Shown piece by piece: positions 1 through 64,000 of a DNA stretch of 64,000 nucleotides. This DNA is from a virus, in IMG/VR virus record IMGVR_UViG_3300027833_000025, positions 33,819 through 97,818 of that record. One strand, 5' to 3'. A model generated the notes under the pieces. The model was given only the letters and a program-made list of their open reading frames with translations, was not told the origin of the DNA and did not search any database. Positions within the stretch are counted from its first letter, which is position 1; each line of letters starts with the position of its first letter. Made by a program: the position numbers and the translations under genes.

Positions 1-89
1 ATACTCCCATCTTTCAATTATACATTGAATTACTAAACATCACAATATTAGAGTTCAATATTGTAAAAATTGAACATTAAACCGAATAT

Positions 90-166
90 CTCCACTTAGC
101 TCAGTTGGATAGAGCAAGTGCCTTCTAAGCACTAGGTCAGGGGTTCGAATCCTCTAGTGGAGGCCA
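90..166 (+). tRNA. tRNA-Arg (anticodon UCU)
   Basis: Cloverleaf: acceptor CTCCACT/AGTGGAG, D-arm GCTC..GAGC, anticodon arm AGTGC-CT TCT AA-GCACT, T-arm AGGGG-TTCGAAT-CCTCT, encoded CCA. Confidence 0.97.
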
Positions 167-185
167 CCATTAACGAGATTGTATT

Positions 186-989
186 ATGTCTACCGCAAAT
201 ATTTACCCACAAGTCACATTAAATACTCTACTAAAACATGATGAAATTGAAGAAATGCACAAGTACTATGACGAACGGGCATCAAGCAGTCTTTTATCAG
301 TTAGCATAGAAGGTGCATTGGCTGTATTACTCTATATGAATAGAACTCATGTATTCCCTGAGTCCATGAGTCTGTTCACAAACTGCTGCGACGGCAATAC
401 ACTTAATGCAACAATTCCTCTTGCAGAAGATTACGCAAACGCTGCTGATATATTTTCATATTGGGAAAATAAGTTCTTCATGTCAAAATTAAGTGATGAT
501 ATTACACTTACTTCCTGGAGGAAAAAACTGCTGCATATGTGTAGTAATCGAAATACACCAATGATGGAATCGTACAAGAAGTTATTAATGACGTTGCCGC
601 GAATCACTTCGTATGAAAAACGCACTGATGCTATTGCTGAAAAATATGTGTCTCATGATTATAATCATCGCTCTCATTGTGAATTTGAGGGATTACAGTT
701 ACGTCTTATCGAAAAATATAGACATGATACAATGCGACAAAAAGCATTTGTATATAGGTTGACAGACAATCACAATAAGGTATATGAATTGTCCGTTTCA
801 AGAAACCGCGATAGTGAGCATACTATGGCTGACTTGGTTAGCGCAGCATCGGCATTTGATGCAATCTTTGCCATAACAGGTAGTGTGAGATTGGATGGTA
901 GAGGACAATTAAAACCACTTAACAATGTTCTTCATGATAAGTTTCTTTATAAGACGCTAGAGAATATTACTTCAATTACTCCTATATGA
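186..989 (+). CDS. hypothetical protein
   Basis: 267 aa ORF, ATGA overlap with next gene; no motif recognised. Confidence 0.75.
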   Translation: MSTANIYPQVTLNTLLKHDEIEEMHKYYDERASSSLLSVSIEGALAVLLYMNRTHVFPESMSLFTNCCDGNTLNATIPLAEDYANAADIFSYWENKFFMSKLSDDITLTSWRKKLLHMCSNRNTPMMESYKKLLMTLPRITSYEKRTDAIAEKYVSHDYNHRSHCEFEGLQLRLIEKYRHDTMRQKAFVYRLTDNHNKVYELSVSRNRDSEHTMADLVSAASAFDAIFAITGSVRLDGRGQLKPLNNVLHDKFLYKTLENITSITPI

Positions 990-1747
990 TTGATTTGATA
1001 CATGGTGACAATATTGAAATAATGAAGGAAATGCCAGATGGTTCGGTTGATCTAACAGTCACGAGTCCTCCATATGATAATTTGCGCACCTACAATGGAA
1101 ATAATGATCAATGGGGAGAACAAGTATGGAAAGACGTATTAACTGATCTATTTCGAGTCACAACTGATGGTGGTGTAATAGTTTGGATAGTTGCAGACGC
1201 GACAATTGAAGGAAGCGAAACTGGCACATCGTTTAAGCAAGCATTATGGGCTAAAGAGTGTGGGTTTCGCTTACATGATACAATGATCTATCAAAAGTCA
1301 CAGTCGTTTACTGGATCAAAATATGCATACTTTAATAGTTTTGAGTATATGTTTGTATTCAGTAAAGGTAGACCAAAAACATTTAATGCGATCAAGGATA
1401 GAAAAAATGTTAGAGGCGGTATGACTGAAAGCACCGCTAAGTCTGGCATGAAAAAAGATGGAACTATCCCTGATAGAGTGTACAAAACAGCAGCAGAATA
1501 TGGCAAACGAAAAAACATTTGGGAATATGGTGTTGGTGGTGGTAAGATTCCGCATCCTGCTGTGTTTCCACTAAAGATGGCCCAAGATCATATACTCTCA
1601 TGGAGTAATGAGGGTGATGTTGTGTTTGACCCGTTCATGGGAAGTGGCACAACAGGATTAGCTGCAATTAATCTAAATCGTGATTTCATTGGCATTGAGT
1701 TAGATACGAACTACTTTAAAATATGTAAGGAACGTATTGTAAAATAA
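986..1747 (+). CDS. DNA N4-cytosine/N6-adenine methyltransferase (beta class), orphan
   Basis: TSPPY motif IV precedes HPAVFP and DPFMGSGTT motif I; SPPY is typical of N4-mC enzymes. Confidence 0.93.
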   Translation: MIDLIHGDNIEIMKEMPDGSVDLTVTSPPYDNLRTYNGNNDQWGEQVWKDVLTDLFRVTTDGGVIVWIVADATIEGSETGTSFKQALWAKECGFRLHDTMIYQKSQSFTGSKYAYFNSFEYMFVFSKGRPKTFNAIKDRKNVRGGMTESTAKSGMKKDGTIPDRVYKTAAEYGKRKNIWEYGVGGGKIPHPAVFPLKMAQDHILSWSNEGDVVFDPFMGSGTTGLAAINLNRDFIGIELDTNYFKICKERIVK

Positions 1748-1750
1748 GTG

Positions 1751-1800
1751 TTGACAAGTAAGGATCCTTGTGTTATAATTATTGTATAAGTTAATTAATT
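1751..1800 (+). promoter_or_regulatory. sigma70-type early promoter cassette
   Basis: TTGACA(1751)-17-TATAAT(1774); spacer palindrome AAGGATCCTT; conserved downstream TATTGTATAAGTTAATTAA. Confidence 0.9.
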
Positions 1801-1815
1801 AAAGAGAGAAAGACT

Positions 1816-2088
1816 ATGATTAAAACAGCAAAAGGTATGAAAGTTTACGAGCAGTGGTCACATGCATACGTGCGCGACCTTGATGGTGTCGTATTATGGA
1901 AGTCTAATGATCGTAGTCCATTCGCGGATGTGCTAGGTGATTTCCTAGCATTCGGTTACATTAGTCAGGTATCTTATGATAACACTGTCATTGCAAAAGA
2001 AGAGCAGGATATGGTGGCAGTAGAAGCATACCTTAATCGCAAGCCTACTGGTGAGCAATTATTTGAACGCAACGCTAATCGGTTTTAA
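1816..2088 (+). CDS. early hypothetical protein
   Basis: First ORF after promoter, GAGAG RBS. Confidence 0.75.
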   Translation: MIKTAKGMKVYEQWSHAYVRDLDGVVLWKSNDRSPFADVLGDFLAFGYISQVSYDNTVIAKEEQDMVAVEAYLNRKPTGEQLFERNANRF

Positions 2089-2091
2089 ATC

Positions 2092-2298
2092 ATGAACACA
2101 TCTAGTCATTTTAGAGAAAGTATTGTTGTAGACATATCAGGTGAGCAAGGTTCTGAGCAGAATCTAATCGCATTGGCAACTAGTTTTGCCAAGCCTGATC
2201 ACGAAGATATCGTAAGAGATATGAAGAGTGGTGACTACGAGCATTTAGTAAATGTATTCGATGAACATTTCAGTGATATCGTTACATTAGTAGCATAG
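2092..2298 (+). CDS. hypothetical protein
   Basis: 68 aa, MKSGDYEHLVNVFDEHF segment of a kind common in large phages. Confidence 0.7.
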   Translation: MNTSSHFRESIVVDISGEQGSEQNLIALATSFAKPDHEDIVRDMKSGDYEHLVNVFDEHFSDIVTLVA

Positions 2299-2321
2299 AA
2301 TATTTAAATAGGAGATAGAAG

Positions 2322-2612
2322 ATGTCTAACAAAACTGATGATACAGAAATCTACGTATACGCATGGTTGATTGTTACTGCGGTTATTCTCATTCCTGCGT
2401 TGCTGCTTGGTGGTGGTCCAGGTTGGATTTTTGGTGCCCCGATATTGGCAGCAGTGTCTATGCTGGTAGGTAACAGTGGCAACAACAATGATGATGATGA
2501 TGATGATGATGATAGCGGACCTAGACGTAAATCCTCTATAGGAAAAACAGTTCTTATAGGTGGCGGCGCAGCAGCAGCAGGATATGCGTTAGGTAAGAAA
2601 TTAGAACTTTAA
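2322..2612 (+). CDS. small membrane protein with poly-Asp linker
   Basis: Two hydrophobic segments, D8 tract, Gly/Ala C-terminal helix; GGAG RBS. Confidence 0.75.
   Translation: MSNKTDDTEIYVYAWLIVTAVILIPALLLGGGPGWIFGAPILAAVSMLVGNSGNNNDDDDDDDDSGPRRKSSIGKTVLIGGGAAAAGYALGKKLEL
2490..2513 (+). repeat. (GAT)8 microsatellite
   Basis: Eight perfect GAT units encoding D8. Confidence 0.95.
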
Positions 2613-2631
2613 AAGTTTAAGGAGATAGAAG

Positions 2632-2874
2632 ATGTCGTTTGAAGTAACTAAACAAGGTAAACTATGTGATCAATTAGAGTCACTTGCCTATGATTGGGTA
2701 TTATATAGTATTGAGGAGCAGTATGGTGTTGAAAGTACTGACGATTTAGGTGTTGAACAGATTAATGAGATTGAAGATTATCTGGAAGACGAAGAAAATT
2801 ATATTGAGGGTTACTGTAGGATGGTACTACGAGGTATGATTGACAATCACGAATCACGAGAGGAGATTGAATAA
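2632..2874 (+). CDS. acidic hypothetical protein
   Basis: GGAG RBS, TAATG coupling to next gene. Confidence 0.75.
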   Translation: MSFEVTKQGKLCDQLESLAYDWVLYSIEEQYGVESTDDLGVEQINEIEDYLEDEENYIEGYCRMVLRGMIDNHESREEIE

Positions 2875-3518
2875 TGGCAAATCATGTACACTTTTATGTG
2901 CAATTTCATCAAATCAATAATGATGCACGCACAAAACTGAAAGAGATGTTTGGACGTATTCGTGATGATGCACCGCACAAATGGTTTTCTGATATCTTTG
3001 TTGAGGGCGACTTGACATATGAAGAGACAGAAAAGTATGAGTGGACTACCTCTAACATAGGCCCTAAGTGGAGTTATTTTGAGGATTTTTCTGCCGAAGA
3101 GGATGATGTATATTTCTCTGGAGAATCTGCATGGAGTTCCCCAGAACAGGGGTTGGAGAAATTACTAGGTATTCTGGTAGAATATGATCCTAAAATCATT
3201 ACATCTATTTCATATGAGGATGAAGGGCCAAACTTCTTTGGTGCAGATATCTATGAAGGTGAGGAAATGTATGATGGTATTGAACATGATTATGAAGAAA
3301 CCATTGATCTTGTTATTAATGATTCTGAACGATTGACAGAAGAGTCTTACGTTGATGATGAATGGGTTGACGATGAAGCAGAAGATGCTTTCCATGAAGA
3401 AATGTGGGAAACAATCAATAATACTCAAGCCAGTCTAATTGGTGAATGTCTTGAAGCAATTAAGAGGGATCAAGAAGAGCAGATAAAGAATGAGAATTGG
3501 CAAACTTATTGTAATTAG
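2874..3518 (+). CDS. DUF1281/YubB ferredoxin-like domain protein
   Basis: W..SNIGPKW and ESAWSSP resemble the W..NWGTKW / F.TAWSPP pattern. Confidence 0.55.
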   Translation: MANHVHFYVQFHQINNDARTKLKEMFGRIRDDAPHKWFSDIFVEGDLTYEETEKYEWTTSNIGPKWSYFEDFSAEEDDVYFSGESAWSSPEQGLEKLLGILVEYDPKIITSISYEDEGPNFFGADIYEGEEMYDGIEHDYEETIDLVINDSERLTEESYVDDEWVDDEAEDAFHEEMWETINNTQASLIGECLEAIKRDQEEQIKNENWQTYCN

Positions 3519-3521
3519 GGG

Positions 3522-3570
3522 TTGACAAGTAAGGCGCCTTGTGTTATAATTATTGTATAAGTTAATTAAA
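3522..3570 (+). promoter_or_regulatory. sigma70-type early promoter cassette
   Basis: TTGACA(3522)-17-TATAAT(3545); spacer AAGGCGCCTT; nearly identical to the 1751 copy. Confidence 0.9.
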
Positions 3571-3587
3571 GCAAGGAAGTAAAGAGT

Positions 3588-4160
3588 ATGAACGAAAAGA
3601 TTATATTGACTGATTGTGACGGAGTGTGTCTAGATTGGGAAGCAGGATTTAATGATTGGATGTCAACGAAAGGTTATGTAGTTGTTGTGTCTGGAGTATA
3701 TGATATTTCTGTCATGTATGGTATTGAGAAAGCAAAAGGAAAGAGTTTAATACGTGAGTTTAACAACAGTGCTTGGATGAGTTCATTGCCAGCGTTGCGT
3801 GATTCTCGTTCTGGTATGGCTAAGTTGGTTGAAGCAGGATATAAGTTTCTAGCGATCACTAGTCTAAGTTTAGATGTAAAAGCAAAGGCGTTACGTGTTA
3901 GTAACTTGAAAGAGTTATATGGTGATGTGTTTGTTGATGTAATCTGTCTTGATACTGGTGCTGACAAAGATGATGCATTAGAGTATTATCGTGGTAGTGG
4001 TATGTATTGGCTTGAAGATAAATGGGAAAATGCTGTGTTGGGTGCAGATTTGGGATTGAAATCAATTTTAGTTGATCATCCTCATAATGCAGAATACAGT
4101 GATGAACGGATAGTACGAGCAAGTACTTGGGCAGATATAGTCGAGAAAATTCTCGGCTAA
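3588..4160 (+). CDS. HAD-superfamily hydrolase (T4 gp30.2 / 5'(3')-deoxyribonucleotidase-like)
   Basis: ILTDCDGV (DxD), later LEDK motif. Confidence 0.8.
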   Translation: MNEKIILTDCDGVCLDWEAGFNDWMSTKGYVVVVSGVYDISVMYGIEKAKGKSLIREFNNSAWMSSLPALRDSRSGMAKLVEAGYKFLAITSLSLDVKAKALRVSNLKELYGDVFVDVICLDTGADKDDALEYYRGSGMYWLEDKWENAVLGADLGLKSILVDHPHNAEYSDERIVRASTWADIVEKILG

Positions 4161-4901
4161 TTAGTCTTCATCACCATATATGTTTAATATGGCTTCTACT
4201 ACGATATGTCTTTCAATGTCTTGTTTTTCAAATTCAATGACTCCGATCATATCACTTTTTTGTTCTTTTAGTCGTACTAAAAAGTCTTTTAGACCATTCG
4301 CTTCAAATCCCCTATCGTGTTGAGCGAGATCGCCTGTTACGAATATGCGACTATTAGTTCCGATACGGGTTAGTAGCATTTTCATTTGACTTGGTGTGGC
4401 GTTTTGCATTTCATCACCTATTATCCATGCATTTTTAAATGTACGTCCTCTCATGTATGCGAGTGGTGCGACTTCTATAACACCATCTTCAACCATATTT
4501 TCGATTTCTTGTGGTGTCCAATATTCTTCAAATACGTCAAATATTGGTCGAGTCCATGGCGCCATTTTTTCTACTAGGCTGCCTGGAAGAAATCCGTGTT
4601 GTTCGTCCACACTTACTGCTGGTCGTGTTATGACTATTTTTTCACAGATACCTTCTTTGAATGCTCGTATAGCGGCTAAAACCGCTAACATTGTTTTTCC
4701 TGTGCCCGCTGGTCCCATTGCGAATACTATGTGTCGATTGTTATCATCTAGTAATTCTATGTAGTCTTCTTGTCTGCGGTTTTTTGGAATCATGGTAACG
4801 AATCGCTCTCGGCGCTTCATCCCATTAAGTTGGATAACGTCCTTTTTTACATCATGATCTTGACGTTGTTGGTTTTTTGTTTTTCTTGCTCGTCTGGCCA
4901 T
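4161..4901 (-). CDS. phoH: PhoH-family ATPase
   Basis: GPAGTGKT, RPAV, GFLPG, YMRGRT, DEMQN, GDLAQ. Confidence 0.97.
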   Translation of the reverse strand: MARRARKTKNQQRQDHDVKKDVIQLNGMKRRERFVTMIPKNRRQEDYIELLDDNNRHIVFAMGPAGTGKTMLAVLAAIRAFKEGICEKIVITRPAVSVDEQHGFLPGSLVEKMAPWTRPIFDVFEEYWTPQEIENMVEDGVIEVAPLAYMRGRTFKNAWIIGDEMQNATPSQMKMLLTRIGTNSRIFVTGDLAQHDRGFEANGLKDFLVRLKEQKSDMIGVIEFEKQDIERHIVVEAILNIYGDED

Positions 4902-5062
4902 TAAAAACTCCTTTTAAGTTTTATGAGTGTGCCTCGTACTTGCTCGTACAATATTATTTAGCATTAATACAATAACTCGTTAACATATACTATTAACTAT
5001 TACAGTAAGTCAATTAATAAAGAAAGGCTAAATACTGTTATATTAATAGTTAGGAGAATACT

Positions 5063-5584
5063 ATGGAACAAACAGACATCATTGCCCAATTAGGTAAGAA
5101 CATAAAGAGAAATTCGGCATTGGAAACATTGATGCAAATTGATGGTGTATTAGAATCATTAAACGTATATGCATACAAGAACTGGATTGAAGGTGAGATT
5201 GTAGATGGTCCACAAATTGAGCGTTATTGGGTAACAGTGACTTTGTTATATCCACATAAGATGATGCCAGATCCAGATGGTGCAGATAGATTGCTTAAAA
5301 ATGGCTGCAAAGTATTCTATGCAAAAGACACACTTACCACCGCAGCAAAGTTAATTGAGCCAGAAGATTCTGAGATTGATCCAGAACGTCCAAACAAGCG
5401 TAGAGCAAAGAAGATACTACGACCAGTATGGTTGGTTACACTTGAAGTCCCACGTGGTTTAATAGACACCATTGAATCAAGTCGTGTGAAAGTAGATGAT
5501 ATGCAGTTTGACAGTGCAGCAGTTGAACAAGCATACGATGATAATCTAGGAGCAAGTGATGAAATCATATCAGACGACACTTAA
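5063..5584 (+). CDS. conserved late hypothetical protein
   Basis: CTAAATAC late box at 5028, GGAG RBS, 173 aa. Confidence 0.8.
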   Translation: MEQTDIIAQLGKNIKRNSALETLMQIDGVLESLNVYAYKNWIEGEIVDGPQIERYWVTVTLLYPHKMMPDPDGADRLLKNGCKVFYAKDTLTTAAKLIEPEDSEIDPERPNKRRAKKILRPVWLVTLEVPRGLIDTIESSRVKVDDMQFDSAAVEQAYDDNLGASDEIISDDT

Positions 5585-6056
5585 TGAAGCAGTGCAACAC
5601 AATGATCTACGTGGTCTTGTGAGCAATGTAGTTAGTATTGATCAATACAAAAGTAAGATTGGATATGATAAGAACATCGTTGTAGTCGCAATTGAAGTAA
5701 ATCACATCGAAGCAGCGTCAGACCTTAGTCAATTCATCGAAACTGGACACAAAGATGCACTAGATGTTGATGTATCAGTAGGACCCACTCCAGAAGGAAA
5801 ATATACAGTGTTTATTGAATACACACGTAGTAATTTTTTATTTAGGTTAATTGATGTTATGTTACAAGATATTTTAAATATTGACAATGAAGTAGAATCT
5901 TGGAAATTTGTAGCATACAAGGACACTATTCCAAAAGATTGGACTTCGGAAGAGTTTGAACAATCAGTACACACATCCAGTTATGAATATGTTATTGCAC
6001 ATGACCCAGATGCTAAAGTGATATCAGAAAGAATTAAGTTTTTGAATAGTTACTAA
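5556..6056 (+). CDS. hypothetical virion protein with capsid-targeting-like N-terminus
   Basis: Starts [10 protein letters not shown]|A, similar to T4 internal protein leader MKTYQEFIAE. Confidence 0.65.
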
Positions 6057-6277
6057 TGTCTAAAGAAGATACAATAAAAACAACTGGAATTATAACAGAG
6101 TGTCTACCAAACGCTAAATTCAGAGTTAAGTTAGACATGAATGAACATGTTCTATTAGCGCACTTGAGTGGAAAGATGCGAAAAATGAATATTAATGTAC
6201 TTCTTGCAGATCAGGTTGAGGTAGAAATATCACCTTATGATTTGACAAAATGCAGAATCATATATAGGAACAAATAA
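6056..6277 (+). CDS. infA: translation initiation factor IF-1
   Basis: [35 protein letters not shown]. Confidence 0.95.
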
Positions 6278-6747
6278 TGTTTTCACGTATTAAACTATAT
6301 CTAATAGCAGCAGTGATCTTTGGAGCAGTTGGTTATGGTGCTTGGCAATATTACAAATACACCCAAAACCAAATTCAAATATTCGCAGTCAACGCAGCAC
6401 AAGCAGAACAAGCACAACAAGCAACAGATGTCGCATTAAAATTAGTACAAGCAGATTTAGTAAGAGTGCAAGATGAGTATTTGCGTGTATCTAATAAATT
6501 TGAAGCAGCAAATTCACGAGTTAAAGATTTACAGTCTAAGTTAAGTAGACATGAACTAGGTGCATTAGCAGAATCAAAGCCTGTATTAGTTGAAAAAATA
6601 GTTGACAAAGGTACTAAAGATGTGTTAAGATGTTTTGAGATAGTAAGTGGTTCACCACTAACAGAGGAAGAATTAAATGCAGTTAAAAAGAGTCAAACGA
6701 ATAGCAGTTGTTATGACATTGCTAATCCCAACTATATTCCTAAGTAG
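6277..6747 (+). CDS. inner-membrane spanin (Rz-like)
   Basis: N-terminal TM, long coiled coil, C-terminal Cys; overlaps a lipoprotein ORF. Confidence 0.75.
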   Translation: MFSRIKLYLIAAVIFGAVGYGAWQYYKYTQNQIQIFAVNAAQAEQAQQATDVALKLVQADLVRVQDEYLRVSNKFEAANSRVKDLQSKLSRHELGALAESKPVLVEKIVDKGTKDVLRCFEIVSGSPLTEEELNAVKKSQTNSSCYDIANPNYIPK

Positions 6748-7144
6748 TTGTTCATCTGTACCAAAAGTAGTTACATATAAATCAGCGCCCATAGATAAGC
6801 CTGATTTAATATTGCCAGATACTTCTGTATTAGCATTGCGTGACGTAGATTTTATTATAGTCACAATAGATAATATGGATGAAGTAATGAAAGAGTTACA
6901 AAAAGTAAATAGTAATATTGCATTATTTGCATTAACTGATATTGGATATGAAAATCTAAGTCTGAATAATTCTGAAATATTAAAATTGTTATCACAGCAG
7001 CAATCTATTATAGCAGCATACAAATCATACTATGAAGGTGTTCAAATCAATATTGATAATCACAATGATAATCGTGATGTAACTATTCCCGTCCCTGTAG
7101 AGCCAGGAATTACTGATAAAGTACTAAAGATATTTAAAGACTAG
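6677..7144 (+). CDS. outer-membrane spanin lipoprotein (Rz1-like)
   Basis: Basic N-terminus, hydrophobic stretch, lipobox LSSC, Pro-rich segment; overlaps i-spanin. Confidence 0.75.
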   Translation: MQLKRVKRIAVVMTLLIPTIFLSSCSSVPKVVTYKSAPIDKPDLILPDTSVLALRDVDFIIVTIDNMDEVMKELQKVNSNIALFALTDIGYENLSLNNSEILKLLSQQQSIIAAYKSYYEGVQINIDNHNDNRDVTIPVPVEPGITDKVLKIFKD

Positions 7145-7304
7145 CAAAAAATCAGTTCATATATAGTGTCATATAATTCATATAAAAAAATAAGTAAATA
7201 CAACTACACGAGAAGTGTGATTGTTCGTTGTCGAGCAATGAAATATATGGTAACGATGTTGAGGCAGTTTATAGGAACAAACTAATTCAGCAGTATGAAA
7301 TAAT

Positions 7305-7997
7305 ATGAAACAAACAAATAGTAACCCTTGGGACATTTTAAATATAGCGACATCTTCATCCCAAGAAGAAATAAAGCAAGCATTTAAAAAACTTGCAATG
7401 AAGCATCACCCAGATAGAGGCGGCAAATCAGTCGAATTTAATCGTGTTGTTCAAGCATACGAACAACTACGAAAGAGTACTATCGTGCCTATTATTGTAA
7501 CTTCACATACACATTTAGTAAATGTAAAATTAACAATCAAGCAGCAGATAGAAGGTGTAGATGATTACATTGAGACAGATACTGGTGAGATATTGAAAGT
7601 AGCAATACCAGCAGGATCTAGGTTAGATGATAAGTATAAAGTAAACACTCCTATTGACAAATATATTGTTAATATCAAAGAATTATCACATAAAGTATTG
7701 ACAAGACAGGGATTATCGCTTATAATGAATATCACAATTGATATCGTAGATGCGATGCAAGGAAGTGTAATCCCAATTATAGGTCCATGTGACGAGCATT
7801 TAGAAATAGAAATCCCAGCGGGAGCGCAAGATGGGTTAGTCATTCTAGTACCTAACAAGGGCTTGATGAATAAACTAACAAAGAAGCGTGCAGGATTGCA
7901 CATTATTGTGAATACTGAAATCCCAAAATTAGATACTGATACTAGTATCGATCAATTTATATTAAGGTTAAGAGAATGTCAGAAATTGAAAACATAG
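7305..7997 (+). CDS. DnaJ/CbpA-like co-chaperone without zinc finger
   Basis: J domain with HPD (KHHPDRGG); C-terminal IPAG repeats of DnaJ_C. Confidence 0.9.
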   Translation: MKQTNSNPWDILNIATSSSQEEIKQAFKKLAMKHHPDRGGKSVEFNRVVQAYEQLRKSTIVPIIVTSHTHLVNVKLTIKQQIEGVDDYIETDTGEILKVAIPAGSRLDDKYKVNTPIDKYIVNIKELSHKVLTRQGLSLIMNITIDIVDAMQGSVIPIIGPCDEHLEIEIPAGAQDGLVILVPNKGLMNKLTKKRAGLHIIVNTEIPKLDTDTSIDQFILRLRECQKLKT

Positions 7998-10252
7998 TAG
8001 TTCGCGCTATTGATCTAGCAAAAAGTCATAATCATGAATACGTGACGCTAGAGCATTTATCGTTGGTAATTTTAGACGATACCGCAGTACGTATTATGTG
8101 TTACGAAATTCAAGCAGATTGTGAAAGTATACAACTCGCGATTGAGGATTACCTAGCAGCAGAATGTGATGAATTAGTTATGTCATCTGATGAAGAAATT
8201 ACTCCACGTAAGACACAAATGTTAGAGCGCGTATTCAATCGTGCAATGACACAGGCTGTATTTTACGGAAAGCAATCAATCAACAATGTTGATTTGCTAT
8301 TAAGTATTCTCTCAGAAGAGCAATCAGTAACAGCACATTTCGCATACGAATGTGGACTAGATAAGCATTCACTATCAGCGTGGTTGCATGATGTGAATTC
8401 AGTAATAAGTGAAGACTTTCGTGATGAAACAACAGGAACCAAACAGAAGCAAATACCTCGTAGTAATACAGCACCTTCGGCATTAGCACAATTCACTGTC
8501 AATATGAATGAAGAGTCAAGTAATTATGATGATGTAATTGGTCGCCGTGATGAATTACGTGATCTAGTACAGACACTTGCACGTAAGAAGAAATCTAATG
8601 CAGTGTTAGTAGGAGGTAGTGGTGTTGGTAAAACTGCTATTGTGGAAGGATTGGCAAAACTCATCGTAGAAGATGAAGTACCAGATGTTATCAAAGGTAA
8701 AACTGTATTAATGCTTGACATGGCAAAATTAGTCGCTGGTACTAAGTATCGTGGTGATTTCGAAGAGCGTATGAAGGCACTAGTTGAAGAATTAGAAAAG
8801 CGTGACGATATCATATTGTTCATTGATGAAATTCATATGGTAATTGGAGCAGGCTCAACTAGTGGTGGTTCTGGCGGTATGGATGCAGGAAACTTACTCA
8901 AACCCTCATTGTCAAGTGGTAAATTAAAAGTAATTGGTGCAACAACTGATCAAGAATATCGTAAATTATTTGAAAAAGAAGCAGCGTTAGCAAGAAGATT
9001 CACTAAGATTAATATCGAAGAGCCTACTTCCGAAGAAGCAAAGAAGATTATTCGTAATGCTGCTATGTCATATGAGATACATTATGGATTTGAAATTGAA
9101 CCATCTGCATGTGACTTAGCAGTTGATTTAAGTGCAGAGTATGTATTTAATAAGAAATTGCCAGATAAGGCATTCGATGTAATTGATCGTGCATGTGCAT
9201 TTAATAAGATTCAGCCTATCAATGAGCAAGTCACATTGATTACTGACGAAGCGATTCGTGCAGAATTATCTCGCTACACTGGTATACCAGCAGAGCATTT
9301 AGGAACTAAAGCAGAAGAACAAACAAACAACAAGCATATTCAAGTAGAGAATTTCTTGCGTAATAATGTATTTGGACAAGACGAAGCGATCAATCGTGTA
9401 ATCAATTCAATTACCATTAGTTTAGCAGGATTAAAAGAACCAAATAAGCCTATCGCAAGTTATTTATTCACTGGTCCAACTGGTGTTGGCAAAACGGAAA
9501 CAGCAAAGCGACTATCAGAGTCTATGGATATGAAACTCGTGCGATTTGATATGAGTGAGTATCAAGAAGCACATTCTGTATCGAAGTTGATTGGTTCACC
9601 TCCTGGTTATGTAGGTCATGGTGACGGAAAAGCAGGAGATGGTTTATTGATCACTGCATTGGAAGATTCACCAAATTGTGTGTTATTGTTAGACGAAGTA
9701 GAAAAAGCACATCCAGATATTATGTCAGTATTATTGGCATTATTAGACGATGGTGTGATCACATCAAGTACAGGAAAAAAAGTATCAGGTAAGAATTCAA
9801 TTATCATTATGACATCTAACTTAGGTGCGCGTGAAGGTTCAAAGAAAGCGATTGGATTTGGTGATCAAGCATATAACGCAGTAGCCGTTAATGAAGCAAT
9901 TAACAAATTCTTTGCACCAGAATTCCGAAATCGATTAGATGGTATTGTACAATTTAATGCATTAAAATTAAAATATATGCGCAGTATCGTTCTAAAGTTC
10001 TTAGGACAATTAGAAGGTTATATCGCATCACGTGGTGTTGAGATTGAATGGGACGAGAGTATATTAGTTTTCCTTGAAACAGAAGGTTATGATCCAGCAA
10101 TGGGCGCACGTCCTCTTTCACGACTAATCAACGAGCGTATTAAATTACCATTAGCAAAGCATATTATGAATGATACAATCACTGAAAAACTGATTATCAG
10201 TTATACAGATGGTGAAGTATTAATAACAACGAAAGAACTGGAGGCAGTGTGA
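7976..10252 (+). CDS. clpA: ClpA-like AAA+ unfoldase
   Basis: Clp-N domain (HEYVTLEH), two AAA modules (GGSGVGKT, GPTGVGKT), IGF loop, PEFRNRLD, MGARPL. Confidence 0.95.
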   Translation: MSEIENIVVRAIDLAKSHNHEYVTLEHLSLVILDDTAVRIMCYEIQADCESIQLAIEDYLAAECDELVMSSDEEITPRKTQMLERVFNRAMTQAVFYGKQSINNVDLLLSILSEEQSVTAHFAYECGLDKHSLSAWLHDVNSVISEDFRDETTGTKQKQIPRSNTAPSALAQFTVNMNEESSNYDDVIGRRDELRDLVQTLARKKKSNAVLVGGSGVGKTAIVEGLAKLIVEDEVPDVIKGKTVLMLDMAKLVAGTKYRGDFEERMKALVEELEKRDDIILFIDEIHMVIGAGSTSGGSGGMDAGNLLKPSLSSGKLKVIGATTDQEYRKLFEKEAALARRFTKINIEEPTSEEAKKIIRNAAMSYEIHYGFEIEPSACDLAVDLSAEYVFNKKLPDKAFDVIDRACAFNKIQPINEQVTLITDEAIRAELSRYTGIPAEHLGTKAEEQTNNKHIQVENFLRNNVFGQDEAINRVINSITISLAGLKEPNKPIASYLFTGPTGVGKTETAKRLSESMDMKLVRFDMSEYQEAHSVSKLIGSPPGYVGHGDGKAGDGLLITALEDSPNCVLLLDEVEKAHPDIMSVLLALLDDGVITSSTGKKVSGKNSIIIMTSNLGAREGSKKAIGFGDQAYNAVAVNEAINKFFAPEFRNRLDGIVQFNALKLKYMRSIVLKFLGQLEGYIASRGVEIEWDESILVFLETEGYDPAMGARPLSRLINERIKLPLAKHIMNDTITEKLIISYTDGEVLITTKELEAV

Positions 10253-11670
10253 GTGAATATGAAAATAATTCAGCAATTGTAGTTGAATATAAATCAAAGT
10301 ATTACAAAGTATTAGACAAAACAACGAAAGGACAGTTACAAGCAGCATGGGATATGAATGATTCAAGTAAAGATGATGATATGATTGAAGTAACATATCC
10401 ATCTGGTATGTCTGTTCATGCAGTACTCATTGTAAAAACAACAGCATCTACCGATACCGATTACCGCAATCTTGGTGGTAAATGCTTTTCCAAATATAAT
10501 AAAAAGTGCAATCATGTTTATTTTGAGTTTAATGATAAGACATCAGCGTTTATCATTGAAGGTGCACGACTTGCTGCATACTCATTCAGTAAGTACAAGA
10601 CAGATACAGAAAGTACTACGTTTACATATATTCATGGTACAGATTCAGTCAAAACCATTGAAGAAAGTGTGTTCTTGGCACGTGACCTAGTTACTGAGCC
10701 GGGTAACGAATTGTATCCAGAAGAGTACGCAGATCGTATCAACCAAATGTTAACACCTTTGGGTGTAACAGTAAAGATTATGCATGAGAAATTTCTACGT
10801 AAACTAGGATTTGATTTGCTATTGAGTGTTGGTGAAGGTTCTGATCGTGACAGTTATGTTGTTGTGATGGAACACATGAATGCTGATACAGACGCAGCAC
10901 CACTTGCTCTAGTAGGAAAGGGTGTTACATTTGATTCTGGCGGCATCTCACTAAAGCCTGGAAAGGGTATGGGAGATATGAAGACTGACATGGGTGGTTC
11001 AGCAGCAGTAGTTGGTGCTATGCACGCAATTGCTTCTCAGAATGTAAAAGCCAATGTAGTAGGAATCGTAGGACTTGTAGAAAACATGCCGTCTGGTGGT
11101 GCAACTCGCCCAGGTGATGTTATCGGGTCATTAAATGGTCAAACAGTCGAGAACTTGAATACAGATGCAGAAGGTCGCTTGGTACTTGCAGATATTCTAA
11201 CGTATGTACAAAATGAATACAAGCCAGCACAGATTATTGATTTAGCAACATTAACTGGTGCTATTTTGGTAACACTAGGTCACGAAGCAGCAGGTTTGTT
11301 TAGTAATTCTACTGGGTTCGCTAGTCATATTTCATCAGTTGGTTCAGATGCAGGAGAGAATTATTTCCGTATGCCAATGGGTAAAGTATGGAATAAGATG
11401 ATAGATTCCCCTATTGCTGATATGCAGAACATTGGCGGTCCGTATGGTGGTTCCACCACAGCAGCAGAGTTCTTGTATCGGTTCGTTGATAGTGATACTC
11501 CGTGGGCACATTTGGATATTGCAGGAATGGCATGGGCTGATAGTCCTAAAGATACCACACCTAAAGGTGCAGTAGGATTTGGTGTACGTACCCTGTACGA
11601 TATCGCCTGTGGTTTAAATCACGATCCAGCAACAACTCACTGGGCTATCGATCTAGATATGCAATACTAA
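10249..11670 (+). CDS. pepA: leucyl aminopeptidase (M17)
   Basis: VGKGVTFDSGG, MKTDMGG, NTDAEGRLVLAD, WAHLDIAG; GTG start. Confidence 0.95.
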   Translation: MSEYENNSAIVVEYKSKYYKVLDKTTKGQLQAAWDMNDSSKDDDMIEVTYPSGMSVHAVLIVKTTASTDTDYRNLGGKCFSKYNKKCNHVYFEFNDKTSAFIIEGARLAAYSFSKYKTDTESTTFTYIHGTDSVKTIEESVFLARDLVTEPGNELYPEEYADRINQMLTPLGVTVKIMHEKFLRKLGFDLLLSVGEGSDRDSYVVVMEHMNADTDAAPLALVGKGVTFDSGGISLKPGKGMGDMKTDMGGSAAVVGAMHAIASQNVKANVVGIVGLVENMPSGGATRPGDVIGSLNGQTVENLNTDAEGRLVLADILTYVQNEYKPAQIIDLATLTGAILVTLGHEAAGLFSNSTGFASHISSVGSDAGENYFRMPMGKVWNKMIDSPIADMQNIGGPYGGSTTAAEFLYRFVDSDTPWAHLDIAGMAWADSPKDTTPKGAVGFGVRTLYDIACGLNHDPATTHWAIDLDMQY

Positions 11671-11685
11671 TTTGATTGTTGTGTA

Positions 11686-11724
11686 CTCTCTTTATAATGA
11701 TAAATAGTATTGTTATAAAGAGAG
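11686..11724 (+). promoter_or_regulatory. late promoter (GATAAATAG) inside an inverted repeat covering the RBS
   Basis: CTCTCTTTATAA (11686-97) / TTATAAAGAGAG (11713-24), perfect 12-bp arms flanking TAAATA. Confidence 0.75.
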
Positions 11725-11733
11725 ATAAACCCA

Positions 11734-12591
11734 ATGGCATATAGAGGTATTCAAGCAACAAACTTAATAAGTGTAGACGCAGCATTTGATGATGCGTTGC
11801 TTATATTAAATAAATCAGGTACAACTCCAGTAGATGTGGGATTCTTAGGAAGAATTGGTCCGTCATCTTACTCTGGTCTTGTTAAAGATTCAGAAACAGA
11901 TTCGTTCATTCTAATTAACTCAATTAATTTAAGTTCACAATCTATTAATGATATCAGTCCATTAGATACAAGTATAGTAAAAGGCAATATTACAGTAGCA
12001 ACGATTACAGCAGATTCATTTGTTGGTAATATTAAAGGTAACATTTTAAATCCAACTACTGGTGCAATGGTAGTAAACGCCTCCGGAGGTATTTACACAT
12101 TAACAGGTAATGTAGCAGGCAACTTATATGGCGATGTACTTTCACCTACCCAAAATACGCCAATTATTACTACTGGTCCAGTAAGAGACACATTAACAAT
12201 CCATGATGCACATATTGAAAAAATAAAAGCACCTGCAAGTAGTGGCGGTGCAACAATACTTAACACTTCTGGAGCAACTACACTATCAGGACATAACGTT
12301 CATCTAACAGGATCACTATATGGTGATATCGGTGATACACTAGCAAATGATCCAGTGCTTACAGTTGGTACTGGCAATAATGATTCGCAAATAGCAGTAA
12401 CAGTAGCATCAATAGATGAATTGCAAGTTAATGACTCGTTTGTGTTACCAAAAGGTACAGCAGCACAGCATCCAGCCAATCCAGTTGAAGGACAGATGTT
12501 TTTCAATACAGAAACGAAACTGTTTGAAGGTTATGACGGAACATCATGGATACAATTCCTACCAACTACATTCTCAATGGCAACTCCTTAA
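11734..12591 (+). CDS. virion structural / fibre-like protein
   Basis: Late box upstream; G-N-L-x-G-D-V beta repeats; C-terminal LPKGT..Q.P..P.EG...FNTE...FEGYDG..W module common in phage structural proteins. Confidence 0.7.
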   Translation: MAYRGIQATNLISVDAAFDDALLILNKSGTTPVDVGFLGRIGPSSYSGLVKDSETDSFILINSINLSSQSINDISPLDTSIVKGNITVATITADSFVGNIKGNILNPTTGAMVVNASGGIYTLTGNVAGNLYGDVLSPTQNTPIITTGPVRDTLTIHDAHIEKIKAPASSGGATILNTSGATTLSGHNVHLTGSLYGDIGDTLANDPVLTVGTGNNDSQIAVTVASIDELQVNDSFVLPKGTAAQHPANPVEGQMFFNTETKLFEGYDGTSWIQFLPTTFSMATP

Positions 12592-12652
12592 TACATCATA
12601 GTTAACATAGTTCCTATAATGATAAATACTATTATATTAATAGGAGTATCTT

Positions 12653-12826
12653 ATGGCTAAGATAGCAGAAACGGTCATCGTGATTAAGGCAAGCAAATTG
12701 CTAAAAGATGGTGACGAATCAATAGACGTATTAGATAGTGATTCACTCGCTCAACTTACAGCAGTAATTGAAGAATTGACTGGCACTGGCGTGTTGATTG
12801 AAATTGAAACATTAGACGGACAATAA
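12653..12826 (+). CDS. small late protein (57 aa, not in ORF track)
   Basis: GATAAATAC 12621, GGAG RBS, MAKIAETVIVIKASKLLKD...ETLDGQ*. Confidence 0.8.
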   Translation: MAKIAETVIVIKASKLLKDGDESIDVLDSDSLAQLTAVIEELTGTGVLIEIETLDGQ

Positions 12827-12830
12827 TAAA

Positions 12831-13202
12831 ATGGCTAGTTCAACAGTAATTTTAACAAACAAAGCAGAAATGTCATACACAGGTGAAAAAGCCAGAGGTG
12901 ATGGATTTTATGGATACAGCGACGGTCTACATACTGTTAGTTTTCATGTAAATAATTTCACTGGTCGTATTTGGTTAGAAGCAACATTACTTGAGTCACC
13001 AACAGAAGCAGATTGGTTTAATATTGCATTATCAAGCGGTACTGCATATTTACCATACGATGCACAATCAACAACATACGGAGCAACATTCACTGGTAAT
13101 TTTGTATATGTTCGTGCAAGAATAGACAGATCGTACTTGGTTGATCAAACATATGATGCATCAACGCACGGCGTGGTAAACAAAATAGTACTAATGATTT
13201 AA
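12831..13202 (+). CDS. putative virion structural protein
   Basis: Beta-rich 123 aa in late operon. Confidence 0.6.
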   Translation: MASSTVILTNKAEMSYTGEKARGDGFYGYSDGLHTVSFHVNNFTGRIWLEATLLESPTEADWFNIALSSGTAYLPYDAQSTTYGATFTGNFVYVRARIDRSYLVDQTYDASTHGVVNKIVLMI

Positions 13203-13213
13203 GGAACTAAACA

Positions 13214-15727
13214 ATGGCAATTAACGCAGTAAGACCTCGTGCGACCCTTGATGGTTCACAGCAAGGTATCGTAGATACTACGATGCCTGTAACTACTGGT
13301 GACATGTTAGTATATGATTCATTAAAGAACATGTACGTACCATCAACGACCTCGGCATTAACACTTGGTAGTTTTAACAATGACCTTGGTTTTCTTTCAC
13401 TAGAGGAAGTTAATGCAGCGATTGATGCCAATGCGGTAGCATCTGTGGGTGGTGTTATTGATCTAGCAGCATACATAAAAACAGTAGAAGTAGAAGCATT
13501 ATTCACTGCATATGTACCTCCTCTAGTAGATTATGCAAACATACTAAACACTCCATCACTAACACCATATGCAACAAGCGTATACGTAGATCAACAAATA
13601 GCAGCAGTTGACGTATTTAGTGGTGATTATACTGATTTGATTAATAAACCAAGTTTATTCAGTGGTGATTATGCTGATTTGACAAGTCAACCAATCATTC
13701 CAAGTATCGATGGATTAGCAAGTATTGCATATGTAGATCAACAAATAGCAGCAGTTGTACATCCAGCAACTGATTTATCAGCACATGCATTGATAAGCAG
13801 TTTGCCAACTGATATAAATGATTTAACAGACACCGATTCATTATTAGTAACCGATCTAACTGAATATTCAACCATTACATACGTTGATCAGCAAATTGCA
13901 AATGTCAGTGCTGGTAATCTTAGTGAATTCATAACCACATCTTCATTAGCGACTTCATTGGCTGCATATACATTAACTACTGCGTTATTCAGTGGTAGTT
14001 ATGATGATTTAACTAACAAACCAGTAGATTTTGTTACAACTGGTTATCTTACGAATACATTGGCTTCTTATCAGCCTATAACTGATTTAAGTGTTTATGC
14101 ATTAACAACTTCATTGTTTAGTGGTGATTATGCAGATTTAACTAATACACCTACATTGTTCAGTGGTGAATTTGCAGATTTGATTAATACACCTACCATC
14201 TTTAGTGGTAGTTATTCTGACTTGACTAATCAACCAATTATTCCAAGTATCGATGGATTAGCAACGATTGCATCGCTGCCAACAGATGTAAGTGACTTAA
14301 CTGACACCAACAGCCTATTAGGTAGTGGTGGAACAACTAATTACAACAACTTAACTAACAAGCCCACCATACCAACAGATGTAAGTGACTTAACTGACAC
14401 CACTAGTTTATTAGGACAAGGCGGAACCACACTTGATGGTCTGTCAAGTGATGTAAACACGAACACACTAACTATAGAAGCAGGTTGGGACTTAATTCCT
14501 GCAACTGACGGATTGCAATCACTTGGTAGTGCCACAAACCGCTTTACAGAAATTTATATCGATGATAGTACCATCAATATCGGTGGAAATGCCATAGAAT
14601 CTGATGGTTATGGTAATCTATTATGGAACACAAAACCACTTGCAACACAAGAGTATGTAACAAATGCGATAAGCGTTGCTGATTTTGGAACTCTCAGTTC
14701 AACATCTGATTTAAATGATGTTGCAATATCTGGTGTATCAACCAACCATATACTTATGTATAACGCATTAAGTTCGATGTGGGAAAATATAGACTTAGAC
14801 GTTAGTTGGGCAAGTAAAGATTATGTTACGGCACAATTAGTAGGACTGCAAACAGATGGTGTAATCGACTTAGAAGGCTATGCAAGTGAATCTTGGGTAA
14901 CACAAAAATTAGTAGAACGTGGCGATCACTTTAGTGCTGACTACAACGATCTTGTTAACCGACCTACCTTGTTTAGTGGAAATTATAACGACTTATCCAA
15001 TATACCAGCAAGTAGTTTACCAAACTTATCGTTTATATTAACACAGAACGTACTTTCATTAAATAATGGAAATGAAATTGACTTATCTACACTTGCATTA
15101 GATTACAGCACGTTAGTAAATAGTCCAACAGTCTTCAGTGGTAGTTACAGCGATTTATCTAACGCACCAGTATTGTTCAGTGGTAATTATTTAGATTTGG
15201 CTAATAAGCCTTATATACCAAGTGTTGCGGGATTAGCAACAGAGAGTTATGTTAACAATAAACATGCAGAGCCAGATGTTATTGGTGATAGAAATTTCAC
15301 TAATAATATTGAGTTTAGAGCAGATATTAAGCAAGTAGTATCTGGTGTGTCAACAACAGCACAAAGACGTGACTTAGTGTTTGCAATAGAGACTACTGAT
15401 GCAGTGGAAACAGAGGTATCATTTAGTGATAGCACTTACGTTACATTAGCAGATAATACTACTGCTAAGTTTTCTGCTACTTATGTTGCTACTAGTGGTA
15501 CAGCACATGATAGTTTTAAAGTAACTGGTATTGTTCACAAGATGTCAGGAACTATGGTCGCCATTGGAAATAACAGTTATGAAGTAACACAGGATAGTGA
15601 TTCAGGATGTACAGGATTTGTATCAGTAGATGTAGCAAATGATAGAATCAAAGTATCAGTACAAGGTCCAGCAGCAACATCAACTGATTGGGTTGTATTT
15701 TTAGAACTGATAGAGGTCACACGTTAA
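13214..15727 (+). CDS. repeat-rich fibre protein
   Basis: About 10 (L/V/I)FSG(D/S/N)YxDLxNxP repeats, YVDQQIA x3, PTD(I/V)xDLTDT x3. Confidence 0.75.
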   Translation: MAINAVRPRATLDGSQQGIVDTTMPVTTGDMLVYDSLKNMYVPSTTSALTLGSFNNDLGFLSLEEVNAAIDANAVASVGGVIDLAAYIKTVEVEALFTAYVPPLVDYANILNTPSLTPYATSVYVDQQIAAVDVFSGDYTDLINKPSLFSGDYADLTSQPIIPSIDGLASIAYVDQQIAAVVHPATDLSAHALISSLPTDINDLTDTDSLLVTDLTEYSTITYVDQQIANVSAGNLSEFITTSSLATSLAAYTLTTALFSGSYDDLTNKPVDFVTTGYLTNTLASYQPITDLSVYALTTSLFSGDYADLTNTPTLFSGEFADLINTPTIFSGSYSDLTNQPIIPSIDGLATIASLPTDVSDLTDTNSLLGSGGTTNYNNLTNKPTIPTDVSDLTDTTSLLGQGGTTLDGLSSDVNTNTLTIEAGWDLIPATDGLQSLGSATNRFTEIYIDDSTINIGGNAIESDGYGNLLWNTKPLATQEYVTNAISVADFGTLSSTSDLNDVAISGVSTNHILMYNALSSMWENIDLDVSWASKDYVTAQLVGLQTDGVIDLEGYASESWVTQKLVERGDHFSADYNDLVNRPTLFSGNYNDLSNIPASSLPNLSFILTQNVLSLNNGNEIDLSTLALDYSTLVNSPTVFSGSYSDLSNAPVLFSGNYLDLANKPYIPSVAGLATESYVNNKHAEPDVIGDRNFTNNIEFRADIKQVVSGVSTTAQRRDLVFAIETTDAVETEVSFSDSTYVTLADNTTAKFSATYVATSGTAHDSFKVTGIVHKMSGTMVAIGNNSYEVTQDSDSGCTGFVSVDVANDRIKVSVQGPAATSTDWVVFLELIEVTR

Positions 15728-15796
15728 TTATTTTACAATAAAAGATAAATACAAATAGTGCAAAAGCACACAAATTAAAATTAAAGGAGTCAAATT

Positions 15797-16276
15797 ATGA
15801 CAACTAAAGTAAATGACGTATACGAAGTAGATAGCCAGTTCCTAACAGGTTCACTTGCTCACTTTACAACAACATGCGCAGACATGGACGAAGCAGCAGC
15901 GGGCGCATATGCTCAAGATGTAGTAGATACAGCAGCAGCAAAGGCAGCAACTATCGCAGCGAAAGCAGCATGGGATGCAGATCCAGGCAACGCTGGTTTA
16001 GAAACAGCATATGATAATGCAGTAATTGCAGAAGCAGCAGCAGTTGCAGCAGAAGCAGTTACACTAACTGCTCTTAACGAACACAAAGCAGCAGTAAAGC
16101 GTGCAGTTCACATTGTAGAAGGACGTGCAACACTTGTTGTTATGGGTGCAGTCGCTACTCCTGATCTTCGTGTAGCAGTTGAAAACAATGGTACATGGAC
16201 AGCAGTTTCACTAGCAGCAGAATTAAACGCTGGCTGGGCTGGATCGGCTTGGACAGTAGCAGATTTTGCATACTAA
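15797..16276 (+). CDS. Ala-rich putative virion decoration protein
   Basis: Own late promoter, strong AAGGAG RBS, GCA-biased codons. Confidence 0.65.
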   Translation: MTTKVNDVYEVDSQFLTGSLAHFTTTCADMDEAAAGAYAQDVVDTAAAKAATIAAKAAWDADPGNAGLETAYDNAVIAEAAAVAAEAVTLTALNEHKAAVKRAVHIVEGRATLVVMGAVATPDLRVAVENNGTWTAVSLAAELNAGWAGSAWTVADFAY

Positions 16277-16344
16277 AATTTAGTATAAAAGATAAATACA
16301 ATTAGTGCATAAGCACACAAATAACAAATTAAGGAGTCATAAAA

Positions 16345-16650
16345 ATGGCAACACGTAACCCAGCAAACGTAATTGAATTCGGTAAATTCAACTACGGACC
16401 AACAATCACAGATTATACAATCACAGCAGCAGCAGATGTTTCAGCAGAAGTTAATCCAGGCGAAGAAATGGAAGCAATTTTAGAGAGTATCGCAATGCGT
16501 GGTACAATTATTGGTCTTTCTGATCACAGCGCAGGTGGAACGGTATTCACCGTATCAGTTGAAGGAAGCGCATGGGCTGATGCAGCCGCTATGCAAACAG
16601 CACTACAGGCATTAGCACTAACAATCGCAGGTGCAATGACAGTAGCATAA
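16345..16650 (+). CDS. putative virion decoration protein, paralog of 15797
   Basis: Same leader as 15797; shared R(A/G)T...V(A/S)VE..W pattern. Confidence 0.65.
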   Translation: MATRNPANVIEFGKFNYGPTITDYTITAAADVSAEVNPGEEMEAILESIAMRGTIIGLSDHSAGGTVFTVSVEGSAWADAAAMQTALQALALTIAGAMTVA

Positions 16651-16680
16651 GTTTAACATTTAACGTAAGTTAATGTAATT

Positions 16681-16719
16681 AAAAAACCGAGTATGTTTTC
16701 CTGCATGCTTGGTTTTTTT
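16681..16719. terminator. intrinsic terminator
   Basis: AAAAAACCGAGTATG...CATGCTTGGTTTTTTT. Confidence 0.85.
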
Positions 16720-16766
16720 ACGGCTTGACTTTGTATAAATACTATCATATAATGGAGAAAGTAAAT

Positions 16767-17096
16767 ATGTCAGATACAGATTTAAATGAAGATGGAAAAA
16801 TAAGTATGCTAGAAGCATTTCCATATTGGTTTGATAAATTAAGATTATTTCCAAGAGCATTCATAACTGTTTACATTTATTTGCTATATGATGTATCACA
16901 GTGGTTTATGTTATTAGAAGAGCCTAATATGGCACAAGCAGGATTGGTATCAGTTATAGTAGGCGCAGGCGCAGCATGGTTTGGTCTATATGTAAACTCT
17001 GGTAGCAACCATACAACAACACCAGTACAGGTTGCGACCACGAAGTCATCGCCTCGTTCAGTATCACGTTATTCATCAGACGAACAAATAGGATAG
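16767..17096 (+). CDS. two-TM membrane protein, holin-like
   Basis: TATAAATA late box 16734, GGAG RBS, LRLFPR followed by two TM helices. Confidence 0.55.
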   Translation: MSDTDLNEDGKISMLEAFPYWFDKLRLFPRAFITVYIYLLYDVSQWFMLLEEPNMAQAGLVSVIVGAGAAWFGLYVNSGSNHTTTPVQVATTKSSPRSVSRYSSDEQIG

Positions 17097-17101
17097 ATAT
17101 T

Positions 17102-17668
17102 ATGTATTATCAACATCACATTCAATTAAAAACAGCAGAGCCATTAACGCAAGAGCAAGCATTAACTTGGTACAGTGCAGTTAAAGAATTTTCACCAGTT
17201 GAAACAGTATTAAAGTATCAATTAGGTGAAGACCACATAGGTATGGAATATGGTCATTGCGCAGATTGCGATATGACTCATACATATGTTATCCCGTTAA
17301 CACGTGATATTACCGCAGATGAGGCATTGTTTATTGTTAATGTATGGGAGTATCATTTTGATGATGACTTCGATATTGAATTATCTAGTCAATATGATGT
17401 AGCAGCAATGGGAAATTTTGAGAATTCAATCCACATTGATGAAGATGTAAAAAATCAAGCATTGTTTGATATGAAGAAATGGCATCACAATAGATGGGTT
17501 AGTGAGAAAGTATCTGAAGGTTGGAGACATGGGTCTTACTTTAATTCGGCAGATAAAACTCATCCAGCATTACGAGATTGGGATAGTCTTACAGAAACTC
17601 ATCGTAGATCGCCAGATTTTGATGACAATGAAATATTAGAATGGTTGTCAAAAAGAGGAATTGTTTAA
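17102..17668 (+). CDS. RyR-domain-containing protein
   Basis: HNRW...K..EGW.HG.....KTHP.L..W..L.E matches the RyR repeat. Confidence 0.75.
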   Translation: MYYQHHIQLKTAEPLTQEQALTWYSAVKEFSPVETVLKYQLGEDHIGMEYGHCADCDMTHTYVIPLTRDITADEALFIVNVWEYHFDDDFDIELSSQYDVAAMGNFENSIHIDEDVKNQALFDMKKWHHNRWVSEKVSEGWRHGSYFNSADKTHPALRDWDSLTETHRRSPDFDDNEILEWLSKRGIV

Positions 17669-17704
17669 TTGACATAAGTGTATGATTATGTTATCATATT
17701 GGTT

Positions 17705-18049
17705 ATGATAGAATTATTAAATATGCACGTGCACACTATAACAATTGATTCTTGGGATTTACAAAAAAAGATACCTAATGACATCTTGCCTCAAAATATT
17801 GAACATTGGATTAACCAAACTGTTGTATATCAGTGGTATCTAGAATCTGATTTAGGTAATTACCTAGCAAATTTATGTGATATAGATAATAACGAAATAG
17901 ATGTTCATAAACAATATAATACACACGAAGACTATATCCACATAAGCGCATGGTTGACACAAGCACAAATCGATAGAATTGAATTAGCATTCTTTATTAA
18001 GTTGAAAAGAAAAAATCCAAGGAGCAGTAAGTTGTATGAATCATTATGA
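17705..18049 (+). CDS. hypothetical protein
   Basis: TTGACA(17669)-17-TATCAT promoter overlaps the upstream GTG start, so a later ATG is preferred. Confidence 0.6.
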   Translation: MIELLNMHVHTITIDSWDLQKKIPNDILPQNIEHWINQTVVYQWYLESDLGNYLANLCDIDNNEIDVHKQYNTHEDYIHISAWLTQAQIDRIELAFFIKLKRKNPRSSKLYESL

Positions 18050-18291
18050 ATAATAAAATACCTACAGTAGAGCAATTAGTGGAAATCGCACGAGAAGTAG
18101 AACTTGAGGATCCTATTGATTGGGAAGAGTTAAATGTAAGTGAAGATTCCGCATACAATCTCATAGCGAATCAAGTATTGTCAGATCATATGATGCGAAG
18201 TCCAGATGATCACGAAGTAGTTTTACTTGCAACTGTTACGAAGTTGATTGTTGAAAATTTCATATTAAACATAAAGTTGTTGCAGAAATAA
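18046..18291 (+). CDS. hypothetical protein
   Basis: 81 aa, coupled to upstream ORF. Confidence 0.75.
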   Translation: MNNKIPTVEQLVEIAREVELEDPIDWEELNVSEDSAYNLIANQVLSDHMMRSPDDHEVVLLATVTKLIVENFILNIKLLQK

Positions 18292-18312
18292 CACGGAAGT
18301 AGAAGAAATAAC

Positions 18313-18675
18313 ATGGAAGTAGAAGCAGTAATATTGTTCTTGTTAATGTGTAAACATTCAGTTGCAGATTTAGCATTACAGTCACTTAGAAAACCAACCA
18401 CAAAGCGACTTTATTTTAATAAAGGATTGCACATACATGCATTAGATCATGCGACACTAACACTAGTCGTATTGGTATTTTTTATTAATCCATGGCTTGC
18501 ACTTGCATTTGCTGTATTGGATTATGTAGCACACTGGCACATTGATTGTTTAAAATCAAAACTGCTATGGACATTTGGAATACCAAGAGATGGTTCAGTA
18601 TTTTGGTGCATACAAACATGCGATCAAATATCTCATTATGCAACATATGCATTAATCGTGTATTTAATATGCTAA
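18313..18675 (+). CDS. DUF3307-like membrane protein
   Basis: KH..AD..LQ, H...H, HW.ID..K, DQ..H. Confidence 0.75.
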   Translation: MEVEAVILFLLMCKHSVADLALQSLRKPTTKRLYFNKGLHIHALDHATLTLVVLVFFINPWLALAFAVLDYVAHWHIDCLKSKLLWTFGIPRDGSVFWCIQTCDQISHYATYALIVYLIC

Positions 18676-19085
18676 TTGGATTTGATTTAGTTAGATGCTT
18701 GAGCGACATATTAGAAAAAAAAGTAGAATATAATGACGTGTTACTCGTAATAACATGTGTTGAAATTGATTTTAGAGATGAAGATCAATGGAATATATTC
18801 TGGAAGAGTACGATTGACCCAATACATTTGATGCTGGGCAATAATAGACATAAATTACATCTTCACGATAAATCAGAAGTTCACAATTTGATAGATGATT
18901 TATTATATGATGGAAAATTAGTAAAACGAGAACGCACACATGTGCTAGATTCAATAAGTAGTCTGCCAGGACATTGGCACGATATTATCCCATTAGAAGA
19001 ACATATGACACCCGCTGTACAAGACGCTTGGAATTATTTTAAGATGCTTGAGGCATTATGTCGCACAGGCAAAAACCCAACTTAA
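18669..19085 (+). CDS. hypothetical protein
   Basis: Start MLIGFDLVRCLSDI chosen to minimise overlap. Confidence 0.65.
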   Translation: MLIGFDLVRCLSDILEKKVEYNDVLLVITCVEIDFRDEDQWNIFWKSTIDPIHLMLGNNRHKLHLHDKSEVHNLIDDLLYDGKLVKRERTHVLDSISSLPGHWHDIIPLEEHMTPAVQDAWNYFKMLEALCRTGKNPT

Positions 19086-19135
19086 ATTAAACAACAGCAT
19101 AAATACTACTAATATAAATTAATAGAGGTATTTTC

Positions 19136-19360
19136 ATGTCATTAGAAGAAGAAATTGAACAATTAAAGAAATTAGCAGGCATATACGATAAGGATAAAGA
19201 TATCGTAGATGGTGATGATGAATCTAATATATCAATAACAGGTTCAGAAAAGCGTAAAATTGAACGAGATAATAATATACAGCCAGGAACACCAGAATGG
19301 TTTAAGTTATGGTTTTCGTTGCCAAAAATGACAGGCGAAAAGCCGTTTGAAAAGGAATAG
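19136..19360 (+). CDS. small late protein
   Basis: CATAAATAC 19098; LKKLAGI motif; IQPGTPEWFKLWF. Confidence 0.75.
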   Translation: MSLEEEIEQLKKLAGIYDKDKDIVDGDDESNISITGSEKRKIERDNNIQPGTPEWFKLWFSLPKMTGEKPFEKE

Positions 19361-19363
19361 ATT

Positions 19364-20584
19364 ATGAGATTAAATGAATTTGATGATTCACTGAGTAGAG
19401 CAGACTTAGATGCGTTAGAAGTTTTTGCAGACAAAGTATTTGGTAAAGTAGGCATTGATGTAAACTTCACACGACACTTCTTAGATAGAGTAAATGACGA
19501 GCGCAACATTAAGCAGATCACCAAAGGTGAATTGACTCGCTTGTTCAAGCAAGAAGCAAAACGTTGGGCAAAGCCTATTGCTAGATTGGGACCAGATGCA
19601 GAAGGTACTATGAAGGATTTACAGACACAGATAAATCTACCATTTGTATTAGTATGGGATCATAATAATCAAGAACTTGATTTGATTGCTAAGACTGTTA
19701 TGCGCAAAAAAGATTTTAAGACTCATAACACAGAATTTCCAGTAGAATCAATCACCGAAGGCGACTCTGCTCCGGGCGCTGGTGCTATACATCATTCAGA
19801 AATTGCTCCAACTCTACAGAATCTAGAACAGAAATTGGGTATACCTTTAATGAAAAATGCACTAGGTAGTGTTGGCAAAAAAGAGTTTAGTGGAGACATT
19901 GATATTGCAGTGCAACTAACTAAAGAAGAGCAAGATGATTTTCAAAAGAAACTACAATCAACACCTGGACTTACATTTGTGCAAAAAACAGGTGTATTCA
20001 TTACAAGTGCCGATATTGTTGGATACGATGATAGTAAGCAAGCAGATGGAAAGCAACGCACTGGCAAAGTACAAATTGACTTTATGCCGGGCGACATAGA
20101 CTTCATGAAGCACTACTATCATTCTCCACACTCAAAAGAGATGAGCCAAGATGGTAAAAGTAGTAACTACAAAGGTGTTCACCGTAATCTTATGGTTAGT
20201 GCAATGATTGACAAAATTGACGTTAAATCAAGTGATGAAACTACACCAGATGGTAGACCACTTGAAATAGAACGCTGGATGTTCTCACCGACACAGGGCA
20301 TGGTGCGTGTAATTCGTAGACCAGTAGAAAAGAAGAATGGTACTGGTTATACAAAAGCAAATACTAATGAAGTAATCAAGGGTCCATTTAAAAATCCAGC
20401 AGAGTGGGCAAAAATATTAAAGTTAGACAATGCTGATGATCTATACAGTTTTGAATCGTTATATGCTGCTGCTAAGAAAAATTACCCATCAGATTTAGTT
20501 CAGAAGGTAGTTAGTGATTTTAAATCTAATCCTACTATTATAAAGCAAGGTATACCAACCGAATTAGAGGAACAAGTAAAATGA
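19364..20584 (+). CDS. putative internal head polyprotein: N-terminal domain + Pol-beta-type nucleotidyltransferase
   Basis: Leader MRLNE; linker FPVE-SITE|G; LGSVGKKEFSGDIDIAV (hGS..DxD) and VQIDF third Asp. Confidence 0.75.
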   Translation: MRLNEFDDSLSRADLDALEVFADKVFGKVGIDVNFTRHFLDRVNDERNIKQITKGELTRLFKQEAKRWAKPIARLGPDAEGTMKDLQTQINLPFVLVWDHNNQELDLIAKTVMRKKDFKTHNTEFPVESITEGDSAPGAGAIHHSEIAPTLQNLEQKLGIPLMKNALGSVGKKEFSGDIDIAVQLTKEEQDDFQKKLQSTPGLTFVQKTGVFITSADIVGYDDSKQADGKQRTGKVQIDFMPGDIDFMKHYYHSPHSKEMSQDGKSSNYKGVHRNLMVSAMIDKIDVKSSDETTPDGRPLEIERWMFSPTQGMVRVIRRPVEKKNGTGYTKANTNEVIKGPFKNPAEWAKILKLDNADDLYSFESLYAAAKKNYPSDLVQKVVSDFKSNPTIIKQGIPTELEEQVK

Positions 20585-21021
20585 GAATACAAGATTTATA
20601 TGAAGCAAAAAAGAAGAAAACAAAAAGATTAGATCCTGAATGTTGGGATGGTTATAAAAAAGATGGTACAAAAATAGACAATGGTGTTCGTGTAAACAAT
20701 TGTGTCATAGAGGTTAGTGAAGACGAATACACATACGAAGGTGAATTAAGTATGTTGTATGATGAATTAGAAATCTTAGACGAAGCAGAATACCAAGGTC
20801 GTAAAGTTAAACTAGGCAAGCCTTCACGAGGTGATGTTAAGAAGTTCAAAGTGTATGTAAAGAATGACAAAGGTAACGTAGTTAAAGTTAACTTTGGTGA
20901 TCCTGATATGCGCATTAGAAAGTCTAATCCAGCAGCAAGAAAGAGTTTTCGTGCACGTCATAAGTGTGCTGATAAAAAAGATAGAACCACAGCAGGATAT
21001 TGGTCTTGTAAAAAATGGTAA
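20581..21021 (+). CDS. putative internal head protein, basic Cys/Trp modules
   Basis: Leader MRIQDLYE|A; CWDGY module; ILDE|AEYQGRKVKL...ARKSFRARHKC..YWSC module. Confidence 0.7.
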   Translation: MRIQDLYEAKKKKTKRLDPECWDGYKKDGTKIDNGVRVNNCVIEVSEDEYTYEGELSMLYDELEILDEAEYQGRKVKLGKPSRGDVKKFKVYVKNDKGNVVKVNFGDPDMRIRKSNPAARKSFRARHKCADKKDRTTAGYWSCKKW

Positions 21022-21029
21022 TATAGTAT

Positions 21030-22028
21030 ATGAAAATTAGTGAAATAGTAGAACCAACGAAACTAACATTACCTACGATAGAAGTAGGTGATGAAGTGCT
21101 GGTTGGTAAATTCAAGAACAGTAAAGCAACTGTAAAGGGGTTTACAAAAGATGCTTACAATCAACCTGTAATGAAGACTACAAAGGGTGATAAGAAGGTA
21201 TTCAAAGATAGACATAGTAAATTGGTACAAGAAGATCAATCGCCAGCATTGCCAGTTACATCAGTAAAAAATTTATATCATGTTGGCACATTAGATGCGT
21301 CAAAGAAGCGTGATGGATATGAGGGCGCAGGGTTGAGCGTAAGTACCCATCCAGATGATTGGAAAAAGATTGCTAGAGGACATGTAACTGGGGATACATA
21401 TAGTGCTACTAAAGATGGAAACAGATTCCTAAATGCACATGCACTTACAGATTCGCATGACGAAGTAATCAAACAATGGGCAATTGAAAATGGATACTTA
21501 GAACAGCAAGAAACTGTTACAGTATGTTACTATGATGATGAAATGGAAGATGACCTTTGTTCAACTTTCAATTCAATGGCAGATGCAGAATATGAATATG
21601 ATGGTGAATTAGAACACTATGACGTTGAAGTAGACAAGGGTGGTATTGTTCCAACTGATAAACTGAAAAAAGCAGCAAGACAGAAACGCATGGAATCAAC
21701 TGGCGTACTAGACTTTGTTCTACCCTTATATGCAGAGCAAGCAGGACTTGATGGGGTATGGTGGCAAGATACGCTAGATGTAAGTAGATATTCAGCACCT
21801 CGTGGTGTTATTGTTCCTAGCAAAATTGACTCTTGGGAGTTTAAAGTAAACGAATCAATAGTAGAAGATGGTAAGATTGTGCAAGGTGTTAATACCACAG
21901 TAGATGTAAAGCCGGGTGAAACTGAGCGACAAGCAGCAAAGTTCGGAAACAAAATGACAAAGAAAGGTCCGCCTATATTGGGTGGCAGTTCATCTCATAA
22001 ATTATTTAATATGGGACTAGGAGAATAA
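21030..22028 (+). CDS. putative internal head polyprotein with ADP-ribosyltransferase-like domain
   Basis: Leader MKISEIVE; LYHVGT, G.GLSVS, GLDGV, GVIVPSKI resemble the ART-PolyVal pattern; LVQE and VNE/IVE junctions. Confidence 0.55.
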   Translation: MKISEIVEPTKLTLPTIEVGDEVLVGKFKNSKATVKGFTKDAYNQPVMKTTKGDKKVFKDRHSKLVQEDQSPALPVTSVKNLYHVGTLDASKKRDGYEGAGLSVSTHPDDWKKIARGHVTGDTYSATKDGNRFLNAHALTDSHDEVIKQWAIENGYLEQQETVTVCYYDDEMEDDLCSTFNSMADAEYEYDGELEHYDVEVDKGGIVPTDKLKKAARQKRMESTGVLDFVLPLYAEQAGLDGVWWQDTLDVSRYSAPRGVIVPSKIDSWEFKVNESIVEDGKIVQGVNTTVDVKPGETERQAAKFGNKMTKKGPPILGGSSSHKLFNMGLGE

Positions 22029-22030
22029 TA

Positions 22031-23161
22031 ATGAAAATTAATGAAGTTGTTACCATTAAAGAAGATGCTATGGAAATAGCGAAGACATTGATGTCATTGT
22101 CTGGTGAAGAGATAGTAGCATTAAGCGCAGCACTGACTATGACAGTTCCCGTATTGAAAGGATTGTTTAAAACTGGTAAAGGCATCATGAAAGTGAAGCG
22201 TATGATGGATAGAGCAAGTGTGCGTATCGCTAATGGCATTGTTAAAGAAGATCGTATTAATGAAATAGAGTATTCATCAGATGTTCAAAAAGATGATATG
22301 TCAAAGTATGATCTAGATGACATGATAGGATCAACTGAATCAACTGGTAAGAAGATAAACGGATATGAGATTCATACAATTGATGAAGGTGATGTATCAT
22401 TCTTGGTAAAAGAGCCATACGGTGACGGATTTTTAGGTGAGTTACGATTAAAACCTGAACACAAGTATGAAGGAATGCATAAGAGTGTTGTGTTCTTTGA
22501 TGAAGTGATTCAAGGAAAAGGTATAGCACCATTATTGTATAAAATGGCGATAGTTGATTATGGTCATACTATTGTTAGTGATTATAAGCAGTCCAAAGGT
22601 AGCAAGACCTTATGGGAACGATTAGCAAAGATGTCTGGTGTGTTTGTGTATGGATGGAATCCAAGAGCAAAGGGTGATAAAGAATTTTTTCAATGGGATC
22701 CTACTGAAGACTCCGACAGTGTAATTTATCATGGTGATTCATCAACTGATGTATTAAGAGATGAATTAGATGCATTAATGAAAGATATTGGTAGTCGTAA
22801 GCAATCAGGTGAATTGTCAGCAGAACAAGCACAGGTAGAGTGGAACGAAGGTAAAAAAGAAATCAGTGCTGAATTAAAAGATGCAGACTTAGTTAGATAC
22901 AATGACATTAGACTAATTGCAACAGCAGATAATAACTTAGACGAGTCTATAGGAGCATTAATGGGTATGATATTACCAACACACGCAGCAATGTACAAAA
23001 AAGCAGCAGCAATGATGTCAGAATTTCATGATGAATATCCATCATATGGATTGAACAAACTTGCAGCATTAGTATCAAGACGCACCGCAAAAGATTTTGA
23101 CAGACGTGCTTTGGTACAAACTTACAAAAAGCAGTATCCTTCATCAAATATAGAAGAATGA
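22031..23161 (+). CDS. putative internal head polyprotein with GNAT acetyltransferase domain
   Basis: Leader MKINEVVTIKE; IQGKGIAPLLY (motif A), SD.KQS.GSK.LWERL; IVKE/RINE and NLDE junctions. Confidence 0.7.
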   Translation: MKINEVVTIKEDAMEIAKTLMSLSGEEIVALSAALTMTVPVLKGLFKTGKGIMKVKRMMDRASVRIANGIVKEDRINEIEYSSDVQKDDMSKYDLDDMIGSTESTGKKINGYEIHTIDEGDVSFLVKEPYGDGFLGELRLKPEHKYEGMHKSVVFFDEVIQGKGIAPLLYKMAIVDYGHTIVSDYKQSKGSKTLWERLAKMSGVFVYGWNPRAKGDKEFFQWDPTEDSDSVIYHGDSSTDVLRDELDALMKDIGSRKQSGELSAEQAQVEWNEGKKEISAELKDADLVRYNDIRLIATADNNLDESIGALMGMILPTHAAMYKKAAAMMSEFHDEYPSYGLNKLAALVSRRTAKDFDRRALVQTYKKQYPSSNIEE

Positions 23162-23167
23162 GTAATA

Positions 23168-23548
23168 ATGGATATTACAGTACGTAGACTAACGCCTGCT
23201 GATGTTTATAAACTGCAAAGTATAGTAAAGGAAGATATAGCAAAAAACGCATATATCACTTGGCCCTTTACTAGAGAGATAGCATTGTCGTTTATTACTG
23301 AATACAACACATGGGGTATTTGGCTCAATGATGGTATACTTGCTGGTGCGATTGAGATAAAAGATACGCATGAAACTGCATATTTGGTTGCTACAATATA
23401 TCAAAATAATGGTATTGCTACAGCAGCAATTGAGCAGATAAAAGAAATATATCATTATAGACAATTATGGTGCAAGATAAATCCAAATAATAAAGCGAGT
23501 TTAAAAGTTGCAAACAAAACACATATGAGAGTTCAGTTTTATAGATAA
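23168..23548 (+). CDS. GNAT acetyltransferase (RimJ/RimL-like)
   Basis: YQNNGIATAA, INPNNKASLKVA. Confidence 0.85.
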   Translation: MDITVRRLTPADVYKLQSIVKEDIAKNAYITWPFTREIALSFITEYNTWGIWLNDGILAGAIEIKDTHETAYLVATIYQNNGIATAAIEQIKEIYHYRQLWCKINPNNKASLKVANKTHMRVQFYR

Positions 23549-23570
23549 ATAGTAATGCAGGAGGCAGATT

Positions 23571-23825
23571 ATGGCGAACAAGAAAGTAGAGAATCATGAT
23601 ATCGAAGATTTACATGGTCCCATGAATAGTGTTGCAAAAGAAGATGCAAAAATATGGACAGGTCTAGAAAATAAAAAAGAATCAGAATATGAATTACATG
23701 AACATAGGACAGTAGTCGCAAAAAAGCAGAAAGCGAAGAAATCTAGTAAAAAGCAAGATAGGCGAATATCGAAGCAATTAGTCAAACAAACTGACAATGG
23801 ACAAAGTGCATTATTGCATAAATAA
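23571..23825 (+). CDS. basic late hypothetical protein
   Basis: GATAAATAG 23544, GGAGG RBS. Confidence 0.7.
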   Translation: MANKKVENHDIEDLHGPMNSVAKEDAKIWTGLENKKESEYELHEHRTVVAKKQKAKKSSKKQDRRISKQLVKQTDNGQSALLHK

Positions 23826-23829
23826 TATT

Positions 23830-24039
23830 ATGAAAATAAATGAAATTATAAGTGAAGAGGCAGCAACAGGTGATACGATGTCTGGCAATTTTGGTGCTGT
23901 TTCGTTCCCAATGACACCTGGAACTACGAAAATGGCTGCTAGAAAGGCAGTTGATCCTAAAGGACATTTAGGTTTAGGTAAATCAAATAAATCTTTTAAA
24001 GGATTTAGACAATACAAGTTGGATAAAAAAGATAAATGA
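23830..24039 (+). CDS. small putative internal head protein
   Basis: Leader MKINEIISEE|A followed by basic peptide. Confidence 0.65.
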   Translation: MKINEIISEEAATGDTMSGNFGAVSFPMTPGTTKMAARKAVDPKGHLGLGKSNKSFKGFRQYKLDKKDK

Positions 24040-25217
24040 AATTCGAACAATTAAATGAGAAGTCAACATTACCATTATCACAAGAAGTTTCTAACTTACT
24101 TGGACGTGGTGATACAGTTTATATTCAAATTGATGATGCTAATGTAGCAGAAATAGTAGGAGTCAATCTTGACAAAGATAAGCGAACCGTAATTGTAGGA
24201 TTTGGTAAATCTAGAAAATCTATCCCAGTACATAACGACACATACAGAATTGATGATAGCGAGGGCTATAACGTAATTCGTAAAATTAAAGAATCAAACA
24301 TACAGGAAATTCCCATGACAAACAAAAAAATTAACGAAGGCGCATTTGGCGACTTAGCCAACGTAGCAGAACGTGATCACGAAGTGCAAATGGCACGTGC
24401 TGATCTATATAAGATAGCAAAATATGCTATGAAACTTCATGATATGTTAAAATCTGTATCAGAAGTAGAAGGTATTCAAGGTTGGCAGCAAGCTAAAATT
24501 ACTATAGCAGCAGACGATATATCAAGTGTGTACCATGCAATGGATTACGATATGATGGATCTAGATGCAGACTATGACGTAGATGAAGGAATTTCGTCTA
24601 GACCAGGCTTGAGTGCTCCATTGAAGCGTACCATTGAAAATTTACCACATTTGGTAGGCGATAAAGTTGCTGATGAACGATGGGAAGCGAAAAGAGCAGC
24701 AAAGAAAGCAGCAGTCGAAAAGCGTGGTTTAAATGCATTATTTGCTGGTGCTGGAGATACCAACTCTGTTATCACACGTCAGCGTACAGAAATGGACAAT
24801 GAAGGTAGCGCAGGCAACATATATAAAGATGGTGTTGATCAAGGTATGTATGAAATTGACACAAACGCAGATACTTTATTTTTTAATAATCAAGGGTTTG
24901 ATTCGTTTGAAGATGTAGCAGCAGCATTGGGTGGTGAATTCTCTTGGGATGAATCTGCAAAATTAAACAATGTGACCGAAGCAACTGGAACACAAGAAGG
25001 AGATCGTATGTACAAAGTTGTACACGCAAAGAAAAATCCAATTGAAGTTTCAGCATCAACTAGTTACGAAGCAGCAACAAAAGCAGCAGCGATTTGGAAA
25101 TTAAAATCAACAGCAGGTATTTCCCCGTATCTATTAGATATGAAACATGTTTCAGAACAAGCATCATCTATGTTTGAATCTGCTAGAAAGAAAGCAAAAT
25201 TAAAAGCGAAAAAATAA
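24036..25217 (+). CDS. putative internal head polyprotein
   Basis: Leader MKFEQLNE; internal IKE, IQE, INE, VDE, VTE, VSE sites between small domains; DHEVQMAR..W..AKIT helical domain. Confidence 0.7.
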   Translation: MKFEQLNEKSTLPLSQEVSNLLGRGDTVYIQIDDANVAEIVGVNLDKDKRTVIVGFGKSRKSIPVHNDTYRIDDSEGYNVIRKIKESNIQEIPMTNKKINEGAFGDLANVAERDHEVQMARADLYKIAKYAMKLHDMLKSVSEVEGIQGWQQAKITIAADDISSVYHAMDYDMMDLDADYDVDEGISSRPGLSAPLKRTIENLPHLVGDKVADERWEAKRAAKKAAVEKRGLNALFAGAGDTNSVITRQRTEMDNEGSAGNIYKDGVDQGMYEIDTNADTLFFNNQGFDSFEDVAAALGGEFSWDESAKLNNVTEATGTQEGDRMYKVVHAKKNPIEVSASTSYEAATKAAAIWKLKSTAGISPYLLDMKHVSEQASSMFESARKKAKLKAKK

Positions 25218-25381
25218 TGTTTGAACCATCACTAGAAAGTAGAAATGAATGTAATCAATGCGGTGGAGTTTGTCATGGCAAAGCCGCAAGATATCGCACA
25301 CTAACAATATTGGGCGAAATACCAAGACGAATCAAAGTGTGTGATTCATGTCAGTGCAAGAAGTGTATACCAGAAGACTAA
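25217..25381 (+). CDS. Cys-rich small protein (54 aa, not in ORF track)
   Basis: TAATG coupling; CNQCGGVCH ... CDSCQCKKC. Confidence 0.65.
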   Translation: MFEPSLESRNECNQCGGVCHGKAARYRTLTILGEIPRRIKVCDSCQCKKCIPED

Positions 25382-25391
25382 GAGAACTATT

Positions 25392-26393
25392 ATGAAAGCA
25401 ACTCAATTTTTACAAGAAGGATCCCTGACCAATCAAGAATTACGCAAGTATGGTGGTAAGCGGTTGGATTTATTCATAGCAAAGATTCAATCAGGTTCTC
25501 CATTTGTAAAAGCAGGAGAAACTGAACCTTCTATTGTGTTAGTTAATGACCCAGATATTATTGAGCGTTTAAAGAATAACGATATCCCTGCGATGTTTGA
25601 TATGGAAGAAGGCGGTTCAATTCGTCTTACTCAATTACAAAAAACTAAAGAATTCGGTAGCACAGGTAGTAAGAAAGACACCTCTGAAAAGCAAGAACAT
25701 GGTTTAATAGAAATAATCAATAATAATCCAGGTTGTATGATTAGCAAAATGGGTATTACCGCACAATCAGCGCGTGGCAATGAAGGTTTGAATGCCATGA
25801 AGAAAGAACGATACATTGATATATTCATAACTGACAGTAAAGGAAAAGATCACGGTATCTCTATGAAAGGAACAACTGCTCCATCATTAGGTGGCGGTGG
25901 CGCAGCAGGAATCAATTCTGTAGCCCCAGATTTATTCAAAAAGATATTCGCAAGAATTGAACAGTTCATGAAGAATGAATTACAATTAACCAATGGTGAT
26001 ATTATTGCATCAAAGCATATCCCAGATATATTTGTTCGTGTACCAGATGATTATGTGGAAGTCATAATGAAGGGTAACGAAGCAATGGGTGGCCCTATTG
26101 ATTATATGTATGTAGGTCCTATGGATGCTATCGGAGAAGTTGATAATAATAATATGTTGAATTTAAATGGAAAATTCTATACAATAGAAGAGTACATTAA
26201 TAAAATCGGTAATTTCTACTTTAGAATACGTAAGCGTGACATAGCAGATAATAAGACAGTTCAAGTGGCGTATGATGAAAAGAATACACTCGGTCTGCCT
26301 AAGTTATTAAAAAATCCTGAAACTCATAAAAACAATTTAAGACTAGTTGTTACTAATAAACCTTCTACAACAGGTATTATCTTAGACTTGTAA
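25392..26393 (+). CDS. putative virion-borne PD-(D/E)xK-like nuclease
   Basis: Leader MKATQFLQE|G; E....I then IDIFI......GISMK catalytic-like pattern. Confidence 0.55.
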   Translation: MKATQFLQEGSLTNQELRKYGGKRLDLFIAKIQSGSPFVKAGETEPSIVLVNDPDIIERLKNNDIPAMFDMEEGGSIRLTQLQKTKEFGSTGSKKDTSEKQEHGLIEIINNNPGCMISKMGITAQSARGNEGLNAMKKERYIDIFITDSKGKDHGISMKGTTAPSLGGGGAAGINSVAPDLFKKIFARIEQFMKNELQLTNGDIIASKHIPDIFVRVPDDYVEVIMKGNEAMGGPIDYMYVGPMDAIGEVDNNNMLNLNGKFYTIEEYINKIGNFYFRIRKRDIADNKTVQVAYDEKNTLGLPKLLKNPETHKNNLRLVVTNKPSTTGIILDL

Positions 26394-26456
26394 TATGTCA
26401 CGATTGCACTACTCAGTGCAATTATCATTACCTTTGTAAATAACCTAAAAAATCAA

Positions 26457-26485
26457 TTGACAACTCTGTGTTTATAGTGTATTAT
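26457..26485 (+). promoter_or_regulatory. sigma70-type promoter for replication genes
   Basis: TTGACA-17-TATTAT. Confidence 0.7.
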
Positions 26486-26536
26486 AGTTAAATGCATTAT
26501 CTAATGCATATTCATTAATTTTAGGAGAACATCACA

Positions 26537-26791
26537 ATGGCTCATTTTTCACCAGAAGACGTAAATAAATTAAAGCAGATCATCACAGAAGGCATTCACA
26601 TCACAGAAGAAGTGAATGTATTAAAAGAAGGTCTTAAAGACACAGTAACCGCAATTGCAGAAGAACTTGATATTAAGCCTGCGATTCTAAACAAAGCAAT
26701 TCGTGTTGCATATAAATCAGAATTCCAAAAAACGAGTGAAGACTTCAGCGAACTTGAAGATATCCTTGAGAAAGTGGGGCGTACTCTATAG
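26537..26791 (+). CDS. small dsDNA-binding protein (T4 DsbA/GapR-like)
   Basis: 84 aa helical, LKD....AEELDIKP..LNKAIR.AYK. Confidence 0.55.
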   Translation: MAHFSPEDVNKLKQIITEGIHITEEVNVLKEGLKDTVTAIAEELDIKPAILNKAIRVAYKSEFQKTSEDFSELEDILEKVGRTL

Positions 26792-29434
26792 ATGAGTTAT
26801 GTCGATGGATTAATTGATCGTGACAGAGACATCATTCATGTGGTTGAACGTGTGAATGGTGTCCGTCGTTACTTAGAATATCCTGCACATCATACATTGT
26901 ACTATCCGTCACCGAAGGGAAAATATACTTCTATCTTTGGTGACACGTTAGAGCGAGTAGTGTGTAATTCTGGTCGCAAGTTTGCCGCAGAGAAAAAGTT
27001 ACACCATCGCAAAGGTTTATTTGAGAGCGACACAAACCCAGTGTTTCGTTGTCTCGCAGATAATTATCTTGATGCTGAACCACCAACACTCAATGTGGCA
27101 TTATTCGATATTGAAACAGACTTTAATAGAGAGATAGGTTATGCACCACCAGATGATCCGTTTAACGCGATCACTGCTATATCAGTGCATATGAGTTGGA
27201 TGAAGCAAACAGTGTGTTTGGTAATCAAGCCTAGTTCAATGACTGAGGAAGATGCACAAGCGATTGTTGATAGGTTTGACAATGCTATCTTGTGTGATAG
27301 CGAAGAAGCAATGTTGACTTCATTCTTAGAGTTGATAGACGATGCCGATATATTGACAGGTTGGAATAGTGAAGGATTTGATATACCATACACAGTAAAT
27401 CGTGTATCGCGTGTATTGAGCAAGAGTCACACACGACAGTTCTGTCTCTGGGATAAATTTCCGAAGCAAAAAGAAGTTGTTAAATTCGGCAAAGAAACAC
27501 AAACTTATGACTTGATTGGTCGTATACATCTTGATTATCTTGAATTGTATCGTAAATACACATATCATGAAATGCACTCATACTCACTTGATGCTATCTG
27601 TGAATATGAACTAGGTGATCAAAAAGTTGAATACGAAGGAACACTTGATCAGTTATACAATAATGACTTTTTTAAGTTCATTCAGTATAGTATACAAGAT
27701 GTTGACTTGATGGTTCGGTTAGATGAAAAACTTCAATTTATTGATTTGGCAAATCTTATTGCACACTCAAACACCGTACTATTACCAACTACCATGGGAT
27801 CAGTGGCACAGATTGATCAGGCAATAATCAATGAAGCACATTCACAAGGTTTAATTGTGCCTGACAAGAAGCGTGGTGAAAAACCTATTGCAGCAGCAGG
27901 CGCGTATGTAGCAACACCGATCAAAGGTGTTCATAGAGACATCGCATCAATTGACTTGAATTCATTATACCCATCTATCTTACGTGCATGTAATATGTCT
28001 ACTGAGACAGTTATCGGTCAGATAAAGCACGTGCACACTAGAAAGATGCTTGAAGATCATGACTTTAACGTACCGAAGGCGTGGGAAGGTAGATTCGCTT
28101 GTATAGAATATGAAATGGTCATGGAAAAGAATACCACATCATTACTTACACTTGAATTTGTAGACGGAACTGCTCATACCTTATCTGGTGCTGAGATATA
28201 CGAACTTGTATTTGAAAGCGATCAGCCTTGGATACTTACTGCTAATGGTACATTGTTCACACACGAAAAGAAAGGAATTGTACCTAAATTACTTGAAACT
28301 TGGTATGCTGAACGTAAAATATTACAAACAAAAGCACGAGATGCGCGTGATGAAGGTGGTGATAAGTTTGCATATTGGGATAAGCGACAGTTAGTTAAAA
28401 AGATTTTGCTTAACTCATTGTATGGTGCTTTATTGAATCCTGGAAGTCGTTTCTTTGACGAGCGATTAGGACAGTCTACTACCTTAACAGGTCGTTGTAT
28501 TGCACGACATATGGCAGCATCATTAAATGAAGTCATTACTGGTGAGTATGATCACAAAGGTAAATCCATTGTATATGGTGATACTGACTCTACTTATTTT
28601 AGTGCATATCCTATTTTAAAAGATCAGATTGCAGCAGGTTCAATTAATTGGGATAATGACACAATGATTTCATATTATGATGCAGTGTGTGGAGAAGTAG
28701 ATACTACGTTTGCAAAATTCATGATGGACACCTTTCATACCACCCATGAGTTAGGAGTAATTATTGCAGCAGCACGTGAAGTGGTGGCTACTTCGGGTCT
28801 GTTTGTAATAAAGAAGCGTTATGCACTTATGGTGATTGATAACGAAGGCAAGCGCGAAGATGTAGAAGGTAAGCCTGGCAAGATCAAAGCAATGGGACTT
28901 GACTTGAAGCGAAGTGATACACCTAAGTTCATGCAGGAGTTCTTGAAAGAGATTCTTGGAATGGTACTAACTGGTATTGAAGAATCCATAGTAATAGATC
29001 GTATTGTGAAATTTCGCAGCGAGTTTAGAGCAATGGATAGTTGGCAGAAGGGTACACCTAAACGTGTAAACAACTTGACTAATCATACAAAGAAATATAA
29101 TAAGATTGGCAAGTGTGGCGTTGGTCATGCAATGGCAGCAATCAATTGGAATCGTTTGAAGAAGATAAACGATGATGCATATAGCATGGATATCACTGAT
29201 GGTATGAAAACTATTGTATGTAAGTTGAAGAAAAACCCAATGGGTATGACTAGTATTGGTTATCCGACTGACGCGAAGCGTATACCTGATTGGTTTAAAG
29301 AACTACCATTTGACGACGGCTTAATGGAAGAAACTATCATCACAAAGAAGATTGAAAATCTAATCGGTGTTTTGAAATGGGATTTACAATCAGCAGCAGC
29401 GAATAATACATTCTCTGATTTATTTGAGTTTTGA
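26792..29434 (+). CDS. family B DNA polymerase (gp43-like)
   Basis: Exo DIETD and N..GFD; Pol DLNSLYPS, K..LNSLYG, YGDTDS, KKRY. Confidence 0.97.
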   Translation: MSYVDGLIDRDRDIIHVVERVNGVRRYLEYPAHHTLYYPSPKGKYTSIFGDTLERVVCNSGRKFAAEKKLHHRKGLFESDTNPVFRCLADNYLDAEPPTLNVALFDIETDFNREIGYAPPDDPFNAITAISVHMSWMKQTVCLVIKPSSMTEEDAQAIVDRFDNAILCDSEEAMLTSFLELIDDADILTGWNSEGFDIPYTVNRVSRVLSKSHTRQFCLWDKFPKQKEVVKFGKETQTYDLIGRIHLDYLELYRKYTYHEMHSYSLDAICEYELGDQKVEYEGTLDQLYNNDFFKFIQYSIQDVDLMVRLDEKLQFIDLANLIAHSNTVLLPTTMGSVAQIDQAIINEAHSQGLIVPDKKRGEKPIAAAGAYVATPIKGVHRDIASIDLNSLYPSILRACNMSTETVIGQIKHVHTRKMLEDHDFNVPKAWEGRFACIEYEMVMEKNTTSLLTLEFVDGTAHTLSGAEIYELVFESDQPWILTANGTLFTHEKKGIVPKLLETWYAERKILQTKARDARDEGGDKFAYWDKRQLVKKILLNSLYGALLNPGSRFFDERLGQSTTLTGRCIARHMAASLNEVITGEYDHKGKSIVYGDTDSTYFSAYPILKDQIAAGSINWDNDTMISYYDAVCGEVDTTFAKFMMDTFHTTHELGVIIAAAREVVATSGLFVIKKRYALMVIDNEGKREDVEGKPGKIKAMGLDLKRSDTPKFMQEFLKEILGMVLTGIEESIVIDRIVKFRSEFRAMDSWQKGTPKRVNNLTNHTKKYNKIGKCGVGHAMAAINWNRLKKINDDAYSMDITDGMKTIVCKLKKNPMGMTSIGYPTDAKRIPDWFKELPFDDGLMEETIITKKIENLIGVLKWDLQSAAANNTFSDLFEF

Positions 29435-29549
29435 TAATGTTTCCTAAACACGAACAATATAGGTATCTTTATATTCTACGCTCCCGTTGGTGGAATATTC
29501 AGATTACTTGTTGGTTATACAAATACAATGCAATTAAAAAGGTGAAGAG

Positions 29550-30695
29550 ATGGAAAGAACAATTTTTGAAACAGAACACAATTTAATACGAGATGCAGTA
29601 CGCAGTTTTGCGACTGAGCATATTTCTCCATTCTATGAGCAATGGGAAGAAGATGGTCAAGTAGATCGTGATATGTGGCGTAAGGCTGGCGAAGCGGGAT
29701 TACTGTCACCCAATGTACCAGCAGAGTTTGGTGGGATGGAAGCAGATTTCCTAGTCAATGCTGTCATAGGCGAAGAACTATCAGCGATGGGATTCATTAG
29801 TCAAGCGGTAGGTTTTAGTATTCATTCCGATATCACTGTTCCTTATATAATGAATTATGGTACACAAGAACAAAAAGAAAAATATCTTCCTGCATGTATC
29901 ACGGGCGATATTGTATTAGCCCTCGCTATGTCAGAACCAGCAGCCGGATCAGATTTGCAAGGTATTAAAACGACAGCAGTAAAAGATGGCAACGATTATA
30001 TATTGAATGGTTCTAAGGTATTCATTACTAATGGACAACATGCCGATCTAGTATTAGTAGTAGCAAAGACCGATCCGACAGCGGGCGCTAAAGGCATTTC
30101 TCTATTCTTAGTAGAAGCAGATAGTGTTGGATTCACTCGTGGTCAGAACTTGAAGAAGATTGGATTACATTCACAAGATACTTCTGAATTATTCTTTGAT
30201 AATGTTCGTGTTCCTGTAGAGAACTTATTGGGAGGTGAAGGCATGGGCTTCATTATGCTTATGAGCGAATTACCAACCGAGCGTATGTCAGTATCGGTAG
30301 GCGCTATTGCATCGGCACAGTCTATTCTACAGCAGACTATTACATATACAGCAGAGCGTAAAGCATTTGGCAAACCTATTGCAGTTTTTCAGAACACTCA
30401 GTTCAAGTTAGCAGAAATGGATACCGACATTACAGTAGCACAAGTGTTCGTTGATCGTTGTCTTGAACTGTTAGTAGAAGGTAAGTTAGATGATGTTACG
30501 GCAGCAAAAGTAAAGTTGATGACTTCTGAACTACAATGTAAAGTGATTGATGAGTGTTTACAATTACATGGTGGTTATGGATATATGATGGAATATCCAG
30601 TGGCGAGAGCATTCCTTGATTCACGGGTTCAGCGTATATATGCAGGCACGAGCGAGATTATGAAAGTGATAATTTCTCGCAGTTTGTTTAAGTGA
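29550..30695 (+). CDS. acyl-CoA dehydrogenase (LCAD-type)
   Basis: AMSEPAAGSD, LNGSKVFITNG, ELPTER, R.AFGKPI..FQ, HGGYGY, RIYAGT. Confidence 0.95.
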   Translation: MERTIFETEHNLIRDAVRSFATEHISPFYEQWEEDGQVDRDMWRKAGEAGLLSPNVPAEFGGMEADFLVNAVIGEELSAMGFISQAVGFSIHSDITVPYIMNYGTQEQKEKYLPACITGDIVLALAMSEPAAGSDLQGIKTTAVKDGNDYILNGSKVFITNGQHADLVLVVAKTDPTAGAKGISLFLVEADSVGFTRGQNLKKIGLHSQDTSELFFDNVRVPVENLLGGEGMGFIMLMSELPTERMSVSVGAIASAQSILQQTITYTAERKAFGKPIAVFQNTQFKLAEMDTDITVAQVFVDRCLELLVEGKLDDVTAAKVKLMTSELQCKVIDECLQLHGGYGYMMEYPVARAFLDSRVQRIYAGTSEIMKVIISRSLFK

Positions 30696-31093
30696 TTAAG
30701 ATTGGAATCACTGGCACTCGCTATGGTATGAATGAGACTCAATTTGAGTTAATACATGAGTATCTAGATCGTGATGAAAAGTTTCAAATACACCACGGAG
30801 ATTGTAATGGAGTTGATGCCGAGGTAGCATGTCTTGCAAAAGAGTTAGGTCATTATATAATATCCCATCCACCTACTAGTTCAGCATTAAGAGCATATAC
30901 TGACTATGATGAAATTCGTGAACCATTGGGTTATCTTGAACGAGATAGAAAAATAGTAGAATCTACTGATTTTCTTATTGTTGTCCCAAACACAGACGAA
31001 TGGCAATCACGAGGTGGTACATGGTATACACATGATTATGCGGTAAAGAAAAATAAAATGGTTGATGTGTTGTATCCATCTGGTAGAAAATAA
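30692..31093 (+). CDS. SLOG/YspA-like nucleotide-binding protein
   Basis: IGITGTR, HHGDC.GVD, R...IV, GGTWYT..YA. Confidence 0.7.
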   Translation: MIKIGITGTRYGMNETQFELIHEYLDRDEKFQIHHGDCNGVDAEVACLAKELGHYIISHPPTSSALRAYTDYDEIREPLGYLERDRKIVESTDFLIVVPNTDEWQSRGGTWYTHDYAVKKNKMVDVLYPSGRK

Positions 31094-31117
31094 ATTGAAA
31101 TTAATTGAAATTAGGGG

Positions 31118-31165
31118 TTGACAAAAGTAAGGCATCTTGCTATAATAGTTAGGTAAGTTAATAAA
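31118..31165 (+). promoter_or_regulatory. sigma70-type early promoter cassette
   Basis: TTGACA(31118)-17-TATAAT(31141); spacer AAGGCATCTT. Confidence 0.85.
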
Positions 31166-31182
31166 GCAAAGAGAGAACGATT

Positions 31183-31503
31183 ATGAAGACTGAAATGAAT
31201 AACTTGTTAGAAGCAATCAAAGCAGATTACGTGTTTGCAACAGGAACATCTGATACATCTAAACGAATGACTAAAGCATTTAATGAAAGTTTATCTTATA
31301 AATCTGGTAAGAAGTATATCAAGGTACTTCATGATCGTTCTGTTTGGGGTTTTATTGTCAATGTTGATGATGATGTTAGATTCAAGAAAGGCGATATCTT
31401 AAAAGCAGCAGGTTGGTCAGCACCAGCGCGTAACCAAGCACGCGGTAACATCATTGATGGTGGTTATTCTGTTCTATGGACTGGTCCTCGTTATTTAAAA
31501 TAA
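31183..31503 (+). CDS. conserved early phage protein
   Basis: GKKYIKV..SVWGFI..FKKGDILKAAGW.APA. Confidence 0.75.
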   Translation: MKTEMNNLLEAIKADYVFATGTSDTSKRMTKAFNESLSYKSGKKYIKVLHDRSVWGFIVNVDDDVRFKKGDILKAAGWSAPARNQARGNIIDGGYSVLWTGPRYLK

Positions 31504-31526
31504 ATTGAATTAAATGTTAATAACAG

Positions 31527-31555
31527 TTGACAACTACTCAGATATTTGTTATAAT
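31527..31555 (+). promoter_or_regulatory. sigma70-type promoter
   Basis: TTGACA-17-TATAAT, no palindrome. Confidence 0.8.
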
Positions 31556-31598
31556 TATTAAGTAAATTAAATTAAGTAAATCCTAAAAGGAATATTAT

Positions 31599-32708
31599 AT
31601 GTCTGTCACACAAACTCGTACTATCAAGATGTCAGAAGCAAATCAGATTCTACCTATTTCGTTTCGTCAAAAGCGCCCAGTGTTCCTATGGGGACCTCCT
31701 GGTATTGGCAAATCAGAACTAGTTAAATCTATTGGTGATTCTGGTGTACTTGGTACTACTAAAGTAATCGATATGCGATTAGCATTGTTTGAGCCTACTG
31801 ATCTTCGTGGTTATCCTGTACCAAATGTTGAGACAGGAACTATGCAATGGCTACCACCATCTGATTTACCTACTAAAGAAATGTCAGAACAATATGAGAC
31901 AATCATCTTATTCCTTGACGAACTCAACTCAGCAGCACCTAGTGTGCAAGCAGCAGCATATCAGTTGATTCTTGATCGTAAGATTGGTCAGTATGTATTA
32001 CCAGATAACGTTGTTGTAATGGCAGCAGGCAACCGGGAGTCGGACAAGGGTGTATCGTATCGTATGCCTAAGCCTCTTGAAAACCGTTTCGTTCACTTTG
32101 AGTTGCGTGTAGACTTTGATGATTGGTTAAACTGGGCATTAGATAACAAGATTAATTCTGATGTTGTTGGTTTCTTAAACTTTGCAAAGAATGATTTGTA
32201 TCAGTTTGATCCCAAATCATCTTCACGTGGTTTTGCTACACCTCGTTCATGGACTTATGTAGGTGAGTATCTAGATGGTGAAGCAGGTACATTATCAGAA
32301 GGTTTACAGACTGATATCGTAGCAGGTTGTGTTGGTGAAGGCACTGCGATTAAGTTTATGGCACATCGTAAGATTGCGGGTGATCTACCTAATCCGTCTG
32401 ATGTATTAGATGGTAAGGTTTCTACTCTAGAAACTAAAGAGATTTCAGCAATGTACGCACTTGCTACTAGCATGTGTTATGAGTTGAAGGATCGTTCTGA
32501 AAAGTGCAAAGAGTCGAAAGATTCAACTATCTTTGATGAATCATTCAGCAACTTCATTAGTTACATGATGGATAACTTTGAAACTGAAATGGTTATCATG
32601 GCATCACGTATCGCAATGAAGAACTATGGTCTTGTACCACAGCAATCTAAGATTGCACGCTTCCAAGACTTTTTTGACAAATACGGAAGATTAGTCCTTG
32701 ATGCATAA
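31599..32708 (+). CDS. MoxR-like AAA+ ATPase
   Basis: GPPGIGKS, LFLDE, AAGNR, NRF, TPRSW. Confidence 0.9.
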   Translation: MSVTQTRTIKMSEANQILPISFRQKRPVFLWGPPGIGKSELVKSIGDSGVLGTTKVIDMRLALFEPTDLRGYPVPNVETGTMQWLPPSDLPTKEMSEQYETIILFLDELNSAAPSVQAAAYQLILDRKIGQYVLPDNVVVMAAGNRESDKGVSYRMPKPLENRFVHFELRVDFDDWLNWALDNKINSDVVGFLNFAKNDLYQFDPKSSSRGFATPRSWTYVGEYLDGEAGTLSEGLQTDIVAGCVGEGTAIKFMAHRKIAGDLPNPSDVLDGKVSTLETKEISAMYALATSMCYELKDRSEKCKESKDSTIFDESFSNFISYMMDNFETEMVIMASRIAMKNYGLVPQQSKIARFQDFFDKYGRLVLDA

Positions 32709-32729
32709 GTGCTACGATAAGCAATAGAT

Positions 32730-32756
32730 AAAAGAGGCTCAATGAGTCTCTTTTTT
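32730..32756 (+). terminator. intrinsic terminator
   Basis: AAAAGAGGCTC-AAT-GAGTCTCTTTTTT. Confidence 0.85.
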
Positions 32757-32769
32757 GTAGGTATAAATT

Positions 32770-33093
32770 ATGTTAACAGATAAACAGAAAGAAATGAGTC
32801 TTATTGATTTTTCTCAATACAATCCGACTGAACGTAAGAACATTCGCTTATATGGAAAAGAACATAAAGATTGGACACTTAGCCAATGCATTGATCATAA
32901 ACATAGTTGGTTTGCTAGAGGATTAGATGTTAGAATCACTGCTACTGATACAGAAGAAATGCAGAAATGGTGCAAAAATAATATCTATCTACAATCATGG
33001 AATGTCATTAAGCGATTAGAGGGAGAAAAGAATAAGCATCAGTTTTTGTTTGAAAACCAAAATGATGCATTCATATTTAAATTATTATTTTAG
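32770..33093 (+). CDS. WC...FxxxxDAxxFKL family protein
   Basis: KWCK...FLFENQNDAFIFKLLF. Confidence 0.7.
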   Translation: MLTDKQKEMSLIDFSQYNPTERKNIRLYGKEHKDWTLSQCIDHKHSWFARGLDVRITATDTEEMQKWCKNNIYLQSWNVIKRLEGEKNKHQFLFENQNDAFIFKLLF

Positions 33094-33102
33094 GAGTATA
33101 TT

Positions 33103-33645
33103 ATGACAACACATGCAATGATAGATATTGAAACACTAGGCACTAATACAGATGCAGTGGTACTTACTATCGGTGGGGTTAAATTTGATCCTAATGACGA
33201 GTCACGTGGTACTTGGGATGAATTCTATTACAGTTTAGATATTGCAGAACAGTTAGATACTCGTAGTACTACTGACGAAACTATTGCATGGTGGGCTAAA
33301 ACAAATGGAGCAATGTTACTTGAAGAACTTGACAATCCTGATCGTACCCCAGTAATCGATGTATTAAAAGCATTAAATAGATGGCAAGTAGGCACAGGTC
33401 ATATCTGGGCACAAGGTCCTCAGTTTGATTTCGGTATTCTTGAAAACATGTATCGTGAGTATGATCATCATATTCCGTGGTCTGGTTTTTGGAGAATTAG
33501 AGATAGTCGCACCTTGCTAGGACTTATGGAAATTGATCCTCGCAAAGCAATTACATTTGAAGCGCATAATGCAATGGAAGATTGTAAAGTACAAGCATTG
33601 TGTGTACAACGCACATTGAAGCATTTTGGTGTGACTCATTCATGA
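33103..33645 (+). CDS. DEDDh 3'-5' exonuclease
   Basis: MIDIETLG, GPQFDF.IL, RDSRT, HNAMED. Confidence 0.9.
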   Translation: MTTHAMIDIETLGTNTDAVVLTIGGVKFDPNDESRGTWDEFYYSLDIAEQLDTRSTTDETIAWWAKTNGAMLLEELDNPDRTPVIDVLKALNRWQVGTGHIWAQGPQFDFGILENMYREYDHHIPWSGFWRIRDSRTLLGLMEIDPRKAITFEAHNAMEDCKVQALCVQRTLKHFGVTHS

Positions 33646-34070
33646 TGCTACGTTTTGTAAAATCCATATATAAAAAATGGGTTGATAAACGATATCTAAA
33701 GAAACATAATTGTGAATCGTGGGAACAATATAATCATATTTACGACCCATATATAGATCATGATGCTAAAAACATTAGAGATTATTTTTTTGGTTATAGT
33801 AGTATTGTTCATGTGAGATGGGCTGTTGTCAGCAATCTTCCATCATGGCATGAATTTCATGCCCAACCACATGAATTGACTAAATGGTGCAAAGAACATT
33901 GTGCAGATGATTTCAGACTTGATCAGATACGTGGTTCATTTATAAATTCTAAATTTGTGTTAGCGTCCGTATCAATACATTCAGATAATATTTTACGAGT
34001 TCCTGTAGAAGTGTTCTTGGCATTCAAGTCAGAAAAAGATGCATTATTATTTAAGTTACATTGGATATGA
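33642..34070 (+). CDS. WC...FxxxxDAxxFKL family protein
   Basis: KWCKEHC...AFKSEKDALLFKLHW. Confidence 0.7.
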   Translation: MMLRFVKSIYKKWVDKRYLKKHNCESWEQYNHIYDPYIDHDAKNIRDYFFGYSSIVHVRWAVVSNLPSWHEFHAQPHELTKWCKEHCADDFRLDQIRGSFINSKFVLASVSIHSDNILRVPVEVFLAFKSEKDALLFKLHWI

Positions 34071-34362
34071 TAGGTAACATCTATGCGAGATCAACATATG
34101 TGCCTACAAAAGCGCGTGCGGTTGTCACCTCCCAAGTTGGTGTTATATTGCGCTTTGCATAGATGTCTGATTTTCTTAGAAACGTGTTCTTTAATCATCA
34201 CTTGTATTTAGTAAAATAAAAATCATGATATTATTCACTATAAGTTCTGTGAATAACAAGTATAAACAACATAACCACCTATTATGTAATACTTTAGTAT
34301 AAATAATCGTGTTAGTATGCTACACTGTATACTGATTATTAAATCATACTGGAGGACATACA

Positions 34363-34533
34363 ATGTCATTATTAAAAAAGATGCGAACAAAATTCGCAAC
34401 ACGTTCAACTTCCAAGACTAAAAGAGAATTGAAAGTATGGGCGCAAACTGAGTACAGTAAAGATTGGCAGATGGTATATAACCATATGCTAGAGAATGAT
34501 GGTAGAGTACCATCTTTAAAGGAATTATCATAA
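34363..34533 (+). CDS. small basic protein (56 aa, not in ORF track)
   Basis: TATAAATA 34298, GGAGG RBS; WAQTEY..DW..VY..ML. Confidence 0.75.
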   Translation: MSLLKKMRTKFATRSTSKTKRELKVWAQTEYSKDWQMVYNHMLENDGRVPSLKELS

Positions 34534-34724
34534 TGAGTCGAATTAGACGAGTATTAAAGAAGTTAAATAATAAATTACGTACACCAACAAAATCAAACTT
34601 TGATCACAAAGGTTATAAGCAACTAAGCAAATTAAGCGACTACGAATTGCGCGACATAGGTATTTCCCGTGGCGACATTGATTACGTTTGTAGCGGTGGC
34701 ACAGTGCGCAGAGGAGAAAAATAA
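34533..34724 (+). CDS. DUF1127 (YjiS-like) small protein
   Basis: QLSKLSDYELRDIGISRGDI. Confidence 0.88.
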   Translation: MSRIRRVLKKLNNKLRTPTKSNFDHKGYKQLSKLSDYELRDIGISRGDIDYVCSGGTVRRGEK

Positions 34725-34825
34725 TGCAAGATACATTTTTGGTTAGAGGATTAAATCGTTTTAAAAAATCCCAAAAAGCAAATTGTCGTTCTTTCTCTGG
34801 CTTCACTAAACTAAAGGGGCTATAA
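34724..34825 (+). CDS. small basic peptide (33 aa)
   Basis: GAGGAG RBS, TAATG coupling at both ends. Confidence 0.55.
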   Translation: MQDTFLVRGLNRFKKSQKANCRSFSGFTKLKGL

Positions 34826-35025
34826 TGAAAACTAATAGATGGATACGTTTCATTAGAGCGATGGAATTCAGAGCATATGTTATTGCGGAAAGAGAAAAAC
34901 GTGCGATGGGACCCGATTATGAAAAAGTGCTAGATAATTGGAAATCACGATTGTTGCGTAAACCAGAAAATATTAACACTAGTATAGGTGTTGATATGGA
35001 ACAGTTAAAAAAAAGGGTGCTATAA
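34825..35025 (+). CDS. small basic protein
   Basis: TAATG coupling; followed by terminator hairpin 35009-35036. Confidence 0.65.
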   Translation: MKTNRWIRFIRAMEFRAYVIAEREKRAMGPDYEKVLDNWKSRLLRKPENINTSIGVDMEQLKKRVL

Positions 35026-35047
35026 GCGCCCTTTTTGTTGTCTAAAA

Positions 35048-35326
35048 TTAAGTGTATTCAATATCCACATCAGTAAAATATCCTTCTATTATATTTTGTA
35101 CGATAATGGGATTGCAATGAACATACTCTCTATTCACCTTGAACGATTCTCTCAATAAATCTAGTATCTTACGCTCATGTCTAATGTCGGGGATTTCATA
35201 TATCTTCTTGAAGTAACAATCTGGCGCAGCAGTTCTATATGCTTTTATGCGTTGCTCTGGATCTTTGGTGATACCTAACTTACAATAGTCTGGTTTGTGT
35301 GGGTCAATCAAAATATAATATTTCAA
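35048..35326 (-). CDS. GIY-YIG / T5orf172-like protein
   Basis: YYILI...KLGITKDP.QR...Y.T..P; E..I; EYV. Confidence 0.75.
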   Translation of the reverse strand: MKYYILIDPHKPDYCKLGITKDPEQRIKAYRTAAPDCYFKKIYEIPDIRHERKILDLLRESFKVNREYVHCNPIIVQNIIEGYFTDVDIEYT

Positions 35327-35464
35327 TATAATTTATCTCCTATAATTATATAGGTATTTATTCACAATAAATTATGTAGTTGAAATCACTACATAAATAC
35401 CTTGACGGACATATAAACATAGTATATAATAGTATCAATGTTATAAAACTTATTGGAGATTGAC

Positions 35465-35695
35465 ATGATAAACGCAGACGTAGTAACAAGTATTATCCAA
35501 GATGAGATTGACAAAAGTACTGATAGTGGTGTAACAGAAGTTTTATCTTCTATAAAATCACGTATCGTAGACTTAGAAGAGAATGATTTGAATAACATGT
35601 TCAAGGATTACATGCAACGAGAAATTGAAGTAGCAGATGCAACTCGTCGTGACAATATGACAGTAGAAGCAAAACTATTAAGTGAATTGTTTTAA
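35465..35695 (+). CDS. hypothetical protein
   Basis: TTGACG-17-TATAAT at 35402, GGAG RBS. Confidence 0.7.
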   Translation: MINADVVTSIIQDEIDKSTDSGVTEVLSSIKSRIVDLEENDLNNMFKDYMQREIEVADATRRDNMTVEAKLLSELF

Positions 35696-35718
35696 TCAAG
35701 TGAACCATATATTAGAAA

Positions 35719-35979
35719 TTGAAAGTTATGTCAAATAGTGCAATCTGCACATTTGTATCAACACAAGATGGTATTGTAGTTGTACATCATAAGGAATGGG
35801 GTGGCTATATATATGACGATGAGTGTATATGGCATAATGATATTGGACCCGCTGTTGTATGGCCTGATGGACATGCTGCATGGTGGTTTGATGGGAAAGA
35901 GTTCAACTTCAATGATTGGGTTGAACTAGTTGACCTACGAGATGAAGAAGTATTTTTACTAAAGATGACATATTTATAA
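35719..35979 (+). CDS. HxxxGPA-motif small protein
   Basis: WHNDIGPAV.WPDG...WWFDG; ends DEEVFLLKM. Confidence 0.65.
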   Translation: MKVMSNSAICTFVSTQDGIVVVHHKEWGGYIYDDECIWHNDIGPAVVWPDGHAAWWFDGKEFNFNDWVELVDLRDEEVFLLKMTYL

Positions 35980-36506
35980 TGAATATTAGCGAAGGCTGGA
36001 TAAGTCTACAAGAAATGGAATTTGTAAAAAATCTAATGACTGTAGAACATGGTAATATTTTAGAAGTAGGTGCTGCAAACGGAAGACTATTTACTTATTT
36101 GTATAGTTCTTTTCCAACTTGGAAATATGTAGCAGTAGATCCGTGGGAACAAGAACAAGTAAGATTACAAGTTGATTGGGATAAAGGATATTTTGAGCCT
36201 AACAACTTAAAAGAAGTAATTACTATAGATATGTTTAAATCAAATTGTCCATATGCAGAAACACACGAAATGTATTTTGACAATTTTAAATCAGATTACA
36301 AATACGACATAATAAGTATGGGGTTAGTAAGTAAACATATGGATTGGAAAAGTGTTTATAAAAAAGCATTTTCAATGTTACAACCTAATGGGGTTATCAT
36401 TGGAAGAAATTTAACACATAAAAGATATGGCGCAATGATCAAGGAAGCAATACATGAATATAATATTATTGATACTTGTTCTGGATCATTTTTAATAAAA
36501 AACTGA
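35979..36506 (+). CDS. class I SAM-dependent methyltransferase
   Basis: ILEVGAANG, VAVDPW, L.PNGVII. Confidence 0.8.
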   Translation: MNISEGWISLQEMEFVKNLMTVEHGNILEVGAANGRLFTYLYSSFPTWKYVAVDPWEQEQVRLQVDWDKGYFEPNNLKEVITIDMFKSNCPYAETHEMYFDNFKSDYKYDIISMGLVSKHMDWKSVYKKAFSMLQPNGVIIGRNLTHKRYGAMIKEAIHEYNIIDTCSGSFLIKN

Positions 36507-36537
36507 TAAATATTGACATAAAACAGGGAAAAGTAAT

Positions 36538-37620
36538 ATGACAGCACGTAATGAAAAAAATTGGTTAGCCGAACCAACCGTCGAATATATTAGTAGTGAA
36601 TGCTACAGTAGTCAAGAAATTTATGAAGCAGAAATTAAAGAGATATTTTCTAAAGTTTGGATCCCTATTATTCATAAGAGTGAAATAAAGAATACAGGCG
36701 ACTATCGAACATCTCAAATTGCATTTCGAAACATAGTTATAATCAATCACGGTGATCGTATTGGATGCTATATCAATCCAGGACTCAAGGGAGTAGCCGG
36801 TACAGTTGATCCAACTACTGTAATTGAATCTAGAGAATTATTATCCGAAGTAAAATATGGCGGTATGGTATGGACAACACTAAATCCAATCCCAACCATG
36901 GATGTAGAGCAATGGACAGACGGTGCATTTGATTGTATTTCACAAGCAATTGATACCGAAGAACTAGAAGTGTTCCATTATCATAAAGCAATTATTCCAA
37001 CAAACTATAAACTATGGCATGACACTAACAGTGAGTTCTATCATGACTACATGCATTATTTTAATAGAATTACTGGATTCACTCCTGAGTACTTTGCTCG
37101 TGCATGTACAGGGTTTGACAACGGGCACGTTAATGTTGGTAGTTTCGAAGTTCAGTATGATAAATTTGAATGTGCAGCAGATCGGGGTGCATTAAGCTTT
37201 CCGGGTGTCCCGCCTAATCAGTGGTACATGGTAGACTTGTTTCCAGGATACAACTTTAACCTACGAGGCAGTGCATACCGCAGTGATAGCATTACACCAC
37301 TAGGTCCAGACAGTGTATTAATTGAGTTTCGTGGATACGGATTGTTAAGTGATTCTCCAAAAGAACGCGAACAACGTATAAATGACCATAATACTATATG
37401 GGGACCATTTGGTCGTAACCTACATGAAGACCTGTTAGGAGTTACTGGACAAGGTATAGCAATGGCGCCTGGCACAGAACGTAGAAACATACTACATGGT
37501 AGACATGAAAACAATACTATACATGATGAAATTGGGATGCGTCACTACTATGCAGAATGGGGGAAGTACTTAAACGTAGACCCAGCAAGTCCGTTAAAAG
37601 AATTGGTCAGTCATTCGTAA
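36538..37620 (+). CDS. aromatic ring-hydroxylating oxygenase alpha subunit lacking Rieske ligands
   Basis: E..EIFSKVW...H.SEI...GDY N-terminus; NYKLWHDTNSEFYHDYMH and HED catalytic Fe ligands; no CxH/CxxH. Confidence 0.8.
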   Translation: MTARNEKNWLAEPTVEYISSECYSSQEIYEAEIKEIFSKVWIPIIHKSEIKNTGDYRTSQIAFRNIVIINHGDRIGCYINPGLKGVAGTVDPTTVIESRELLSEVKYGGMVWTTLNPIPTMDVEQWTDGAFDCISQAIDTEELEVFHYHKAIIPTNYKLWHDTNSEFYHDYMHYFNRITGFTPEYFARACTGFDNGHVNVGSFEVQYDKFECAADRGALSFPGVPPNQWYMVDLFPGYNFNLRGSAYRSDSITPLGPDSVLIEFRGYGLLSDSPKEREQRINDHNTIWGPFGRNLHEDLLGVTGQGIAMAPGTERRNILHGRHENNTIHDEIGMRHYYAEWGKYLNVDPASPLKELVSHS

Positions 37621-37631
37621 TAGGAAATAGT

Positions 37632-38558
37632 ATGGAGTACACTGATATAACATTTGAAATGTTAGGTACACGTAGACAACGTCCTATGTACCTTAGTAAG
37701 TTTCCTAAGTTTAGACAAAGTATGAGTATGAAAGATTATCCAAAAGATGCACATGCATACACAACTTATTTTTTAGAAGAGATAGATACTTGGATAAATT
37801 CACATAAACATGTAAAATACACGGGCTTAGAGACCTTTACAATCAGAGATGCTATACTTGGCACTACGCATCAGTTAGATGAATTACATCACATGCATGG
37901 TGCAAATATAGCGACATACCAAGGGGAATATAAATATCATAGACGATTGACAGATTTCGATGTTAAGCAGATCACACACTATACCGACTTAACACAGGGT
38001 GATGTATTCATTGTAAGTTATCCTAGTTGTATCACCACAGGGTATCATGAAAACTTTGATTTATTATTAGACCATTGCGATGAACATAACATACCCGTAC
38101 ATATTGATGGTGCGTGGTTTGGTCAATGCAGAAACTTTAATTTTGATGTTACTCATCCAGCAGTAAAAAGTGTTAGTGTAAGTTTATCAAAGGCATTGGG
38201 CATGGGTAGTCAGCGTATAGGTATTAGATATACTAAAGAGAAAACTGTTGGTCCAATAAGTATTATGAATGACTTTGCATATGCAAATGTTAGTGATATG
38301 TGGTTAGGTGTAGAAGCAATGAAGCACTTTGGTCCAGACTACTGGTGGTCTAACTATAGTGACTTATATAGTAAAGTTTGTAAAGACTTTAACTTAGGTG
38401 AGGCAAATAGCATTCATGTAGGCTGGTTAGACTCAGGTGAACATGGAATTAATCAATTTGGTGTGCGTACCCCTTTGCGATTCTTAATAGAAGGTTTTTT
38501 TGATGAACGTGGAACTGACAAAGGCCTAAACAAAATTGAAAGAGAAGAACGAGTATGA
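37632..38558 (+). CDS. fold-type I PLP-dependent enzyme
   Basis: HIDGAW, SLSK (Schiff-base Lys), RIG. Confidence 0.8.
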   Translation: MEYTDITFEMLGTRRQRPMYLSKFPKFRQSMSMKDYPKDAHAYTTYFLEEIDTWINSHKHVKYTGLETFTIRDAILGTTHQLDELHHMHGANIATYQGEYKYHRRLTDFDVKQITHYTDLTQGDVFIVSYPSCITTGYHENFDLLLDHCDEHNIPVHIDGAWFGQCRNFNFDVTHPAVKSVSVSLSKALGMGSQRIGIRYTKEKTVGPISIMNDFAYANVSDMWLGVEAMKHFGPDYWWSNYSDLYSKVCKDFNLGEANSIHVGWLDSGEHGINQFGVRTPLRFLIEGFFDERGTDKGLNKIEREERV

Positions 38559-39217
38559 TATTAGATCATCAAGACGGAACAACTGTTGGAATGAAACTCA
38601 GCGGAGGTGCTGATAGCAGTATTATATACTATGCATTTTGTGAAAAGTATAAAAACAATGATAGTGTAAATATAGTAGTCATTACCTTAGACACTGATCT
38701 GAACTTCTATTATGTAGCAAATGCTACCCGTATAATAGAAAAAGTTGCTGAATTAACAGGTAAACGTCCACTAAAGCATTTTACTAATCGCATACCGCAT
38801 GGATGGAGAGAGTATACCGCTGGACAAGAAGACCTCGTGAAACAATCTCAAAGTGAGTTTGGTGACATGAAGTTTTATAGTGGAATGACTACAAATCCTA
38901 ATATTGATGACATGAAAGAATATTTTCTAAACAACGATTTTGGATTAAATTATACAACCGTATTAGATACCATTGCAAGTCGCGATGTTGAAAGAGATGA
39001 ACTACATGGTTTAAATCGTGGATACAGACCATTTGGCAACAGTGATAAAAGAGCAGTATCACACGCCTACAACGACTTAAATGCATTAGACATAATTTAT
39101 ACTCATACGAACAGTTGCGAGTCAGTGACAATGGTAGGGGATGATGGTATCCCCATACACTGCGGTCATTGTTGGAATTGCTTAGAACGCTGGTATGCAT
39201 TTGGTAGGATCTTATAA
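38555..39217 (+). CDS. QueC-like PP-loop ATPase
   Basis: LSGGADS; C-terminal SC...HCGHCWNCLER. Confidence 0.75.
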   Translation: MILDHQDGTTVGMKLSGGADSSIIYYAFCEKYKNNDSVNIVVITLDTDLNFYYVANATRIIEKVAELTGKRPLKHFTNRIPHGWREYTAGQEDLVKQSQSEFGDMKFYSGMTTNPNIDDMKEYFLNNDFGLNYTTVLDTIASRDVERDELHGLNRGYRPFGNSDKRAVSHAYNDLNALDIIYTHTNSCESVTMVGDDGIPIHCGHCWNCLERWYAFGRIL

Positions 39218-39237
39218 TAAAATGGAGAATAATTTGA

Positions 39238-40203
39238 ATGCCAAAATGCTTAGCTTTTAAACATGCAGCATGTATAGGATTAACAGGACATGTACGACCA
39301 TGTTGTGCATGGAGAGGTGATGGTGCAACTGGTCTTACCATTACTGACGATTGGCAATCTGTGCACAACAAATACTATGAGGAATCATTACATGATTGGT
39401 TGCCAGAATGTAAGGAGTGCCAGCAAGACGAAGAATCAAACGGTAAAAGTTATCGAAAGACTATTAATAGAAGGTTAAAAGATAGTACTGGTATTGAATT
39501 CTGGGACTTGAAGATTAATAATACATGCAACCTCACATGTGTATCTTGCAGTAGTTATAGTTCAAGTTCATGGTCAATAATCACTGGCAGAAAAGAATAC
39601 CAAATAGGATGGCACAAAGAGATTGAGCAAATATATGCACAATTACATAGTGCAAAAATTGTTAAATTCACAGGTGGTGAGCCATTTATGATACCACAAG
39701 TAAAGAAAATAATTAAATATCTAATAGATATAGATGTTTCATCTAAGATTGAATTACAATTCGTTACTAATGGAACAATCGATATTAAATCATATTATAC
39801 TTTATTTGAATGCTTTAAAAAAATCGATGTAATAGCAAGTATAGATGCTATAGGTGAGCGTTTTGAATACCTTAGACGCGGTGCTATCTGGGAGCAAGTA
39901 AGTAATAATATTATTGACATACATAAAAATGCACCAGATAATACACTTGTATCTATTACTTGCTTGCCAAGTGCACTAAATATTAATAACATTCATGAAG
40001 TCGAAGACTGGGCAACAAGTTATGATATTAAATTTCATAGGGCGAGTGATCTGATTACACCAACATATATGACTCCGAATGCATTGTCTGATCAAGATAA
40101 TAAACAACAATTAATTGATCATGTAATGATTTTAGATGATATAGATGGAAAAGACCATACTAAATGGATAAACACTAATGAAAATTTTAAGGATATAGAA
40201 TGA
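39238..40203 (+). CDS. radical SAM protein with N-terminal SPASM/twitch-like Cys motif
   Basis: VRPCC, CKEC, CNLTCVSC, FTGGEP. Confidence 0.9.
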   Translation: MPKCLAFKHAACIGLTGHVRPCCAWRGDGATGLTITDDWQSVHNKYYEESLHDWLPECKECQQDEESNGKSYRKTINRRLKDSTGIEFWDLKINNTCNLTCVSCSSYSSSSWSIITGRKEYQIGWHKEIEQIYAQLHSAKIVKFTGGEPFMIPQVKKIIKYLIDIDVSSKIELQFVTNGTIDIKSYYTLFECFKKIDVIASIDAIGERFEYLRRGAIWEQVSNNIIDIHKNAPDNTLVSITCLPSALNINNIHEVEDWATSYDIKFHRASDLITPTYMTPNALSDQDNKQQLIDHVMILDDIDGKDHTKWINTNENFKDIE

Positions 40204-41555
40204 GTTGTACATTTTGTCCACTTCCGTGGAATAGCATTAACTTACGCAACAATGGAGATTTACGAATTTGTTGTAATACAAACAGTTATAGTCCACAACG
40301 TGGAATTATGAGAAAAGAAGATGGCACACCTTACAATGCAGGGAAAGACGATTGGAATGAAGCACGTAATGCTGCACTTGTAAAAGAAGTACGTGTTAGT
40401 ATGATGAATGGGGAATGGCATCCAGAGTGTACTCGTTGCAAAAAAGAAGAAGAAAGTGGTATGCGTAGTCGTAGAGAATATGAAAATGACGATTGGGGTA
40501 CATGGTTTGGTGATATGGGTCTTGAAAAAGTATTGCCAATTACCGAAGCAGATGGTACACTAGATACAAGTAAGCAAGACATTGAGTATATGGATATTCG
40601 TTACGGTAACTTTTGTAATTTAAAATGTCGCATGTGTGGACCTACTGATAGTCATATGTGGTATGATGATTTCGTAAAGATACATGACAAAACATCATAC
40701 AAAGATACACACGACACAATACAGTTAACTAAAAACGCTAAAGGTAAATGGCATACTGATCAATATAATTGGTTTCAGGATAATGACATTTACTGGGATA
40801 ACTTTGAAAAGTATGCACCTGATGCTAAAAAACTTTATATTGTTGGTGGTGAGCCTTTAATTATTGCTGAACACCAAGAAAGTCTTGAACGGTTAGTTGC
40901 TAGTGGAAAATCAGGTAAAATACAATTAGAGTATAATACAAATTTAACTATGGTTCCTAACAGTTTAGTACACTTGTGGGAACAGTTTAAACAAATACGT
41001 ATTGGAGTTAGTATAGATGGTATAGACGATGTGTTTAATTATCAACGTACTCCTGCAAAGTTTGATGCAGTGTATAAGAATATGATGATATTACAAAATA
41101 ATGAACGCATTAATCTTAAAGCATGGTTTGCTTATACTGTTACACCTATGAACGTGTTCCATACAGCAGACTTTATGAAATGGAAACTTACTGAAAGCGG
41201 ATTGGATAAATTTAATCCACTAGACGGCATGCGTCCTGTCATTACACATCACATGTGTCATAGTCCAAAATATTACAATGTAAAAGTGTTACCTCAATAT
41301 CTTAAAGATCAAGTTGCTGAACATTATCAAGAACATAAAGATTGGATACTAACTACAGACTTTAGTGACAAAGTTAAAGACAATTTTATTAAAGTATTAA
41401 ATAGTATTGAAAAGTTTATGATGAGTGAAGACTATAGTGAAGAATGGCTAGATCAATTTATATCTCAAACTACAAAATTAGATGAAGTTAGAAATCAAAA
41501 TATATTAGATATAGTTCCGCAGTATGCGAAATTGTTTAATGAACATAACAAATGA
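40200..41555 (+). CDS. radical SAM protein with N-terminal SPASM/twitch-like Cys motif
   Basis: FCPLPW, RICC, CTRC, CNLKCRMC, VGGEP. Confidence 0.92.
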   Translation: MSCTFCPLPWNSINLRNNGDLRICCNTNSYSPQRGIMRKEDGTPYNAGKDDWNEARNAALVKEVRVSMMNGEWHPECTRCKKEEESGMRSRREYENDDWGTWFGDMGLEKVLPITEADGTLDTSKQDIEYMDIRYGNFCNLKCRMCGPTDSHMWYDDFVKIHDKTSYKDTHDTIQLTKNAKGKWHTDQYNWFQDNDIYWDNFEKYAPDAKKLYIVGGEPLIIAEHQESLERLVASGKSGKIQLEYNTNLTMVPNSLVHLWEQFKQIRIGVSIDGIDDVFNYQRTPAKFDAVYKNMMILQNNERINLKAWFAYTVTPMNVFHTADFMKWKLTESGLDKFNPLDGMRPVITHHMCHSPKYYNVKVLPQYLKDQVAEHYQEHKDWILTTDFSDKVKDNFIKVLNSIEKFMMSEDYSEEWLDQFISQTTKLDEVRNQNILDIVPQYAKLFNEHNK

Positions 41556-41815
41556 CGATTGCTAACAAAGCACTGGAATACGACTTTTTTATTAACGCCA
41601 GTGCACTCTGACAGTACTATCATGAACTACTACTAGATGTAGTGTATAAAACCGCACAGAGTGCACGGAAGTCCCTACATATAGTGTCAATTGTTTTCAC
41701 CACTGATTGTGGTACAAAAGGTCTTATTGTACATATCAATAAGAGAAGAAAGCATTGATCCTATACAAGTGACTGATGCAGAATAAATCTAAATAATACT
41801 ATAAGGAGTATACAG

Positions 41816-42289
41816 ATGAACAAATATATTAAGAACGCAGTAGTTTTATTAGCAAAGGTGGCAATGGTGTCATTGACTTTATTTTTAACAGCATCACCAA
41901 TTATGGCGAAAGAAGTAGAAATGGAAATATATAATTTTCCGATTACAAGAGTTATAGATGGTGACACAGTTGCATTTCAAGCAAATTTTTTACCATCGCC
42001 GTTGAAGCAAGAATTAAGCATTCGTGTGTATGGTGTAGATACACCTGAGAAGAGTTGGAGAGCCGAATGTCCTAAAGAAGCAGCATGGGGAGAAGAAGCG
42101 TCACAGTTCACTACAGATCGTTTAAACGCAGCAACCGTTATACAAGTAGCCATTTATAAATGGGACAAGTTTGGTGGTCGAGTACTTGGTGACATCATTA
42201 TAGATGGTAGGAGTTTAAGACACATGCTTATAGCAGAAGGCTTTGCTAGAGAATATTATGGTGATAAGAAAATTTCTTGGTGCATCTAA
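41816..42289 (+). CDS. thermonuclease (SNase) with signal peptide
   Basis: RVIDGDT, IRVYGVDTPE, DKFGGR.L; hydrophobic N-terminus. Confidence 0.9.
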   Translation: MNKYIKNAVVLLAKVAMVSLTLFLTASPIMAKEVEMEIYNFPITRVIDGDTVAFQANFLPSPLKQELSIRVYGVDTPEKSWRAECPKEAAWGEEASQFTTDRLNAATVIQVAIYKWDKFGGRVLGDIIIDGRSLRHMLIAEGFAREYYGDKKISWCI

Positions 42290-42292
42290 TAC

Positions 42293-43462
42293 ATGAGCGA
42301 AGATTTAAAATACAGTACATACGATTTTACTAAAATACCATTTGATAATTTAGTAAGAGTGGGACAACGTACCATGCTACATCGTGATTTATTCACGGTG
42401 AGCTGGTTGTTAGGTCGCTATTGTAATTACAGATGTAGTTACTGCTGGCCTTATGCCCGCAGTGATAAGAAAGACTTTAGACCTACTGAATTATGTCTAC
42501 TTACGATTGACGAGATTAAGCGTCAAGCACGAGAAAATGGGTTTAATAGTTTCCACTTTAGTTTAAGTGGCGGTGAACCAACATTCCATCCGGGTTATCT
42601 GGACATAATGAAGCATCTATCAGACGATGTAAACAACACAAATTATACATCAGTTCATATGACAACTAATATGTCACGTCCTATGAAATGGTTTGAGACT
42701 TACGTTAAGTACGTATCGAAATTTCATCGTGCAAGTATTACCGCAAGTTTGCATACAGAGCATTTAGACACCAGAGAAAAGATGCAAGTCTTTGCCGACA
42801 AGTTAGTATTCTGTCAAGAACATGATGTACAAGTAACTATTAATCAAGTGATGGTTCCAGAATGGTTTGATAGAGACTGGGATAATGCATTATTTTTTCA
42901 TAATCAGGGAATCAACTGCACATTAAAACCGATGTCGGATCCTACTGCTAGTAAGATAGTAGATGGTTATACACCCGAAATGCTTAAAGCATTGCACAAT
43001 GGTATGCCTCAACGTGGTTATACAGAAGATAAAGCAAAAAAGTCTATGTTAGTCACACGTCCTAAGCCTAACTTTAAGAGAGATGGTGATCCATTGTATT
43101 GGAAAGAGAATGCATCTGTGCCTCAACATTTTCAAGTTGAGTTCATTGATAAAGATAACAAGCATTGGTTCATGGATCAGGCTGAACGATTTAACGCATT
43201 TGGTTTTAATAAATTTAAGGGTTGGGAATGTTCATCAGGTCATCGTAGTATTATAATTAGAGAGCCTGATGGTAGTGTAAAGCGTAGTTATAGTTGTGCA
43301 GATCAGCCGTTAGGAAATATAGAAACTGGGTTCAAACTGTTTGACGCACCTACTGTGTGTACAACAAATGCTTGCGTTAGTAGCGCAGATAGCAAGATAC
43401 CAAAACGTGCGGCTGGGACTCAATTACCATTGTTTCCAGGCGACACTACTTTTAAAGAATAG
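42293..43462 (+). CDS. radical SAM protein with C-terminal twitch-like domain
   Basis: CNYRCSYC, SGGEP, C-terminal C..G..C..C..C. Confidence 0.92.
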   Translation: MSEDLKYSTYDFTKIPFDNLVRVGQRTMLHRDLFTVSWLLGRYCNYRCSYCWPYARSDKKDFRPTELCLLTIDEIKRQARENGFNSFHFSLSGGEPTFHPGYLDIMKHLSDDVNNTNYTSVHMTTNMSRPMKWFETYVKYVSKFHRASITASLHTEHLDTREKMQVFADKLVFCQEHDVQVTINQVMVPEWFDRDWDNALFFHNQGINCTLKPMSDPTASKIVDGYTPEMLKALHNGMPQRGYTEDKAKKSMLVTRPKPNFKRDGDPLYWKENASVPQHFQVEFIDKDNKHWFMDQAERFNAFGFNKFKGWECSSGHRSIIIREPDGSVKRSYSCADQPLGNIETGFKLFDAPTVCTTNACVSSADSKIPKRAAGTQLPLFPGDTTFKE

Positions 43463-43650
43463 TTATAATAACTAATGAATGCCCAACAATAATAAGTTGA
43501 GCATTCATTTTGTTACATTTCCGTGTGTTTTAACGCTGTTTTATACTGTGCAATCTATGCTAGTAGTAGCATTTCCCGCAATATCTTCTCACACAGCCTG
43601 TGAGGACCTGAGCGATGTACGACTTGATGTTGTCGTACATATGTCTTCAT

Positions 43651-43899
43651 TTATTCATCAAAATAATTTGATGGTGGGTTCAGTTTGAATTCAGCACCAT
43701 TAATGCAAGTAACTGATTCCATATAATCGTCTGAGTTAATTTGGCTTTCAATTGTCATGAAATCAACACCATCGTTGTTCACGCATAGACCAACCGCCAT
43801 TTCATAATCTGGTAGTGTTGTTCTAACTGTCGCTATATCAAGGCCACACCCGATTCCAACACCAATTAAACCTATAAACAGTATAATAGTTTGTATCAT
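43651..43899 (-). CDS. small exported/membrane protein
   Basis: N-terminal hydrophobic helix, GGAG RBS. Confidence 0.65.
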   Translation of the reverse strand: MIQTIILFIGLIGVGIGCGLDIATVRTTLPDYEMAVGLCVNNDGVDFMTIESQINSDDYMESVTCINGAEFKLNPPSNYFDE

Positions 43900-43911
43900 T
43901 TTTACTTCTCC

Positions 43912-44178
43912 TTAAAAATAATGACGGCGAGTAGTATCGCAGTTATCAAATGTAAAATCAGTATTATCTTCAAGAAACCGAATGCCCGGAAGATCATTTT
44001 CTACTTCGTTCACATCAAGATAACGAAAGCCTTTGTAATTACCAGTAGAAGACAATGCTGCTTCTATCATAGATGTTACACCTTCACGATGCTCAGGACA
44101 TGTATATCGCCCAGTATACGATAATTCGTTGTTAGCAATAGTACGTAGTACTTCAACACTAATAGTTTTGCGTGACAT
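43912..44178 (-). CDS. early hypothetical protein
   Basis: First ORF after promoter 44240; GNYKGFRYL motif. Confidence 0.75.
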   Translation of the reverse strand: MSRKTISVEVLRTIANNELSYTGRYTCPEHREGVTSMIEAALSSTGNYKGFRYLDVNEVENDLPGIRFLEDNTDFTFDNCDTTRRHYF

Positions 44179-44191
44179 AGTCTTTACTCTC

Positions 44192-44240
44192 TTTAATTAA
44201 CTTATACAATAATTATAACACAAGGAGCCTTGCTTGTCAA
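44192..44240 (-). promoter_or_regulatory. sigma70-type early promoter cassette
   Basis: TTGACA-17-TATAAT on -, spacer CAAGGCTCCTTG. Confidence 0.9.
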
Positions 44241-44243
44241 CGC

Positions 44244-44672
44244 TTATCTCCTCATTCGTGCGATTTCTATTGCCAGTTGTTTGTTATCTTCAAAGATTGG
44301 AACCATATTACTTTTGTGCATTGTTGAGATTCCAAGTAGTTTTTGTTCACCAGTATACACAGGCGATTCTTTTTTAGATGCTACACCAATACCAGTTCCC
44401 TTACTGGGATATTGTTTTGTATCACTTTGGAACACAGCAGATGGAACAAGTTCTTTAAACTTCTTTTTTTCTGGCTTGTAGTGACCACGTACATACAAAT
44501 CATATTCTGCTAACGACATCATTTGATCATGTGCGCCACTTTGCTTCATACGCTTATTATGATCACGATGTTGTTTTTCAAATATAGATTGCTGCACCTT
44601 AGTACGATTAGTTTGCTTACGCTTCTTATAAGATGTAGTTGTTAGTCCTGGACCTACTAGAGACATAGTCAT
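44244..44672 (-). CDS. conserved large-phage basic protein
   Basis: YTG..LLGI.TMHKSNMVPIF. Confidence 0.7.
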   Translation of the reverse strand: MTMSLVGPGLTTTSYKKRKQTNRTKVQQSIFEKQHRDHNKRMKQSGAHDQMMSLAEYDLYVRGHYKPEKKKFKELVPSAVFQSDTKQYPSKGTGIGVASKKESPVYTGEQKLLGISTMHKSNMVPIFEDNKQLAIEIARMRR

Positions 44673-44673
44673 T

Positions 44674-45222
44674 TTACTTTCCCATTAATAATGTTTCATG
44701 TGGTTGACCCACATAATATTCTTCTAGTAATCGCATTGCTGCATTGTATATGTCAGTGCCATGAATTTTGGTCATAGCCCCTAACAGCAATTCTTTTTCT
44801 TTCATATAGATTCTTGCGAATCCTTCGCTACCCTCACAGATATCATTTGCGTTGGAAATCAAGTCTGCAACTTTTACAAACTGAGCATCACGAGGCGCTG
44901 CTGCTAAATGTTCCCTATCCATTGTCTTTCTAATGTCTCTATTACCATCGTCAGGCTTAGATACATCAGTTAACCAATCTACCATTGTAGCGACTTCTTT
45001 ACCAAACATACTAGATACGAACTCTACTGTAAGTGCAGTGTCTTCTACAACATCATGAAGTAACGCGGCTTGAATTTGGATAGTATTACCACCATAAGAC
45101 TTAACGATTTCCGCTACTTCACGTGGATGAACAATATATGGTTCATTGCTGTATTTTCTAAATTGACCTACGGCTGCATGCGCAGTGCTTGCAACTGTAT
45201 CTGCCAATGTTTCTTTAAGCAT
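44674..45222 (-). CDS. Mesh1/SpoT-type HD-domain (p)ppNpp hydrolase
   Basis: AH..Q.RK...EPY..HP, AALLHDVVEDT, VK.AD..SN. Confidence 0.85.
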   Translation of the reverse strand: MLKETLADTVASTAHAAVGQFRKYSNEPYIVHPREVAEIVKSYGGNTIQIQAALLHDVVEDTALTVEFVSSMFGKEVATMVDWLTDVSKPDDGNRDIRKTMDREHLAAAPRDAQFVKVADLISNANDICEGSEGFARIYMKEKELLLGAMTKIHGTDIYNAAMRLLEEYYVGQPHETLLMGK

Positions 45223-45622
45223 AAGTCTTCTCCATGTTTTTCTCTGCTGCTAGATATGTGTCTACACGAGTAAATGTTTTTCGTTTTTCAGTCTGAACTA
45301 ACCAGCCGTCACGAGTGTATAGATAAACGTACTCACAGTCACCTAGATAAGAACTGGAAAATTCAAGTATTGACTCAAATTCATCAGTAGATATATCTAC
45401 TGTTTCACCGCGATCACGACCATAGAAGACTGAACTTTTAAGATCAATCCCTAGTTGACTCATATGACCTGATTCAACTAACTGTGCTACACGATAAGCA
45501 GCCTGCCATTCGTTAACTAGCGTTTCGCCAACACCGTTAGTAACGTAGCCGTCGAAATGACAATATACTGCACGAACATTGCCGTTTGGAGTTAAGTAAC
45601 CAATTGCGCTTCTAGTACTCAT
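45215..45622 (-). CDS. conserved early phage protein
   Basis: MSTRS.IG...YCHFDGY..GVG..L. Confidence 0.75.
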   Translation of the reverse strand: MSTRSAIGYLTPNGNVRAVYCHFDGYVTNGVGETLVNEWQAAYRVAQLVESGHMSQLGIDLKSSVFYGRDRGETVDISTDEFESILEFSSSYLGDCEYVYLYTRDGWLVQTEKRKTFTRVDTYLAAEKNMEKTYA

Positions 45623-45623
45623 A

Positions 45624-45776
45624 TTACACCTCTTCTTTCAATTGAGACATTAATTTTTTGATATTCTTTTGTATAGCATACTTTTTCATCTTAACTGATG
45701 ATGTGTTGCCGTGTAACGTTTTTAAGTAACGCTCTTGTTGTTCAATTCGTATCATGATCTGTTCATTGTTCATCAT
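45624..45776 (-). CDS. small early protein (50 aa, not in ORF track)
   Basis: First ORF after promoter 45836, GAGAG RBS. Confidence 0.65.
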   Translation of the reverse strand: MMNNEQIMIRIEQQERYLKTLHGNTSSVKMKKYAIQKNIKKLMSQLKEEV

Positions 45777-45789
45777 AGTCTTGCTCTCT

Positions 45790-45836
45790 TTATTAACTTA
45801 TATAACAATTATACTACAAGGATCCTTACTTGTCAA
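45790..45836 (-). promoter_or_regulatory. sigma70-type early promoter cassette
   Basis: TTGACA-17-TATAAT on -, spacer AAGGATCCTT. Confidence 0.9.
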
Positions 45837-45849
45837 GTGTTTTAAGGAA

Positions 45850-46596
45850 TTAATTTAGAAGTTTATTAAAATATGGTTCAAGCCATTTGTATACTTCTAA
45901 CTGTCCTTCATGACCATAGTGAGGTGCATCGTCTACTCCTAATTGCATAAATTTAGTGTCACCGAATTCTGTTGCAACACTACCTACCCAATTTGATGGA
46001 ACAGTAATTGATGTTTCATCATTTGATCCTGGATGGTGATGTCGATTATACCAATCAAACATTAATACATTATCTTGTCCATATACTGCATTAACTAAAT
46101 CAATTTCTTTTTGAGTGTTCCATCTTTGTTGATGGCTATCTAAGTACCAACTATAAAACGCTGTTAAATATTCAACGGGTAGTGTAGAAGACTGTGCAAG
46201 CATTTCTAGTCGTCCGTGTTTATCGTGGGGAGTAGTTAATAAAGAAGCCTTGACACATATACTTTCATTAGTTTCAAAGTGATCATCAAAATATGTATAA
46301 TTGTCTATAGTTTTAAAATCTGAATATATAAAACGAGGTGTGTGAGAATCAGTTAATACTATGTTTGCTCTCCCTAAATGTGTCCACTGTACGATAACTT
46401 TATCTGGAGTACCTACATTGTCTTCACACTGTCGTAATCGTAAATAAACACTATCATTGGCTCCGCCAGGTTCACTTAAATCATAAACATGCCAATCCGG
46501 GAAATGTTTAGCAATTAGTGCAGGATAACTTTCGTTTAAACAATAACCATCCGACCAGTGCGAATAACTACATCCTGCTATAAATAATTTCTTCAT
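45850..46596 (-). CDS. SGNH-like hydrolase
   Basis: IAGCSYS block I, G..N, VIVQWT, C-terminal D..HY. Confidence 0.6.
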   Translation of the reverse strand: MKKLFIAGCSYSHWSDGYCLNESYPALIAKHFPDWHVYDLSEPGGANDSVYLRLRQCEDNVGTPDKVIVQWTHLGRANIVLTDSHTPRFIYSDFKTIDNYTYFDDHFETNESICVKASLLTTPHDKHGRLEMLAQSSTLPVEYLTAFYSWYLDSHQQRWNTQKEIDLVNAVYGQDNVLMFDWYNRHHHPGSNDETSITVPSNWVGSVATEFGDTKFMQLGVDDAPHYGHEGQLEVYKWLEPYFNKLLN

Positions 46597-46704
46597 TAAA
46601 AACTAACTCATATTTTATTAAATCACTTAACAATTATACTATAAGTCGTATTATTTGTCAATAGTATTTAATTACGATAAATATTATTATAATTGGAGAA
46701 ATAT

Positions 46705-47460
46705 ATGTCAAACACTAAAGAAGTAGATTGGGCAGTAACAGAATTATGTTCACATTTATGTGATAAAGCATATTCTGATAAAGAAGGTATGACTACATAC
46801 TTGAAAGAGAATAATATAAAATATTCTAGTGTAAAATTCTTTACGAATGATAGTGCGCAAGGATATGGTATTGTTATGCCTGATTATGTTGTTATCGCAT
46901 TACGCGGAACAGAACCAACGAAGGTTAAAGATATGTTAGCAGACATTAAAGCATGGCCTTCGGAAAGTGACACTGATGGTAAAGTTCACGCTGGATTTAA
47001 AGCAGAAATTGATAAGTTGTATCCTGCGTTAGTTAAATGGTTGAAGCCTAAAAGTAAGAAAAAACTTATTATAACTGGACATAGTTTAGGTGCAGCAATG
47101 GCAACTATACTTGCAAGTAGACTGAAACCAACTACACCAGATTTAGTGTTGTATACATTTGGCTGTCCTAGAGTAGGTAATAGGGAATGGGGTGTTCAGT
47201 TTGACGATATAGAAGCGTATCGATTCGTGAACACGAATGATATCATACCACAAGTTCCGATGTTAGGATATTATCGTCATGTTGGTCAATTACAATATAT
47301 ATCATATGATTATAGAATCTTAACTGGTCTTAATTGGTGGCATCGGTTTGTTGATAAAGTGAAAGGTAAATTGAAAGCATGGAGTAAGTTTCAATTGTTT
47401 AATGGAATTTATGATCACCTAAGTGTTCATTATATTAAAAAAATTAAATTACGCAAATAA
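46705..47460 (+). CDS. class 3 lipase
   Basis: ALRGTE, VHAGF, TGHSLGAA, TFGCPRVG, DIIP; late box 46676. Confidence 0.92.
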   Translation: MSNTKEVDWAVTELCSHLCDKAYSDKEGMTTYLKENNIKYSSVKFFTNDSAQGYGIVMPDYVVIALRGTEPTKVKDMLADIKAWPSESDTDGKVHAGFKAEIDKLYPALVKWLKPKSKKKLIITGHSLGAAMATILASRLKPTTPDLVLYTFGCPRVGNREWGVQFDDIEAYRFVNTNDIIPQVPMLGYYRHVGQLQYISYDYRILTGLNWWHRFVDKVKGKLKAWSKFQLFNGIYDHLSVHYIKKIKLRK

Positions 47461-47484
47461 AAGCCCAGTTAAACTGGGCTATTA

Positions 47485-48267
47485 TTATCCTACGAATGCA
47501 CGTTCTACTACGAATGTGCCTGGATCGCTCATGTTGCCCTCAACAAATCCTTTTTTAAGTAAATGATTTTGTAAGTCTTGATTGAATGGAATAGATCCAC
47601 AAATCATAACTCTATCAAATTCAGAATCAAGATGAGGCAACTGTAAAGTATTTTCTATCGAATGATCGAATAGTGCGGTGGTTACTCTTCCCTCATTATC
47701 GTATGATTCGCGAGAAACAGTTGGATAATAATGAAATTTATTTTGTACTAATTCACCATACATTTCATGTTCGTTAAGACTCAACCACATATCTTTCCAA
47801 ACCAAATCTTCTATCTTTCTAGTACCATGTACTAATATTACATTATCGTAGTTTTCATAAATTTCAATACTACGTGCTAAACTCATAAATGGTGCGATAC
47901 CAGTTCCCGAACTTAGCATATATAGATTACGACCAGGTTTGACATTATCAGGTACTAATGTACCAACTGGTTTAGTACCTACTAGAATTTCTTCACCTAC
48001 TTTAACATGTTGTAATTTACTGGTTAAAGGACCGTCTTGTACCTTGATACTATAGAATTCTAAGTAGTCAGCATGTGATGGAGAAGCAATACTGTATGCT
48101 CTTAATATAGGTTTATTTCTTTGAAGTTTTTCAGAGAAATGATCTAAGCCCATCATGACGAATTCACCATCTTTAAATCGGAATCCGGGATTACGTGTTG
48201 TCTTGAAATAGAATAATTCGTCTGTATAATGAATTACTTCTAACACAGTTTCATATGTAGTTGCCAA
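47485..48267 (-). CDS. fpr: ferredoxin-NADP+ reductase
   Basis: RAYSIAS, GPLTS.LQH, SGTGIAPF, MICGS, VERAF; TTG start. Confidence 0.93.
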   Translation of the reverse strand: MATTYETVLEVIHYTDELFYFKTTRNPGFRFKDGEFVMMGLDHFSEKLQRNKPILRAYSIASPSHADYLEFYSIKVQDGPLTSKLQHVKVGEEILVGTKPVGTLVPDNVKPGRNLYMLSSGTGIAPFMSLARSIEIYENYDNVILVHGTRKIEDLVWKDMWLSLNEHEMYGELVQNKFHYYPTVSRESYDNEGRVTTALFDHSIENTLQLPHLDSEFDRVMICGSIPFNQDLQNHLLKKGFVEGNMSDPGTFVVERAFVG

Positions 48268-48309
48268 TTAAGTGCCCTCATGGTTATCTTGTGAATTTTT
48301 AAATAACAT

Positions 48310-49047
48310 TTATAACTGTTCCTTAACATAATTAAAGATGTGTTCGTTTGTTAGTGTACCTATATGGCTACAATCGTATGCCCTATCTATCCGTTCAATC
48401 TCATTAAGTGCTGGAAAGAAGTGTGCATGGTCTTCTTGATTTAGAGTATACTCAATAGTGTTAATATCAAAACTATTTAATAAATTTAAAGTGTGCCTAC
48501 GACACCATTTAGAGTGTGTTTCTATAGGGTTAATTTCACCTTGTATAAAGTATTTGTCGAGGTTTTGGCATGGCATTATTCTCAGCATTTCAGGCATAAT
48601 ATCTGTATAAGGATAATTTAGTCTCATAAATTTGGGCCATTGTATAACCACTGCTTTTGGTTTGTTTGATACATTATACAGTAGATTAGATATATTCATC
48701 ATAATGTAATTTGGACTACCACCGCATGACGCTAAATTGTAAGTTTTTATATCTAAATTTGTTTCTATAAGACTAGACGCACGTTCATGTTCATGTAAGT
48801 ATAGTCCATATGTATTACTACAACCAATATGGATAATGTATTCATCATCGTTGTCAAAGTCAAATTCATGTGTTCTATATCCCATGCTATTATGTTTAAA
48901 TTCTATAGGATTTTGTAAAAGATTACGATATTTCCATACGTTGCTCTGTGATTTTATATTCTTGCACCACATATTATGGTCGTCTGGATTTGGAAAGTTA
49001 ATTGTTACTTCGCCTGCGTCAGGCAAATCAATTAAATCATATTGCAT
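48310..49047 (-). CDS. SGNH-like hydrolase
   Basis: NSMGYR, IGCSNTYG, NLA..GGS, VVIQWP, D.SH.G. Confidence 0.6.
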   Translation of the reverse strand: MQYDLIDLPDAGEVTINFPNPDDHNMWCKNIKSQSNVWKYRNLLQNPIEFKHNSMGYRTHEFDFDNDDEYIIHIGCSNTYGLYLHEHERASSLIETNLDIKTYNLASCGGSPNYIMMNISNLLYNVSNKPKAVVIQWPKFMRLNYPYTDIMPEMLRIMPCQNLDKYFIQGEINPIETHSKWCRRHTLNLLNSFDINTIEYTLNQEDHAHFFPALNEIERIDRAYDCSHIGTLTNEHIFNYVKEQL

Positions 49048-49059
49048 TATTTCTTCTTT

Positions 49060-49344
49060 TTAATTTTTTTTATTTTCTAAATCTACAATACGAGATTCTA
49101 GATCAACTATCTTCTTAGATAGGTTCGGGTTTAATTTTGTCCATGCATTAGGATCAGTCTTAAACCATGTCCAACCCCATTTATTTACTACATGATTTAA
49201 ACATGCCGACCATTTACCATAAGTCCATAGTGCGATTTTAGTATCAGTAATCCATGCTATAAACAATGCACCAAAAATACTACCAGCCAACGCTGTCCAT
49301 ATCCATAGTCTATCTGTAAACATACTTTGTATTGTTTCCCACAT
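49060..49344 (-). CDS. membrane protein
   Basis: N-terminal TM, Trp-rich, coiled-coil tail. Confidence 0.7.
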   Translation of the reverse strand: MWETIQSMFTDRLWIWTALAGSIFGALFIAWITDTKIALWTYGKWSACLNHVVNKWGWTWFKTDPNAWTKLNPNLSKKIVDLESRIVDLENKKN

Positions 49345-49357
49345 TGCGTAATCTCCT

Positions 49358-49744
49358 TTAAGCGGTTGTGTTCTTTTCTTTATAATCTGCTACTGCTGCT
49401 TTGATAGCATCTTCTGCTAATACTGAGCAGTGAATTTTAACAGGCGGGAGTGCAAGTTCCTGTGAAATATGACTATTAGTTATAGATACTGCTTCATCTA
49501 AGTCCATACCTTTTAATAGTTCGGTCACAAGTGAACTAGATGCAATTGCTGAACCACACCCATAGGTTTTAAACTTAGCATCTTCTATGATGCCTTCATT
49601 ATTAACTTTAATCTGTAGACGCATAACGTCACCACATGCGGGCGCTCCCACCATGCCAGTACCTACGTTTTCATCTGATTCATCCATCTTACCTACATTA
49701 CGTGGATTGTCGTAATGATCTAATACTTTTTCTGAATATGCCAT
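49358..49744 (-). CDS. iscU: Fe-S cluster scaffold IscU
   Basis: MAYSEKVLDHY.NPRNVG, APACGD, GCGSAIASSS, LPPVKIHC. Confidence 0.97.
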   Translation of the reverse strand: MAYSEKVLDHYDNPRNVGKMDESDENVGTGMVGAPACGDVMRLQIKVNNEGIIEDAKFKTYGCGSAIASSSLVTELLKGMDLDEAVSITNSHISQELALPPVKIHCSVLAEDAIKAAVADYKEKNTTA

Positions 49745-49794
49745 AATTGTATTCCTTAATCTATTTCTTATTGTAAAAGTGACCAACCAACATA

Positions 49795-50130
49795 TTAAAG
49801 TGACCAACCACTGCATTTATTATTATGATTTTCTGCGTGTACACATCGTTTTGAACCACATTCGGAACATACTACAACATTACCTACACTTAGTAAAAAT
49901 CCACTTTTATCTATTAACTTATTGTCTTTAATACATTCATTGCAAAGACAGTCTTCTGCTTCTGCAAGTCTTCCATCGATAGGACGTAAATCATCAGTTT
50001 TTTCGACTGTCTTTGTCTTTTCAAATGTTGCTTCTTTCTTGCCCCAAATTTTGTCATAATTATCACCAAACTTAGAACCATAGGTAGAGCCGCGTCTTAA
50101 ATCGCCTTTACCACCATGCCATTGCGTCAT
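49795..50130 (-). CDS. Cys-rich hypothetical protein
   Basis: GGKGD..R..NYDKIW; CxCxxC, CxxCG.KRC.HA.NH. Confidence 0.65.
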   Translation of the reverse strand: MTQWHGGKGDLRRGSTYGSKFGDNYDKIWGKKEATFEKTKTVEKTDDLRPIDGRLAEAEDCLCNECIKDNKLIDKSGFLLSVGNVVVCSECGSKRCVHAENHNNKCSGWSL

Positions 50131-50178
50131 TATTTGTTTTCTCTTGTATTATTTGTATTTACCAATTAACGTATGTGA

Positions 50179-50373
50179 TTACACAGTTTGGTTGTTTACA
50201 AATATTTTCATAGTGCGCCCATCGTCTTGTATACTGATCTGAACATTTTTTAGATCATATTTTACAAGTTCACGACCATCATCTATCACTTCAAGTCTAG
50301 ATACTTCAGGATAGTTAATTATATTATTATCATCCATGTATTCACCTGCTGTTATAAATTTTAAATCATCCAT
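50179..50373 (-). CDS. hypothetical protein
   Basis: V.RLEVID..GR...S.QDDGRT.KIF. Confidence 0.7.
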   Translation of the reverse strand: MDDLKFITAGEYMDDNNIINYPEVSRLEVIDDGRELVKYDLKNVQISIQDDGRTMKIFVNNQTV

Positions 50374-50374
50374 A

Positions 50375-51022
50375 TTAATCACGCCTATAAAATATGTGCG
50401 CACCAATACGACCTACTGAATGCATACCACGATCTGTGCGCCAATTTGGTTTTACATATGTAGCATGATAATGAACTGCGCCGTCAGTAATTCCCCTCAT
50501 GTTAGCATTCACGTAAATATCCCATGCGACTTCTTGTGAGCGTACCCAATTATCACTACCATAAGGTATTGTGTCAGGTTTCCCGTCACAGTACCAAGAA
50601 AATTGGCATTTGTGTAAAATTGGATAGTATATTCTTAATTCATCAGGAAGAGTGGGGTCTTGTTTTGTTTTCCAACTCTCTCTCGTATACCCCTCATAAA
50701 CAACATCACATACTGTATGAGCCCAACGACGATCTGTTACTCTATTTAATGTAACATCGGCTACCGCATACATACCCGCTTTATTATCAATACCTGCTTC
50801 AAAGTATATATTCTTTGCAAGACAGAAGATTTGAGGATGTTTTTCTGGATTAGTCAGAAAGTATTCGCTGTCAGTGCGTTTTTGAATACTAGCCCAAGAT
50901 TCATCATCTGACAAATCAATTTTTGCTGGGACTAATAATGGTGCGTCTGCTGCCAAAATAAACTGACCATAAGCCGCACCACCTAGCATTGTCAACATTG
51001 ACATTACCAATAAAATTTTCAT
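50375..51022 (-). CDS. SleB/Hydrolase_2 cell wall hydrolase
   Basis: CLAKNIYFEA, V.LNRV, CQFSWYCDG, HYHA, IG.HIFY. Confidence 0.92.
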   Translation of the reverse strand: MKILLVMSMLTMLGGAAYGQFILAADAPLLVPAKIDLSDDESWASIQKRTDSEYFLTNPEKHPQIFCLAKNIYFEAGIDNKAGMYAVADVTLNRVTDRRWAHTVCDVVYEGYTRESWKTKQDPTLPDELRIYYPILHKCQFSWYCDGKPDTIPYGSDNWVRSQEVAWDIYVNANMRGITDGAVHYHATYVKPNWRTDRGMHSVGRIGAHIFYRRD

Positions 51023-51035
51023 ACTGTATAATTCC

Positions 51036-51137
51036 TTATTTAGAGTCGATGCTATTTGCAATCAAGTGAAGGGGGACAGTCACAAACAATGCGGCTGGTA
51101 GGGACAATAATGCTATTGCGTGTAATAACCAAAACAT
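51036..51137 (-). CDS. 33 aa hydrophobic peptide
   Basis: AAGGAAG RBS; MFWLLHAIALL...VPLHLI. Confidence 0.5.
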   Translation of the reverse strand: MFWLLHAIALLSLPAALFVTVPLHLIANSIDSK

Positions 51138-51147
51138 AATTACTTCC

Positions 51148-51453
51148 TTAATATAAAGAAACATTAATTGCATAATCAAGTGTTTCACGCGCATGTTCTT
51201 CGTCTAACTCTTGCAATTCTTCTTCCCACTCTTCGAATGTACGGAACTGTGTTGGAAACTCTTTGTATCCAAGGTCGTTCTCACCATACTTAGCCATAAC
51301 ATAAGCAACAGCATCTTGAATTCGTGTTAGGCCATCAACGATATAATCGCTACCACCTTTCATCTTCCAATATGCGTTACCACTAGAGAACTTGCCGTCC
51401 TCTAAGTGAGCGCCGTAATTTTCCAAACACTGAGTTGAGATTACAAATTTCAT
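51148..51453 (-). CDS. early hypothetical protein
   Basis: TQ.LENYGAH...YWK.KGG; sigma70 promoter at 51516. Confidence 0.75.
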   Translation of the reverse strand: MKFVISTQCLENYGAHLEDGKFSSGNAYWKMKGGSDYIVDGLTRIQDAVAYVMAKYGENDLGYKEFPTQFRTFEEWEEELQELDEEHARETLDYAINVSLY

Positions 51454-51535
51454 AATATATCCTTGCGTTATTTAACTTATGCATATATTATAACATAGTG
51501 TTTGGGGGGCTGTCAAGTATTAATTGAAAGTTATT

Positions 51536-51727
51536 TTATTTAATATCTTTCAATTTAATAATTATTGCTTCGATGTCGTCACGCAGTTGTAACTTTTCTT
51601 TTTTCATAGTATGTAATAATACATCATCTGAATTTTGTTTATACATGTCAGTAATGACCTTATCTAATAAACGGTGGCGTTGTTCTAGGACTTCTTTATG
51701 GTGTGTTAAACTATCTAATGTACTCAT
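51536..51727 (-). CDS. DUF465/YdcH-like protein
   Basis: H..LD..I....LH.MKKEKL.LRD.I. Confidence 0.75.
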   Translation of the reverse strand: MSTLDSLTHHKEVLEQRHRLLDKVITDMYKQNSDDVLLHTMKKEKLQLRDDIEAIIIKLKDIK

Positions 51728-51761
51728 ATTTTATCTCCGTAGGTTATTTTGCCAATTCTTA

Positions 51762-52226
51762 TTATACTACAATTCCATTTAGATAAACTGTTTTACCATC
51801 TTCCTTGACTGCTGTTAAGATTTGGTTTCTATTTTCTGACTGTGATTTATAACTACAATGAGTCCAACCTGAGTTAGGATCTCCTGGGATATAAAATTCC
51901 AATATTAGTTGATCAAAGTCTAAGTTGTCTGCAATCCATTGTGATACTTGTACCGTTGAAGCAAAGTTTGTTTCCATATCTGCTGCTTCAGCCTTTGAAT
52001 GCTGTGAACCACGCGCACCACCAATTGCATCATTTAATGCTTCTGATCTATAGCCAGATGTAATTACTGTAGGACCAAAGTGATCTCTTACTGGTTGAAC
52101 TATATTTTCAAATAATGCTTTAGCACTTTCTAAGTGTGCATCCGTCATTGAGTTATCAATGCATCTACGAGTTGCCGTTGATGATTTCGTGTATTCGCTT
52201 ACTGTAAAATTTTTACTTAATTTCAT
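51762..52226 (-). CDS. peptidase M15A (probable endolysin)
   Basis: SGYRS..LN..IGG...SQH..AEAAD, W.H.S; perfect TATAAATA late box 52246-52253. Confidence 0.9.
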   Translation of the reverse strand: MKLSKNFTVSEYTKSSTATRRCIDNSMTDAHLESAKALFENIVQPVRDHFGPTVITSGYRSEALNDAIGGARGSQHSKAEAADMETNFASTVQVSQWIADNLDFDQLILEFYIPGDPNSGWTHCSYKSQSENRNQILTAVKEDGKTVYLNGIVV

Positions 52227-52521
52227 AATTATATACCTCTATAACTATTTATACTTAATTAATCAATCATCGTATTGATCTGCTTCATTATATCTATCTT
52301 GTTCATCTTCGCCTTCTTTATATAAGACATACTCATGTAATACTACAACTCCACCATAACCCGACACAAAAAGTGCCAATTCTAAAATACTCATTACTTT
52401 TTTAAATTCAACCTCACTATTATGTCAGTAATTCCTTTACTATGCGTATTCATTACACATAGTTGCAATTTAATTGTATGAGGATCATATTACTGACCCT
52501 CATATTTATCATGTAGTCAAA

Positions 52522-52701
52522 TTACATTGCATTCTTTTTGTCTTGGATTTCACCACGACGAGATTTGGTAAGTTTACCAAGATCACCTAGTGCCTTTCGT
52601 GCACGTGCTGCTGCTGCTTTTACACCTTTGTCTTCCCATGAGGCATGTTCTGTTAAGTATGCTTCATATGCTGCTACGATTTGTTCATGAATAGTATCCA
52701 T
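52522..52701 (-). CDS. Hc1 / histone-H1-like nucleoid protein (59 aa, not in ORF track)
   Basis: GGAG RBS; KGVKAAAARARKALGDLGKL.K.RR.EIQ. Confidence 0.8.
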   Translation of the reverse strand: MDTIHEQIVAAYEAYLTEHASWEDKGVKAAAARARKALGDLGKLTKSRRGEIQDKKNAM

Positions 52702-52745
52702 TGTATTCTCCGTTTTTATTTAATTATATCGCAATCTGTGCGACA

Positions 52746-52991
52746 TTACTTTGCTGCATCAAAAGCCTTTAGTGCGAGTCGTAATTCTGCCGCCTCTAAT
52801 ACTTTCGATTCATCTCCTGCTTCACCTTCTTTTCTCGCTTGAATTAGAGCAAGTCGTATTTTGTCACGGGCTGCACGTGTACGTTTTTGACCTGCTTCAG
52901 TCCACGATTTGTCATAATCATCAGCGTCAACACATTGTGTAGTTATTGGATTATTATTCTGCTCACTCATAATCTTAAAGATTTTGCCCAT
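52746..52991 (-). CDS. hypothetical protein
   Basis: Coupled ORF. Confidence 0.6.
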   Translation of the reverse strand: MGKIFKIMSEQNNNPITTQCVDADDYDKSWTEAGQKRTRAARDKIRLALIQARKEGEAGDESKVLEAAELRLALKAFDAAK

Positions 52992-53365
52992 TATACTAAT
53001 GCCTCGATTTCTACTATGTCTGATGTTTCATTAACTTCACTGATTAGTCCCCATCGAAACGAGCGCCAACCTTTCGCTTTTACATCCCATACACTAAGAA
53101 CATCTTCGTTAACCTTGCGAACTTTTTCTGGTGTTAATGAATCTGTTTTAGGTGCTGCGGGCTTAATATCTTCATGCAGTGTGCATGTCATAATTCGTTC
53201 ATCTCCATTTACTTTCAAGAATGTGACTTCTACAATACCTTCTTGTAGTTGTGCAATGAGTACATCTTTTTTCTTTTCCCATTCTGAATGAATATCACGA
53301 GGATTCAATGAACCTTCTTTAATCATTTCACCTACTGACTTAACTACGGTATTCTCTTCGATCAT
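52991..53365 (-). CDS. SH3-like / WYL_2 (DUF2693-like) protein
   Basis: F.KVNGD.R.M.CTL; VWDV...GWRSF. Confidence 0.8.
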   Translation of the reverse strand: MIEENTVVKSVGEMIKEGSLNPRDIHSEWEKKKDVLIAQLQEGIVEVTFLKVNGDERIMTCTLHEDIKPAAPKTDSLTPEKVRKVNEDVLSVWDVKAKGWRSFRWGLISEVNETSDIVEIEALV

Positions 53366-53453
53366 TTTATTTCCTTAGTTTATTTGGTAAGCATTATTGC
53401 CTAGTTAGTATTGTTGTATATTATTATAACAAAGTAGTTTAAATAAGTCAAGT

Positions 53454-53915
53454 CTATTTTGCTAATTTCTCAAGTAGTTCACATTTCTCTAGTATATCAT
53501 TATATGCTTTTTCTGCTAACAATAATTTTTTACGTTGTTTCAATAGTTCTGGATATATTTGTTCAAGAGTTTCATCTCTCGTATCTATACGCATTTTCAC
53601 AGTCTGTTCATGATTTAATATAGGTTTATGGAATTCATGTTCAACTCCATCAATTGTAACCGTATCAAATTTACCAACGGTTGCCCTGCTGACTTTACTA
53701 ATAGGTGTTAGTGATTTTTTAGTAAAATAAGTATCTGCTAATATTACATCATAGTCTGTTATAATTAAAACACCATGTCCGTTACATAACGGGCACTCAT
53801 TAATATTAATCAATGGTGTAGTCATAGTACAAGGACACACATCATAATAACTTTCATCACATAAATCCGCAAAGATAGTACTAGTAACTACGTGGTCAAA
53901 CATCTTATCGTGCAT
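53454..53915 (-). CDS. hypothetical protein with Zn-ribbon
   Basis: CPC...CPLCNGHG. Confidence 0.6.
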   Translation of the reverse strand: MHDKMFDHVVTSTIFADLCDESYYDVCPCTMTTPLININECPLCNGHGVLIITDYDVILADTYFTKKSLTPISKVSRATVGKFDTVTIDGVEHEFHKPILNHEQTVKMRIDTRDETLEQIYPELLKQRKKLLLAEKAYNDILEKCELLEKLAK

Positions 53916-53934
53916 TAAATTATATCTCGCTGAG

Positions 53935-54189
53935 TCATAGCATTAGTTTTGCTATGAACATGTCTTCTGTTGTTTTAAACCGCAGTACACCATATGGTAG
54001 ATAAGACTTATGCAAACCACGCATTCGTCCTGATGAATACGATATAAGTACACAATCAACTACTTCATTAATTGCATTTAAGTCAATTGATACCCATTGG
54101 CCCATATTGATTTCCATGATGATTGGATAGTTGCGCTCAATTCGTAGTTGTCGTTGCCCGCTACCACGATAGTAACTATTTTTATTCAT
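53935..54189 (-). CDS. FxxxxD...KL family protein
   Basis: Ends LRFKTTEDMFIAKLML. Confidence 0.6.
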   Translation of the reverse strand: MNKNSYYRGSGQRQLRIERNYPIIMEINMGQWVSIDLNAINEVVDCVLISYSSGRMRGLHKSYLPYGVLRFKTTEDMFIAKLML

Positions 54190-54396
54190 CTATTTTGATA
54201 GTATCTTAACACAGTATTCATATGCAAAACAAAAAGCGAAGATTACCCACACAAATGGACCTGCAAATACTGATATAATAAGAACTTCTTTATCTGTGGG
54301 CCTATTACCATATATTATGGTGCTTAATGATGTAACCACCATAAACCACATAACACTAAGTAATACACCTCCTATAAAATCAAAAATTGTTATCAT
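54190..54396 (-). CDS. small two-TM membrane protein
   Basis: Two hydrophobic helices, GGAG RBS. Confidence 0.6.
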   Translation of the reverse strand: MITIFDFIGGVLLSVMWFMVVTSLSTIIYGNRPTDKEVLIISVFAGPFVWVIFAFCFAYEYCVKILSK

Positions 54397-54397
54397 A

Positions 54398-55135
54398 CTA
54401 TTCTCCTATTTCAAATGTTTTGTTCACATCAAATTCAAGATTTTCGTTTTCCCCATCACCAACAGGGTATCCTCTAGGATTACATAGAACATTAGTCTCA
54501 CCAATGGTATAATCAGATGTATTATGCATATGACCATGTACCCAAAAACTAGGCTTATAGATAAACATAAATTCAGATAGATCGGTGGCGAAAGCAGGAT
54601 TTAATGTGCTTCCTATAAAGCAATCCAAAGACGATTTGAATGATGGTGCATGGTGAGTGATTATTACATCACCCTCATTCACACTCTTTTTCAAATAATC
54701 CATAGCAGCATAATGCGCTAATTTAGAGTCATATGCAGTGAATCTACGAAAATCTTCATCAATTTTAATAACACGAAAGTCTGCCATACCTTTGTTAGCA
54801 AACCATTCATCTTCAGGCTTCATATCTGTCCATAGAGTAGTACCATGAAATACAGTATTTTCTATCTTCACTGAACTATTCTGTAAGAAATGAATACGCG
54901 GATCAAGATCCTCTTCTATTCTTTCTTCTAGATGTGTAATATTAGACCTATAATATTCATGATTACCAGTAACATAAATTACATGCTCAAAATTTTCAAG
55001 TTGGGCATTAATCCATTCTACTCTACCCTTGATATCAATATCACCAGCCAGTATTAATACATCAGCATCACCCTTTGGTATGTTGTCTAGTGGTGCGAAC
55101 TCAAGATGAATATCGCTGATATATTTAATTTTCAT
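54398..55135 (-). CDS. calcineurin-like metallophosphoesterase
   Basis: SDIH, AGDI, GNHE, THH, HGHMH. Confidence 0.92.
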   Translation of the reverse strand: MKIKYISDIHLEFAPLDNIPKGDADVLILAGDIDIKGRVEWINAQLENFEHVIYVTGNHEYYRSNITHLEERIEEDLDPRIHFLQNSSVKIENTVFHGTTLWTDMKPEDEWFANKGMADFRVIKIDEDFRRFTAYDSKLAHYAAMDYLKKSVNEGDVIITHHAPSFKSSLDCFIGSTLNPAFATDLSEFMFIYKPSFWVHGHMHNTSDYTIGETNVLCNPRGYPVGDGENENLEFDVNKTFEIGE

Positions 55136-55304
55136 CAGATTCCTTCGGGTTATGCCATATTACATTATTAGTGTCCAGTTCCGCACTCCATTGCATCAAT
55201 TTATTATACACTGGATAGATAACATCAACGAGAATATCCAAATATAACAATTTTGAAATCATATCGCCTAGAAAATAACAAATATGTGCAAGTATTAATT
55301 TCAT
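55125..55304 (-). CDS. small protein (59 aa, not in ORF track)
   Basis: ATGA overlap with prs stop; Y.LGD.IS...[12 protein letters not shown]. Confidence 0.6.
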
Positions 55305-56269
55305 AATTTTACTATTTTTTGAGTGAATAAACTGCTTACGCTTTCTTCGTTGGTGACACGTCGAATTGCTTCACCAAACATAGTGGAAGCACTCACTACA
55401 CGTGTTTTTTTATGATTCTTTGGGCAGTTAAATTCAATGCTGTCAGTAATTACTAGTTCAATGAGTACACTCTTTTCAATTTTTTGACATGCAGTACCAC
55501 TAAGGACGCCGTGTGTAATGTATGCTCTAACACTAAGTGCACCAGCATCTATAATTGCTTGAGCAGCATTGCATAATGTACCACCTGAGTCAACGATATC
55601 GTCTACTAGGATAGCGTGTTTACCTTTAACATCGCCAATTAACCCCATGACTTCACTTTGTCCTGCACGAGGTCTACGCTTGTCTACAATAGCAATGTCG
55701 CCACCAAACATGTCAGCGAACTTACGTGCACGTACTGTACCACCTGCATCGGGGCTTACAAATACAGTTTCAATTTTGTTTAAGTCAGTACCTTCTTTAA
55801 AGAACTGCTTCTTAATATCTTTTGCAAATGCAATACGTGATGTTAGATCATCTACGGGGATATCAAAGAATCCCTGTATTTGTCCAGCGTGCAAATCCAT
55901 TGTGAGAACTCGGTTTGCGCCTGCGGTTGTTAGTAAGTCTGCTACTAACTTCGCGGTAATTGGAGTGCGTGATGCACTCTTACGATCTTGTCGTGCATAT
56001 CCAAAATAAGGTATGACTGCTGTAATGCGAGTTGCGCTGCTACGTTTAGCAGCATCAATCATAACCAACAATTCCATGAGATTGTCATTCACTGGAGTGC
56101 TTGTACTTTGCACAATAAAGACATCTTCACCTCTAATATTTTCGTTAAACTGAATACTAGATTCACCATCAGCAAATGTTTTGATGTCCGCTGATACGAG
56201 TTCTACAAAGCACCTGTCTGCTATATCTTGTGCCATTTGTAGGTTGCTATTTCCTGCAATAATTTTCAT
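55301..56269 (-). CDS. prs: ribose-phosphate pyrophosphokinase
   Basis: [44 protein letters not shown]; own sigma70 promoter 56311-56339. Confidence 0.97.
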
Positions 56270-56350
56270 ATTTTATAACCTGATAGATCATGATATTCAT
56301 GACAGTAATAATTATAACATCTTAGGCGAGGTTTGTCAACTAATTTAACT

Positions 56351-56557
56351 TTATGAATTTGCAATTTTAAACATCATTGCATCTTGTTCTTTCTCAAACC
56401 AGAACATTGATCCTGCTGGAGAATTTGCAAAGTCACCAGTACAATGTGTTAAACACCATTTCCTATCAATATCAATTCGTTCACCTGACTCACTATATGG
56501 TCGTTCAATACGATACCAGCCTTCATATGCAAGTTCATGTAAGGACGAGAACACCAT
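56351..56557 (-). CDS. WC...FxxxxDAxxFK family protein
   Basis: KWCLTHC...FWFEKEQDAMMFKI. Confidence 0.7.
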   Translation of the reverse strand: MVFSSLHELAYEGWYRIERPYSESGERIDIDRKWCLTHCTGDFANSPAGSMFWFEKEQDAMMFKIANS

Positions 56558-56868
56558 TATAATTCAGCCAACTTAAATATGAATACTTCTTCATCGGTTG
56601 GTTTGAGTGGATTTAGAAAATATTTATCTATTATTTTTTGAGATAGTTTGTTGCCATGAACCCACCAGTTGTATTGTACTACTTTGCCACTTTTATTATA
56701 CACAAGTCGTGCAGGACCGTCTTCACGATGCCATATGGTTATACATTCATAAGCGGGATTTAATGGAATGATACCCTCTTTTTTAATTCTAGGATCGTAT
56801 CCGTATTGCTCTTCTTTGAGCAATCCATTTGGAAAGAATCGTTTTATGTATTGTGGATTTTTGAGCAT
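56557..56868 (-). CDS. HRxDGPA-motif protein
   Basis: WHREDGPA...WWVHG; ends DEEVFIFKL. Confidence 0.7.
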   Translation of the reverse strand: MLKNPQYIKRFFPNGLLKEEQYGYDPRIKKEGIIPLNPAYECITIWHREDGPARLVYNKSGKVVQYNWWVHGNKLSQKIIDKYFLNPLKPTDEEVFIFKLAEL

Positions 56869-57062
56869 TCAAATCTCATATCAATTATAGTACCCATTGT
56901 CTCTTCTGTCAGATAACGATAAATGTGGGTCCTTGATTCATCGGTTGTCATTGCAGTGCATTCTTCTTCTGTCGCAAATTTGACAGGATGTAATACGTTT
57001 GAATCTGATATAACACCATCATTTACAATAGTAAGGAAAATAAATAAAATATATTCGTTCAT
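56844..57062 (-). CDS. small exported protein
   Basis: Hydrophobic N-terminus, F.TEEEC...C. Confidence 0.6.
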   Translation of the reverse strand: MNEYILFIFLTIVNDGVISDSNVLHPVKFATEEECTAMTTDESRTHIYRYLTEETMGTIIDMRFECSKIHNT

Positions 57063-57076
57063 AACAATTCTCTCTT

Positions 57077-57406
57077 TTACGCTCGACTGATTGTGGAAAA
57101 CATTTCCAAATCTGCTTTACACTTACTCCAATGACCAGTAAATCCATTCTTTTTGCTATGCTTGATAAAGCCTAGACCATTGAATTCTTTGTTCCATAAT
57201 ATGGTTGAACCCATCGCTTCTGCGCCTTCTTCTTTTTCAATCTGATGTACTAATAGATCAACCTTGCGATGAATGTCACTCATACCTTTACCTTTGATAT
57301 TGGCAACAAGCACATCGTAGTCAGGAGTAGAATAGTTAAACATAACATTGTCTGGTGTAGTAGGAGTTTCAAACTTATTAACTGTAATACGAACAATTGC
57401 TTTCAT
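57077..57406 (-). CDS. early hypothetical protein
   Basis: First ORF after promoter 57467. Confidence 0.7.
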   Translation of the reverse strand: MKAIVRITVNKFETPTTPDNVMFNYSTPDYDVLVANIKGKGMSDIHRKVDLLVHQIEKEEGAEAMGSTILWNKEFNGLGFIKHSKKNGFTGHWSKCKADLEMFSTISRA

Positions 57407-57418
57407 AATCTTTCTCGC

Positions 57419-57467
57419 TTTAATTAACTTATACAATAATTATAACACAAGGCGCCTTGGTTGTCAA
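57419..57467 (-). promoter_or_regulatory. sigma70-type early promoter cassette
   Basis: TTGACA-17-TATAAT on -, spacer CAAGGCGCCTTG. Confidence 0.9.
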
Positions 57468-57490
57468 GGCTTTATAGGGAATTATTTATA

Positions 57491-57736
57491 TTAAGATGTT
57501 AACATTTCAAAACGTGCTTCTGATTCTGCATCTTTGCGAATCTCTGCAATTGTAAGATTTACAATTTCATCAAAGTCACTGTAGAACCTTTCAACACTTG
57601 CATACATATGAAAACATTCTTGAACTGCATGTAGTTCCACCAAATTCCAATCAGTGTCCCCGTCTTTGTTCCAGTTTTCTAGACTGAACGCTGCGTTGCG
57701 TATTGAGTTGGTTAATCTGGTGTAAATCATTGACAT
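57491..57736 (-). CDS. early hypothetical protein
   Basis: First ORF after promoter 57800; ENW..DG..DWN.VE. Confidence 0.7.
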   Translation of the reverse strand: MSMIYTRLTNSIRNAAFSLENWNKDGDTDWNLVELHAVQECFHMYASVERFYSDFDEIVNLTIAEIRKDAESEARFEMLTS

Positions 57737-57752
57737 ATTGTTTTCTCTCTGC

Positions 57753-57800
57753 TTTATTAACTTATGTAACTATTATAACGCAATGAGCCTTACTTGTCAA
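57753..57800 (-). promoter_or_regulatory. sigma70-type early promoter cassette
   Basis: TTGACA-17-TATAAT on -, spacer AAGGCTCATT. Confidence 0.85.
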
Positions 57801-57824
57801 GTCTTTTTGTAAAATAAATGCAAT

Positions 57825-57852
57825 AAAAAAGACGCATTTAGCGTCTTTTTTT
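57825..57852. terminator. bidirectional intrinsic terminator
   Basis: AAAAAAGACGC-ATTTA-GCGTCTTTTTTT. Confidence 0.85.
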
Positions 57853-57864
57853 ACATAAGTTGTA

Positions 57865-58932
57865 TTATGTCTTCTTGCGATATACTCTCTTTTTCTTTGC
57901 TGGTGCTGCTGCTTCAATTAGTTCTGCTTCATCTAACACCTTATTGAATTCACGTAGACGCTTAATCACTGATTGAAAGTCAACAATCGTTGTCCATCTA
58001 TCAATGAAGAATGTCATTGAACCCTCTACTCTACTAAATGCGTTAAGTACTTGGAATAGAACACCTAATGTTATTAACTGTTCAAAGTAACTTGGTGCTA
58101 ATACAATGATTGCTATGTTTCCTGCTGCTAATCCGAATGCAGTTGACCATACACCAAACCCCATATACCAGTTGAACAAACGATAATAGTTTTTCTTTAC
58201 TGCTGCAAACATTGGAAATAAATCATCAGTTACACGTTGAGTCAAATCATCTTCTGAATGAACTAATTTCTTTCTGAATTTTGCTTCTACCACTTGGTTA
58301 TTGTATTCTAGTCCAGGCAATTTCATACCTAGTATGAATGAGATCAATGTACCACCGATAGATACGCCTAGTGCTACCCATACTAAGAATCCAGGGATGA
58401 TATGACCATTCCAAACTGGTAGTCCTTCTGAAAGTTCCCATAAGATCGGCAAGAATGCAAATAATACAAGTATTGCACTAAAGAAGCCAGTGAATAGACT
58501 TTGTAATGTTTTACCGAATACCATTAAATCTTCTTGAATACGCTGTGACCCACCTTCTATTTTAGCAGTGGATTTCTCCCATCGTTTAAGATAGTGATGT
58601 GTATTCGCTTCGCGCCAACGGAATGTATACCTCTGTGTCTGCCATATAACGTATGTTGCCATTGGTGTATATAGGATTATAATTTCCAAGAATGATGGTA
58701 CAGTATCTTCTTTTATTGTTAACAACTCGGTAAATCTGATCACATCAAATCCCCATAATAAGTCCCAAAATCTTTCTTCTTGTAGTGTTTGAATTGCGTC
58801 ATAGAACTCTTTATTCCATAAGTTGTATGCTACTAATATTTGTACATTGTACCAAGTAATAACTAACAAGAATGCAAGCATTACCCATGCATATACGGCA
58901 CTTTCTTTCGTTCCAAAGAAACTTTTTAACAT
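57865..58932 (-). CDS. SbmA/BacA-family peptide transporter
   Basis: M.KSFF N-terminus, N.W...FYD.IQ, FRWR, IEG.SQRIQED, LE.NNQ.VEA.FRK.LV..ED, KRLR.F. Confidence 0.88.
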   Translation of the reverse strand: MLKSFFGTKESAVYAWVMLAFLLVITWYNVQILVAYNLWNKEFYDAIQTLQEERFWDLLWGFDVIRFTELLTIKEDTVPSFLEIIILYTPMATYVIWQTQRYTFRWREANTHHYLKRWEKSTAKIEGGSQRIQEDLMVFGKTLQSLFTGFFSAILVLFAFLPILWELSEGLPVWNGHIIPGFLVWVALGVSIGGTLISFILGMKLPGLEYNNQVVEAKFRKKLVHSEDDLTQRVTDDLFPMFAAVKKNYYRLFNWYMGFGVWSTAFGLAAGNIAIIVLAPSYFEQLITLGVLFQVLNAFSRVEGSMTFFIDRWTTIVDFQSVIKRLREFNKVLDEAELIEAAAPAKKKRVYRKKT

Positions 58933-58943
58933 TTAATATTCTC

Positions 58944-59831
58944 CTATTTTAACGCTGCTTCTGCATTCGATGCTGAATAACTCCAAAAGTCTTTGTAATT
59001 AGTTGCAATTGTAACTAATGCTGGTTTTGCAGCAAAATCCCTTGGATGTAACCAATACATTGATGCAGATGGAATTTGTATGAATAATAATCTTAATGAC
59101 TCATTAACTCCTAGTCTGTCTAACAATTTTAATAATGCTGCCGCAGTACGATATGCAGATGCTTCTAGTGCTGTTGGATTCATTTTACCAATCGATTCTA
59201 ATGGTGTGCGTGGACCATGTATGCCAAAATACACATCACCTATTAAGTATCGTTTATCACCTGCTAGAAATAAAAGACCGCATGCAGATGCACACATTGA
59301 CTTGTCTTTCATACTATCTTTTGTATTTTCACTATTTAAGTTCACAGTACCAGGCGTGTATATTACTTTGCCATTTTCATTAAATACTTCTGTTGCACGC
59401 ACTACCGTAATCACATCACGCAATTTAAAATGCGCTGCAAGGCATGAACCTTCTGATAGACTGCCACCTGGACTTTCTAAAATAACAGTAAATGATGATG
59501 GTAAGTCTGGAACAATACGTTCACAATCTCCTTCTAGCACAGATCCTACCAAAGTATATAAGTTCTGATCTATTTTAGTAAAAACAAGTCCAGTTTCTTT
59601 ATTGGCTTCTTCTTCTTCTGTTTTATCTTTATTTGCTTCGATATAAAGTATCATGTAATCATTATACCAAGTATGTATTTGGTTAGCAGAGAATAATAAT
59701 ATGATTATCGTCATGATTACCAATGGCGCACTGTGTGATATTTTATTGTATAATCTAATTATTAATTTAATCAATGACCAACTGATAATATACTGTTTAA
59801 TATATTCATAAACATTTTTAATTTTATTCAT
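58944..59831 (-). CDS. membrane-anchored ClpP/crotonase-fold protein (COG3904-like)
   Basis: TM, then LESPGG, CASAC..F.AG..R, FGIH. Confidence 0.7.
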   Translation of the reverse strand: MNKIKNVYEYIKQYIISWSLIKLIIRLYNKISHSAPLVIMTIIILLFSANQIHTWYNDYMILYIEANKDKTEEEEANKETGLVFTKIDQNLYTLVGSVLEGDCERIVPDLPSSFTVILESPGGSLSEGSCLAAHFKLRDVITVVRATEVFNENGKVIYTPGTVNLNSENTKDSMKDKSMCASACGLLFLAGDKRYLIGDVYFGIHGPRTPLESIGKMNPTALEASAYRTAAALLKLLDRLGVNESLRLLFIQIPSASMYWLHPRDFAAKPALVTIATNYKDFWSYSASNAEAALK

Positions 59832-60075
59832 CGTTTTTCTTCTCTAGATTTTTTTCTGTGATCTCAATATATTTTTTCATAGTCACACAATCTGTACGTG
59901 TGATTAACCTATATTCCATATCAAGCGTAGACTCGCTATTCATTCTACCTTTATACACTTCACAAATTTCCATTGTTGGAAATGGATATGATTTCATTAC
60001 TCCATTACCCAATTGTATTCCAAATAATGATACTACATAATGTGCTACTAATAATACTGCCTGTGGTGCATCCAT
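59824..60075 (-). CDS. small exported protein
   Basis: Hydrophobic N-terminus, F.TME.C...C; GGAG RBS. Confidence 0.6.
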   Translation of the reverse strand: MDAPQAVLLVAHYVVSLFGIQLGNGVMKSYPFPTMEICEVYKGRMNSESTLDMEYRLITRTDCVTMKKYIEITEKNLEKKNDE

Positions 60076-60092
60076 TATAGACTTACTCCTTG

Positions 60093-60602
60093 TTAATTTA
60101 TTACTATATTACGCGGTTTTGGTACTTCTTTCAGTATGCTTTGTCCATTATCATCTATATTAGACATTATGAATGACATTGCTTCACCGTTTAATCCTTT
60201 CTTGAACTTTCCTTGTGGTTGAGATTTACCATCAGCACCAGTTAATTCTTTTACCTTCTGTAAATTTTCTTTACTCCAATCTATTTTATATAATTTGGGA
60301 CCAACGTACTTAGTTGGTTCTGACAATAGTAAGTATATCCAAGGTTTTTCATCGTATGCATATAATAATTGTACCTCTTTATTATATGGTAAACCATATA
60401 TTGGCATTCCTTGCAATGCAGTTATCGCTTGCCAACTATAGAGTGACATTAGTAACGCTGTTGGAATAATAATAAATGTGTATAACCTATTTGCTTTGCT
60501 CTGTATTAGTGCATACACGCATACTACTACTAGTAAAAACAAACCAATAACATACAACACGATCATGATATCTACATTCATTACATTTAATACACTATAC
60601 AT
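60093..60602 (-). CDS. membrane protein (2 TM + soluble domain)
   Basis: Two TM helices, G.P, WIYL...P..Y. Confidence 0.7.
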   Translation of the reverse strand: MYSVLNVMNVDIMIVLYVIGLFLLVVVCVYALIQSKANRLYTFIIIPTALLMSLYSWQAITALQGMPIYGLPYNKEVQLLYAYDEKPWIYLLLSEPTKYVGPKLYKIDWSKENLQKVKELTGADGKSQPQGKFKKGLNGEAMSFIMSNIDDNGQSILKEVPKPRNIVIN

Positions 60603-60616
60603 AATACTTATCCTCT

Positions 60617-61273
60617 TTATCTTGCCCCGCCAGGCGAAGGTCTTGTCTCTCTAGGTGAAGGTATTGTAACAGAAGATCCAGAATTAACACGTGGTATTAC
60701 CATATCACTGATAAAAATATCTGATATATTACCTTCATTATCCACTGTAAACGCTGGCATTTTGAATATCTCACCTTTCTTGGTTGCATACTCTTGTATG
60801 TGAATTACTTCTTTATATGGATTAATGTCCACTAATGAAACTGTGAACAATGTTGGTTTGTCTGTGGGATACTTTCCGTATATATGTACATTAATAAAAT
60901 AGTCACCGGGCATTATACCACGCATATTAACTACTTCTCTATTAATTCTTATTATTTTTGGTACACCAGCAACCATGATTGTATCAGATGTGGATCCTAA
61001 ATCATCTCTATCAAGATGCATGAATCCGCTAGTTTTATTTTGAAAACTCAATGGAAATTCCATACCTGGACCCATCACCCATATATCAATATCATCAGAA
61101 ACCTGACCATCCCATTCAAGGATTATCATTATTTCTGCATACGCAGGTATATCTCCCTGTTTTGTAATAGGATTTATTAGTACTAGCACTAGAATGAATA
61201 ACGTTACAAAGCCTAATAAGGCGTTAAATAATATGTCATTAAATGCGAGATTAGAACTATATCTCTCTTTCAT
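60617..61273 (-). CDS. ExbD/MotB-like single-TM protein with YfaP/DUF2135-like exported domain
   Basis: AFNDILFN TM with Asp; W...DDIDIWV..P, LDRDDLG, PGDY.INVH.Y. Confidence 0.65.
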   Translation of the reverse strand: MKERYSSNLAFNDILFNALLGFVTLFILVLVLINPITKQGDIPAYAEIMIILEWDGQVSDDIDIWVMGPGMEFPLSFQNKTSGFMHLDRDDLGSTSDTIMVAGVPKIIRINREVVNMRGIMPGDYFINVHIYGKYPTDKPTLFTVSLVDINPYKEVIHIQEYATKKGEIFKMPAFTVDNEGNISDIFISDMVIPRVNSGSSVTIPSPRETRPSPGGAR

Positions 61274-61716
61274 TTATTATTATTATCCTGTAATATAAGT
61301 TGAGATCGTAATGAGACAGACGCTATCAGACCAACTAATGTAGTCAACAATGCTGTTGCCATACCATTCGCTAATTGTCCGATTACATCTTTCATTGATT
61401 GAATATTAGATGGGTCTAATGAACCTAAGTCACTACCATCTAACATAAGAATAAATCCAAGAACTGTACCCATCATACCAATAGACATACAGGTTTCTGC
61501 TATGAACCAATATTTTTCATCAGATGTGGTAGAACGGGTATAAGACCTATGCCCAATTTTAACACTTGTTAAAAACCATAGTCCTAACAATGCAAACGAA
61601 ATATATGTTTGATCATTTTGAAATACATATATATGTAAATCATAATAGTATGCTGTCCCAAGTGCAAGCAGTTGAATTACGAAAATTAACCACCAAAATA
61701 AAAAATCCTTTGTCAC
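61270..61716 (-). CDS. minimal MotA/TolQ/ExbB proton-channel family protein
   Basis: IGMMGTVLGF and GMATALLTTLVGL signatures; late box 61737-61747; GTG start with GGAG RBS. Confidence 0.85.
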   Translation of the reverse strand: MTKDFLFWWLIFVIQLLALGTAYYYDLHIYVFQNDQTYISFALLGLWFLTSVKIGHRSYTRSTTSDEKYWFIAETCMSIGMMGTVLGFILMLDGSDLGSLDPSNIQSMKDVIGQLANGMATALLTTLVGLIASVSLRSQLILQDNNNK

Positions 61717-61779
61717 TATAATATTCTCCCTGTTAATACTATTTATGTCAAAACAAAAAAAGACTCCTCAGGAGTCTCA

Positions 61780-62271
61780 TTATGCATTTGCAATTCTAAA
61801 CATTAGTGCGTCTTTTCCATCTTCAAAGTAAACCTTACATGAATTGAATTTTGCGTTGTCTGGATTGATATATCGTTGTCCCACATAATATCTACCTATA
61901 ACGTTATCTTCACACCAATCAGAGTATGAAGTGTATTCTTCATGTATGTTTCTTTCTGGTAATACGACTGTACTCCATCCATCAGGTATGTTAGTCTTAA
62001 AAGTTCTACGCATCCAGTTCGGGATAGATGGTGGGTGCGGCTGTAACCAAGTTGGAAATTTACTGTAGATATCGTATAACATTCTATATGATTTATAATG
62101 AAACGGAAATATCATAAGTAAAACTGCTATCACATACATGAAAACCGCAATCCAGTAAACTATTTCGCCTAAATTATCACTAACCATCAACGCAATCAAC
62201 TGAATGCCCATTGCGAAAGAATATAATGTATTCCTAATAAAGAAAGATTTAACTACATTTACATACTTCAT
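61780..62271 (-). CDS. membrane protein fused to WC...FxxxxDAxxF domain
   Basis: Two TM; DWCEDN...VYFEDGKDALMFRI. Confidence 0.65.
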   Translation of the reverse strand: MKYVNVVKSFFIRNTLYSFAMGIQLIALMVSDNLGEIVYWIAVFMYVIAVLLMIFPFHYKSYRMLYDIYSKFPTWLQPHPPSIPNWMRRTFKTNIPDGWSTVVLPERNIHEEYTSYSDWCEDNVIGRYYVGQRYINPDNAKFNSCKVYFEDGKDALMFRIANA

Positions 62272-63194
62272 TATAATGCGCGTGCTAGTTCAATCATTGT
62301 TGCAGATAAATTAATCTCTACATCAGCCACTTGAGTATGCTTTACTAAACCATTACGGATAGCAAGCACACACGCATCATATTGTTCATCAGTTGATGTA
62401 TACAAATCAAGATTACGATATAGCCAAGTATAAATTTCATTATATTCGTCTGCACGCGCTTTAGACACAATCAGTTGTCGTGCTTGTTTGAGGTTGCCCG
62501 CTTTGAATAGATCAATCATTTCCAAACGCCATACTGCACTAGCACCACTATCATCAACAGGCTTCTGTAATAGATTGTCTGCAATACTCATTTGTACCGT
62601 ATTAATCGTCTTACGTAAATCGGGATAATTCGCACGAACCATTGCATCTAATGTATCAATATCAAATTCAACATTATTGTCTGCTAAAATTTCTGCAACA
62701 CGCACTGTGAAATCTGTTTGATCTAGTTTCTCAATATGGAAACCTTGACAACGACTATGCAATGCTGGGATAATCATGTTAGGATAGTTGCATGTTAAGA
62801 TAAATCGAACACTAGCATGGTACTGTTCCATTACACCACGCAATGCTGCTTGACCTTCTGGTGAAATATGATCAGCCTCATCTAACAAAATGACCTTGAA
62901 ATCACCCCAAGGCATTGTTTCACTAAATGCGGTGATCTTCTTACGAATCATTTCCACACCATTATCACGACTAGCGTTAATGTATAGTACGTCAGCATCT
63001 TCAATAGAAAGTTCGTTGATAAGAACTTTTGCTATTGTCGTCTTACCAGTTCCAGGACTACCACTGAACAATAAGTGTGGAATACCACCATCACTGATCC
63101 AGTTCTGTACTTGCTTACGTTGAGTCTCGTCCTTGAATACGTAGTCTTTTACTGTTGTTGGTCTATAAGTTTCGACCCATAAATCCTTAGCCAT
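62271..63194 (-). CDS. sliding clamp loader ATPase subunit (RFC/gp44-like)
   Basis: LWVETYRP, GSPGTGKT, INAS, LDEAD, SRC. Confidence 0.93.
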   Translation of the reverse strand: MAKDLWVETYRPTTVKDYVFKDETQRKQVQNWISDGGIPHLLFSGSPGTGKTTIAKVLINELSIEDADVLYINASRDNGVEMIRKKITAFSETMPWGDFKVILLDEADHISPEGQAALRGVMEQYHASVRFILTCNYPNMIIPALHSRCQGFHIEKLDQTDFTVRVAEILADNNVEFDIDTLDAMVRANYPDLRKTINTVQMSIADNLLQKPVDDSGASAVWRLEMIDLFKAGNLKQARQLIVSKARADEYNEIYTWLYRNLDLYTSTDEQYDACVLAIRNGLVKHTQVADVEINLSATMIELARAL

Positions 63195-63240
63195 ATGCTG
63201 TTCCTAATTTAAGTTGTTAATAAGATATTATACATTACTT

Positions 63241-63588
63241 CTACTTCTTTGTCAAGGAATGCATCATTAAAATTTTACCTAGTTCGTCAACTAATTCAGT
63301 ACCATCTGGTATTACATATAAGTCTATAATTTCATTTTTGAATTGCTGATTAGCCTGAGTAGTACTTGTATGGCATTCAACTACCCTACCACCTTTTGCA
63401 GAATATATACGAATATTGTATGATGGTTCTGTATCAGGTGTGAGTTTATGACTAGAATATTTATTTAAACCAGTGTAGCGTGTGCCTTTGACAGATGAGC
63501 CTGATTCGTTAAAGTCACGATCTTCCCAATATTCATCAGTACGCCTCAAAAAGAAGTGACCAATCATGCTATATATTTTGTTTAACAT
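63241..63588 (-). CDS. hypothetical protein
   Basis: IYSAKGG.VVE...LYVI....LGKIL. Confidence 0.7.
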   Translation of the reverse strand: MLNKIYSMIGHFFLRRTDEYWEDRDFNESGSSVKGTRYTGLNKYSSHKLTPDTEPSYNIRIYSAKGGRVVECHTSTTQANQQFKNEIIDLYVIPDGTELVDELGKILMMHSLTKK

Positions 63589-63599
63589 TCTGATACCTT

Positions 63600-64000
63600 T
63601 TAATATGTTTTGATCACTTTATCGGCAATACCATGCTTTACTGCTTGATCTGGTGTTAACCAATGATCTGTCTTAGGTGCTAATGTAAACTCACGGATAT
63701 ATTTTTCAGACTTACCAGTGCATTTCTTGTAATGCTCTAGCAGTTTTTTATTTGTCCAATTCATGTGCTTGTGACTGTCTATCATGTCGTGATACTGACC
63801 TTGTGTACCACCACTGAATTCGTGTGACATCACTGCGGTATTATGTGTTAGATAACGATGTCCTTTAACACCAGACATCATCAGCATTACACCACAACTT
63901 GCGATAGATCCCATGCCGTATGTATACACTGGAATACGTGATTGCTTCACAACATCAATTAGATGCATACAAGAATCCACATAACCGCCAGGCGAATTAA
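63600..64000 (-). CDS. clpP: ClpP protease, 5' truncated by window edge
   Basis: Frame open to the edge: NSPGG, G.IASCG (catalytic Ser), M.HE, WL...AV..G..D. Confidence 0.88.
   Translation of the reverse strand, partial: NSPGGYVDSCMHLIDVVKQSRIPVYTYGMGSIASCGVMLMMSGVKGHRYLTHNTAVMSHEFSGGTQGQYHDMIDSHKHMNWTNKKLLEHYKKCTGKSEKYIREFTLAPKTDHWLTPDQAVKHGIADKVIKTY

Follow-up and report, generated by a model that had tools for sequence, protein, structure and literature searches.

Short leaders and protease-type joints in a late locus of an uncultured giant phage: candidate capsid-targeted cargo proteins

Why should otherwise unrelated proteins encoded side by side in one late operon begin with nearly the same few residues, and why does the ending of that leader recur inside them? 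The question is raised by 11 forward-strand ORFs at 19136-26393 of a 64,000-nucleotide stretch of DNA (the window), taken from a 27%-complete contig that is a fragment of an uncultured giant phage. Late boxes had been proposed at 19098 and 23544, and the T4-late-promoter-like sequence ATAAATA is present at 19099 and 23545, 30 nt 5′ of the first locus ORF and 19 nt 5′ of the ORF at 23571. On the contig, 17 of 34 copies lie no more than 60 nt upstream of a same-strand start (4.7% expected), and overall the motif is rarer than expected (24 copies vs 38). A sigma-70-like promoter (11/12 matches) is the start of the next unit, an 84-aa ORF and the DNA polymerase gene (PolB), and therefore marks the end of the locus. 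Among the other products of the window are a leucyl aminopeptidase and an AAA+ protein resembling ClpA/B. The contig and 24 related fragments, none of them complete, yielded neither a gp55-type late sigma factor nor a major capsid protein.

Table 1. Features of the locus and its surroundings (window coordinates; a slash marks the cut-type position).
Feature	Position	Strand	Remarks
Leader-bearing protein outside the locus	5559..6056	+	phrog_13138, E=4e-23
ATAAATA box	19099..19105	+	T4-late-promoter-like
74-aa ORF	19136..19360	+	no K/R leader
o406, 406 aa	19364..20584	+	leader MRLNE, 19364-19378
o406 optional N-module	residues 6-132		phrog_23027
o406 site ITE/G	19751-19759	+	
o406 Pol-beta-type nucleotidyltransferase (NTase) module	19760-20581 (residues 133-406)	+	motif level only
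146-aa protein	20581..21021	+	leader MRIQDLYE; Cys-containing N-part
146-aa protein site LDE/A	20776-20784	+	
o332, 332 aa	21030..22028	+	leader MKISEIVE
o332 N-module to E68, site VQE/D	21225-21233	+	
o332 ADP-ribosyltransferase (ART)-fold module	residues 69-279		AF2 and structural search
o332 site IVE/D	21858-21866	+	followed by 53-aa C-module
o376, 376 aa	22031..23161	+	leader MKINEVVTIKE
o376 N-module with hydrophobic helix, site INE/I	22256-22264	+	
o376 GNAT-like middle	about 22334-22900	+	homologue profiles
o376 site LDE/S	22937-22945	+	followed by C-module
o126, 126-aa GNAT acetyltransferase	23168..23548	+	no leader; PF13302, E=1e-9
Second ATAAATA box	23545..23551	+	
o84, 84-aa basic protein	23571..23825	+	no leader; conserved in relatives
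o69, 69 aa	23830..24039	+	leader MKINEIISE
o393, 393 aa	24036..25217	+	leader MKFEQLNE
o393 site INE/G	24330-24338	+	
o393 site VDE/G	24579-24587	+	
o393 site VTE/A	24972-24980	+	
54-aa Cys-rich ORF	25217..25381	+	no leader
o333, 333 aa	25392..26393	+	leader MKATQFLQE, disordered in model
o333 N-domain	residues 8-92		
o333 HinP1I/MspI-like restriction-endonuclease-fold domain	residues 97-333 (25680-26390)	+	AF2 and structural search
Sigma-70-like promoter TTGACA-17-TATTAT	26457..26485	+	

A leader shared by unrelated proteins

Seven of the 11 ORFs carry a leader of 8-11 residues, M-(K/R)-hydrophobic-x-x-hydrophobic-x-E, and each was found where the first-pass annotation had placed it; the ORFs at 19136, 23168, 23571 and 25217 have none. 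An eighth leader had been put at 5556, which is a GTG start, the ATG of the same ORF being at 5559. As in T4-type internal proteins, a short leader ending in hydrophobic-x-Glu is present on otherwise unrelated proteins. A search for M[KR]..[ILV]xE within 13 residues matched 6/11 locus ORFs and 8/142 elsewhere on the contig (Fisher p=7e-5, a post hoc contrast), with a seventh locus match at the internal start 23830.

Across 80 related loci anchored on PolB, the leader is borne by 149 of 769 ORFs upstream of that gene and by 5 of 440 downstream. It is all-or-none per protein cluster, some having it (28/30, 22/23 and 6/6 members) and others not (0/78, 0/47 and 0/46), and about 20 unrelated clusters bear it; the o69 cluster carries it on 22 of 23 members. 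Positions 3 and 6 of the leader logo are each about 95% hydrophobic. Portability of the leader was borne out, as it is retained in relatives while the modules directly behind it are inserted, deleted or swapped.

Such a pattern could arise with no proteolysis or packaging at all, the N-termini being a translation-start or recombination convention and the internal joints leader relics of gene fusion or splitting. AT-rich genomes have many M-K starts (31 of 153 ORFs here), the genes leave little space between them and have undergone repeated fusion or splitting in relatives, and some joints are leader-like (K-V-N-E-S-I-V-E vs M-K-I-N-E-I-V-E). However, upstream DNA and codon choices differ among the leader ORFs, so that their starts share no common DNA box, and the leader is nearly missing downstream of PolB despite equal composition. 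The preference for G, S, A or D after the joints, the unenriched D-ending and reversed motifs, the depletion of sites inside modules and the homologues detected in virions, all described below, also count against this account, which we regard as unlikely.

Modules and the sites that separate them

Nine xE sites had been listed as coinciding with domain boundaries. All nine exist, and the coincidence holds for most: LVQE/D and SIVE/D of o332 fall exactly on comparative module junctions, SITE/G is the NTase start, ILDE/A is the start of the phrog_7595 match (residues 67-146 of the 146-aa protein, a C-terminal domain common to pelagiphages), and KINE/G and NVTE/A lie at divergence points, but RINE/I is 4 residues off its junction and NLDE/S 13, no other site being nearer to that o376 junction. 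The enrichment predicted for module boundaries was found, and it is motif-specific. An [ILV]xE lay no more than 4 aa from 34.9% of 418 similarity breakpoints against 14.2% expected, although z-scores are inflated because the breakpoints and homologues are phylogenetically related. With G, S, A or D as the next residue ([ILV]xE[GDSA]) enrichment at breakpoints reached 3.4-fold, whereas the control motifs [ILV]xD (0.8x), Ex[ILV] (1.07x) and [AGS]xE (1.2x) were not enriched there. Inside modules, hydrophobic-x-E occurred at 0.35 (NTase) and 0.50 (ART) of the shuffled level, against 1.14 in control proteins; the nuclease-fold family showed no depletion (0.94).

Shuffling in related phages, also anticipated, is seen as insertions, deletions and swaps. 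Even close relatives differ greatly in the modules they carry, and at least two unrelated conflict-type domains occur per phage polypeptide, in shuffled architectures. The module labels assigned earlier stand at fold or profile level for the ART-like, GNAT and nuclease domains, and by motifs only for the NTase.

For o332, the L001 relative lacks the middle, deleted exactly between the two sites, and both relatives and phage Phosso encode the N- and C-modules as separate proteins, each with a leader of its own. The AF2 model exceeds pLDDT 90 only for about residues 71-280, and the best 14 matches among 48,161 chains searched structurally were all ART-type folds. Scores against MbcT (Z 6.8, rmsd 3.5, 117 aligned), diphtheria toxin (Z 6.3) and the anti-CRISPR protein 6kyf (Z 5.9) give moderate support for an ART fold in residues 69-279, since Z is below 8. 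An hmmscan of o332 itself matched neither PF18760 (ART-PolyVal) nor PF26151 (AcrIF11); language-model neighbour clusters of the module carry PF18760/PF26151 (score 0.91), and one homologue, P0092, has a precomputed PF18760. In metagenomic homologues the module is bracketed by hydrophobic-x-E sites in every context, and bacterial-type ART homologues are without the leader.

The NTase module of o406 had no sequence match in Pfam, NCBIfam or PDB; its G-S..D-x-D..D residues are invariant in 32 homologues. The o406 protein has only 3 hydrophobic-x-E sites in 406 aa; such a site precedes the mature NTase start in every architecture seen, even behind leaders of 4-5 residues, and a relative missing residues 8-128 keeps the leader. 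The C-terminal part of the 74-aa ORF recurs inside leader-bearing polyproteins of relatives. The GNAT-like middle of o376 is missing from relatives L002-L005 and joined to other modules elsewhere; 10 of 50 homologues match PF00583, the window protein itself giving no match. The o393 sites mark off a variable middle from the N- and C-modules on either side, both of them conserved; relatives have a module of roughly 90 aa added directly behind the leader and the middle replaced.

The o333 model (AF2 pLDDT 90) retrieved 2fkc_A with Foldseek (E=9e-4, prob 0.97), and structural Z (VIA) was 7.9 for the best match, HinP1I (rmsd 3.9, 170 aligned), 7.8 for MspI and 7.5 for HhaI. Residues E139, D143 and S157-x-K159 are invariant, an arrangement that we take to resemble the D..Q-x-K of HinP1I. 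A HinP1I/MspI-type PD-(D/E)xK fold with an acidic residue/x-K motif makes residues 97-333 a putative nuclease. No cut-type site lies between the two domains of o333, a homologue of which adjoins the virion NTase gene in PA5oct.

Probable packaged cargo and competing readings

Given the shared tag and the head-protease-type joints, the proteins are probably packed, cut apart and delivered with the DNA. We put at about 0.65 the probability that they are capsid-targeted cargo of the T4 type, which the prohead protease cuts and the phage ejects into its host. With Met, Lys/Arg, hydrophobic residues at 3 and 6 and Glu at 8-9, the tag follows the layout of the T4 capsid targeting sequence, and it would dock the seven proteins on the prohead scaffolding core. 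A Peptidase S77 prohead protease, cutting after hydrophobic-x-Glu, would then remove the tag and separate multi-module proteins at their joints. Once released, the modules would remain beside the DNA inside the head and pass into the host upon infection. Besides several small basic peptides, this cargo would comprise the HinP1I-like nuclease, the pol-beta-type nucleotidyltransferase and the GNAT-like and ADP-ribosyltransferase-fold domains, and it might act in host takeover or anti-defence. At the locus we observe the tag and its portability, the junction motif, module folds and promoter-like boxes, with virion-detected homologues in cultured relatives; packaging, cleavage, ejection and host targets in this phage are what we infer. 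Each proposed check that was run in silico favours the packaged, cut cargo first suggested; four of 11 ORFs are leaderless and the nuclease domains have no separating site.

A prohead protease had been expected elsewhere in the genome. The T4-type head protease (Peptidase S77) was not found on the contig or on the 24 related fragments, all incomplete, in this phage's case because the contig is a fragment; as a positive control, it was present in all four complete relatives tested (RaK2, PA5oct, Phosso and Sf-FS3). The Phosso gene after the protease begins MRASELFE. Virion proteomics of PA5oct (ESI-MS/MS) detected the NTase homologue and gp150, which is encoded between portal and protease and has a leader nearly identical to that of o69. 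As a point against packaging, MS detected the products of only 3 of 6 strict-leader ORFs there, with a background of 20% (binomial p about 0.10). The protein at 5559..6056 is 38.7% identical (tblastn) to RaK2 ORF169, labelled a virion structural protein in RefSeq, with N-terminus MKEQLNE. RaK2 head-module proteins have similar hydrophobic-x-E N-termini, and the scaffold-like ORF093 has 25 sites.

These head-module proteins also suit another reading, in which the products are packaged and processed but most of them are internal peptides and components of a head core or scaffold, comparable to T4 gp22, gp67, gp68 and their derived peptides. Assembly would require them, and they would be mostly expelled or inert instead of acting as injected effectors. 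PA5oct gp150 and RaK2 ORF090 have a similar leader inside the portal-protease-capsid module, many LxE/IxE sites are cleaved in the core proteins of T4 (PMC9026906), and o69, o84, the o332 C-module and o393 are small, basic or acidic, and have no enzyme fold. Against this, four modules show an enzyme fold or motif in which catalytic-type residues are conserved, and module content varies greatly between close relatives, which is unusual for essential assembly parts; we judge it improbable, on a par with the relic account. That the chains are cytoplasmic polyproteins, cut by another phage or host protease to release enzymes late without entering the capsid, fits the AAA+ protein and aminopeptidase of the window and the S77 protease not found for the clade (contig and 24 fragments, incomplete), but is very unlikely: an aminopeptidase and an unfoldase give no endoproteolysis at such sites, cutting after hydrophobic-x-Glu is the documented T4 gp21 rule, SPN3US homologues cut after A-x-E, and the leader layout fits a capsid targeting sequence.

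Known systems and implications

The locus combines features of T4 internal proteins and polyvalent proteins. The T4 precedent comprises the capsid targeting sequence, gp21 processing and Alt (PMC9026906, which cites Mullaney and Black 1996 for the targeting work). As in IPI, IPII, IPIII and Alt, an N-terminal tag (7-19 residues) with hydrophobic positions three apart ends in (L/I)-x-E, where the prohead protease cuts the T4 proteins and would cut those of the locus, and is carried by unrelated, non-essential proteins including an ADP-ribosyltransferase, expressed late from a locus that varies between relatives. In contrast to T4, the tag is one residue shorter in register, several proteins are chains of 2-3 shuffled modules whose joints hold extra cut-type sites (metagenomic relatives reach more than 1,400 residues), and the cargo, known here from sequence, includes restriction-nuclease-fold, NTase and GNAT domains. 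Pfam, PHROGs and NCBIfam searches of the locus proteins returned no IPI/IPII/IPIII/Alt family.

Polyvalent proteins of phages and conjugative elements (Iyer et al. 2017, PMC5512222) likewise join several conflict-type enzyme domains (ART, GNAT, nucleases, NTases) per polypeptide in a late or structural phage context, with predicted packaging and injection and extensive domain shuffling, and the nearest named cluster of the ART module carries PF18760 ART-PolyVal. The locus proteins differ in being small (2-3 modules), with a T4-type address tag and release predicted via the prohead protease at conserved joints. A profile search (E up to 10) found no embedded peptidase in any locus protein; such a peptidase (e.g. 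MPTase) is common, not universal, in polyvalent proteins (PMC5512222). In the giant phages phiKZ and SPN3US, gp21-like proteases cutting after (S/A/G)-x-E or A-x-E trim propeptides, sometimes in multiple cuts, from packaged, host-entering ejection and inner-body proteins (PMC10052503). There P3 is a small residue, whereas it is hydrophobic in the locus; the propeptides are 20-254 aa, as opposed to a portable 8-residue tag, and modular enzyme chains are lacking.

More tentatively, at slightly under even odds, marine T4-superfamily phages may possess a general plug-in cargo system, in which any modules behind an 8-residue tag and bracketed by hydrophobic-x-Glu/Gly or Ser are loaded, released by the head protease and injected. 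If so, phages could recombine ready-made weapons at the joints; those of this locus would be a nucleotidyltransferase, acetyltransferases, an ADP-ribosyltransferase and a restriction-type nuclease. Natural packaging of a restriction-like nuclease, delivered together with phage DNA that is presumably modified, would represent a novel way of attacking host DNA. The tag and joints rule would make injected first-strike proteins readable from sequence, would point to many unexplored anti-defence or takeover enzymes and would supply rules, taken from nature, by which phage heads could be loaded with foreign proteins. The PolB of this phage has 579 relatives in IMG/VR. T4 capsid targeting would then be no peculiarity of a few coliphage internal proteins, but a delivery platform, both widespread and evolvable, of uncultured marine phages that occur in abundance.

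Source phage, locus and transcription signals

The window spans bases 33819-97818 of a linear IMG/VR contig of 97.8 kb, for which CheckV gave a completeness of 27%, implying a phage genome of some 360 kb. The closest relatives of its family-B DNA polymerase belong to jumbo phages (Phosso, Atu_ph07, a Vibrio phage and the RaK2/121Q group; 43-49% identity), and the polymerase unit lies directly downstream of the locus, a tightly packed run of 11 plus-strand ORFs. The window contains fewer ATAAATA copies than expected (24 versus 38), yet half of the contig's copies lie no more than 60 nt upstream of same-strand starts, those at 19099 and 23545 among them. This placement would fit a late promoter of the T4 kind, and the motif probably serves as late-promoter core in this phage clade. 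The polymerase unit is opened by a strong sigma-70-like promoter. A terminator scan found no intrinsic terminator behind the locus; a short hairpin with a 7-bp stem but no T-run, just 3′ of the stop codon that closes the locus, was not called by the scan.

Two further features of the window were observed. A ClpA/B-like double AAA+ protein of 758 aa (phrog_4871 'ATP-dependent protease', E=8e-231) precedes a leucyl aminopeptidase matched over its full length (NCBIfam NF002077, E=8e-155). Such a protein-quality-control pair is unusual in a phage; late, structural-looking genes lie downstream of it. The C-terminal 80 residues of a 146-aa locus protein form a small domain also found, at 72-77% DNA identity, in Pelagibacter podo- and siphophages and one Flavobacterium myophage, a hint that the host range is marine and that this module has spread widely by horizontal transfer.

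Coordinates of features in the window, in the source contig upstream of it (L007) and in Synechococcus phage Sf-FS3 (L092); arrows mark candidate cut sites
Feature	Sequence	Position	Remark
ClpA/B-like protein and leucyl aminopeptidase	window	7976-11670	
ATAAATA copies	window	11700, 12622, 15745, 16292, 16735, 19099, 23545, 34299, 36506, 46677 and others	many just upstream of gene starts
Locus	window	19136-26393	
C-terminal domain of 146-aa protein	window	20785-21018	
N-module of 376-aa protein	window	22031-22330	
Hairpin	window	26404-26421	
Sigma-70-like promoter	window	26457-26485	
Family-B DNA polymerase	window	26792-29434	
410-aa protein	L007	12993-14225	leader-bearing, outside locus
105-aa protein	L007	18545-18862	leader-bearing, outside locus; full-length phrog_15050 'virion structural protein' match
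Cytidylyltransferase-like protein	L092	7744-9033	leader x-K-S-F-L-E-F-I-T-E↓A, near T4 capsid targeting sequence
106-aa protein between two structural genes	L092	12194-12514	leader M-R-S-F-K-Q-F-M-S-E↓S, near T4 capsid targeting sequence

A portable N-terminal leader

The first-pass annotation had read a short N-terminal leader on seven locus ORFs, all of which we found in place, and an eighth at 5556/5559, which is real. The leader pattern is present in 6 of the 11 locus ORFs compared with 8 of 142 other ORFs on the contig (p=7e-5, post hoc). For replication on independent DNA, IMG/VR was scanned with the polymerase N-terminus, yielding 579 relatives, from which we retained 80 loci. On the upstream side of the polymerase in these loci, 149 of 769 ORFs bear the leader, as opposed to 5 of 440 downstream. 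Upstream protein clusters are all-or-none for it (28/30, 22/23, 6/6 and 5/5 in those with the leader, versus 0/78, 0/47 and 0/46). The logo from 79 distinct N-termini reads Met, Arg/Lys, Ile/Leu/Ala/Phe, any residue, Glu/Asp/Gln, Ile/Leu, a hydrophobic residue and Glu at position 8 or 9. We looked for a common DNA recombination or start box upstream of the starts and saw none; the upstream DNA differs between leader ORFs, and the leader signal therefore lies at the protein level.

Module shuffling in relatives, which had been proposed as a check, is borne out, and the leader stays constant. Six close relative contigs (L001-L006) retain the leader while modules behind it are gained or lost. A relative of the 406-aa protein lacks about 120 residues, such that the nucleotidyltransferase follows the leader almost directly, and relatives of the 393-aa protein carry an additional module of ~90 residues right behind it. 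Where the ADP-ribosyltransferase-like domain (~210 aa) turns up in broader protein databases, phage copies mostly begin with the leader; bacterial-type copies have the domain itself at the N-terminus.

Head protease and virion proteins in relatives

Peptidase S77 (PF03420), Gp23 (PF07068) and RaK2 gp55 were found neither on the contig nor on 24 related fragments, an absence that says little given that these records are 1-56% complete. As a positive control, the same search detected S77 in all four complete relatives examined (RaK2, PA5oct, Phosso and Sf-FS3). The prohead protease anticipated by the first-pass annotation is present in these complete relatives and went undetected on the contig itself. 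Sf-FS3, a cultured cyanophage of Synechococcus sp. WH8102, encodes a T4-type S77 protease, and the genomic context of the homologue with a leader like the T4 capsid targeting sequence (P0214) comes from this phage only.

In RaK2, a portal-protease-capsid module lies immediately upstream of the polymerase. Its head-module proteins have similar N-termini ending in hydrophobic-x-Glu, the scaffold-like ORF093 contains 25 such sites, and cleavage of the capsid protein was inferred in the RaK2 paper (PMC3622015). In Phosso, the gene behind the protease begins M-R-A-S-E-L-F-E. The PA5oct nucleotidyltransferase homologue is annotated as a structural protein by ESI-MS/MS and, inside a run of virion proteins, adjoins the homologue of the 333-aa protein (34% identity, E=2e-41). 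PA5oct gp150, encoded between portal and protease and also detected by MS, matches the 69-aa protein of the window at 8 of 9 leader positions. Genome-wide, 3 of 6 strict-leader ORFs of PA5oct belong to virion proteins, where the background is 20%; with p about 0.10 this falls short of significance and is suggestive only. A rival to the cargo reading is that the locus products are structural core components.

Modules, joints and predicted cargo

Sequence searches of the locus proteins against Pfam, PHROGs, NCBIfam and PDB returned almost no matches besides a GNAT of 126 aa (Pfam). For the middle domain of the 332-aa protein, an exhaustive structural comparison of the model against 48,161 chains ranked ADP-ribosyltransferase-type folds in each of the first 14 places, with matches to MbcT (Z 6.8), RES toxin, diphtheria toxin (6.3), the anti-CRISPR protein 6kyf (5.9), ParT and a cyanophage pre-ejectosome protein. 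Foldseek returned nothing significant with this model, the fold appearing only with the exhaustive aligner; ART-PolyVal is the closest named language-model cluster. In the model of the 333-aa protein (pLDDT 90), the leader is disordered and a small N-domain precedes a C-domain resembling HinP1I, MspI and HhaI (Foldseek probability 0.97; Z 7.9, 7.8 and 7.5); acidic residues and an S-x-K are invariant. The middle of the 376-aa protein is GNAT-like by way of homologues. The earlier labels ART-like, GNAT and nuclease hold at fold or profile level, and that of nucleotidyltransferase has as its sole basis the invariant G-S, D-x-D and D motifs. The conserved N-module of the 376-aa protein, in which a basic segment comes after a hydrophobic helix of ~15 residues, has a similar counterpart within metagenomic polyproteins (P0012) and may act on membranes or bind the core.

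Module boundaries fall at hydrophobic-x-Glu more often than expected. In L001 the 332-aa protein is reduced to 121 aa by a deletion spanning exactly V-Q-E↓D to I-V-E↓D, and the AlphaFold model is confident only within that stretch. An intein origin of the in-frame middle modules was dropped because the boundaries lack intein residues. Relatives also have the small C-terminal module of this protein as a separate ORF that carries a leader; in the cultured phage Phosso this leader ends L-L-E and the module starts D-G-K, as in the 332-aa protein. Among 418 distinct similarity breakpoints from the 80 loci, 34.9% are no more than four residues away from [ILV]xE, compared with 14.2% of random positions. 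Enrichment is 3.4-fold where G, D, S or A follows and 2.3-fold with F/M/Y/W at P3, and control motifs show none ([ILV]xD 0.8, reversed 1.07, [AGS]xE 1.2), upholding the suggestion that xE sites concentrate at module boundaries. Such joints could also be gene-fusion relics, without proteolysis. The nucleotidyltransferase module always starts G-G-(A/S)-M-P-G-V-G immediately behind hydrophobic-x-Glu, whether other domains come before it, a leader of 4 residues, or a leader together with a basic peptide. Within this module and the ADP-ribosyltransferase module the motif is depleted (0.35 and 0.50 of shuffled), as opposed to contig control proteins (1.14) and the nuclease-fold family (0.94); since the sequences in the joint and depletion tests are kin, the ratios are informative and z-scores are not.

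The T4 capsid targeting sequence has 10 residues, with targeting residues three apart and processing at I-x-E; T4 Alt undergoes cleavage at each end, and the tag was suggested to be an evolutionary device to load varied proteins (PMC9026906). The locus leader matches this layout, and the modular enzyme chains resemble polyvalent proteins (PMC5512222), from which they differ in lacking an embedded peptidase; they would instead rely on the head protease. A further rival places processing in the cytoplasm. A search of the accessible literature found no paper describing protease-jointed cargo chains. Taken together, the T4-matching layout and the polyvalent-like chains favour the reading, to which we give roughly two chances in three, that the locus proteins are capsid-targeted, protease-jointed cargo.

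What the first reader, a model, noticed from the sequence alone, without database searches (positions are those of the whole stretch)
36538..37620. Ring-hydroxylating oxygenase alpha subunit with the Rieske [2Fe-2S] site deleted
Seen: the flanks of the Rieske domain are kept (IFSKVW..IH.SEI..GDY...CYIN and VKYGGMVW.TL). The stretch that normally holds CxH...CxxH is replaced by a short ligand-free segment (PGLKGVAGTVDPTTVIESRELL). The mononuclear Fe ligands (EFYHDYMH, HED) are intact and the ORF is unbroken. Established: these oxygenases need the Rieske cluster for electron delivery. Inference: a distinct enzyme type fed by another donor (Fpr/ferredoxin or neighbouring Fe-S proteins), running non-redox or substrate-assisted chemistry, or co-assembling with host subunits.
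Basis: partly seen in the sequence, partly recalled or inferred. Interest (0 to 1): 0.75.

Follow-up and report, generated by a model that had tools for sequence, protein, structure and literature searches.

The report
Phage copy of Rieske-less MsmA
A giant marine phage carries only the iron-site half of a methanesulfonate-splitting oxygenase; the gene type was already noticed in 2013-2015, but in SAR116 bacteria the missing iron-sulfur half sits on a separate, reductase-fused sister protein, which suggests how the phage enzyme gets its electrons.

Summary
ORF 36538-37620 (360 aa) is an intact oxygenase alpha subunit. It keeps the iron ligands (EFYHDYMH, HED) but lacks about 47 residues that hold CxH-X26-CxxH.

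It is not unique or decaying. More than 200 distinct copies share the deletion, at least 571 IMG/VR contigs carry it, and dN/dS is 0.02-0.15.

It derives from methanesulfonate monooxygenase MsmA: 93% of MsmA's conserved catalytic positions are kept. Phage HMO-2011 gp61 is a homologue, and the missing Rieske motif in such "MsmA" proteins was reported in 2015 (PMC4433239).

What appears unreported in the searched literature is the partner:
- In all 15 SAR116 genomes that carry this form, a roughly 800-aa sister protein lies in or near the msm operon.
- That sister protein keeps the MsmA Rieske site, has lost the iron ligands, and is fused to an FAD reductase.
- A complex model docks its Rieske loops on the phage protein's iron-ligand helix (0.78; best control 0.00). 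This may only reflect likeness to solved trimers.

Best reading (about 0.6): a split alpha subunit fed in trans, NdmC/NdmD-like. Phages carry only the catalytic half.

This scan reached the same reading earlier on another genome (e1-5801447).

The parts
36538..37620 (+). Complete ORF (360 aa, P0001): Rieske-less MsmA-like oxygenase alpha subunit, called A' in this report
   Evidence: AF2 pLDDT 89.1, pTM 0.88; Foldseek top hits are Rieske oxygenase alpha subunits at E about 1e-19
36538..36762 (+). Residues 1-75: N-terminal helix and the retained first strands of the Rieske-domain base
   Evidence: phmmer matches to residues 18-74 of solved oxygenases; strands 42-46, 55-61, 64-70 modelled with block pLDDT 96-98
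36763..36834 (+). Residues 76-99: deletion scar that replaces the roughly 70-residue CPH-X26-CMFH cluster-binding segment of MsmA
   Evidence: A2, A3; most variable part of the protein, with 0 of 24 positions conserved at 95% or more in 204 sequences
37033..37056 (+). Residues 166-173, EFYHDYMH: candidate bridging Glu166 and the two His iron ligands (H169, H173)
   Evidence: identical motif in canonical MsmA; invariant in A'; motif census; H169 lies in the predicted interface
37423..37431 (+). Residues 296-298, HED: candidate carboxylate iron ligand Asp298
   Evidence: invariant in A' and in MsmA; aligned with the HDD of PDB 9o71 and 7yls
37435..37527 (+). Residues 300-330: conserved block predicted to receive the partner's Rieske loops; this same block is deleted in the SAR116 Rieske-bearing paralog
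   Evidence: interface residues 300-301, 304-314, 316, 318-324, 329-330; conservation; deletion in the fusion paralog (A3, A6)
36505..36512 (+). GATAAATA box 26 nt upstream of the ATG, with AGGGA at 36525-36529 as a likely ribosome-binding site; possible T4-style late promoter
   Evidence: sequence read; 9 copies in the window against 6.9 expected, so not enriched, but all lie on the coding strand of the local genes. Inference only.

Best explanation
The ORF is a jumbo-phage auxiliary metabolic gene. It encodes the catalytic, mononuclear-iron half (A') of a split methanesulfonate monooxygenase alpha subunit. A' arose from MsmA by loss of the Rieske cluster-binding fingers, and it keeps MsmA's active site almost unchanged. 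In SAR116 bacteria the Rieske cluster is carried by a second MsmA paralog. That paralog has lost its own iron ligands and is fused to an FAD-dependent ferredoxin reductase. Proposed electron path (inferred): NADH, then the fused reductase domain, then (probably) the Rieske ferredoxin MsmC, then the Rieske cluster of the fusion paralog, then across a head-to-tail subunit contact via Glu166 to the iron of A'. There methanesulfonate would be hydroxylated and fall apart to formaldehyde and sulfite. Phages carry A' alone, so the phage protein would have to assemble with the host's Rieske/reductase paralog and beta subunit. Shown here: the sequence anatomy, the clade, purifying selection, and the operon linkage with complementary losses. 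Inferred: physical assembly, electron flow, substrate, and the benefit to the phage (possibly replacing a damage-prone catalytic subunit to keep C1 and sulfur metabolism running).
For: 1) Descent from MsmA. P0001 is 56-60% identical to canonical MsmA. Of 124 catalytic-domain positions conserved at 95% or more in 53 canonical MsmA, 115 hold the same residue in at least 90% of 204 A' sequences. A' is one clade (SH-aLRT 100) nested among MsmA.
2) Operon linkage. In SAR116 loci the order is fusion paralog, MsmB-like beta subunit, Rieske ferredoxin, unknown 274-aa gene, A'. An MsmE-like binding protein is encoded divergently, and LysR, the TauE sulfite exporter and formate-THF ligase lie downstream.
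3) Complementary loss. The census gives canonical forms Rieske+/HxxxH+/HED+ (58), A' Rieske-/+/+ (22 GTDB, 80 of 81 viral matches, 121 metagenomic), and fusion paralog Rieske+/-/- (13). The only other pattern is one partial viral match without HED.
4) Co-occurrence. In 96 Puniceispirillaceae genomes, 15 have A'. All 15 have the fusion paralog or a fragment of it. No canonical MsmA was found there with this query.
5) Selection. dN/dS is 0.015-0.07 for bacterial pairs and 0.12-0.15 for virus-type pairs.
6) Docking surface. In the complex model of the L018 fusion N-terminus with P0001, ipSAE is 0.78 and the best of 3 controls is 0.00. That mark was reached by 58 of 80 solved complexes and 2 of 110 mismatched pairs. 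The runs share at least 49% of contacts, and partner pLDDT is at least 83. The Rieske ligand loops (89-97, 121-124) touch A' residues 162, 168-169, 171-172 and 300-330. Those A' residues are more conserved than the rest: 72% against 53% of positions at 95% or more.
7) Known geometry. Rieske oxygenases pass electrons between neighbouring subunits (12 A), not within one subunit (44 A), via a bridging Glu or Asp three residues before the first His ligand (PMC7948474). Glu166 is invariant.
8) Precedent. NdmC lacks the Rieske cluster and NdmD carries it (PMC4408171).
9) Phage HMO-2011, which infects a SAR116 strain, carries A'. The literature reports both a Rieske-containing and a Rieske-less 'MsmA' in that host.
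Against: No biochemistry exists for A' or for the fusion paralog. The host of this jumbo phage is unknown; PepA similarity gives only a weak lean towards SAR116. A' is far more widespread in viruses (at least 571 IMG/VR contigs of several phage types) than the only bacterial group seen with the partner (15 of 96 SAR116 species; none beyond the query genome itself in a 401-genome sample of its class). Some viral copies may therefore act without that partner. The complex model may pass only because solved Rieske oxygenase trimers look like this, and it cannot tell a hetero-oligomer from a homo-oligomer. A three-fold ring cannot alternate two subunit types, so the stoichiometry is unexplained. 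The operon's free Rieske ferredoxin could instead be the direct donor.
Confidence: 0.6

Rival explanations
1. A' is a working oxygenase, but its iron is reduced directly by a small soluble carrier (the operon's Rieske ferredoxin MsmC or another host ferredoxin). The fusion paralog would then serve only as the reductase.
For: A Rieske ferredoxin gene sits in every SAR116 operon. Any host with a compatible ferredoxin could then serve the phage, which fits the wide viral spread.
Against: The Rieske domain of the fusion paralog is kept almost identical to canonical MsmA while its catalytic site decays, so that cluster is under selection. The A' surface that canonically receives an alpha-subunit Rieske domain is the best conserved part.
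Confidence: 0.15
2. A' has a non-redox role. It might bind methanesulfonate, or act as a metal-dependent lyase on a methanesulfonate-like compound such as hydroxymethanesulfonate, and so need no electrons.
For: There is no cluster and no donor gene in about 1 Mb of viral flanks. The MsmA-like pocket is kept.
Against: The bridging Glu166 and the Rieske-docking block 300-330 are invariant although a non-redox protein would not need them. The complementary paralog is always present in bacterial carriers.
Confidence: 0.1
3. The phage copy is a modifier or poison subunit. It would enter the host oxygenase oligomer and change or block its activity rather than sustain it.
For: It lacks the cluster, is predicted to dock on the host subunit, and is carried without partners.
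Against: The bacteria keep the same protein in their own msm operon under strong purifying selection. Viral copies keep all catalytic residues.
Confidence: 0.06
4. In this phage A' belongs to the local tailoring cluster (methyltransferase, PLP-like, PP-loop and three radical SAM genes at 35979-43462). It would act on that pathway's substrate, with electrons from those Fe-S enzymes.
Against: Immediate neighbours of A' are not conserved. Even related jumbo-phage contigs (L100, L156) place the radical SAM genes elsewhere, and other phage types lack them. The active site is that of MsmA.
Confidence: 0.05
5. The gene is a decaying remnant of msmA.
For: A cofactor site has been lost.
Against: The frame is intact in more than 200 distinct sequences. 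dN/dS is 0.015-0.15. About half of all positions are conserved at 95% or more.
Confidence: 0.01

Closest known systems
Puniceispirillum phage HMO-2011 gp61 (YP_008320323, annotated 'methanesulfonate monooxygenase') and the Rieske-less 'MsmA' sequences of ocean metagenomes and viromes noted by Henriques and De Marco 2015 (PMC4433239)
   Same: Same clade: 65% identity over 99% of the length, same deletion, same iron motifs, and also a phage gene carried without partner genes.
   Different: The window copy sits in a jumbo phage (PolB 43-49% identical to Phosso, Atu_ph07 and CBB-type phages), not in a 55-kb phage genome. Its neighbours differ. The papers I could read note the missing motif but give no mechanism.
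Canonical methanesulfonate monooxygenase hydroxylase alpha subunit MsmA (Methylosulfonomonas, Filomicrobium, Hyphomicrobium; msmABCD)
   Same: 56-60% identity, the H-x3-H plus HED iron motifs, and 93% of conserved catalytic positions. SAR116 relatives lie in an msm operon with MsmB, MsmC and MsmE homologues.
   Different: It lacks the defining CXH-X26-CXXH Rieske motif. About 47 residues are deleted, so it cannot be a self-sufficient alpha subunit.
NdmC/NdmD/NdmE N7-demethylase of Pseudomonas putida CBB5 (PMC4408171)
   Same: An oxygenase subunit without a Rieske cluster, with the cluster supplied in trans by a protein that also carries the reductase.
   Different: In NdmD a bare Rieske domain is added to an FNR-type reductase. 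Here a whole, catalytically dead alpha paralog is fused to a glutathione-reductase-type FAD reductase. A beta subunit and a free Rieske ferredoxin are kept, and no GST-like NdmE was seen in the operon. Homology to NdmC was not tested.
Carnitine monooxygenase CntA and other head-to-tail alpha3 Rieske oxygenases (PDB 6y9c, 7q04, 7c8z)
   Same: Same fold (TM 0.65-0.75). A bridging Glu lies three residues before the first His ligand, and electron transfer runs between subunits.
   Different: Those enzymes are homotrimers in which every subunit carries both cofactors.

Membership tests
Rieske non-heme iron oxygenase alpha subunit | Rieske [2Fe-2S] ligands CxH-Xn-CxxH | tested here: not met
   Absent in P0001 and in all 204 distinct clade members. 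No conserved Cys or His in the scar.
Rieske non-heme iron oxygenase alpha subunit | Catalytic domain fold (PF00848) | tested here: met
   Pfam 22.1 bits, just under the 24.9 cut-off. The AF2 model (pLDDT 89) matches TPADO, NagG and CntA at E about 1e-19.
Rieske non-heme iron oxygenase alpha subunit | 2-His-1-carboxylate iron ligands with a bridging acidic residue | tested here: met
   By sequence only: E166, H169, H173 and D298 are invariant. Metal binding was not measured.
MsmA (methanesulfonate monooxygenase alpha) | CXH-X26-CXXH long-spacer Rieske motif (PMC4433239) | tested here: not met
   Deleted.
MsmA (methanesulfonate monooxygenase alpha) | MsmA-type catalytic domain | tested here: met
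   115 of 124 conserved MsmA positions are kept. A' is nested in the MsmA tree.
MsmA (methanesulfonate monooxygenase alpha) | msmABCD/msmEFGH gene context | tested here: not met
   No Rieske-domain gene (PF00355) in the 97.8-kb contig. No beta subunit, Rieske ferredoxin, reductase or MsmE homologue in the window or in 80 viral loci. The context is met only for the bacterial members of the clade.
MsmA (methanesulfonate monooxygenase alpha) | Oxidation of methanesulfonate to formaldehyde and sulfite | not testable with these tools
   Needs an enzyme assay.
Viral/SAR116 Rieske-less MsmA-like clade (HMO-2011 gp61 type) | One clade, 350-370 aa, shared deletion, intact iron motifs | tested here: met
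NdmCDE-type split Rieske oxygenase | Rieske-less oxygenase, with the Rieske cluster on the reductase protein | tested here: inconclusive
   The architecture is analogous in SAR116, but the partner is a whole dead alpha paralog. Assembly is only modelled.
NdmCDE-type split Rieske oxygenase | GST-like structural subunit NdmE | tested here: not met
   No GST-like domain among the L018 and L169 operon genes scanned against Pfam.

The most novel reading that the evidence does not exclude
Many viral copies work without any Rieske partner. A' would be a mononuclear-iron enzyme that cleaves methanesulfonate (or a related small sulfonate) using a non-protein oxidant or reductant, for example a peroxide-shunt type reaction in sunlit surface water. 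That would let phages of hosts lacking msm genes use it. The gap between its very wide viral spread and the narrow bacterial range of the Rieske-bearing partner leaves room for this.
Probability: 0.1. Interest if true: 0.85.

Novelty: new variant of a known kind. Interest (0 to 1): 0.55.

Why it matters
Methanesulfonate is a major product of atmospheric dimethylsulfide oxidation, and msmA is used as a marker gene for its breakdown in the sea.

If the split-enzyme reading holds, three things follow:
- The abundant "MsmA" sequences without a Rieske motif in ocean metagenomes and viromes are real catalytic subunits, not mis-annotations.
- In SAR116 the Rieske-containing "MsmA" that PCR and marker surveys count is catalytically dead.
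- Rieske oxygenases gain a second, independent case after NdmCDE of the two cofactors being divided between proteins, here by complementary decay of two paralogs.

For phage biology, it would be an auxiliary gene that works only by plugging into a host complex.

Tried and rejected
Context was therefore taken from related-loci loci with my own ORF calling and clustering.
- PHROGs has no family for P0001.
- The HMO-2011 paper (PMC3725092) is not held.
- No Rieske-domain gene was found in the phage's 97.8-kb contig.
- tblastn with the fusion paralog, MsmB, MsmC, the reductase domain, the unknown 274-aa gene and MsmE found nothing but A' itself in about 1 Mb of viral loci.
- Host inference from the phage's M17 peptidase was inconclusive. 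About 83% of Puniceispirillaceae genomes reach E of 1e-112 or better, against 11% of a class-wide sample, but the best identities are similar (52-62%).
- GATAAATA is not enriched in the window (9 copies against 6.9 expected).
- Sigma-70 and terminator scans around the gene were at background.
- The unknown 274-aa operon gene has no Pfam, NCBIfam or PDB match. There is only an Atlas lead to DUF5996.
- The idea that the neighbouring radical SAM, PLP-like and PP-loop genes feed the oxygenase was rejected, because those neighbours are not conserved.
- Literature searches for a described split MsmA found nothing beyond the 2015 note.

Full report
**Observation**

window:36538-37620:+ is a single 360-aa ORF (P0001).

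- Residues 18-74 match the beginning of the Rieske domain of solved oxygenase alpha subunits (E 6e-8 to 1e-4).
- Residues 141-344 match PF00848 weakly (22.1 bits against a 24.9 cut-off).
- An AlphaFold2 model built on a 50-row alignment is confident (mean pLDDT 89.1, pTM 0.88).
- Foldseek places the model among Rieske oxygenase alpha subunits (TPADO 7q04/7q05, NagG 7c8z, CntA 6y9c; E about 1e-19, TM 0.65-0.75).
- The base strands of the Rieske domain are still modelled (strands at 42-46, 55-61, 64-70, 75-79, 100-106, 110-114). Only the cluster-binding fingers are gone.

**What it derives from**

In GTDB genomes the relatives fall into two length classes.

- Proteins of about 353 aa are 64-71% identical to P0001.
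- Proteins of about 405-412 aa are 49-55% identical. These are canonical methanesulfonate monooxygenase alpha subunits (MsmA) of Hyphomicrobiaceae, Filomicrobium, Methyloligellaceae and others.

The alignment (A2) shows that the short form is MsmA with two gaps. Together they remove about 47 residues, including CPH-X26-CMFH.

The iron motifs are identical between the two forms (NYKLWHDTNSEFYHD[FY]MHY and WGPFGRNLHEDL). Of 124 catalytic-domain positions conserved at 95% or more in 53 canonical MsmA, 115 carry the same residue in at least 90% of 204 short-form sequences.

I call the short form A'.

**Is the deletion unique or decaying? No.**

- The search for homologous proteins returned 1218 relatives at E 0.001 or better; the best 120 listed are 64-94% identical.
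- A motif census found all 121 listed proteins, 22 GTDB loci and 80 IMG/VR loci Rieske-negative. All but one partial IMG/VR match were also positive for both iron motifs.
- At least 571 IMG/VR contigs encode A'.
- Across 204 distinct sequences the scar (residues 76-99) is the most variable stretch. None of its 24 positions is conserved at 95% or more, so no substitute ligand set exists. About half of the rest of the protein is conserved at that level.
- Nei-Gojobori dN/dS is 0.015-0.07 for bacterial pairs. It is 0.12-0.15 for virus-type pairs, including window against L003, though dS there is near saturation.
- A' is one clade (SH-aLRT 100) nested within MsmA. The window copy lies in a large, mostly metagenomic and viral subclade.

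**Already known**

- Puniceispirillum phage HMO-2011 gp61, annotated 'methanesulfonate monooxygenase', is 65% identical over 99% of the length.
- Henriques and De Marco 2015 (PMC4433239) state that the SAR116 isolate IMCC1322 has two 'MsmA' proteins, only one of which has the Rieske motif.
- The same paper notes that many GOS and virome sequences, including that of HMO-2011, lack all four Cys/His ligands. It offers no explanation.
- Further searches found none either.

**The new piece: the bacterial context**

I clustered ORFs around 22 GTDB short-form loci and scanned them against Pfam and NCBIfam.

SAR116/Puniceispirillum genomes share this gene order:
1. A paralog of about 800 aa.
2. An MsmB-like beta subunit (162 aa).
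3. A Rieske ferredoxin (133 aa).
4. An unknown 274-aa gene.
5. A'.

An MsmE-like binding protein (61-72% identical to that of canonical clusters) is encoded divergently upstream. LysR, the sulfite exporter TauE, a PanB-like enzyme and formate-THF ligase lie downstream.

The paralog of about 800 aa has two parts.

- Its N-terminal part is MsmA-like. The Rieske segment is almost identical to canonical MsmA, with CPH-X26-CMFH kept.
- Its C-terminal part is a Pyr_redox_2 (HcaD-like) FAD ferredoxin reductase (residues about 406-803).

Its catalytic domain has lost the EFYHDxMH motif and the whole HED...HGRHEN...IHDE block (A3). In a 2.75-Mb complete genome (G032) the decay is milder, but H169 is Gln, H173 is deleted and the HED block is gone (A6).

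The census is clean:

| Form | Rieske motif | HxxxH | HED | Count |
|---|---|---|---|---|
| Canonical MsmA | + | + | + | 58 |
| A' | - | + | + | 223 |
| Fusion paralog | + | - | - | 13 |

The only other pattern was one partial IMG/VR match without HED.

**Co-occurrence**

- Among 96 species-level genomes of the SAR116 family, 15 have A'.
- All 15 show the fusion paralog or a contig-end fragment of it (G028 via L042; G001 and G002).
- No canonical MsmA was found in that family with this query.
- In a 401-genome sample of the class, A' appeared only in the query genome itself.
- Marine Rhodospirillales with canonical MsmA (L025, L030) have no A'.

**Viral context**

- The window is part of a 97.8-kb IMG/VR contig estimated 27% complete.
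- Its PolB is 43-49% identical to jumbo myoviruses of 350-490 kb (Phosso, Atu_ph07, CBB).
- About 1 Mb of flanks around 80 viral A' genes plus the window hold no MsmB, Rieske ferredoxin, reductase or MsmE homologue.
- The contig has no Rieske-domain gene.
- A' occurs in several unrelated phage backbones with non-conserved neighbours. The local methyltransferase, PLP-like, PP-loop and radical SAM genes are therefore unlikely partners.
- Several 'bacterial MAG' hits are phage contigs. L003 has the same 29,883-bp length as IMG/VR record L112, and it shares gene clusters with many viral loci.

**Mechanism**

In Rieske oxygenases the cluster and the iron of one subunit are about 44 A apart. Electrons pass about 12 A from the cluster of one subunit to the iron of its neighbour, through a bridging acidic residue three positions before the first His ligand (CntA E205; PMC7948474).

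A' keeps that residue (E166, invariant).

The docking surfaces also decayed in a complementary way. The block 300-330 of A' is invariant in A' and in MsmA, and it is exactly the block deleted in the fusion paralog.

The complex model paired the L018 fusion N-terminus with the phage protein.

- ipSAE was 0.78 and the best of 3 controls 0.00. That mark was reached by 58 of 80 solved complexes and 2 of 110 mismatched pairs.
- The runs share at least 49% of contacts, and partner pLDDT is at least 83.
- The two Rieske ligand loops (89-97 with C91/H93; 121-124 with C120/H123) sit against A' residues 162, 168-169 (H169 is an iron ligand), 171-172 and 300-330.
- This is the canonical head-to-tail contact. 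The pass may therefore come from likeness to solved trimers. It shows compatibility, not binding.

The closest functional precedent is NdmC (no Rieske cluster) with NdmD (reductase carrying the extra Rieske cluster) (PMC4408171). The architecture here differs: a whole dead alpha paralog is fused to a different reductase class, the beta subunit and ferredoxin are retained, and there is no GST-like subunit.

**Verdict**

The gene is a new, jumbo-phage member of a known but unexplained protein clade.

The best explanation (about 0.6) is a split alpha subunit whose Rieske half is supplied in trans by the host. The stoichiometry, the substrate and the host of this phage remain untested.

An earlier follow-up of this scan on another genome (e1-5801447) reached the same reading. 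I reached it from my own calls before reading that note, but the two are not independent evidence.

Noticed in passing
L018:6921-7745 (also L169:11555-12385; homologues L032:6651-7517 and L050:13368-14429): A conserved gene of about 275 aa lies immediately upstream of A' in every SAR116 msm operon, and near canonical msmA in two other genomes. It has no Pfam, NCBIfam or PDB match. The Atlas gives only a lead to DUF5996.
   Followed up: partly
L169:6912-11502 (G032), also L005 and L022: In some Puniceispirillum genomes a dmsABC-like molybdoenzyme set (Molybdopterin, Fer4_11, DmsC) is inserted inside the msm operon, between the Rieske ferredoxin and the gene of about 275 aa.
   Followed up: partly
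G002:C5:71188-73571 (L085): In one SAR116 single-cell genome the Rieske-bearing paralog and the reductase are two adjacent open frames (341 and 491 aa) rather than one fusion. This is either an unfused form or a frameshift.
   Followed up: no
L003, L004, L017, L021, L028 (GTDB MAG contigs): Contigs binned as Rickettsiales, Hellea, Verrucomicrobiales, Endobugula and Legionellales MAGs look like phage DNA. They carry many small co-oriented ORFs, and most share gene clusters with IMG/VR loci. L003 has the same length as IMG/VR record L112. This is likely mis-binning.
   Followed up: partly
window 35979-43462: Co-oriented methyltransferase, weak PLP-decarboxylase-like, weak QueC-like PP-loop, three radical SAM genes and an SNase-like gene surround the oxygenase. 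The radical SAM family recurs in related jumbo-phage contigs (L100, L156), but not next to A'.
   Followed up: partly
window 11699, 12621, 15744, 16291, 23544, 36505, 46676, 52503, 56621: GATAAATA boxes all lie on the coding strand of the local genes, several 20-50 nt before a start codon. The total count is not above chance. This may be a late-promoter variant of T4's TATAAATA.
   Followed up: partly
window 37557-37620: The next ORF (37557-38558) as listed overlaps the 3' end of the oxygenase gene by 64 nt. Its true start is probably further downstream.
   Followed up: no
window 7976-11670, 29550-30695, 57865-58932: The phage also carries a ClpB-like double AAA ATPase, an M17 leucyl aminopeptidase (52-62% identical to alphaproteobacterial PepA), an acyl-CoA dehydrogenase and an SbmA/BacA-like transporter.
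   Followed up: partly

What the first reader, a model, noticed from the sequence alone, without database searches (positions are those of the whole stretch)
57865..61747. Late six-gene membrane operon: minimal MotA/ExbB + ExbD-like pair, exported ClpP-fold protein and SbmA/BacA transporter
Seen: a late box (61737-47), then a 148 aa MotA/TolQ/ExbB-type protein with almost no cytoplasmic domain, a partner with the TM Asp and a YfaP-like domain instead of an OmpA domain, a 2-TM protein, a small Cys-pair protein, a COG3904-like protein and SbmA/BacA, closed by a terminator. Established: such pairs form ion-driven 5:2 motors (stator, Ton, Tol, Zorya), and SbmA is a proton-driven peptide importer. 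Inference: a phage-encoded PMF-driven envelope machine for peptide scavenging (with PepA and ClpAP), superinfection exclusion, lysis timing or interference with host Ton/Tol/Zorya motors.
Basis: partly seen in the sequence, partly recalled or inferred. Interest (0 to 1): 0.75.

Follow-up and report, generated by a model that had tools for sequence, protein, structure and literature searches.

The report
Phage mini ion-motor plus peptide importer
An uncultured marine jumbo phage carries one late operon joining two separable envelope gene sets, an undescribed three-protein miniature relative of the flagellar-stator/Ton/Tol ion motors and a periplasmic peptidase-like protein paired with a trimmed SbmA peptide importer, whose jobs are still unknown.

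Summary
Six tightly packed minus-strand genes lie between two terminators (61778-61760 and 57851-57825), behind a late-type box, CATAAATA at 61747-61740.

The operon is two modules, not one six-part machine.

**Module 1, the triad g1-g2-g3**
- It has a 148-aa MotA/ExbB-type protein, a single-pass partner with an invariant membrane Asp and a TerD-like beta-sandwich, and a two-helix hairpin protein.
- It is syntenic wherever the DNA allowed the test: 83 phage loci and most of 36 bacterial loci, some with housekeeping flanks.
- In 13 phage loci (and one MAG contig) g3 is fused to a T4-type lysozyme.

**Module 2, g4-g5-g6**
- It has a small Cys-pair protein, a membrane-anchored protein with ClpP/SppA-like Ser/His motifs, and a core-only SbmA/BacA transporter.
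- g5 directly precedes g6 in all 62 close relatives with upstream DNA.
- It sits after the triad, before the triad, or 30-50 kb away.

**Best reading (inferred):** a PMF-driven periplasmic motor acting on the cell wall, plus peptide cleavage and import late in infection.

This scan found the triad, and triad plus SbmA, before on other DNA. No paper describing it turned up. I class it as a new variant of a known kind.

The parts
61760..61778 (-). Intrinsic terminator closing the upstream gene (163-aa membrane protein). It marks the 5' boundary of the operon.
   Evidence: 8-bp stem with 4 GC pairs, followed by a T run; sequence read.
61740..61747 (-). Late-type promoter box CATAAATA, 23 nt before the GTG start of g1, with a GGGAGA Shine-Dalgarno sequence between them.
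   Evidence: Sequence. NATAAATA lies upstream of g1 in 14 of 27 relatives, against about 0.4 expected. It overlaps a weaker sigma-70-like TTGACA-17-GAGAAT site that would leave no room for the SD.
61270..61716 (-). g1: minimal MotA/TolQ/ExbB-type channel subunit, 148 aa, with no cytoplasmic domain.
   Evidence: Pfam PF01618, 29.3 bits against a cut-off of 22.9. The family keeps invariant G80, G83, T84, G87, A122, T126 and G129 in the last two TM helices. The profile hits TolQ, PomA, MotA, ExbB and ZorA chains only over those helices, E 0.01-0.8.
60617..61273 (-). g2: single-pass partner with a membrane Asp (D13) and a periplasmic TerD-like beta-sandwich carrying an invariant acidic cluster.
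   Evidence: D13, D61, D63, D88, D90, D91 and D97 are invariant in 47 sequences. AF2 model pLDDT 83.7. Best fold matches are TerD 2qz7, Z 9.2, and 2kxt, Z 9.0; the next match is Z 6.1. Its start overlaps the g1 stop (ATGA).
60093..60602 (-). g3: two-helix membrane hairpin with a small C-terminal beta-rich periplasmic domain. It is the third conserved subunit.
   Evidence: AF2 model pLDDT 77.6, helices 10-37 and 39-63. It directly follows g2 in nearly all 84 phage loci (two have an extra ORF between). It is fused to Phage_lysozyme in 13 phage loci plus L086. No clear fold match was found.
59824..60075 (-). g4: 83-aa protein with an N-terminal hydrophobic segment and two invariant Cys.
   Evidence: Alignment of 28 distinct homologues. 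It is present in arrangements A and C only.
58944..59831 (-). g5: membrane-anchored, probably periplasmic protein with ClpP/SppA-like Ser/His motifs and four invariant Cys.
   Evidence: Invariant ESPGG, CASACG and GIHGP motifs, and C103, C130, C180, C184. hhalign against phage ClpP aligns these motifs, P 0.002, probability 14%. Atlas leads to COG3904 and CLP_protease at 0.90. No Pfam or PDB sequence hit.
57865..58932 (-). g6: core-only SbmA/BacA (SLiPT) transporter lacking the TM0 domain.
   Evidence: Pfam PF05992, 5e-80. It matches E. coli SbmA residues 91-399. Equivalents of E193, E276, E287, R190, R280, K281 and D288 are kept; E378 is D and E203 is Q. Residue roles are from PMC8442886.
57825..57851 (-). 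Intrinsic terminator closing the operon.
   Evidence: 11-bp stem, 5-nt loop, T run. A perfect sigma-70 promoter follows at 57800-57772.

Best explanation
The operon joins two separable envelope modules that are probably transcribed late.

**Module 1 (g1-g2-g3).** This is an undescribed, very small member of the MotA/ExbB/TolQ ion-motor superfamily. By analogy with solved 5:2 complexes, g1 would form the ion-conducting ring around a dimer of g2. The g2 membrane Asp (D13) would take the coupling ion. g1 has no cytoplasmic domain, so the work must be delivered in the periplasm. It would go through the TerD-like beta-sandwich of g2 and the hairpin protein g3. In some phages g3 carries a T4-type lysozyme, so the likely target is the cell wall: late wall remodelling or lysis.

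**Module 2 (g4-g5-g6).** A membrane-anchored periplasmic Ser/His peptidase-like protein (g5) probably cuts envelope or periplasmic proteins or peptides. The core-only SbmA-type transporter (g6) would import the products. g4 is an accessory Cys-pair protein.

**Shown versus inferred.** Shown here: the family assignments of g1 and g6, the invariant residues, the synteny, the lysozyme fusion and the arrangement types. Inferred: the stoichiometry, ion coupling, the wall as target, g5 catalysis, the g6 substrate, and any cooperation between the two modules.
For: **g1 and g2**
- g1 passes the Pfam MotA_ExbB cut-off, as do homologues in rhizobiophages and bacteria.
- The channel-helix motifs of g1 are invariant.
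- D13 of g2 is invariant.
- The g1 stop and g2 start overlap as ATGA.

**Spread of the triad**
- The triad is syntenic in 84 of 84 phage loci; g1 is present in 81 of the 81 with upstream DNA.
- It is also present in most of 36 bacterial loci, two of which were shown to have housekeeping flanks.
- The g2 family has 2237 cluster representatives.

**Link to the periplasm and wall**
- The g2 periplasmic domain best matches the TerD fold, Z 9.2 and 9.0.
- g3 is fused to Phage_lysozyme, E about 1e-47, in 13 phage loci plus L086.

**Timing**
- The NATAAATA box is conserved upstream of g1.

**Module 2**
- g5 directly precedes g6 in all 62 close relatives that have upstream DNA.
- The g5 Ser and His motifs align with those of ClpP.
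- Four invariant Cys and an N-in anchor fit a periplasmic location for g5.
- g6 keeps most of the SbmA glutamate ladder.

**Linkage of the modules**
- Adjacency of the two modules is kept in two different gene orders. On the SbmA tree order B is basal and order A appears at least twice.
Against: - No complex model or experiment exists; 5:2 assembly is an analogy.
- g2 is not a sequence member of the ExbD, TolR or MotB families. g3 has no recognisable fold.
- The lysozyme fusion is confined to one clade. The window's g3 has no enzyme domain.
- The two modules are 30-50 kb apart in arrangement C. Most triads have no SbmA, and no bacterial triad has SbmA nearby. Cooperation is therefore not required.
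- g5 has no Pfam or PDB sequence hit, and the hhalign probability is only 14%.
- g6 lacks TM0, and the residue equivalent to E203 is Gln in 104 of 121 close relatives. E203A abolishes transport in E. coli SbmA (PMC8442886). Proton coupling may therefore differ.
Confidence: 0.45

Rival explanations
1. The two modules are functionally unrelated accessory cassettes. They merely share a variable, late-expressed region of these jumbo and T4-like genomes, and their adjacency reflects shared ancestry and island structure rather than cooperation.
For: - In arrangement C, g4-g5-g6 lies 30-50 kb from the triad in the same genome.
- The triad occurs without SbmA in 75 of 84 phage loci and at all bacterial loci.
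- Distant phage SbmA genes have neither g5 nor the triad next to them.
- Genes flanking the triad vary widely: sugar enzymes, RNase H, glycosyltransferases.
Against: - Adjacency persists in two different gene orders interleaved on the SbmA tree.
- SbmA also sits next to the triad in distant lineages at 34-38% identity: L009, L059/L062 and L083.
- 5 of 10 tested SbmA-bearing records, and both records at or above 90% completeness, also hold a g2 homologue.
Confidence: 0.33
2. The triad is a lysis-timing or holin-like device. On this view it is a regulated proton leak that collapses the membrane potential late in infection and so releases or activates wall hydrolases, rather than a motor doing mechanical work.
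For: - A late-type promoter is supported.
- The third subunit is membrane-tethered and fused to lysozyme in one clade.
- g2 has only about 12 residues between its TM helix and the beta-sandwich. No plug region was identified, but none was specifically searched for.
- From established knowledge: unplugged MotB variants leak protons and stop growth.
Against: - The same triad sits in bacterial chromosomes between housekeeping genes. A dedicated lethal leak would be hard to keep there.
- No holin or spanin context was seen around the triads surveyed.
- The elaborate, conserved periplasmic domains of g2 and g3 are not needed for a leak.
Confidence: 0.12
3. The operon protects the infected cell from rivals or defences. 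Candidate roles are superinfection exclusion, or interference with the host's Ton, Tol or Zorya motors by forming mixed or decoy complexes.
For: g1 matches ZorA models in PADLOC and NCBIfam over the channel helices, best E 2.2e-08. It is equally distant from TolQ, PomA, MotA and ExbB.
Against: - The matches cover only the shared TM core. The ZorA tail, the ZorB wall-binding domain and ZorC/D are absent.
- A late promoter is unusual for exclusion genes.
- Chromosomal homologues with housekeeping flanks suggest a cellular function of its own.
- The phage brings its own partner subunits, so it does not need host ones.
Confidence: 0.06
4. g4-g5-g6 is a peptide-signal module. g4 would be a secreted precursor, g5 its processing peptidase and g6 the importer of the mature peptide.
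For: - g4 is small, with a hydrophobic N-terminus and an invariant Cys pair.
- g5 and g6 are obligately paired.
Against: - g4 is missing from arrangement B, which is basal on the SbmA tree.
- No receptor or regulator candidate was found.
- The g4 N-terminus lacks a typical signal-peptide n-region.
Confidence: 0.04

Closest known systems
ExbB-ExbD-TonB and TolQ-TolR-TolA (Ton and Tol-Pal inner-membrane energisers, solved as 5:2 complexes)
   Same: - It is a three-gene set: a MotA/ExbB-family channel protein, a single-pass partner with a membrane Asp near the cytoplasmic face, and a third membrane protein reaching into the periplasm.
- Output is on the periplasmic side.
- The g1 profile's best PDB hit is TolQ.
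   Different: - g1 has four hydrophobic segments and no cytoplasmic domain.
- g2 carries a TerD-like beta-sandwich rather than the ExbD/TolR fold, and has no Pfam ExbD match.
- g3 is a two-helix hairpin without the TonB/TolA SHLS-type single anchor, proline-rich spacer or C-terminal domain.
- No outer-membrane partner is known.
MotAB / PomAB flagellar stator units
   Same: - g1 has the N-in, four-segment topology of MotA/PomA, with conserved motifs in the last two helices.
- The g2 Asp corresponds in position to MotB D32.
- PomA and MotA chains are hit at E 0.013-0.017.
   Different: - The FliG-binding cytoplasmic (torque-generating) domain is replaced by a loop of about 15 residues.
- There is no OmpA-like wall-binding domain.
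- There is no flagellar context.
- g1 is smaller even than the 'condensed cytoplasmic domain' generic ion transporters of PMC12505986.
ZorAB core of Zorya anti-phage systems
   Same: The MotA/ExbB-type TM core is shared; PADLOC ZorA models match at up to E 2.2e-08 over residues 66-144.
   Different: - There is no long ZorA cytoplasmic tail, no ZorB wall-binding domain and no ZorC/D effectors.
- It is encoded by phages and by chromosomes between housekeeping genes.
E. coli SbmA / S. meliloti BacA (SLiPT proton-driven peptide importers; PDB 7P34)
   Same: - g6 aligns with the whole six-helix core, E 2.4e-56.
- It keeps the equivalents of R190, E193, E276, R280, K281, E287 and D288.
   Different: - It lacks the two-helix TM0 domain.
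- The E203 equivalent is Gln and the E378 equivalent is Asp.
- It falls below both NCBIfam equivalog cut-offs: 305 against 385 and 237 against 492.
- It is always preceded by g5 in its clade.
ClpP / SppA / NfeD-type serine peptidases and COG3904 'predicted periplasmic protein'
   Same: The SPGG, (C)AS(A)CG and (I)H(G)P motifs come in the same order and spacing as in ClpP. The Ser and His align with those of the phage's own ClpP-like protein. Atlas neighbours are named COG3904 and CLP_protease.
   Different: - It has an N-terminal membrane anchor, a 25-residue insert and four invariant Cys.
- It has no Pfam, NCBIfam or PDB sequence match.
- The fold was not modelled.
TerD (tellurite-resistance Ca-binding beta-sandwich; PDB 2KXT, 2QZ7)
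   Same: It is the best structural match of the g2 periplasmic domain: Z 9.2 and 9.0, 132-138 residues aligned, three Z units above the next hit. Both are rich in conserved Asp.
   Different: - Identity is 13%, and TerD is not among the Pfam families the g2 homologues hit.
- TerD proteins are soluble and cytoplasmic, whereas this domain is membrane-anchored and periplasmic.
- Metal binding was not tested.

Membership tests
MotA/TolQ/ExbB proton channel family (PF01618) | Profile match above the curated cut-off | tested here: met
   29.3 bits against 22.9 for g1. Homologues in L001, L002, L088 and L109 also pass.
MotA/TolQ/ExbB proton channel family (PF01618) | Conserved Gly/Thr motifs in the last two TM helices that line the ion path | tested here: met
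   G80, G83, T84, G87, A122, T126 and G129 are invariant in 41 sequences. They align with the TolQ and PomA motifs.
MotA/TolQ/ExbB proton channel family (PF01618) | Cytoplasmic domain between the membrane anchor helices and the channel helices | tested here: not met
   The window protein has only about 15 residues there. Relatives range from that to about 80 residues.
5:2 ion-driven rotary motors | Pentamer of A subunits around a dimer of B subunits | not testable with these tools
   No multimer prediction or experiment was available.
ExbD/TolR/MotB B subunits | Single N-terminal TM helix with a conserved Asp near the cytoplasmic face | tested here: met
   D13 is invariant in 47 sequences. The helix spans 9-33 in the model.
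ExbD/TolR/MotB B subunits | Sequence membership (Pfam ExbD or OmpA-like periplasmic domain) | tested here: not met
   No ExbD, TolR or OmpA family appears among the hits of 47 members at E up to 1. The model is a beta-sandwich.
TerD domain | TerD-type beta-sandwich fold | tested here: met
   2qz7_B: Z 9.2, rmsd 3.9 A, 132 residues aligned. 2kxt: Z 9.0, rmsd 4.5 A, 138 aligned. The next hit is Z 6.1.
TerD domain | Sequence family match and Ca-binding motifs | tested here: inconclusive
   TerD is not among the Pfam families hit. An invariant Asp cluster is present, but its geometry was not examined.
DUF2135 (YfaP-like, PF09906) | Profile match | tested here: inconclusive
   5 of 47 members hit it, best E 0.0039, below the cut-off. 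The window protein does not hit it. Atlas lead at 0.83.
SbmA/BacA (SLiPT) transporters | Full-length match to PF05992 and to solved SbmA | tested here: met
   5e-80 over profile positions 5-314 of 315. 2.4e-56 to 7p34.
SbmA/BacA (SLiPT) transporters | TM0 domain (helices 0a and 0b) | tested here: not met
   The match starts at SbmA residue 91, and only about 18 residues precede it. The TM0 definition is from PMC8442886.
SbmA/BacA (SLiPT) transporters | Glutamate ladder E193, E203, E276, E287, E378 | tested here: inconclusive
   E193, E276 and E287 are kept. The E378 equivalent is D. The E203 equivalent is Q in the window and in 104 of 121 close relatives.
ClpP/SppA-type serine peptidases (COG3904-like) | Catalytic Ser and His in the conserved motif order | tested here: met
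   S182 in CASACG and H205 in GIHGP are invariant in 23 sequences. They align with the phage ClpP Ser and His motifs.
ClpP/SppA-type serine peptidases (COG3904-like) | Profile or fold membership | tested here: inconclusive
   No Pfam, NCBIfam, PHROG or PDB sequence hit. hhalign probability 14%, P 0.002. Atlas at 0.90.
Zorya ZorAB | Long ZorA cytoplasmic tail, ZorB wall-binding domain, ZorC/D neighbours | tested here: not met
   g1 is 148 aa, and the matches cover only the TM core. No such neighbours are present.
T4-type late transcription unit | TATAAATA-type box shortly upstream of the first gene | tested here: met
   CATAAATA lies 23 nt upstream of the start. NATAAATA is conserved in 14 of 27 relatives against about 0.4 expected. 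Actual timing was not measured.

The most novel reading that the evidence does not exclude
The triad is a new class of ion-driven envelope motor whose periplasmic output is applied to the cell wall. Phages would use it as part of a hitherto unrecognised lysis or wall-opening apparatus. In this lineage it is coupled to a periplasmic peptidase and an SbmA-type importer, so that envelope breakdown products are pulled back into the cell to feed late phage synthesis.
Probability: 0.2. Interest if true: 0.85.

Novelty: new variant of a known kind. Interest (0 to 1): 0.66.

Why it matters
**The motor.** The MotA/ExbB superfamily powers flagella, Ton and Tol transport, gliding and type 9 secretion, and Zorya defence. 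A much smaller three-part version has not been studied, as far as the library searched shows. Its g2 family has over 2,000 cluster representatives at 50% identity, and it is spread across ocean phages, rhizobiophages and alphaproteobacterial chromosomes. It has no cytoplasmic domain. That makes it a candidate minimal system for asking how ion flow is turned into periplasmic work. The lysozyme fusions give a concrete, testable target.

**The importer.** SbmA-type importers in phages are also almost unstudied. About 400 viral contig stretches encode one. The obligate pairing with a peptidase-like protein suggests a phage route for peptide uptake in nutrient-poor seawater.

Tried and rejected
**Searches that found nothing**
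- DNA-level search of the region against cultured phages gave no match.
- tblastn of g1 against cultured phages gave no match.
- g2 matched only rhizobiophages.
- PHROGs, NCBIfam and PADLOC gave nothing for g2-g5.

**Fold and profile tests that were not decisive**
- Foldseek and VIA searches with the g3 model returned only helical-hairpin matches and weak small-barrel matches.
- PDB sequence searches with g2 and g5 profiles were empty.
- A Pfam scan of 23 g5 homologues found no peptidase family.
- A search for DUF2135 in the phage record was negative.

**Leads tested and set aside**
- Trypsin-like peptidases as a general neighbour of the triad: only three sporadic cases, L063, L002 and phage 16-3.
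- A sigma-70 promoter reading of the upstream region: the -10 element would overlap the ribosome-binding site.

**Tools and literature**
- Literature searches found no description of the triad or of phage SbmA.
- One search failed on term syntax and was not repeated.

Full report
**What is there**

Between two intrinsic terminators (61778-61760 and 57851-57825) lie six minus-strand ORFs. Their junctions are very tight: g1/g2 share ATGA, g4/g5 overlap by 8 nt, and the other gaps are 11-17 nt. Directly after the closing terminator comes a perfect sigma-70 promoter for the next gene. The six genes therefore form one transcription unit.

The window is the right-hand 64 kb of a 97.8-kb viral contig. 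Its clamp loader is closest (53% identity) to PA5oct-type Pseudomonas jumbo phages.

**The promoter**

It sits 23 nt before the GTG start of g1, with a GGGAGA ribosome-binding site in between.

NATAAATA octamers are not enriched in this genome overall, so one match proves little. However, 14 of 27 diverged relatives have such a box within 90 nt upstream of their g1, often right after a terminator. About 0.4 would be expected from the genome-wide rate. I take late-type transcription as supported by conservation. It has not been measured.

**Module 1: the triad**

*g1* (148 aa) passes the Pfam MotA_ExbB cut-off. Across 41 homologues the Gly/Thr motifs of the last two helices are invariant. A profile of the family finds TolQ, PomA, MotA, ExbB and ZorA chains only weakly and only over these helices (E 0.01-0.8). 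It is therefore a separate branch of the superfamily. The cytoplasmic loop is about 15 residues here and up to about 80 in bacterial relatives.

*g2* (218 aa) has no family match. Its single helix carries D13, invariant in 47 sequences, along with an invariant acidic cluster (D61, D63, D88, D90, D91, D97). The AlphaFold model (pLDDT 83.7) is a helix plus a beta-sandwich. The best structural matches are TerD proteins (Z 9.2 and 9.0, next hit 6.1).

*g3* (169 aa) is modelled as a two-helix hairpin followed by a small beta-rich domain (pLDDT 77.6). No convincing structural relative was found.

**How far the triad reaches**

Three unrelated groups of Rhizobium phages carry g1-g2-g3 in the same order without g4-g6.

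- Among 84 phage loci, including the window, iterated profiles find g2 and g3 in 84. They find g1 in all 81 loci that have upstream DNA.
- The same triad occurs at most of 36 bacterial loci.
- Examples include Pelagibacteraceae-type MAGs between SufB and aspartate dehydrogenase genes, and a 3.5-Mb Geminicoccaceae contig beside trehalose-phosphate synthase. These are not obviously prophage settings.
- An exhaustive profile search finds 2237 cluster representatives of g2.

**A clue to the target**

Earlier notes of this scan said that the third subunit is sometimes fused to a wall-cutting enzyme. I tested this.

- In 13 phage loci and one MAG contig the g3 homologue is about 300 aa.
- Its last 125 residues match Pfam Phage_lysozyme at E about 1e-47.
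- This fixes the C-terminus of g3 in the periplasm and links the triad to peptidoglycan.
- The fusion is limited to one clade, and the window's g3 has no enzyme domain.

**Module 2: g4-g5-g6**

*g6* is a clear SbmA/BacA protein (5e-80). It aligns with residues 91-399 of E. coli SbmA. It therefore lacks the TM0 domain described for SbmA (PMC8442886). Of the residues shown there to be needed for transport, the equivalents of R190, E193, E276, R280, K281, E287 and D288 are invariant in 139 phage sequences. The E378 equivalent is D or E. The E203 equivalent is Gln in 104 of 121 close relatives, including the window.

*g5* has an N-terminal anchor, four invariant Cys and invariant ESPGG, CASACG and GIHGP motifs. 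hhalign against the phages' own ClpP-like proteins lines up these motifs (P 0.002, probability 14%). Atlas neighbours are named COG3904 and CLP_protease. No profile library recognises it. The ClpP/SppA-type assignment is therefore probable, not shown.

*g4* keeps a hydrophobic N-terminus and two invariant Cys.

**How the two modules relate**

A survey of 79 viral SbmA loci gave the following.

- In the clade at or above 59% identity, g5 directly precedes g6 in all 62 loci that have upstream DNA.
- Order A, triad-g4-g5-g6: 11 loci, as in the window.
- Order B, g5-g6-triad: 20-21 loci.
- Order C, g4-g5-g6 with no triad nearby: 29 loci.
- In three of three order-C records where a match was possible, a g2 homologue lies 30-50 kb away in the same genome.
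- On an SbmA tree, order B is basal, order A appears at least twice, and order C is derived (FastTree, supports not examined).
- More distant phage SbmA genes (40-42% identity) have neither g5 nor the triad next to them.
- L009, L059/L062 and L083 do have SbmA just after the triad, at 34-38% identity.
- No bacterial triad has SbmA nearby.

Linkage is therefore recurrent but dispensable.

**Reading**

All six products are membrane or periplasmic proteins. This rests on the models, charge distribution, the invariant Cys and the lysozyme fusion.

I read the triad as a minimal ion-driven motor of the MotA/ExbB kind that delivers its work in the periplasm, probably at the cell wall. I read g5+g6 as a peptide cleavage and import pair.

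The main rival is that the two modules are unrelated neighbours. A holin-like proton leak, exclusion or anti-defence, and peptide signalling are less likely, for the reasons given under each rival.

**Status**

This scan has met the triad at least eight times on other DNA, and once together with SbmA. My TerD and promoter results were obtained before I read those notes. The lysozyme lead came from them and was checked here.

I found no paper on the triad or on phage SbmA in the library. The recent survey of MotAB homologues (PMC12505986) describes 'generic ion transporters' with condensed cytoplasmic domains, but nothing this small and nothing from phages.

Noticed in passing
window 63600-63998 (-), and L019, L021, L022, L029, L038 directly upstream of g1: A ClpP-like gene is cut by the contig end in the window. 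In many relatives a ClpP-like gene of 183-216 aa lies immediately upstream of the triad. In the window's lineage the clamp loader and two small genes sit between them.
   Followed up: partly
window 61780-62271 (-) and 56351-56557 (-): The 163-aa membrane protein upstream of the operon and a 68-aa ORF 5 kb downstream end in the same short C-terminal motif, D-A-(L/M)-M-F-(R/K)-I-A-N-(A/S). The L004 homologue ends similarly. No family match was found.
   Followed up: no
window 57772-57800 (-) and 57439-57467 (-): Two perfect 12/12 sigma-70 promoters (TTGACA-17-TATAAT) precede the small genes just downstream of the operon. This suggests that early, host-polymerase units abut the late operon.
   Followed up: no
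window 57865-58932 (-), residue 144: The residue equivalent to E. coli SbmA E203 is Gln in the window and in 104 of 121 close phage relatives, but Glu in 11 of 18 distant phage SbmA proteins. E203 is the proposed first proton-binding site, and E203A abolishes transport.
   Followed up: partly
L048:4424-5290 and L051:2811-3677; L051:4609-6048: In one phage lineage a 288-aa protein is inserted between g2 and g3. It has a near-cut-off match to a TET-associated glycosyltransferase. A full SufB-like gene lies just downstream of that triad.
   Followed up: no
L204:1606-2505 (phage 16-3 p036), L002:6480-7172, L063:7307-8269: Trypsin-like, typically periplasmic serine peptidases lie within 1-2.5 kb of the triad in three unrelated phages. 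The pattern is sporadic rather than general.
   Followed up: partly
window 55301-56269 (-): By eye, a 322-aa ORF looks like ribose-phosphate pyrophosphokinase (PRPP synthetase). This was not tested with any tool here.
   Followed up: no
L114, L119 (Candidatus Harrisonbacteria and Yanofskybacteria MAG contigs): The triad also occurs on contigs binned to candidate-phyla-radiation bacteria, which are thought to lack an outer membrane. I did not check whether these contigs are phage-derived.
   Followed up: no
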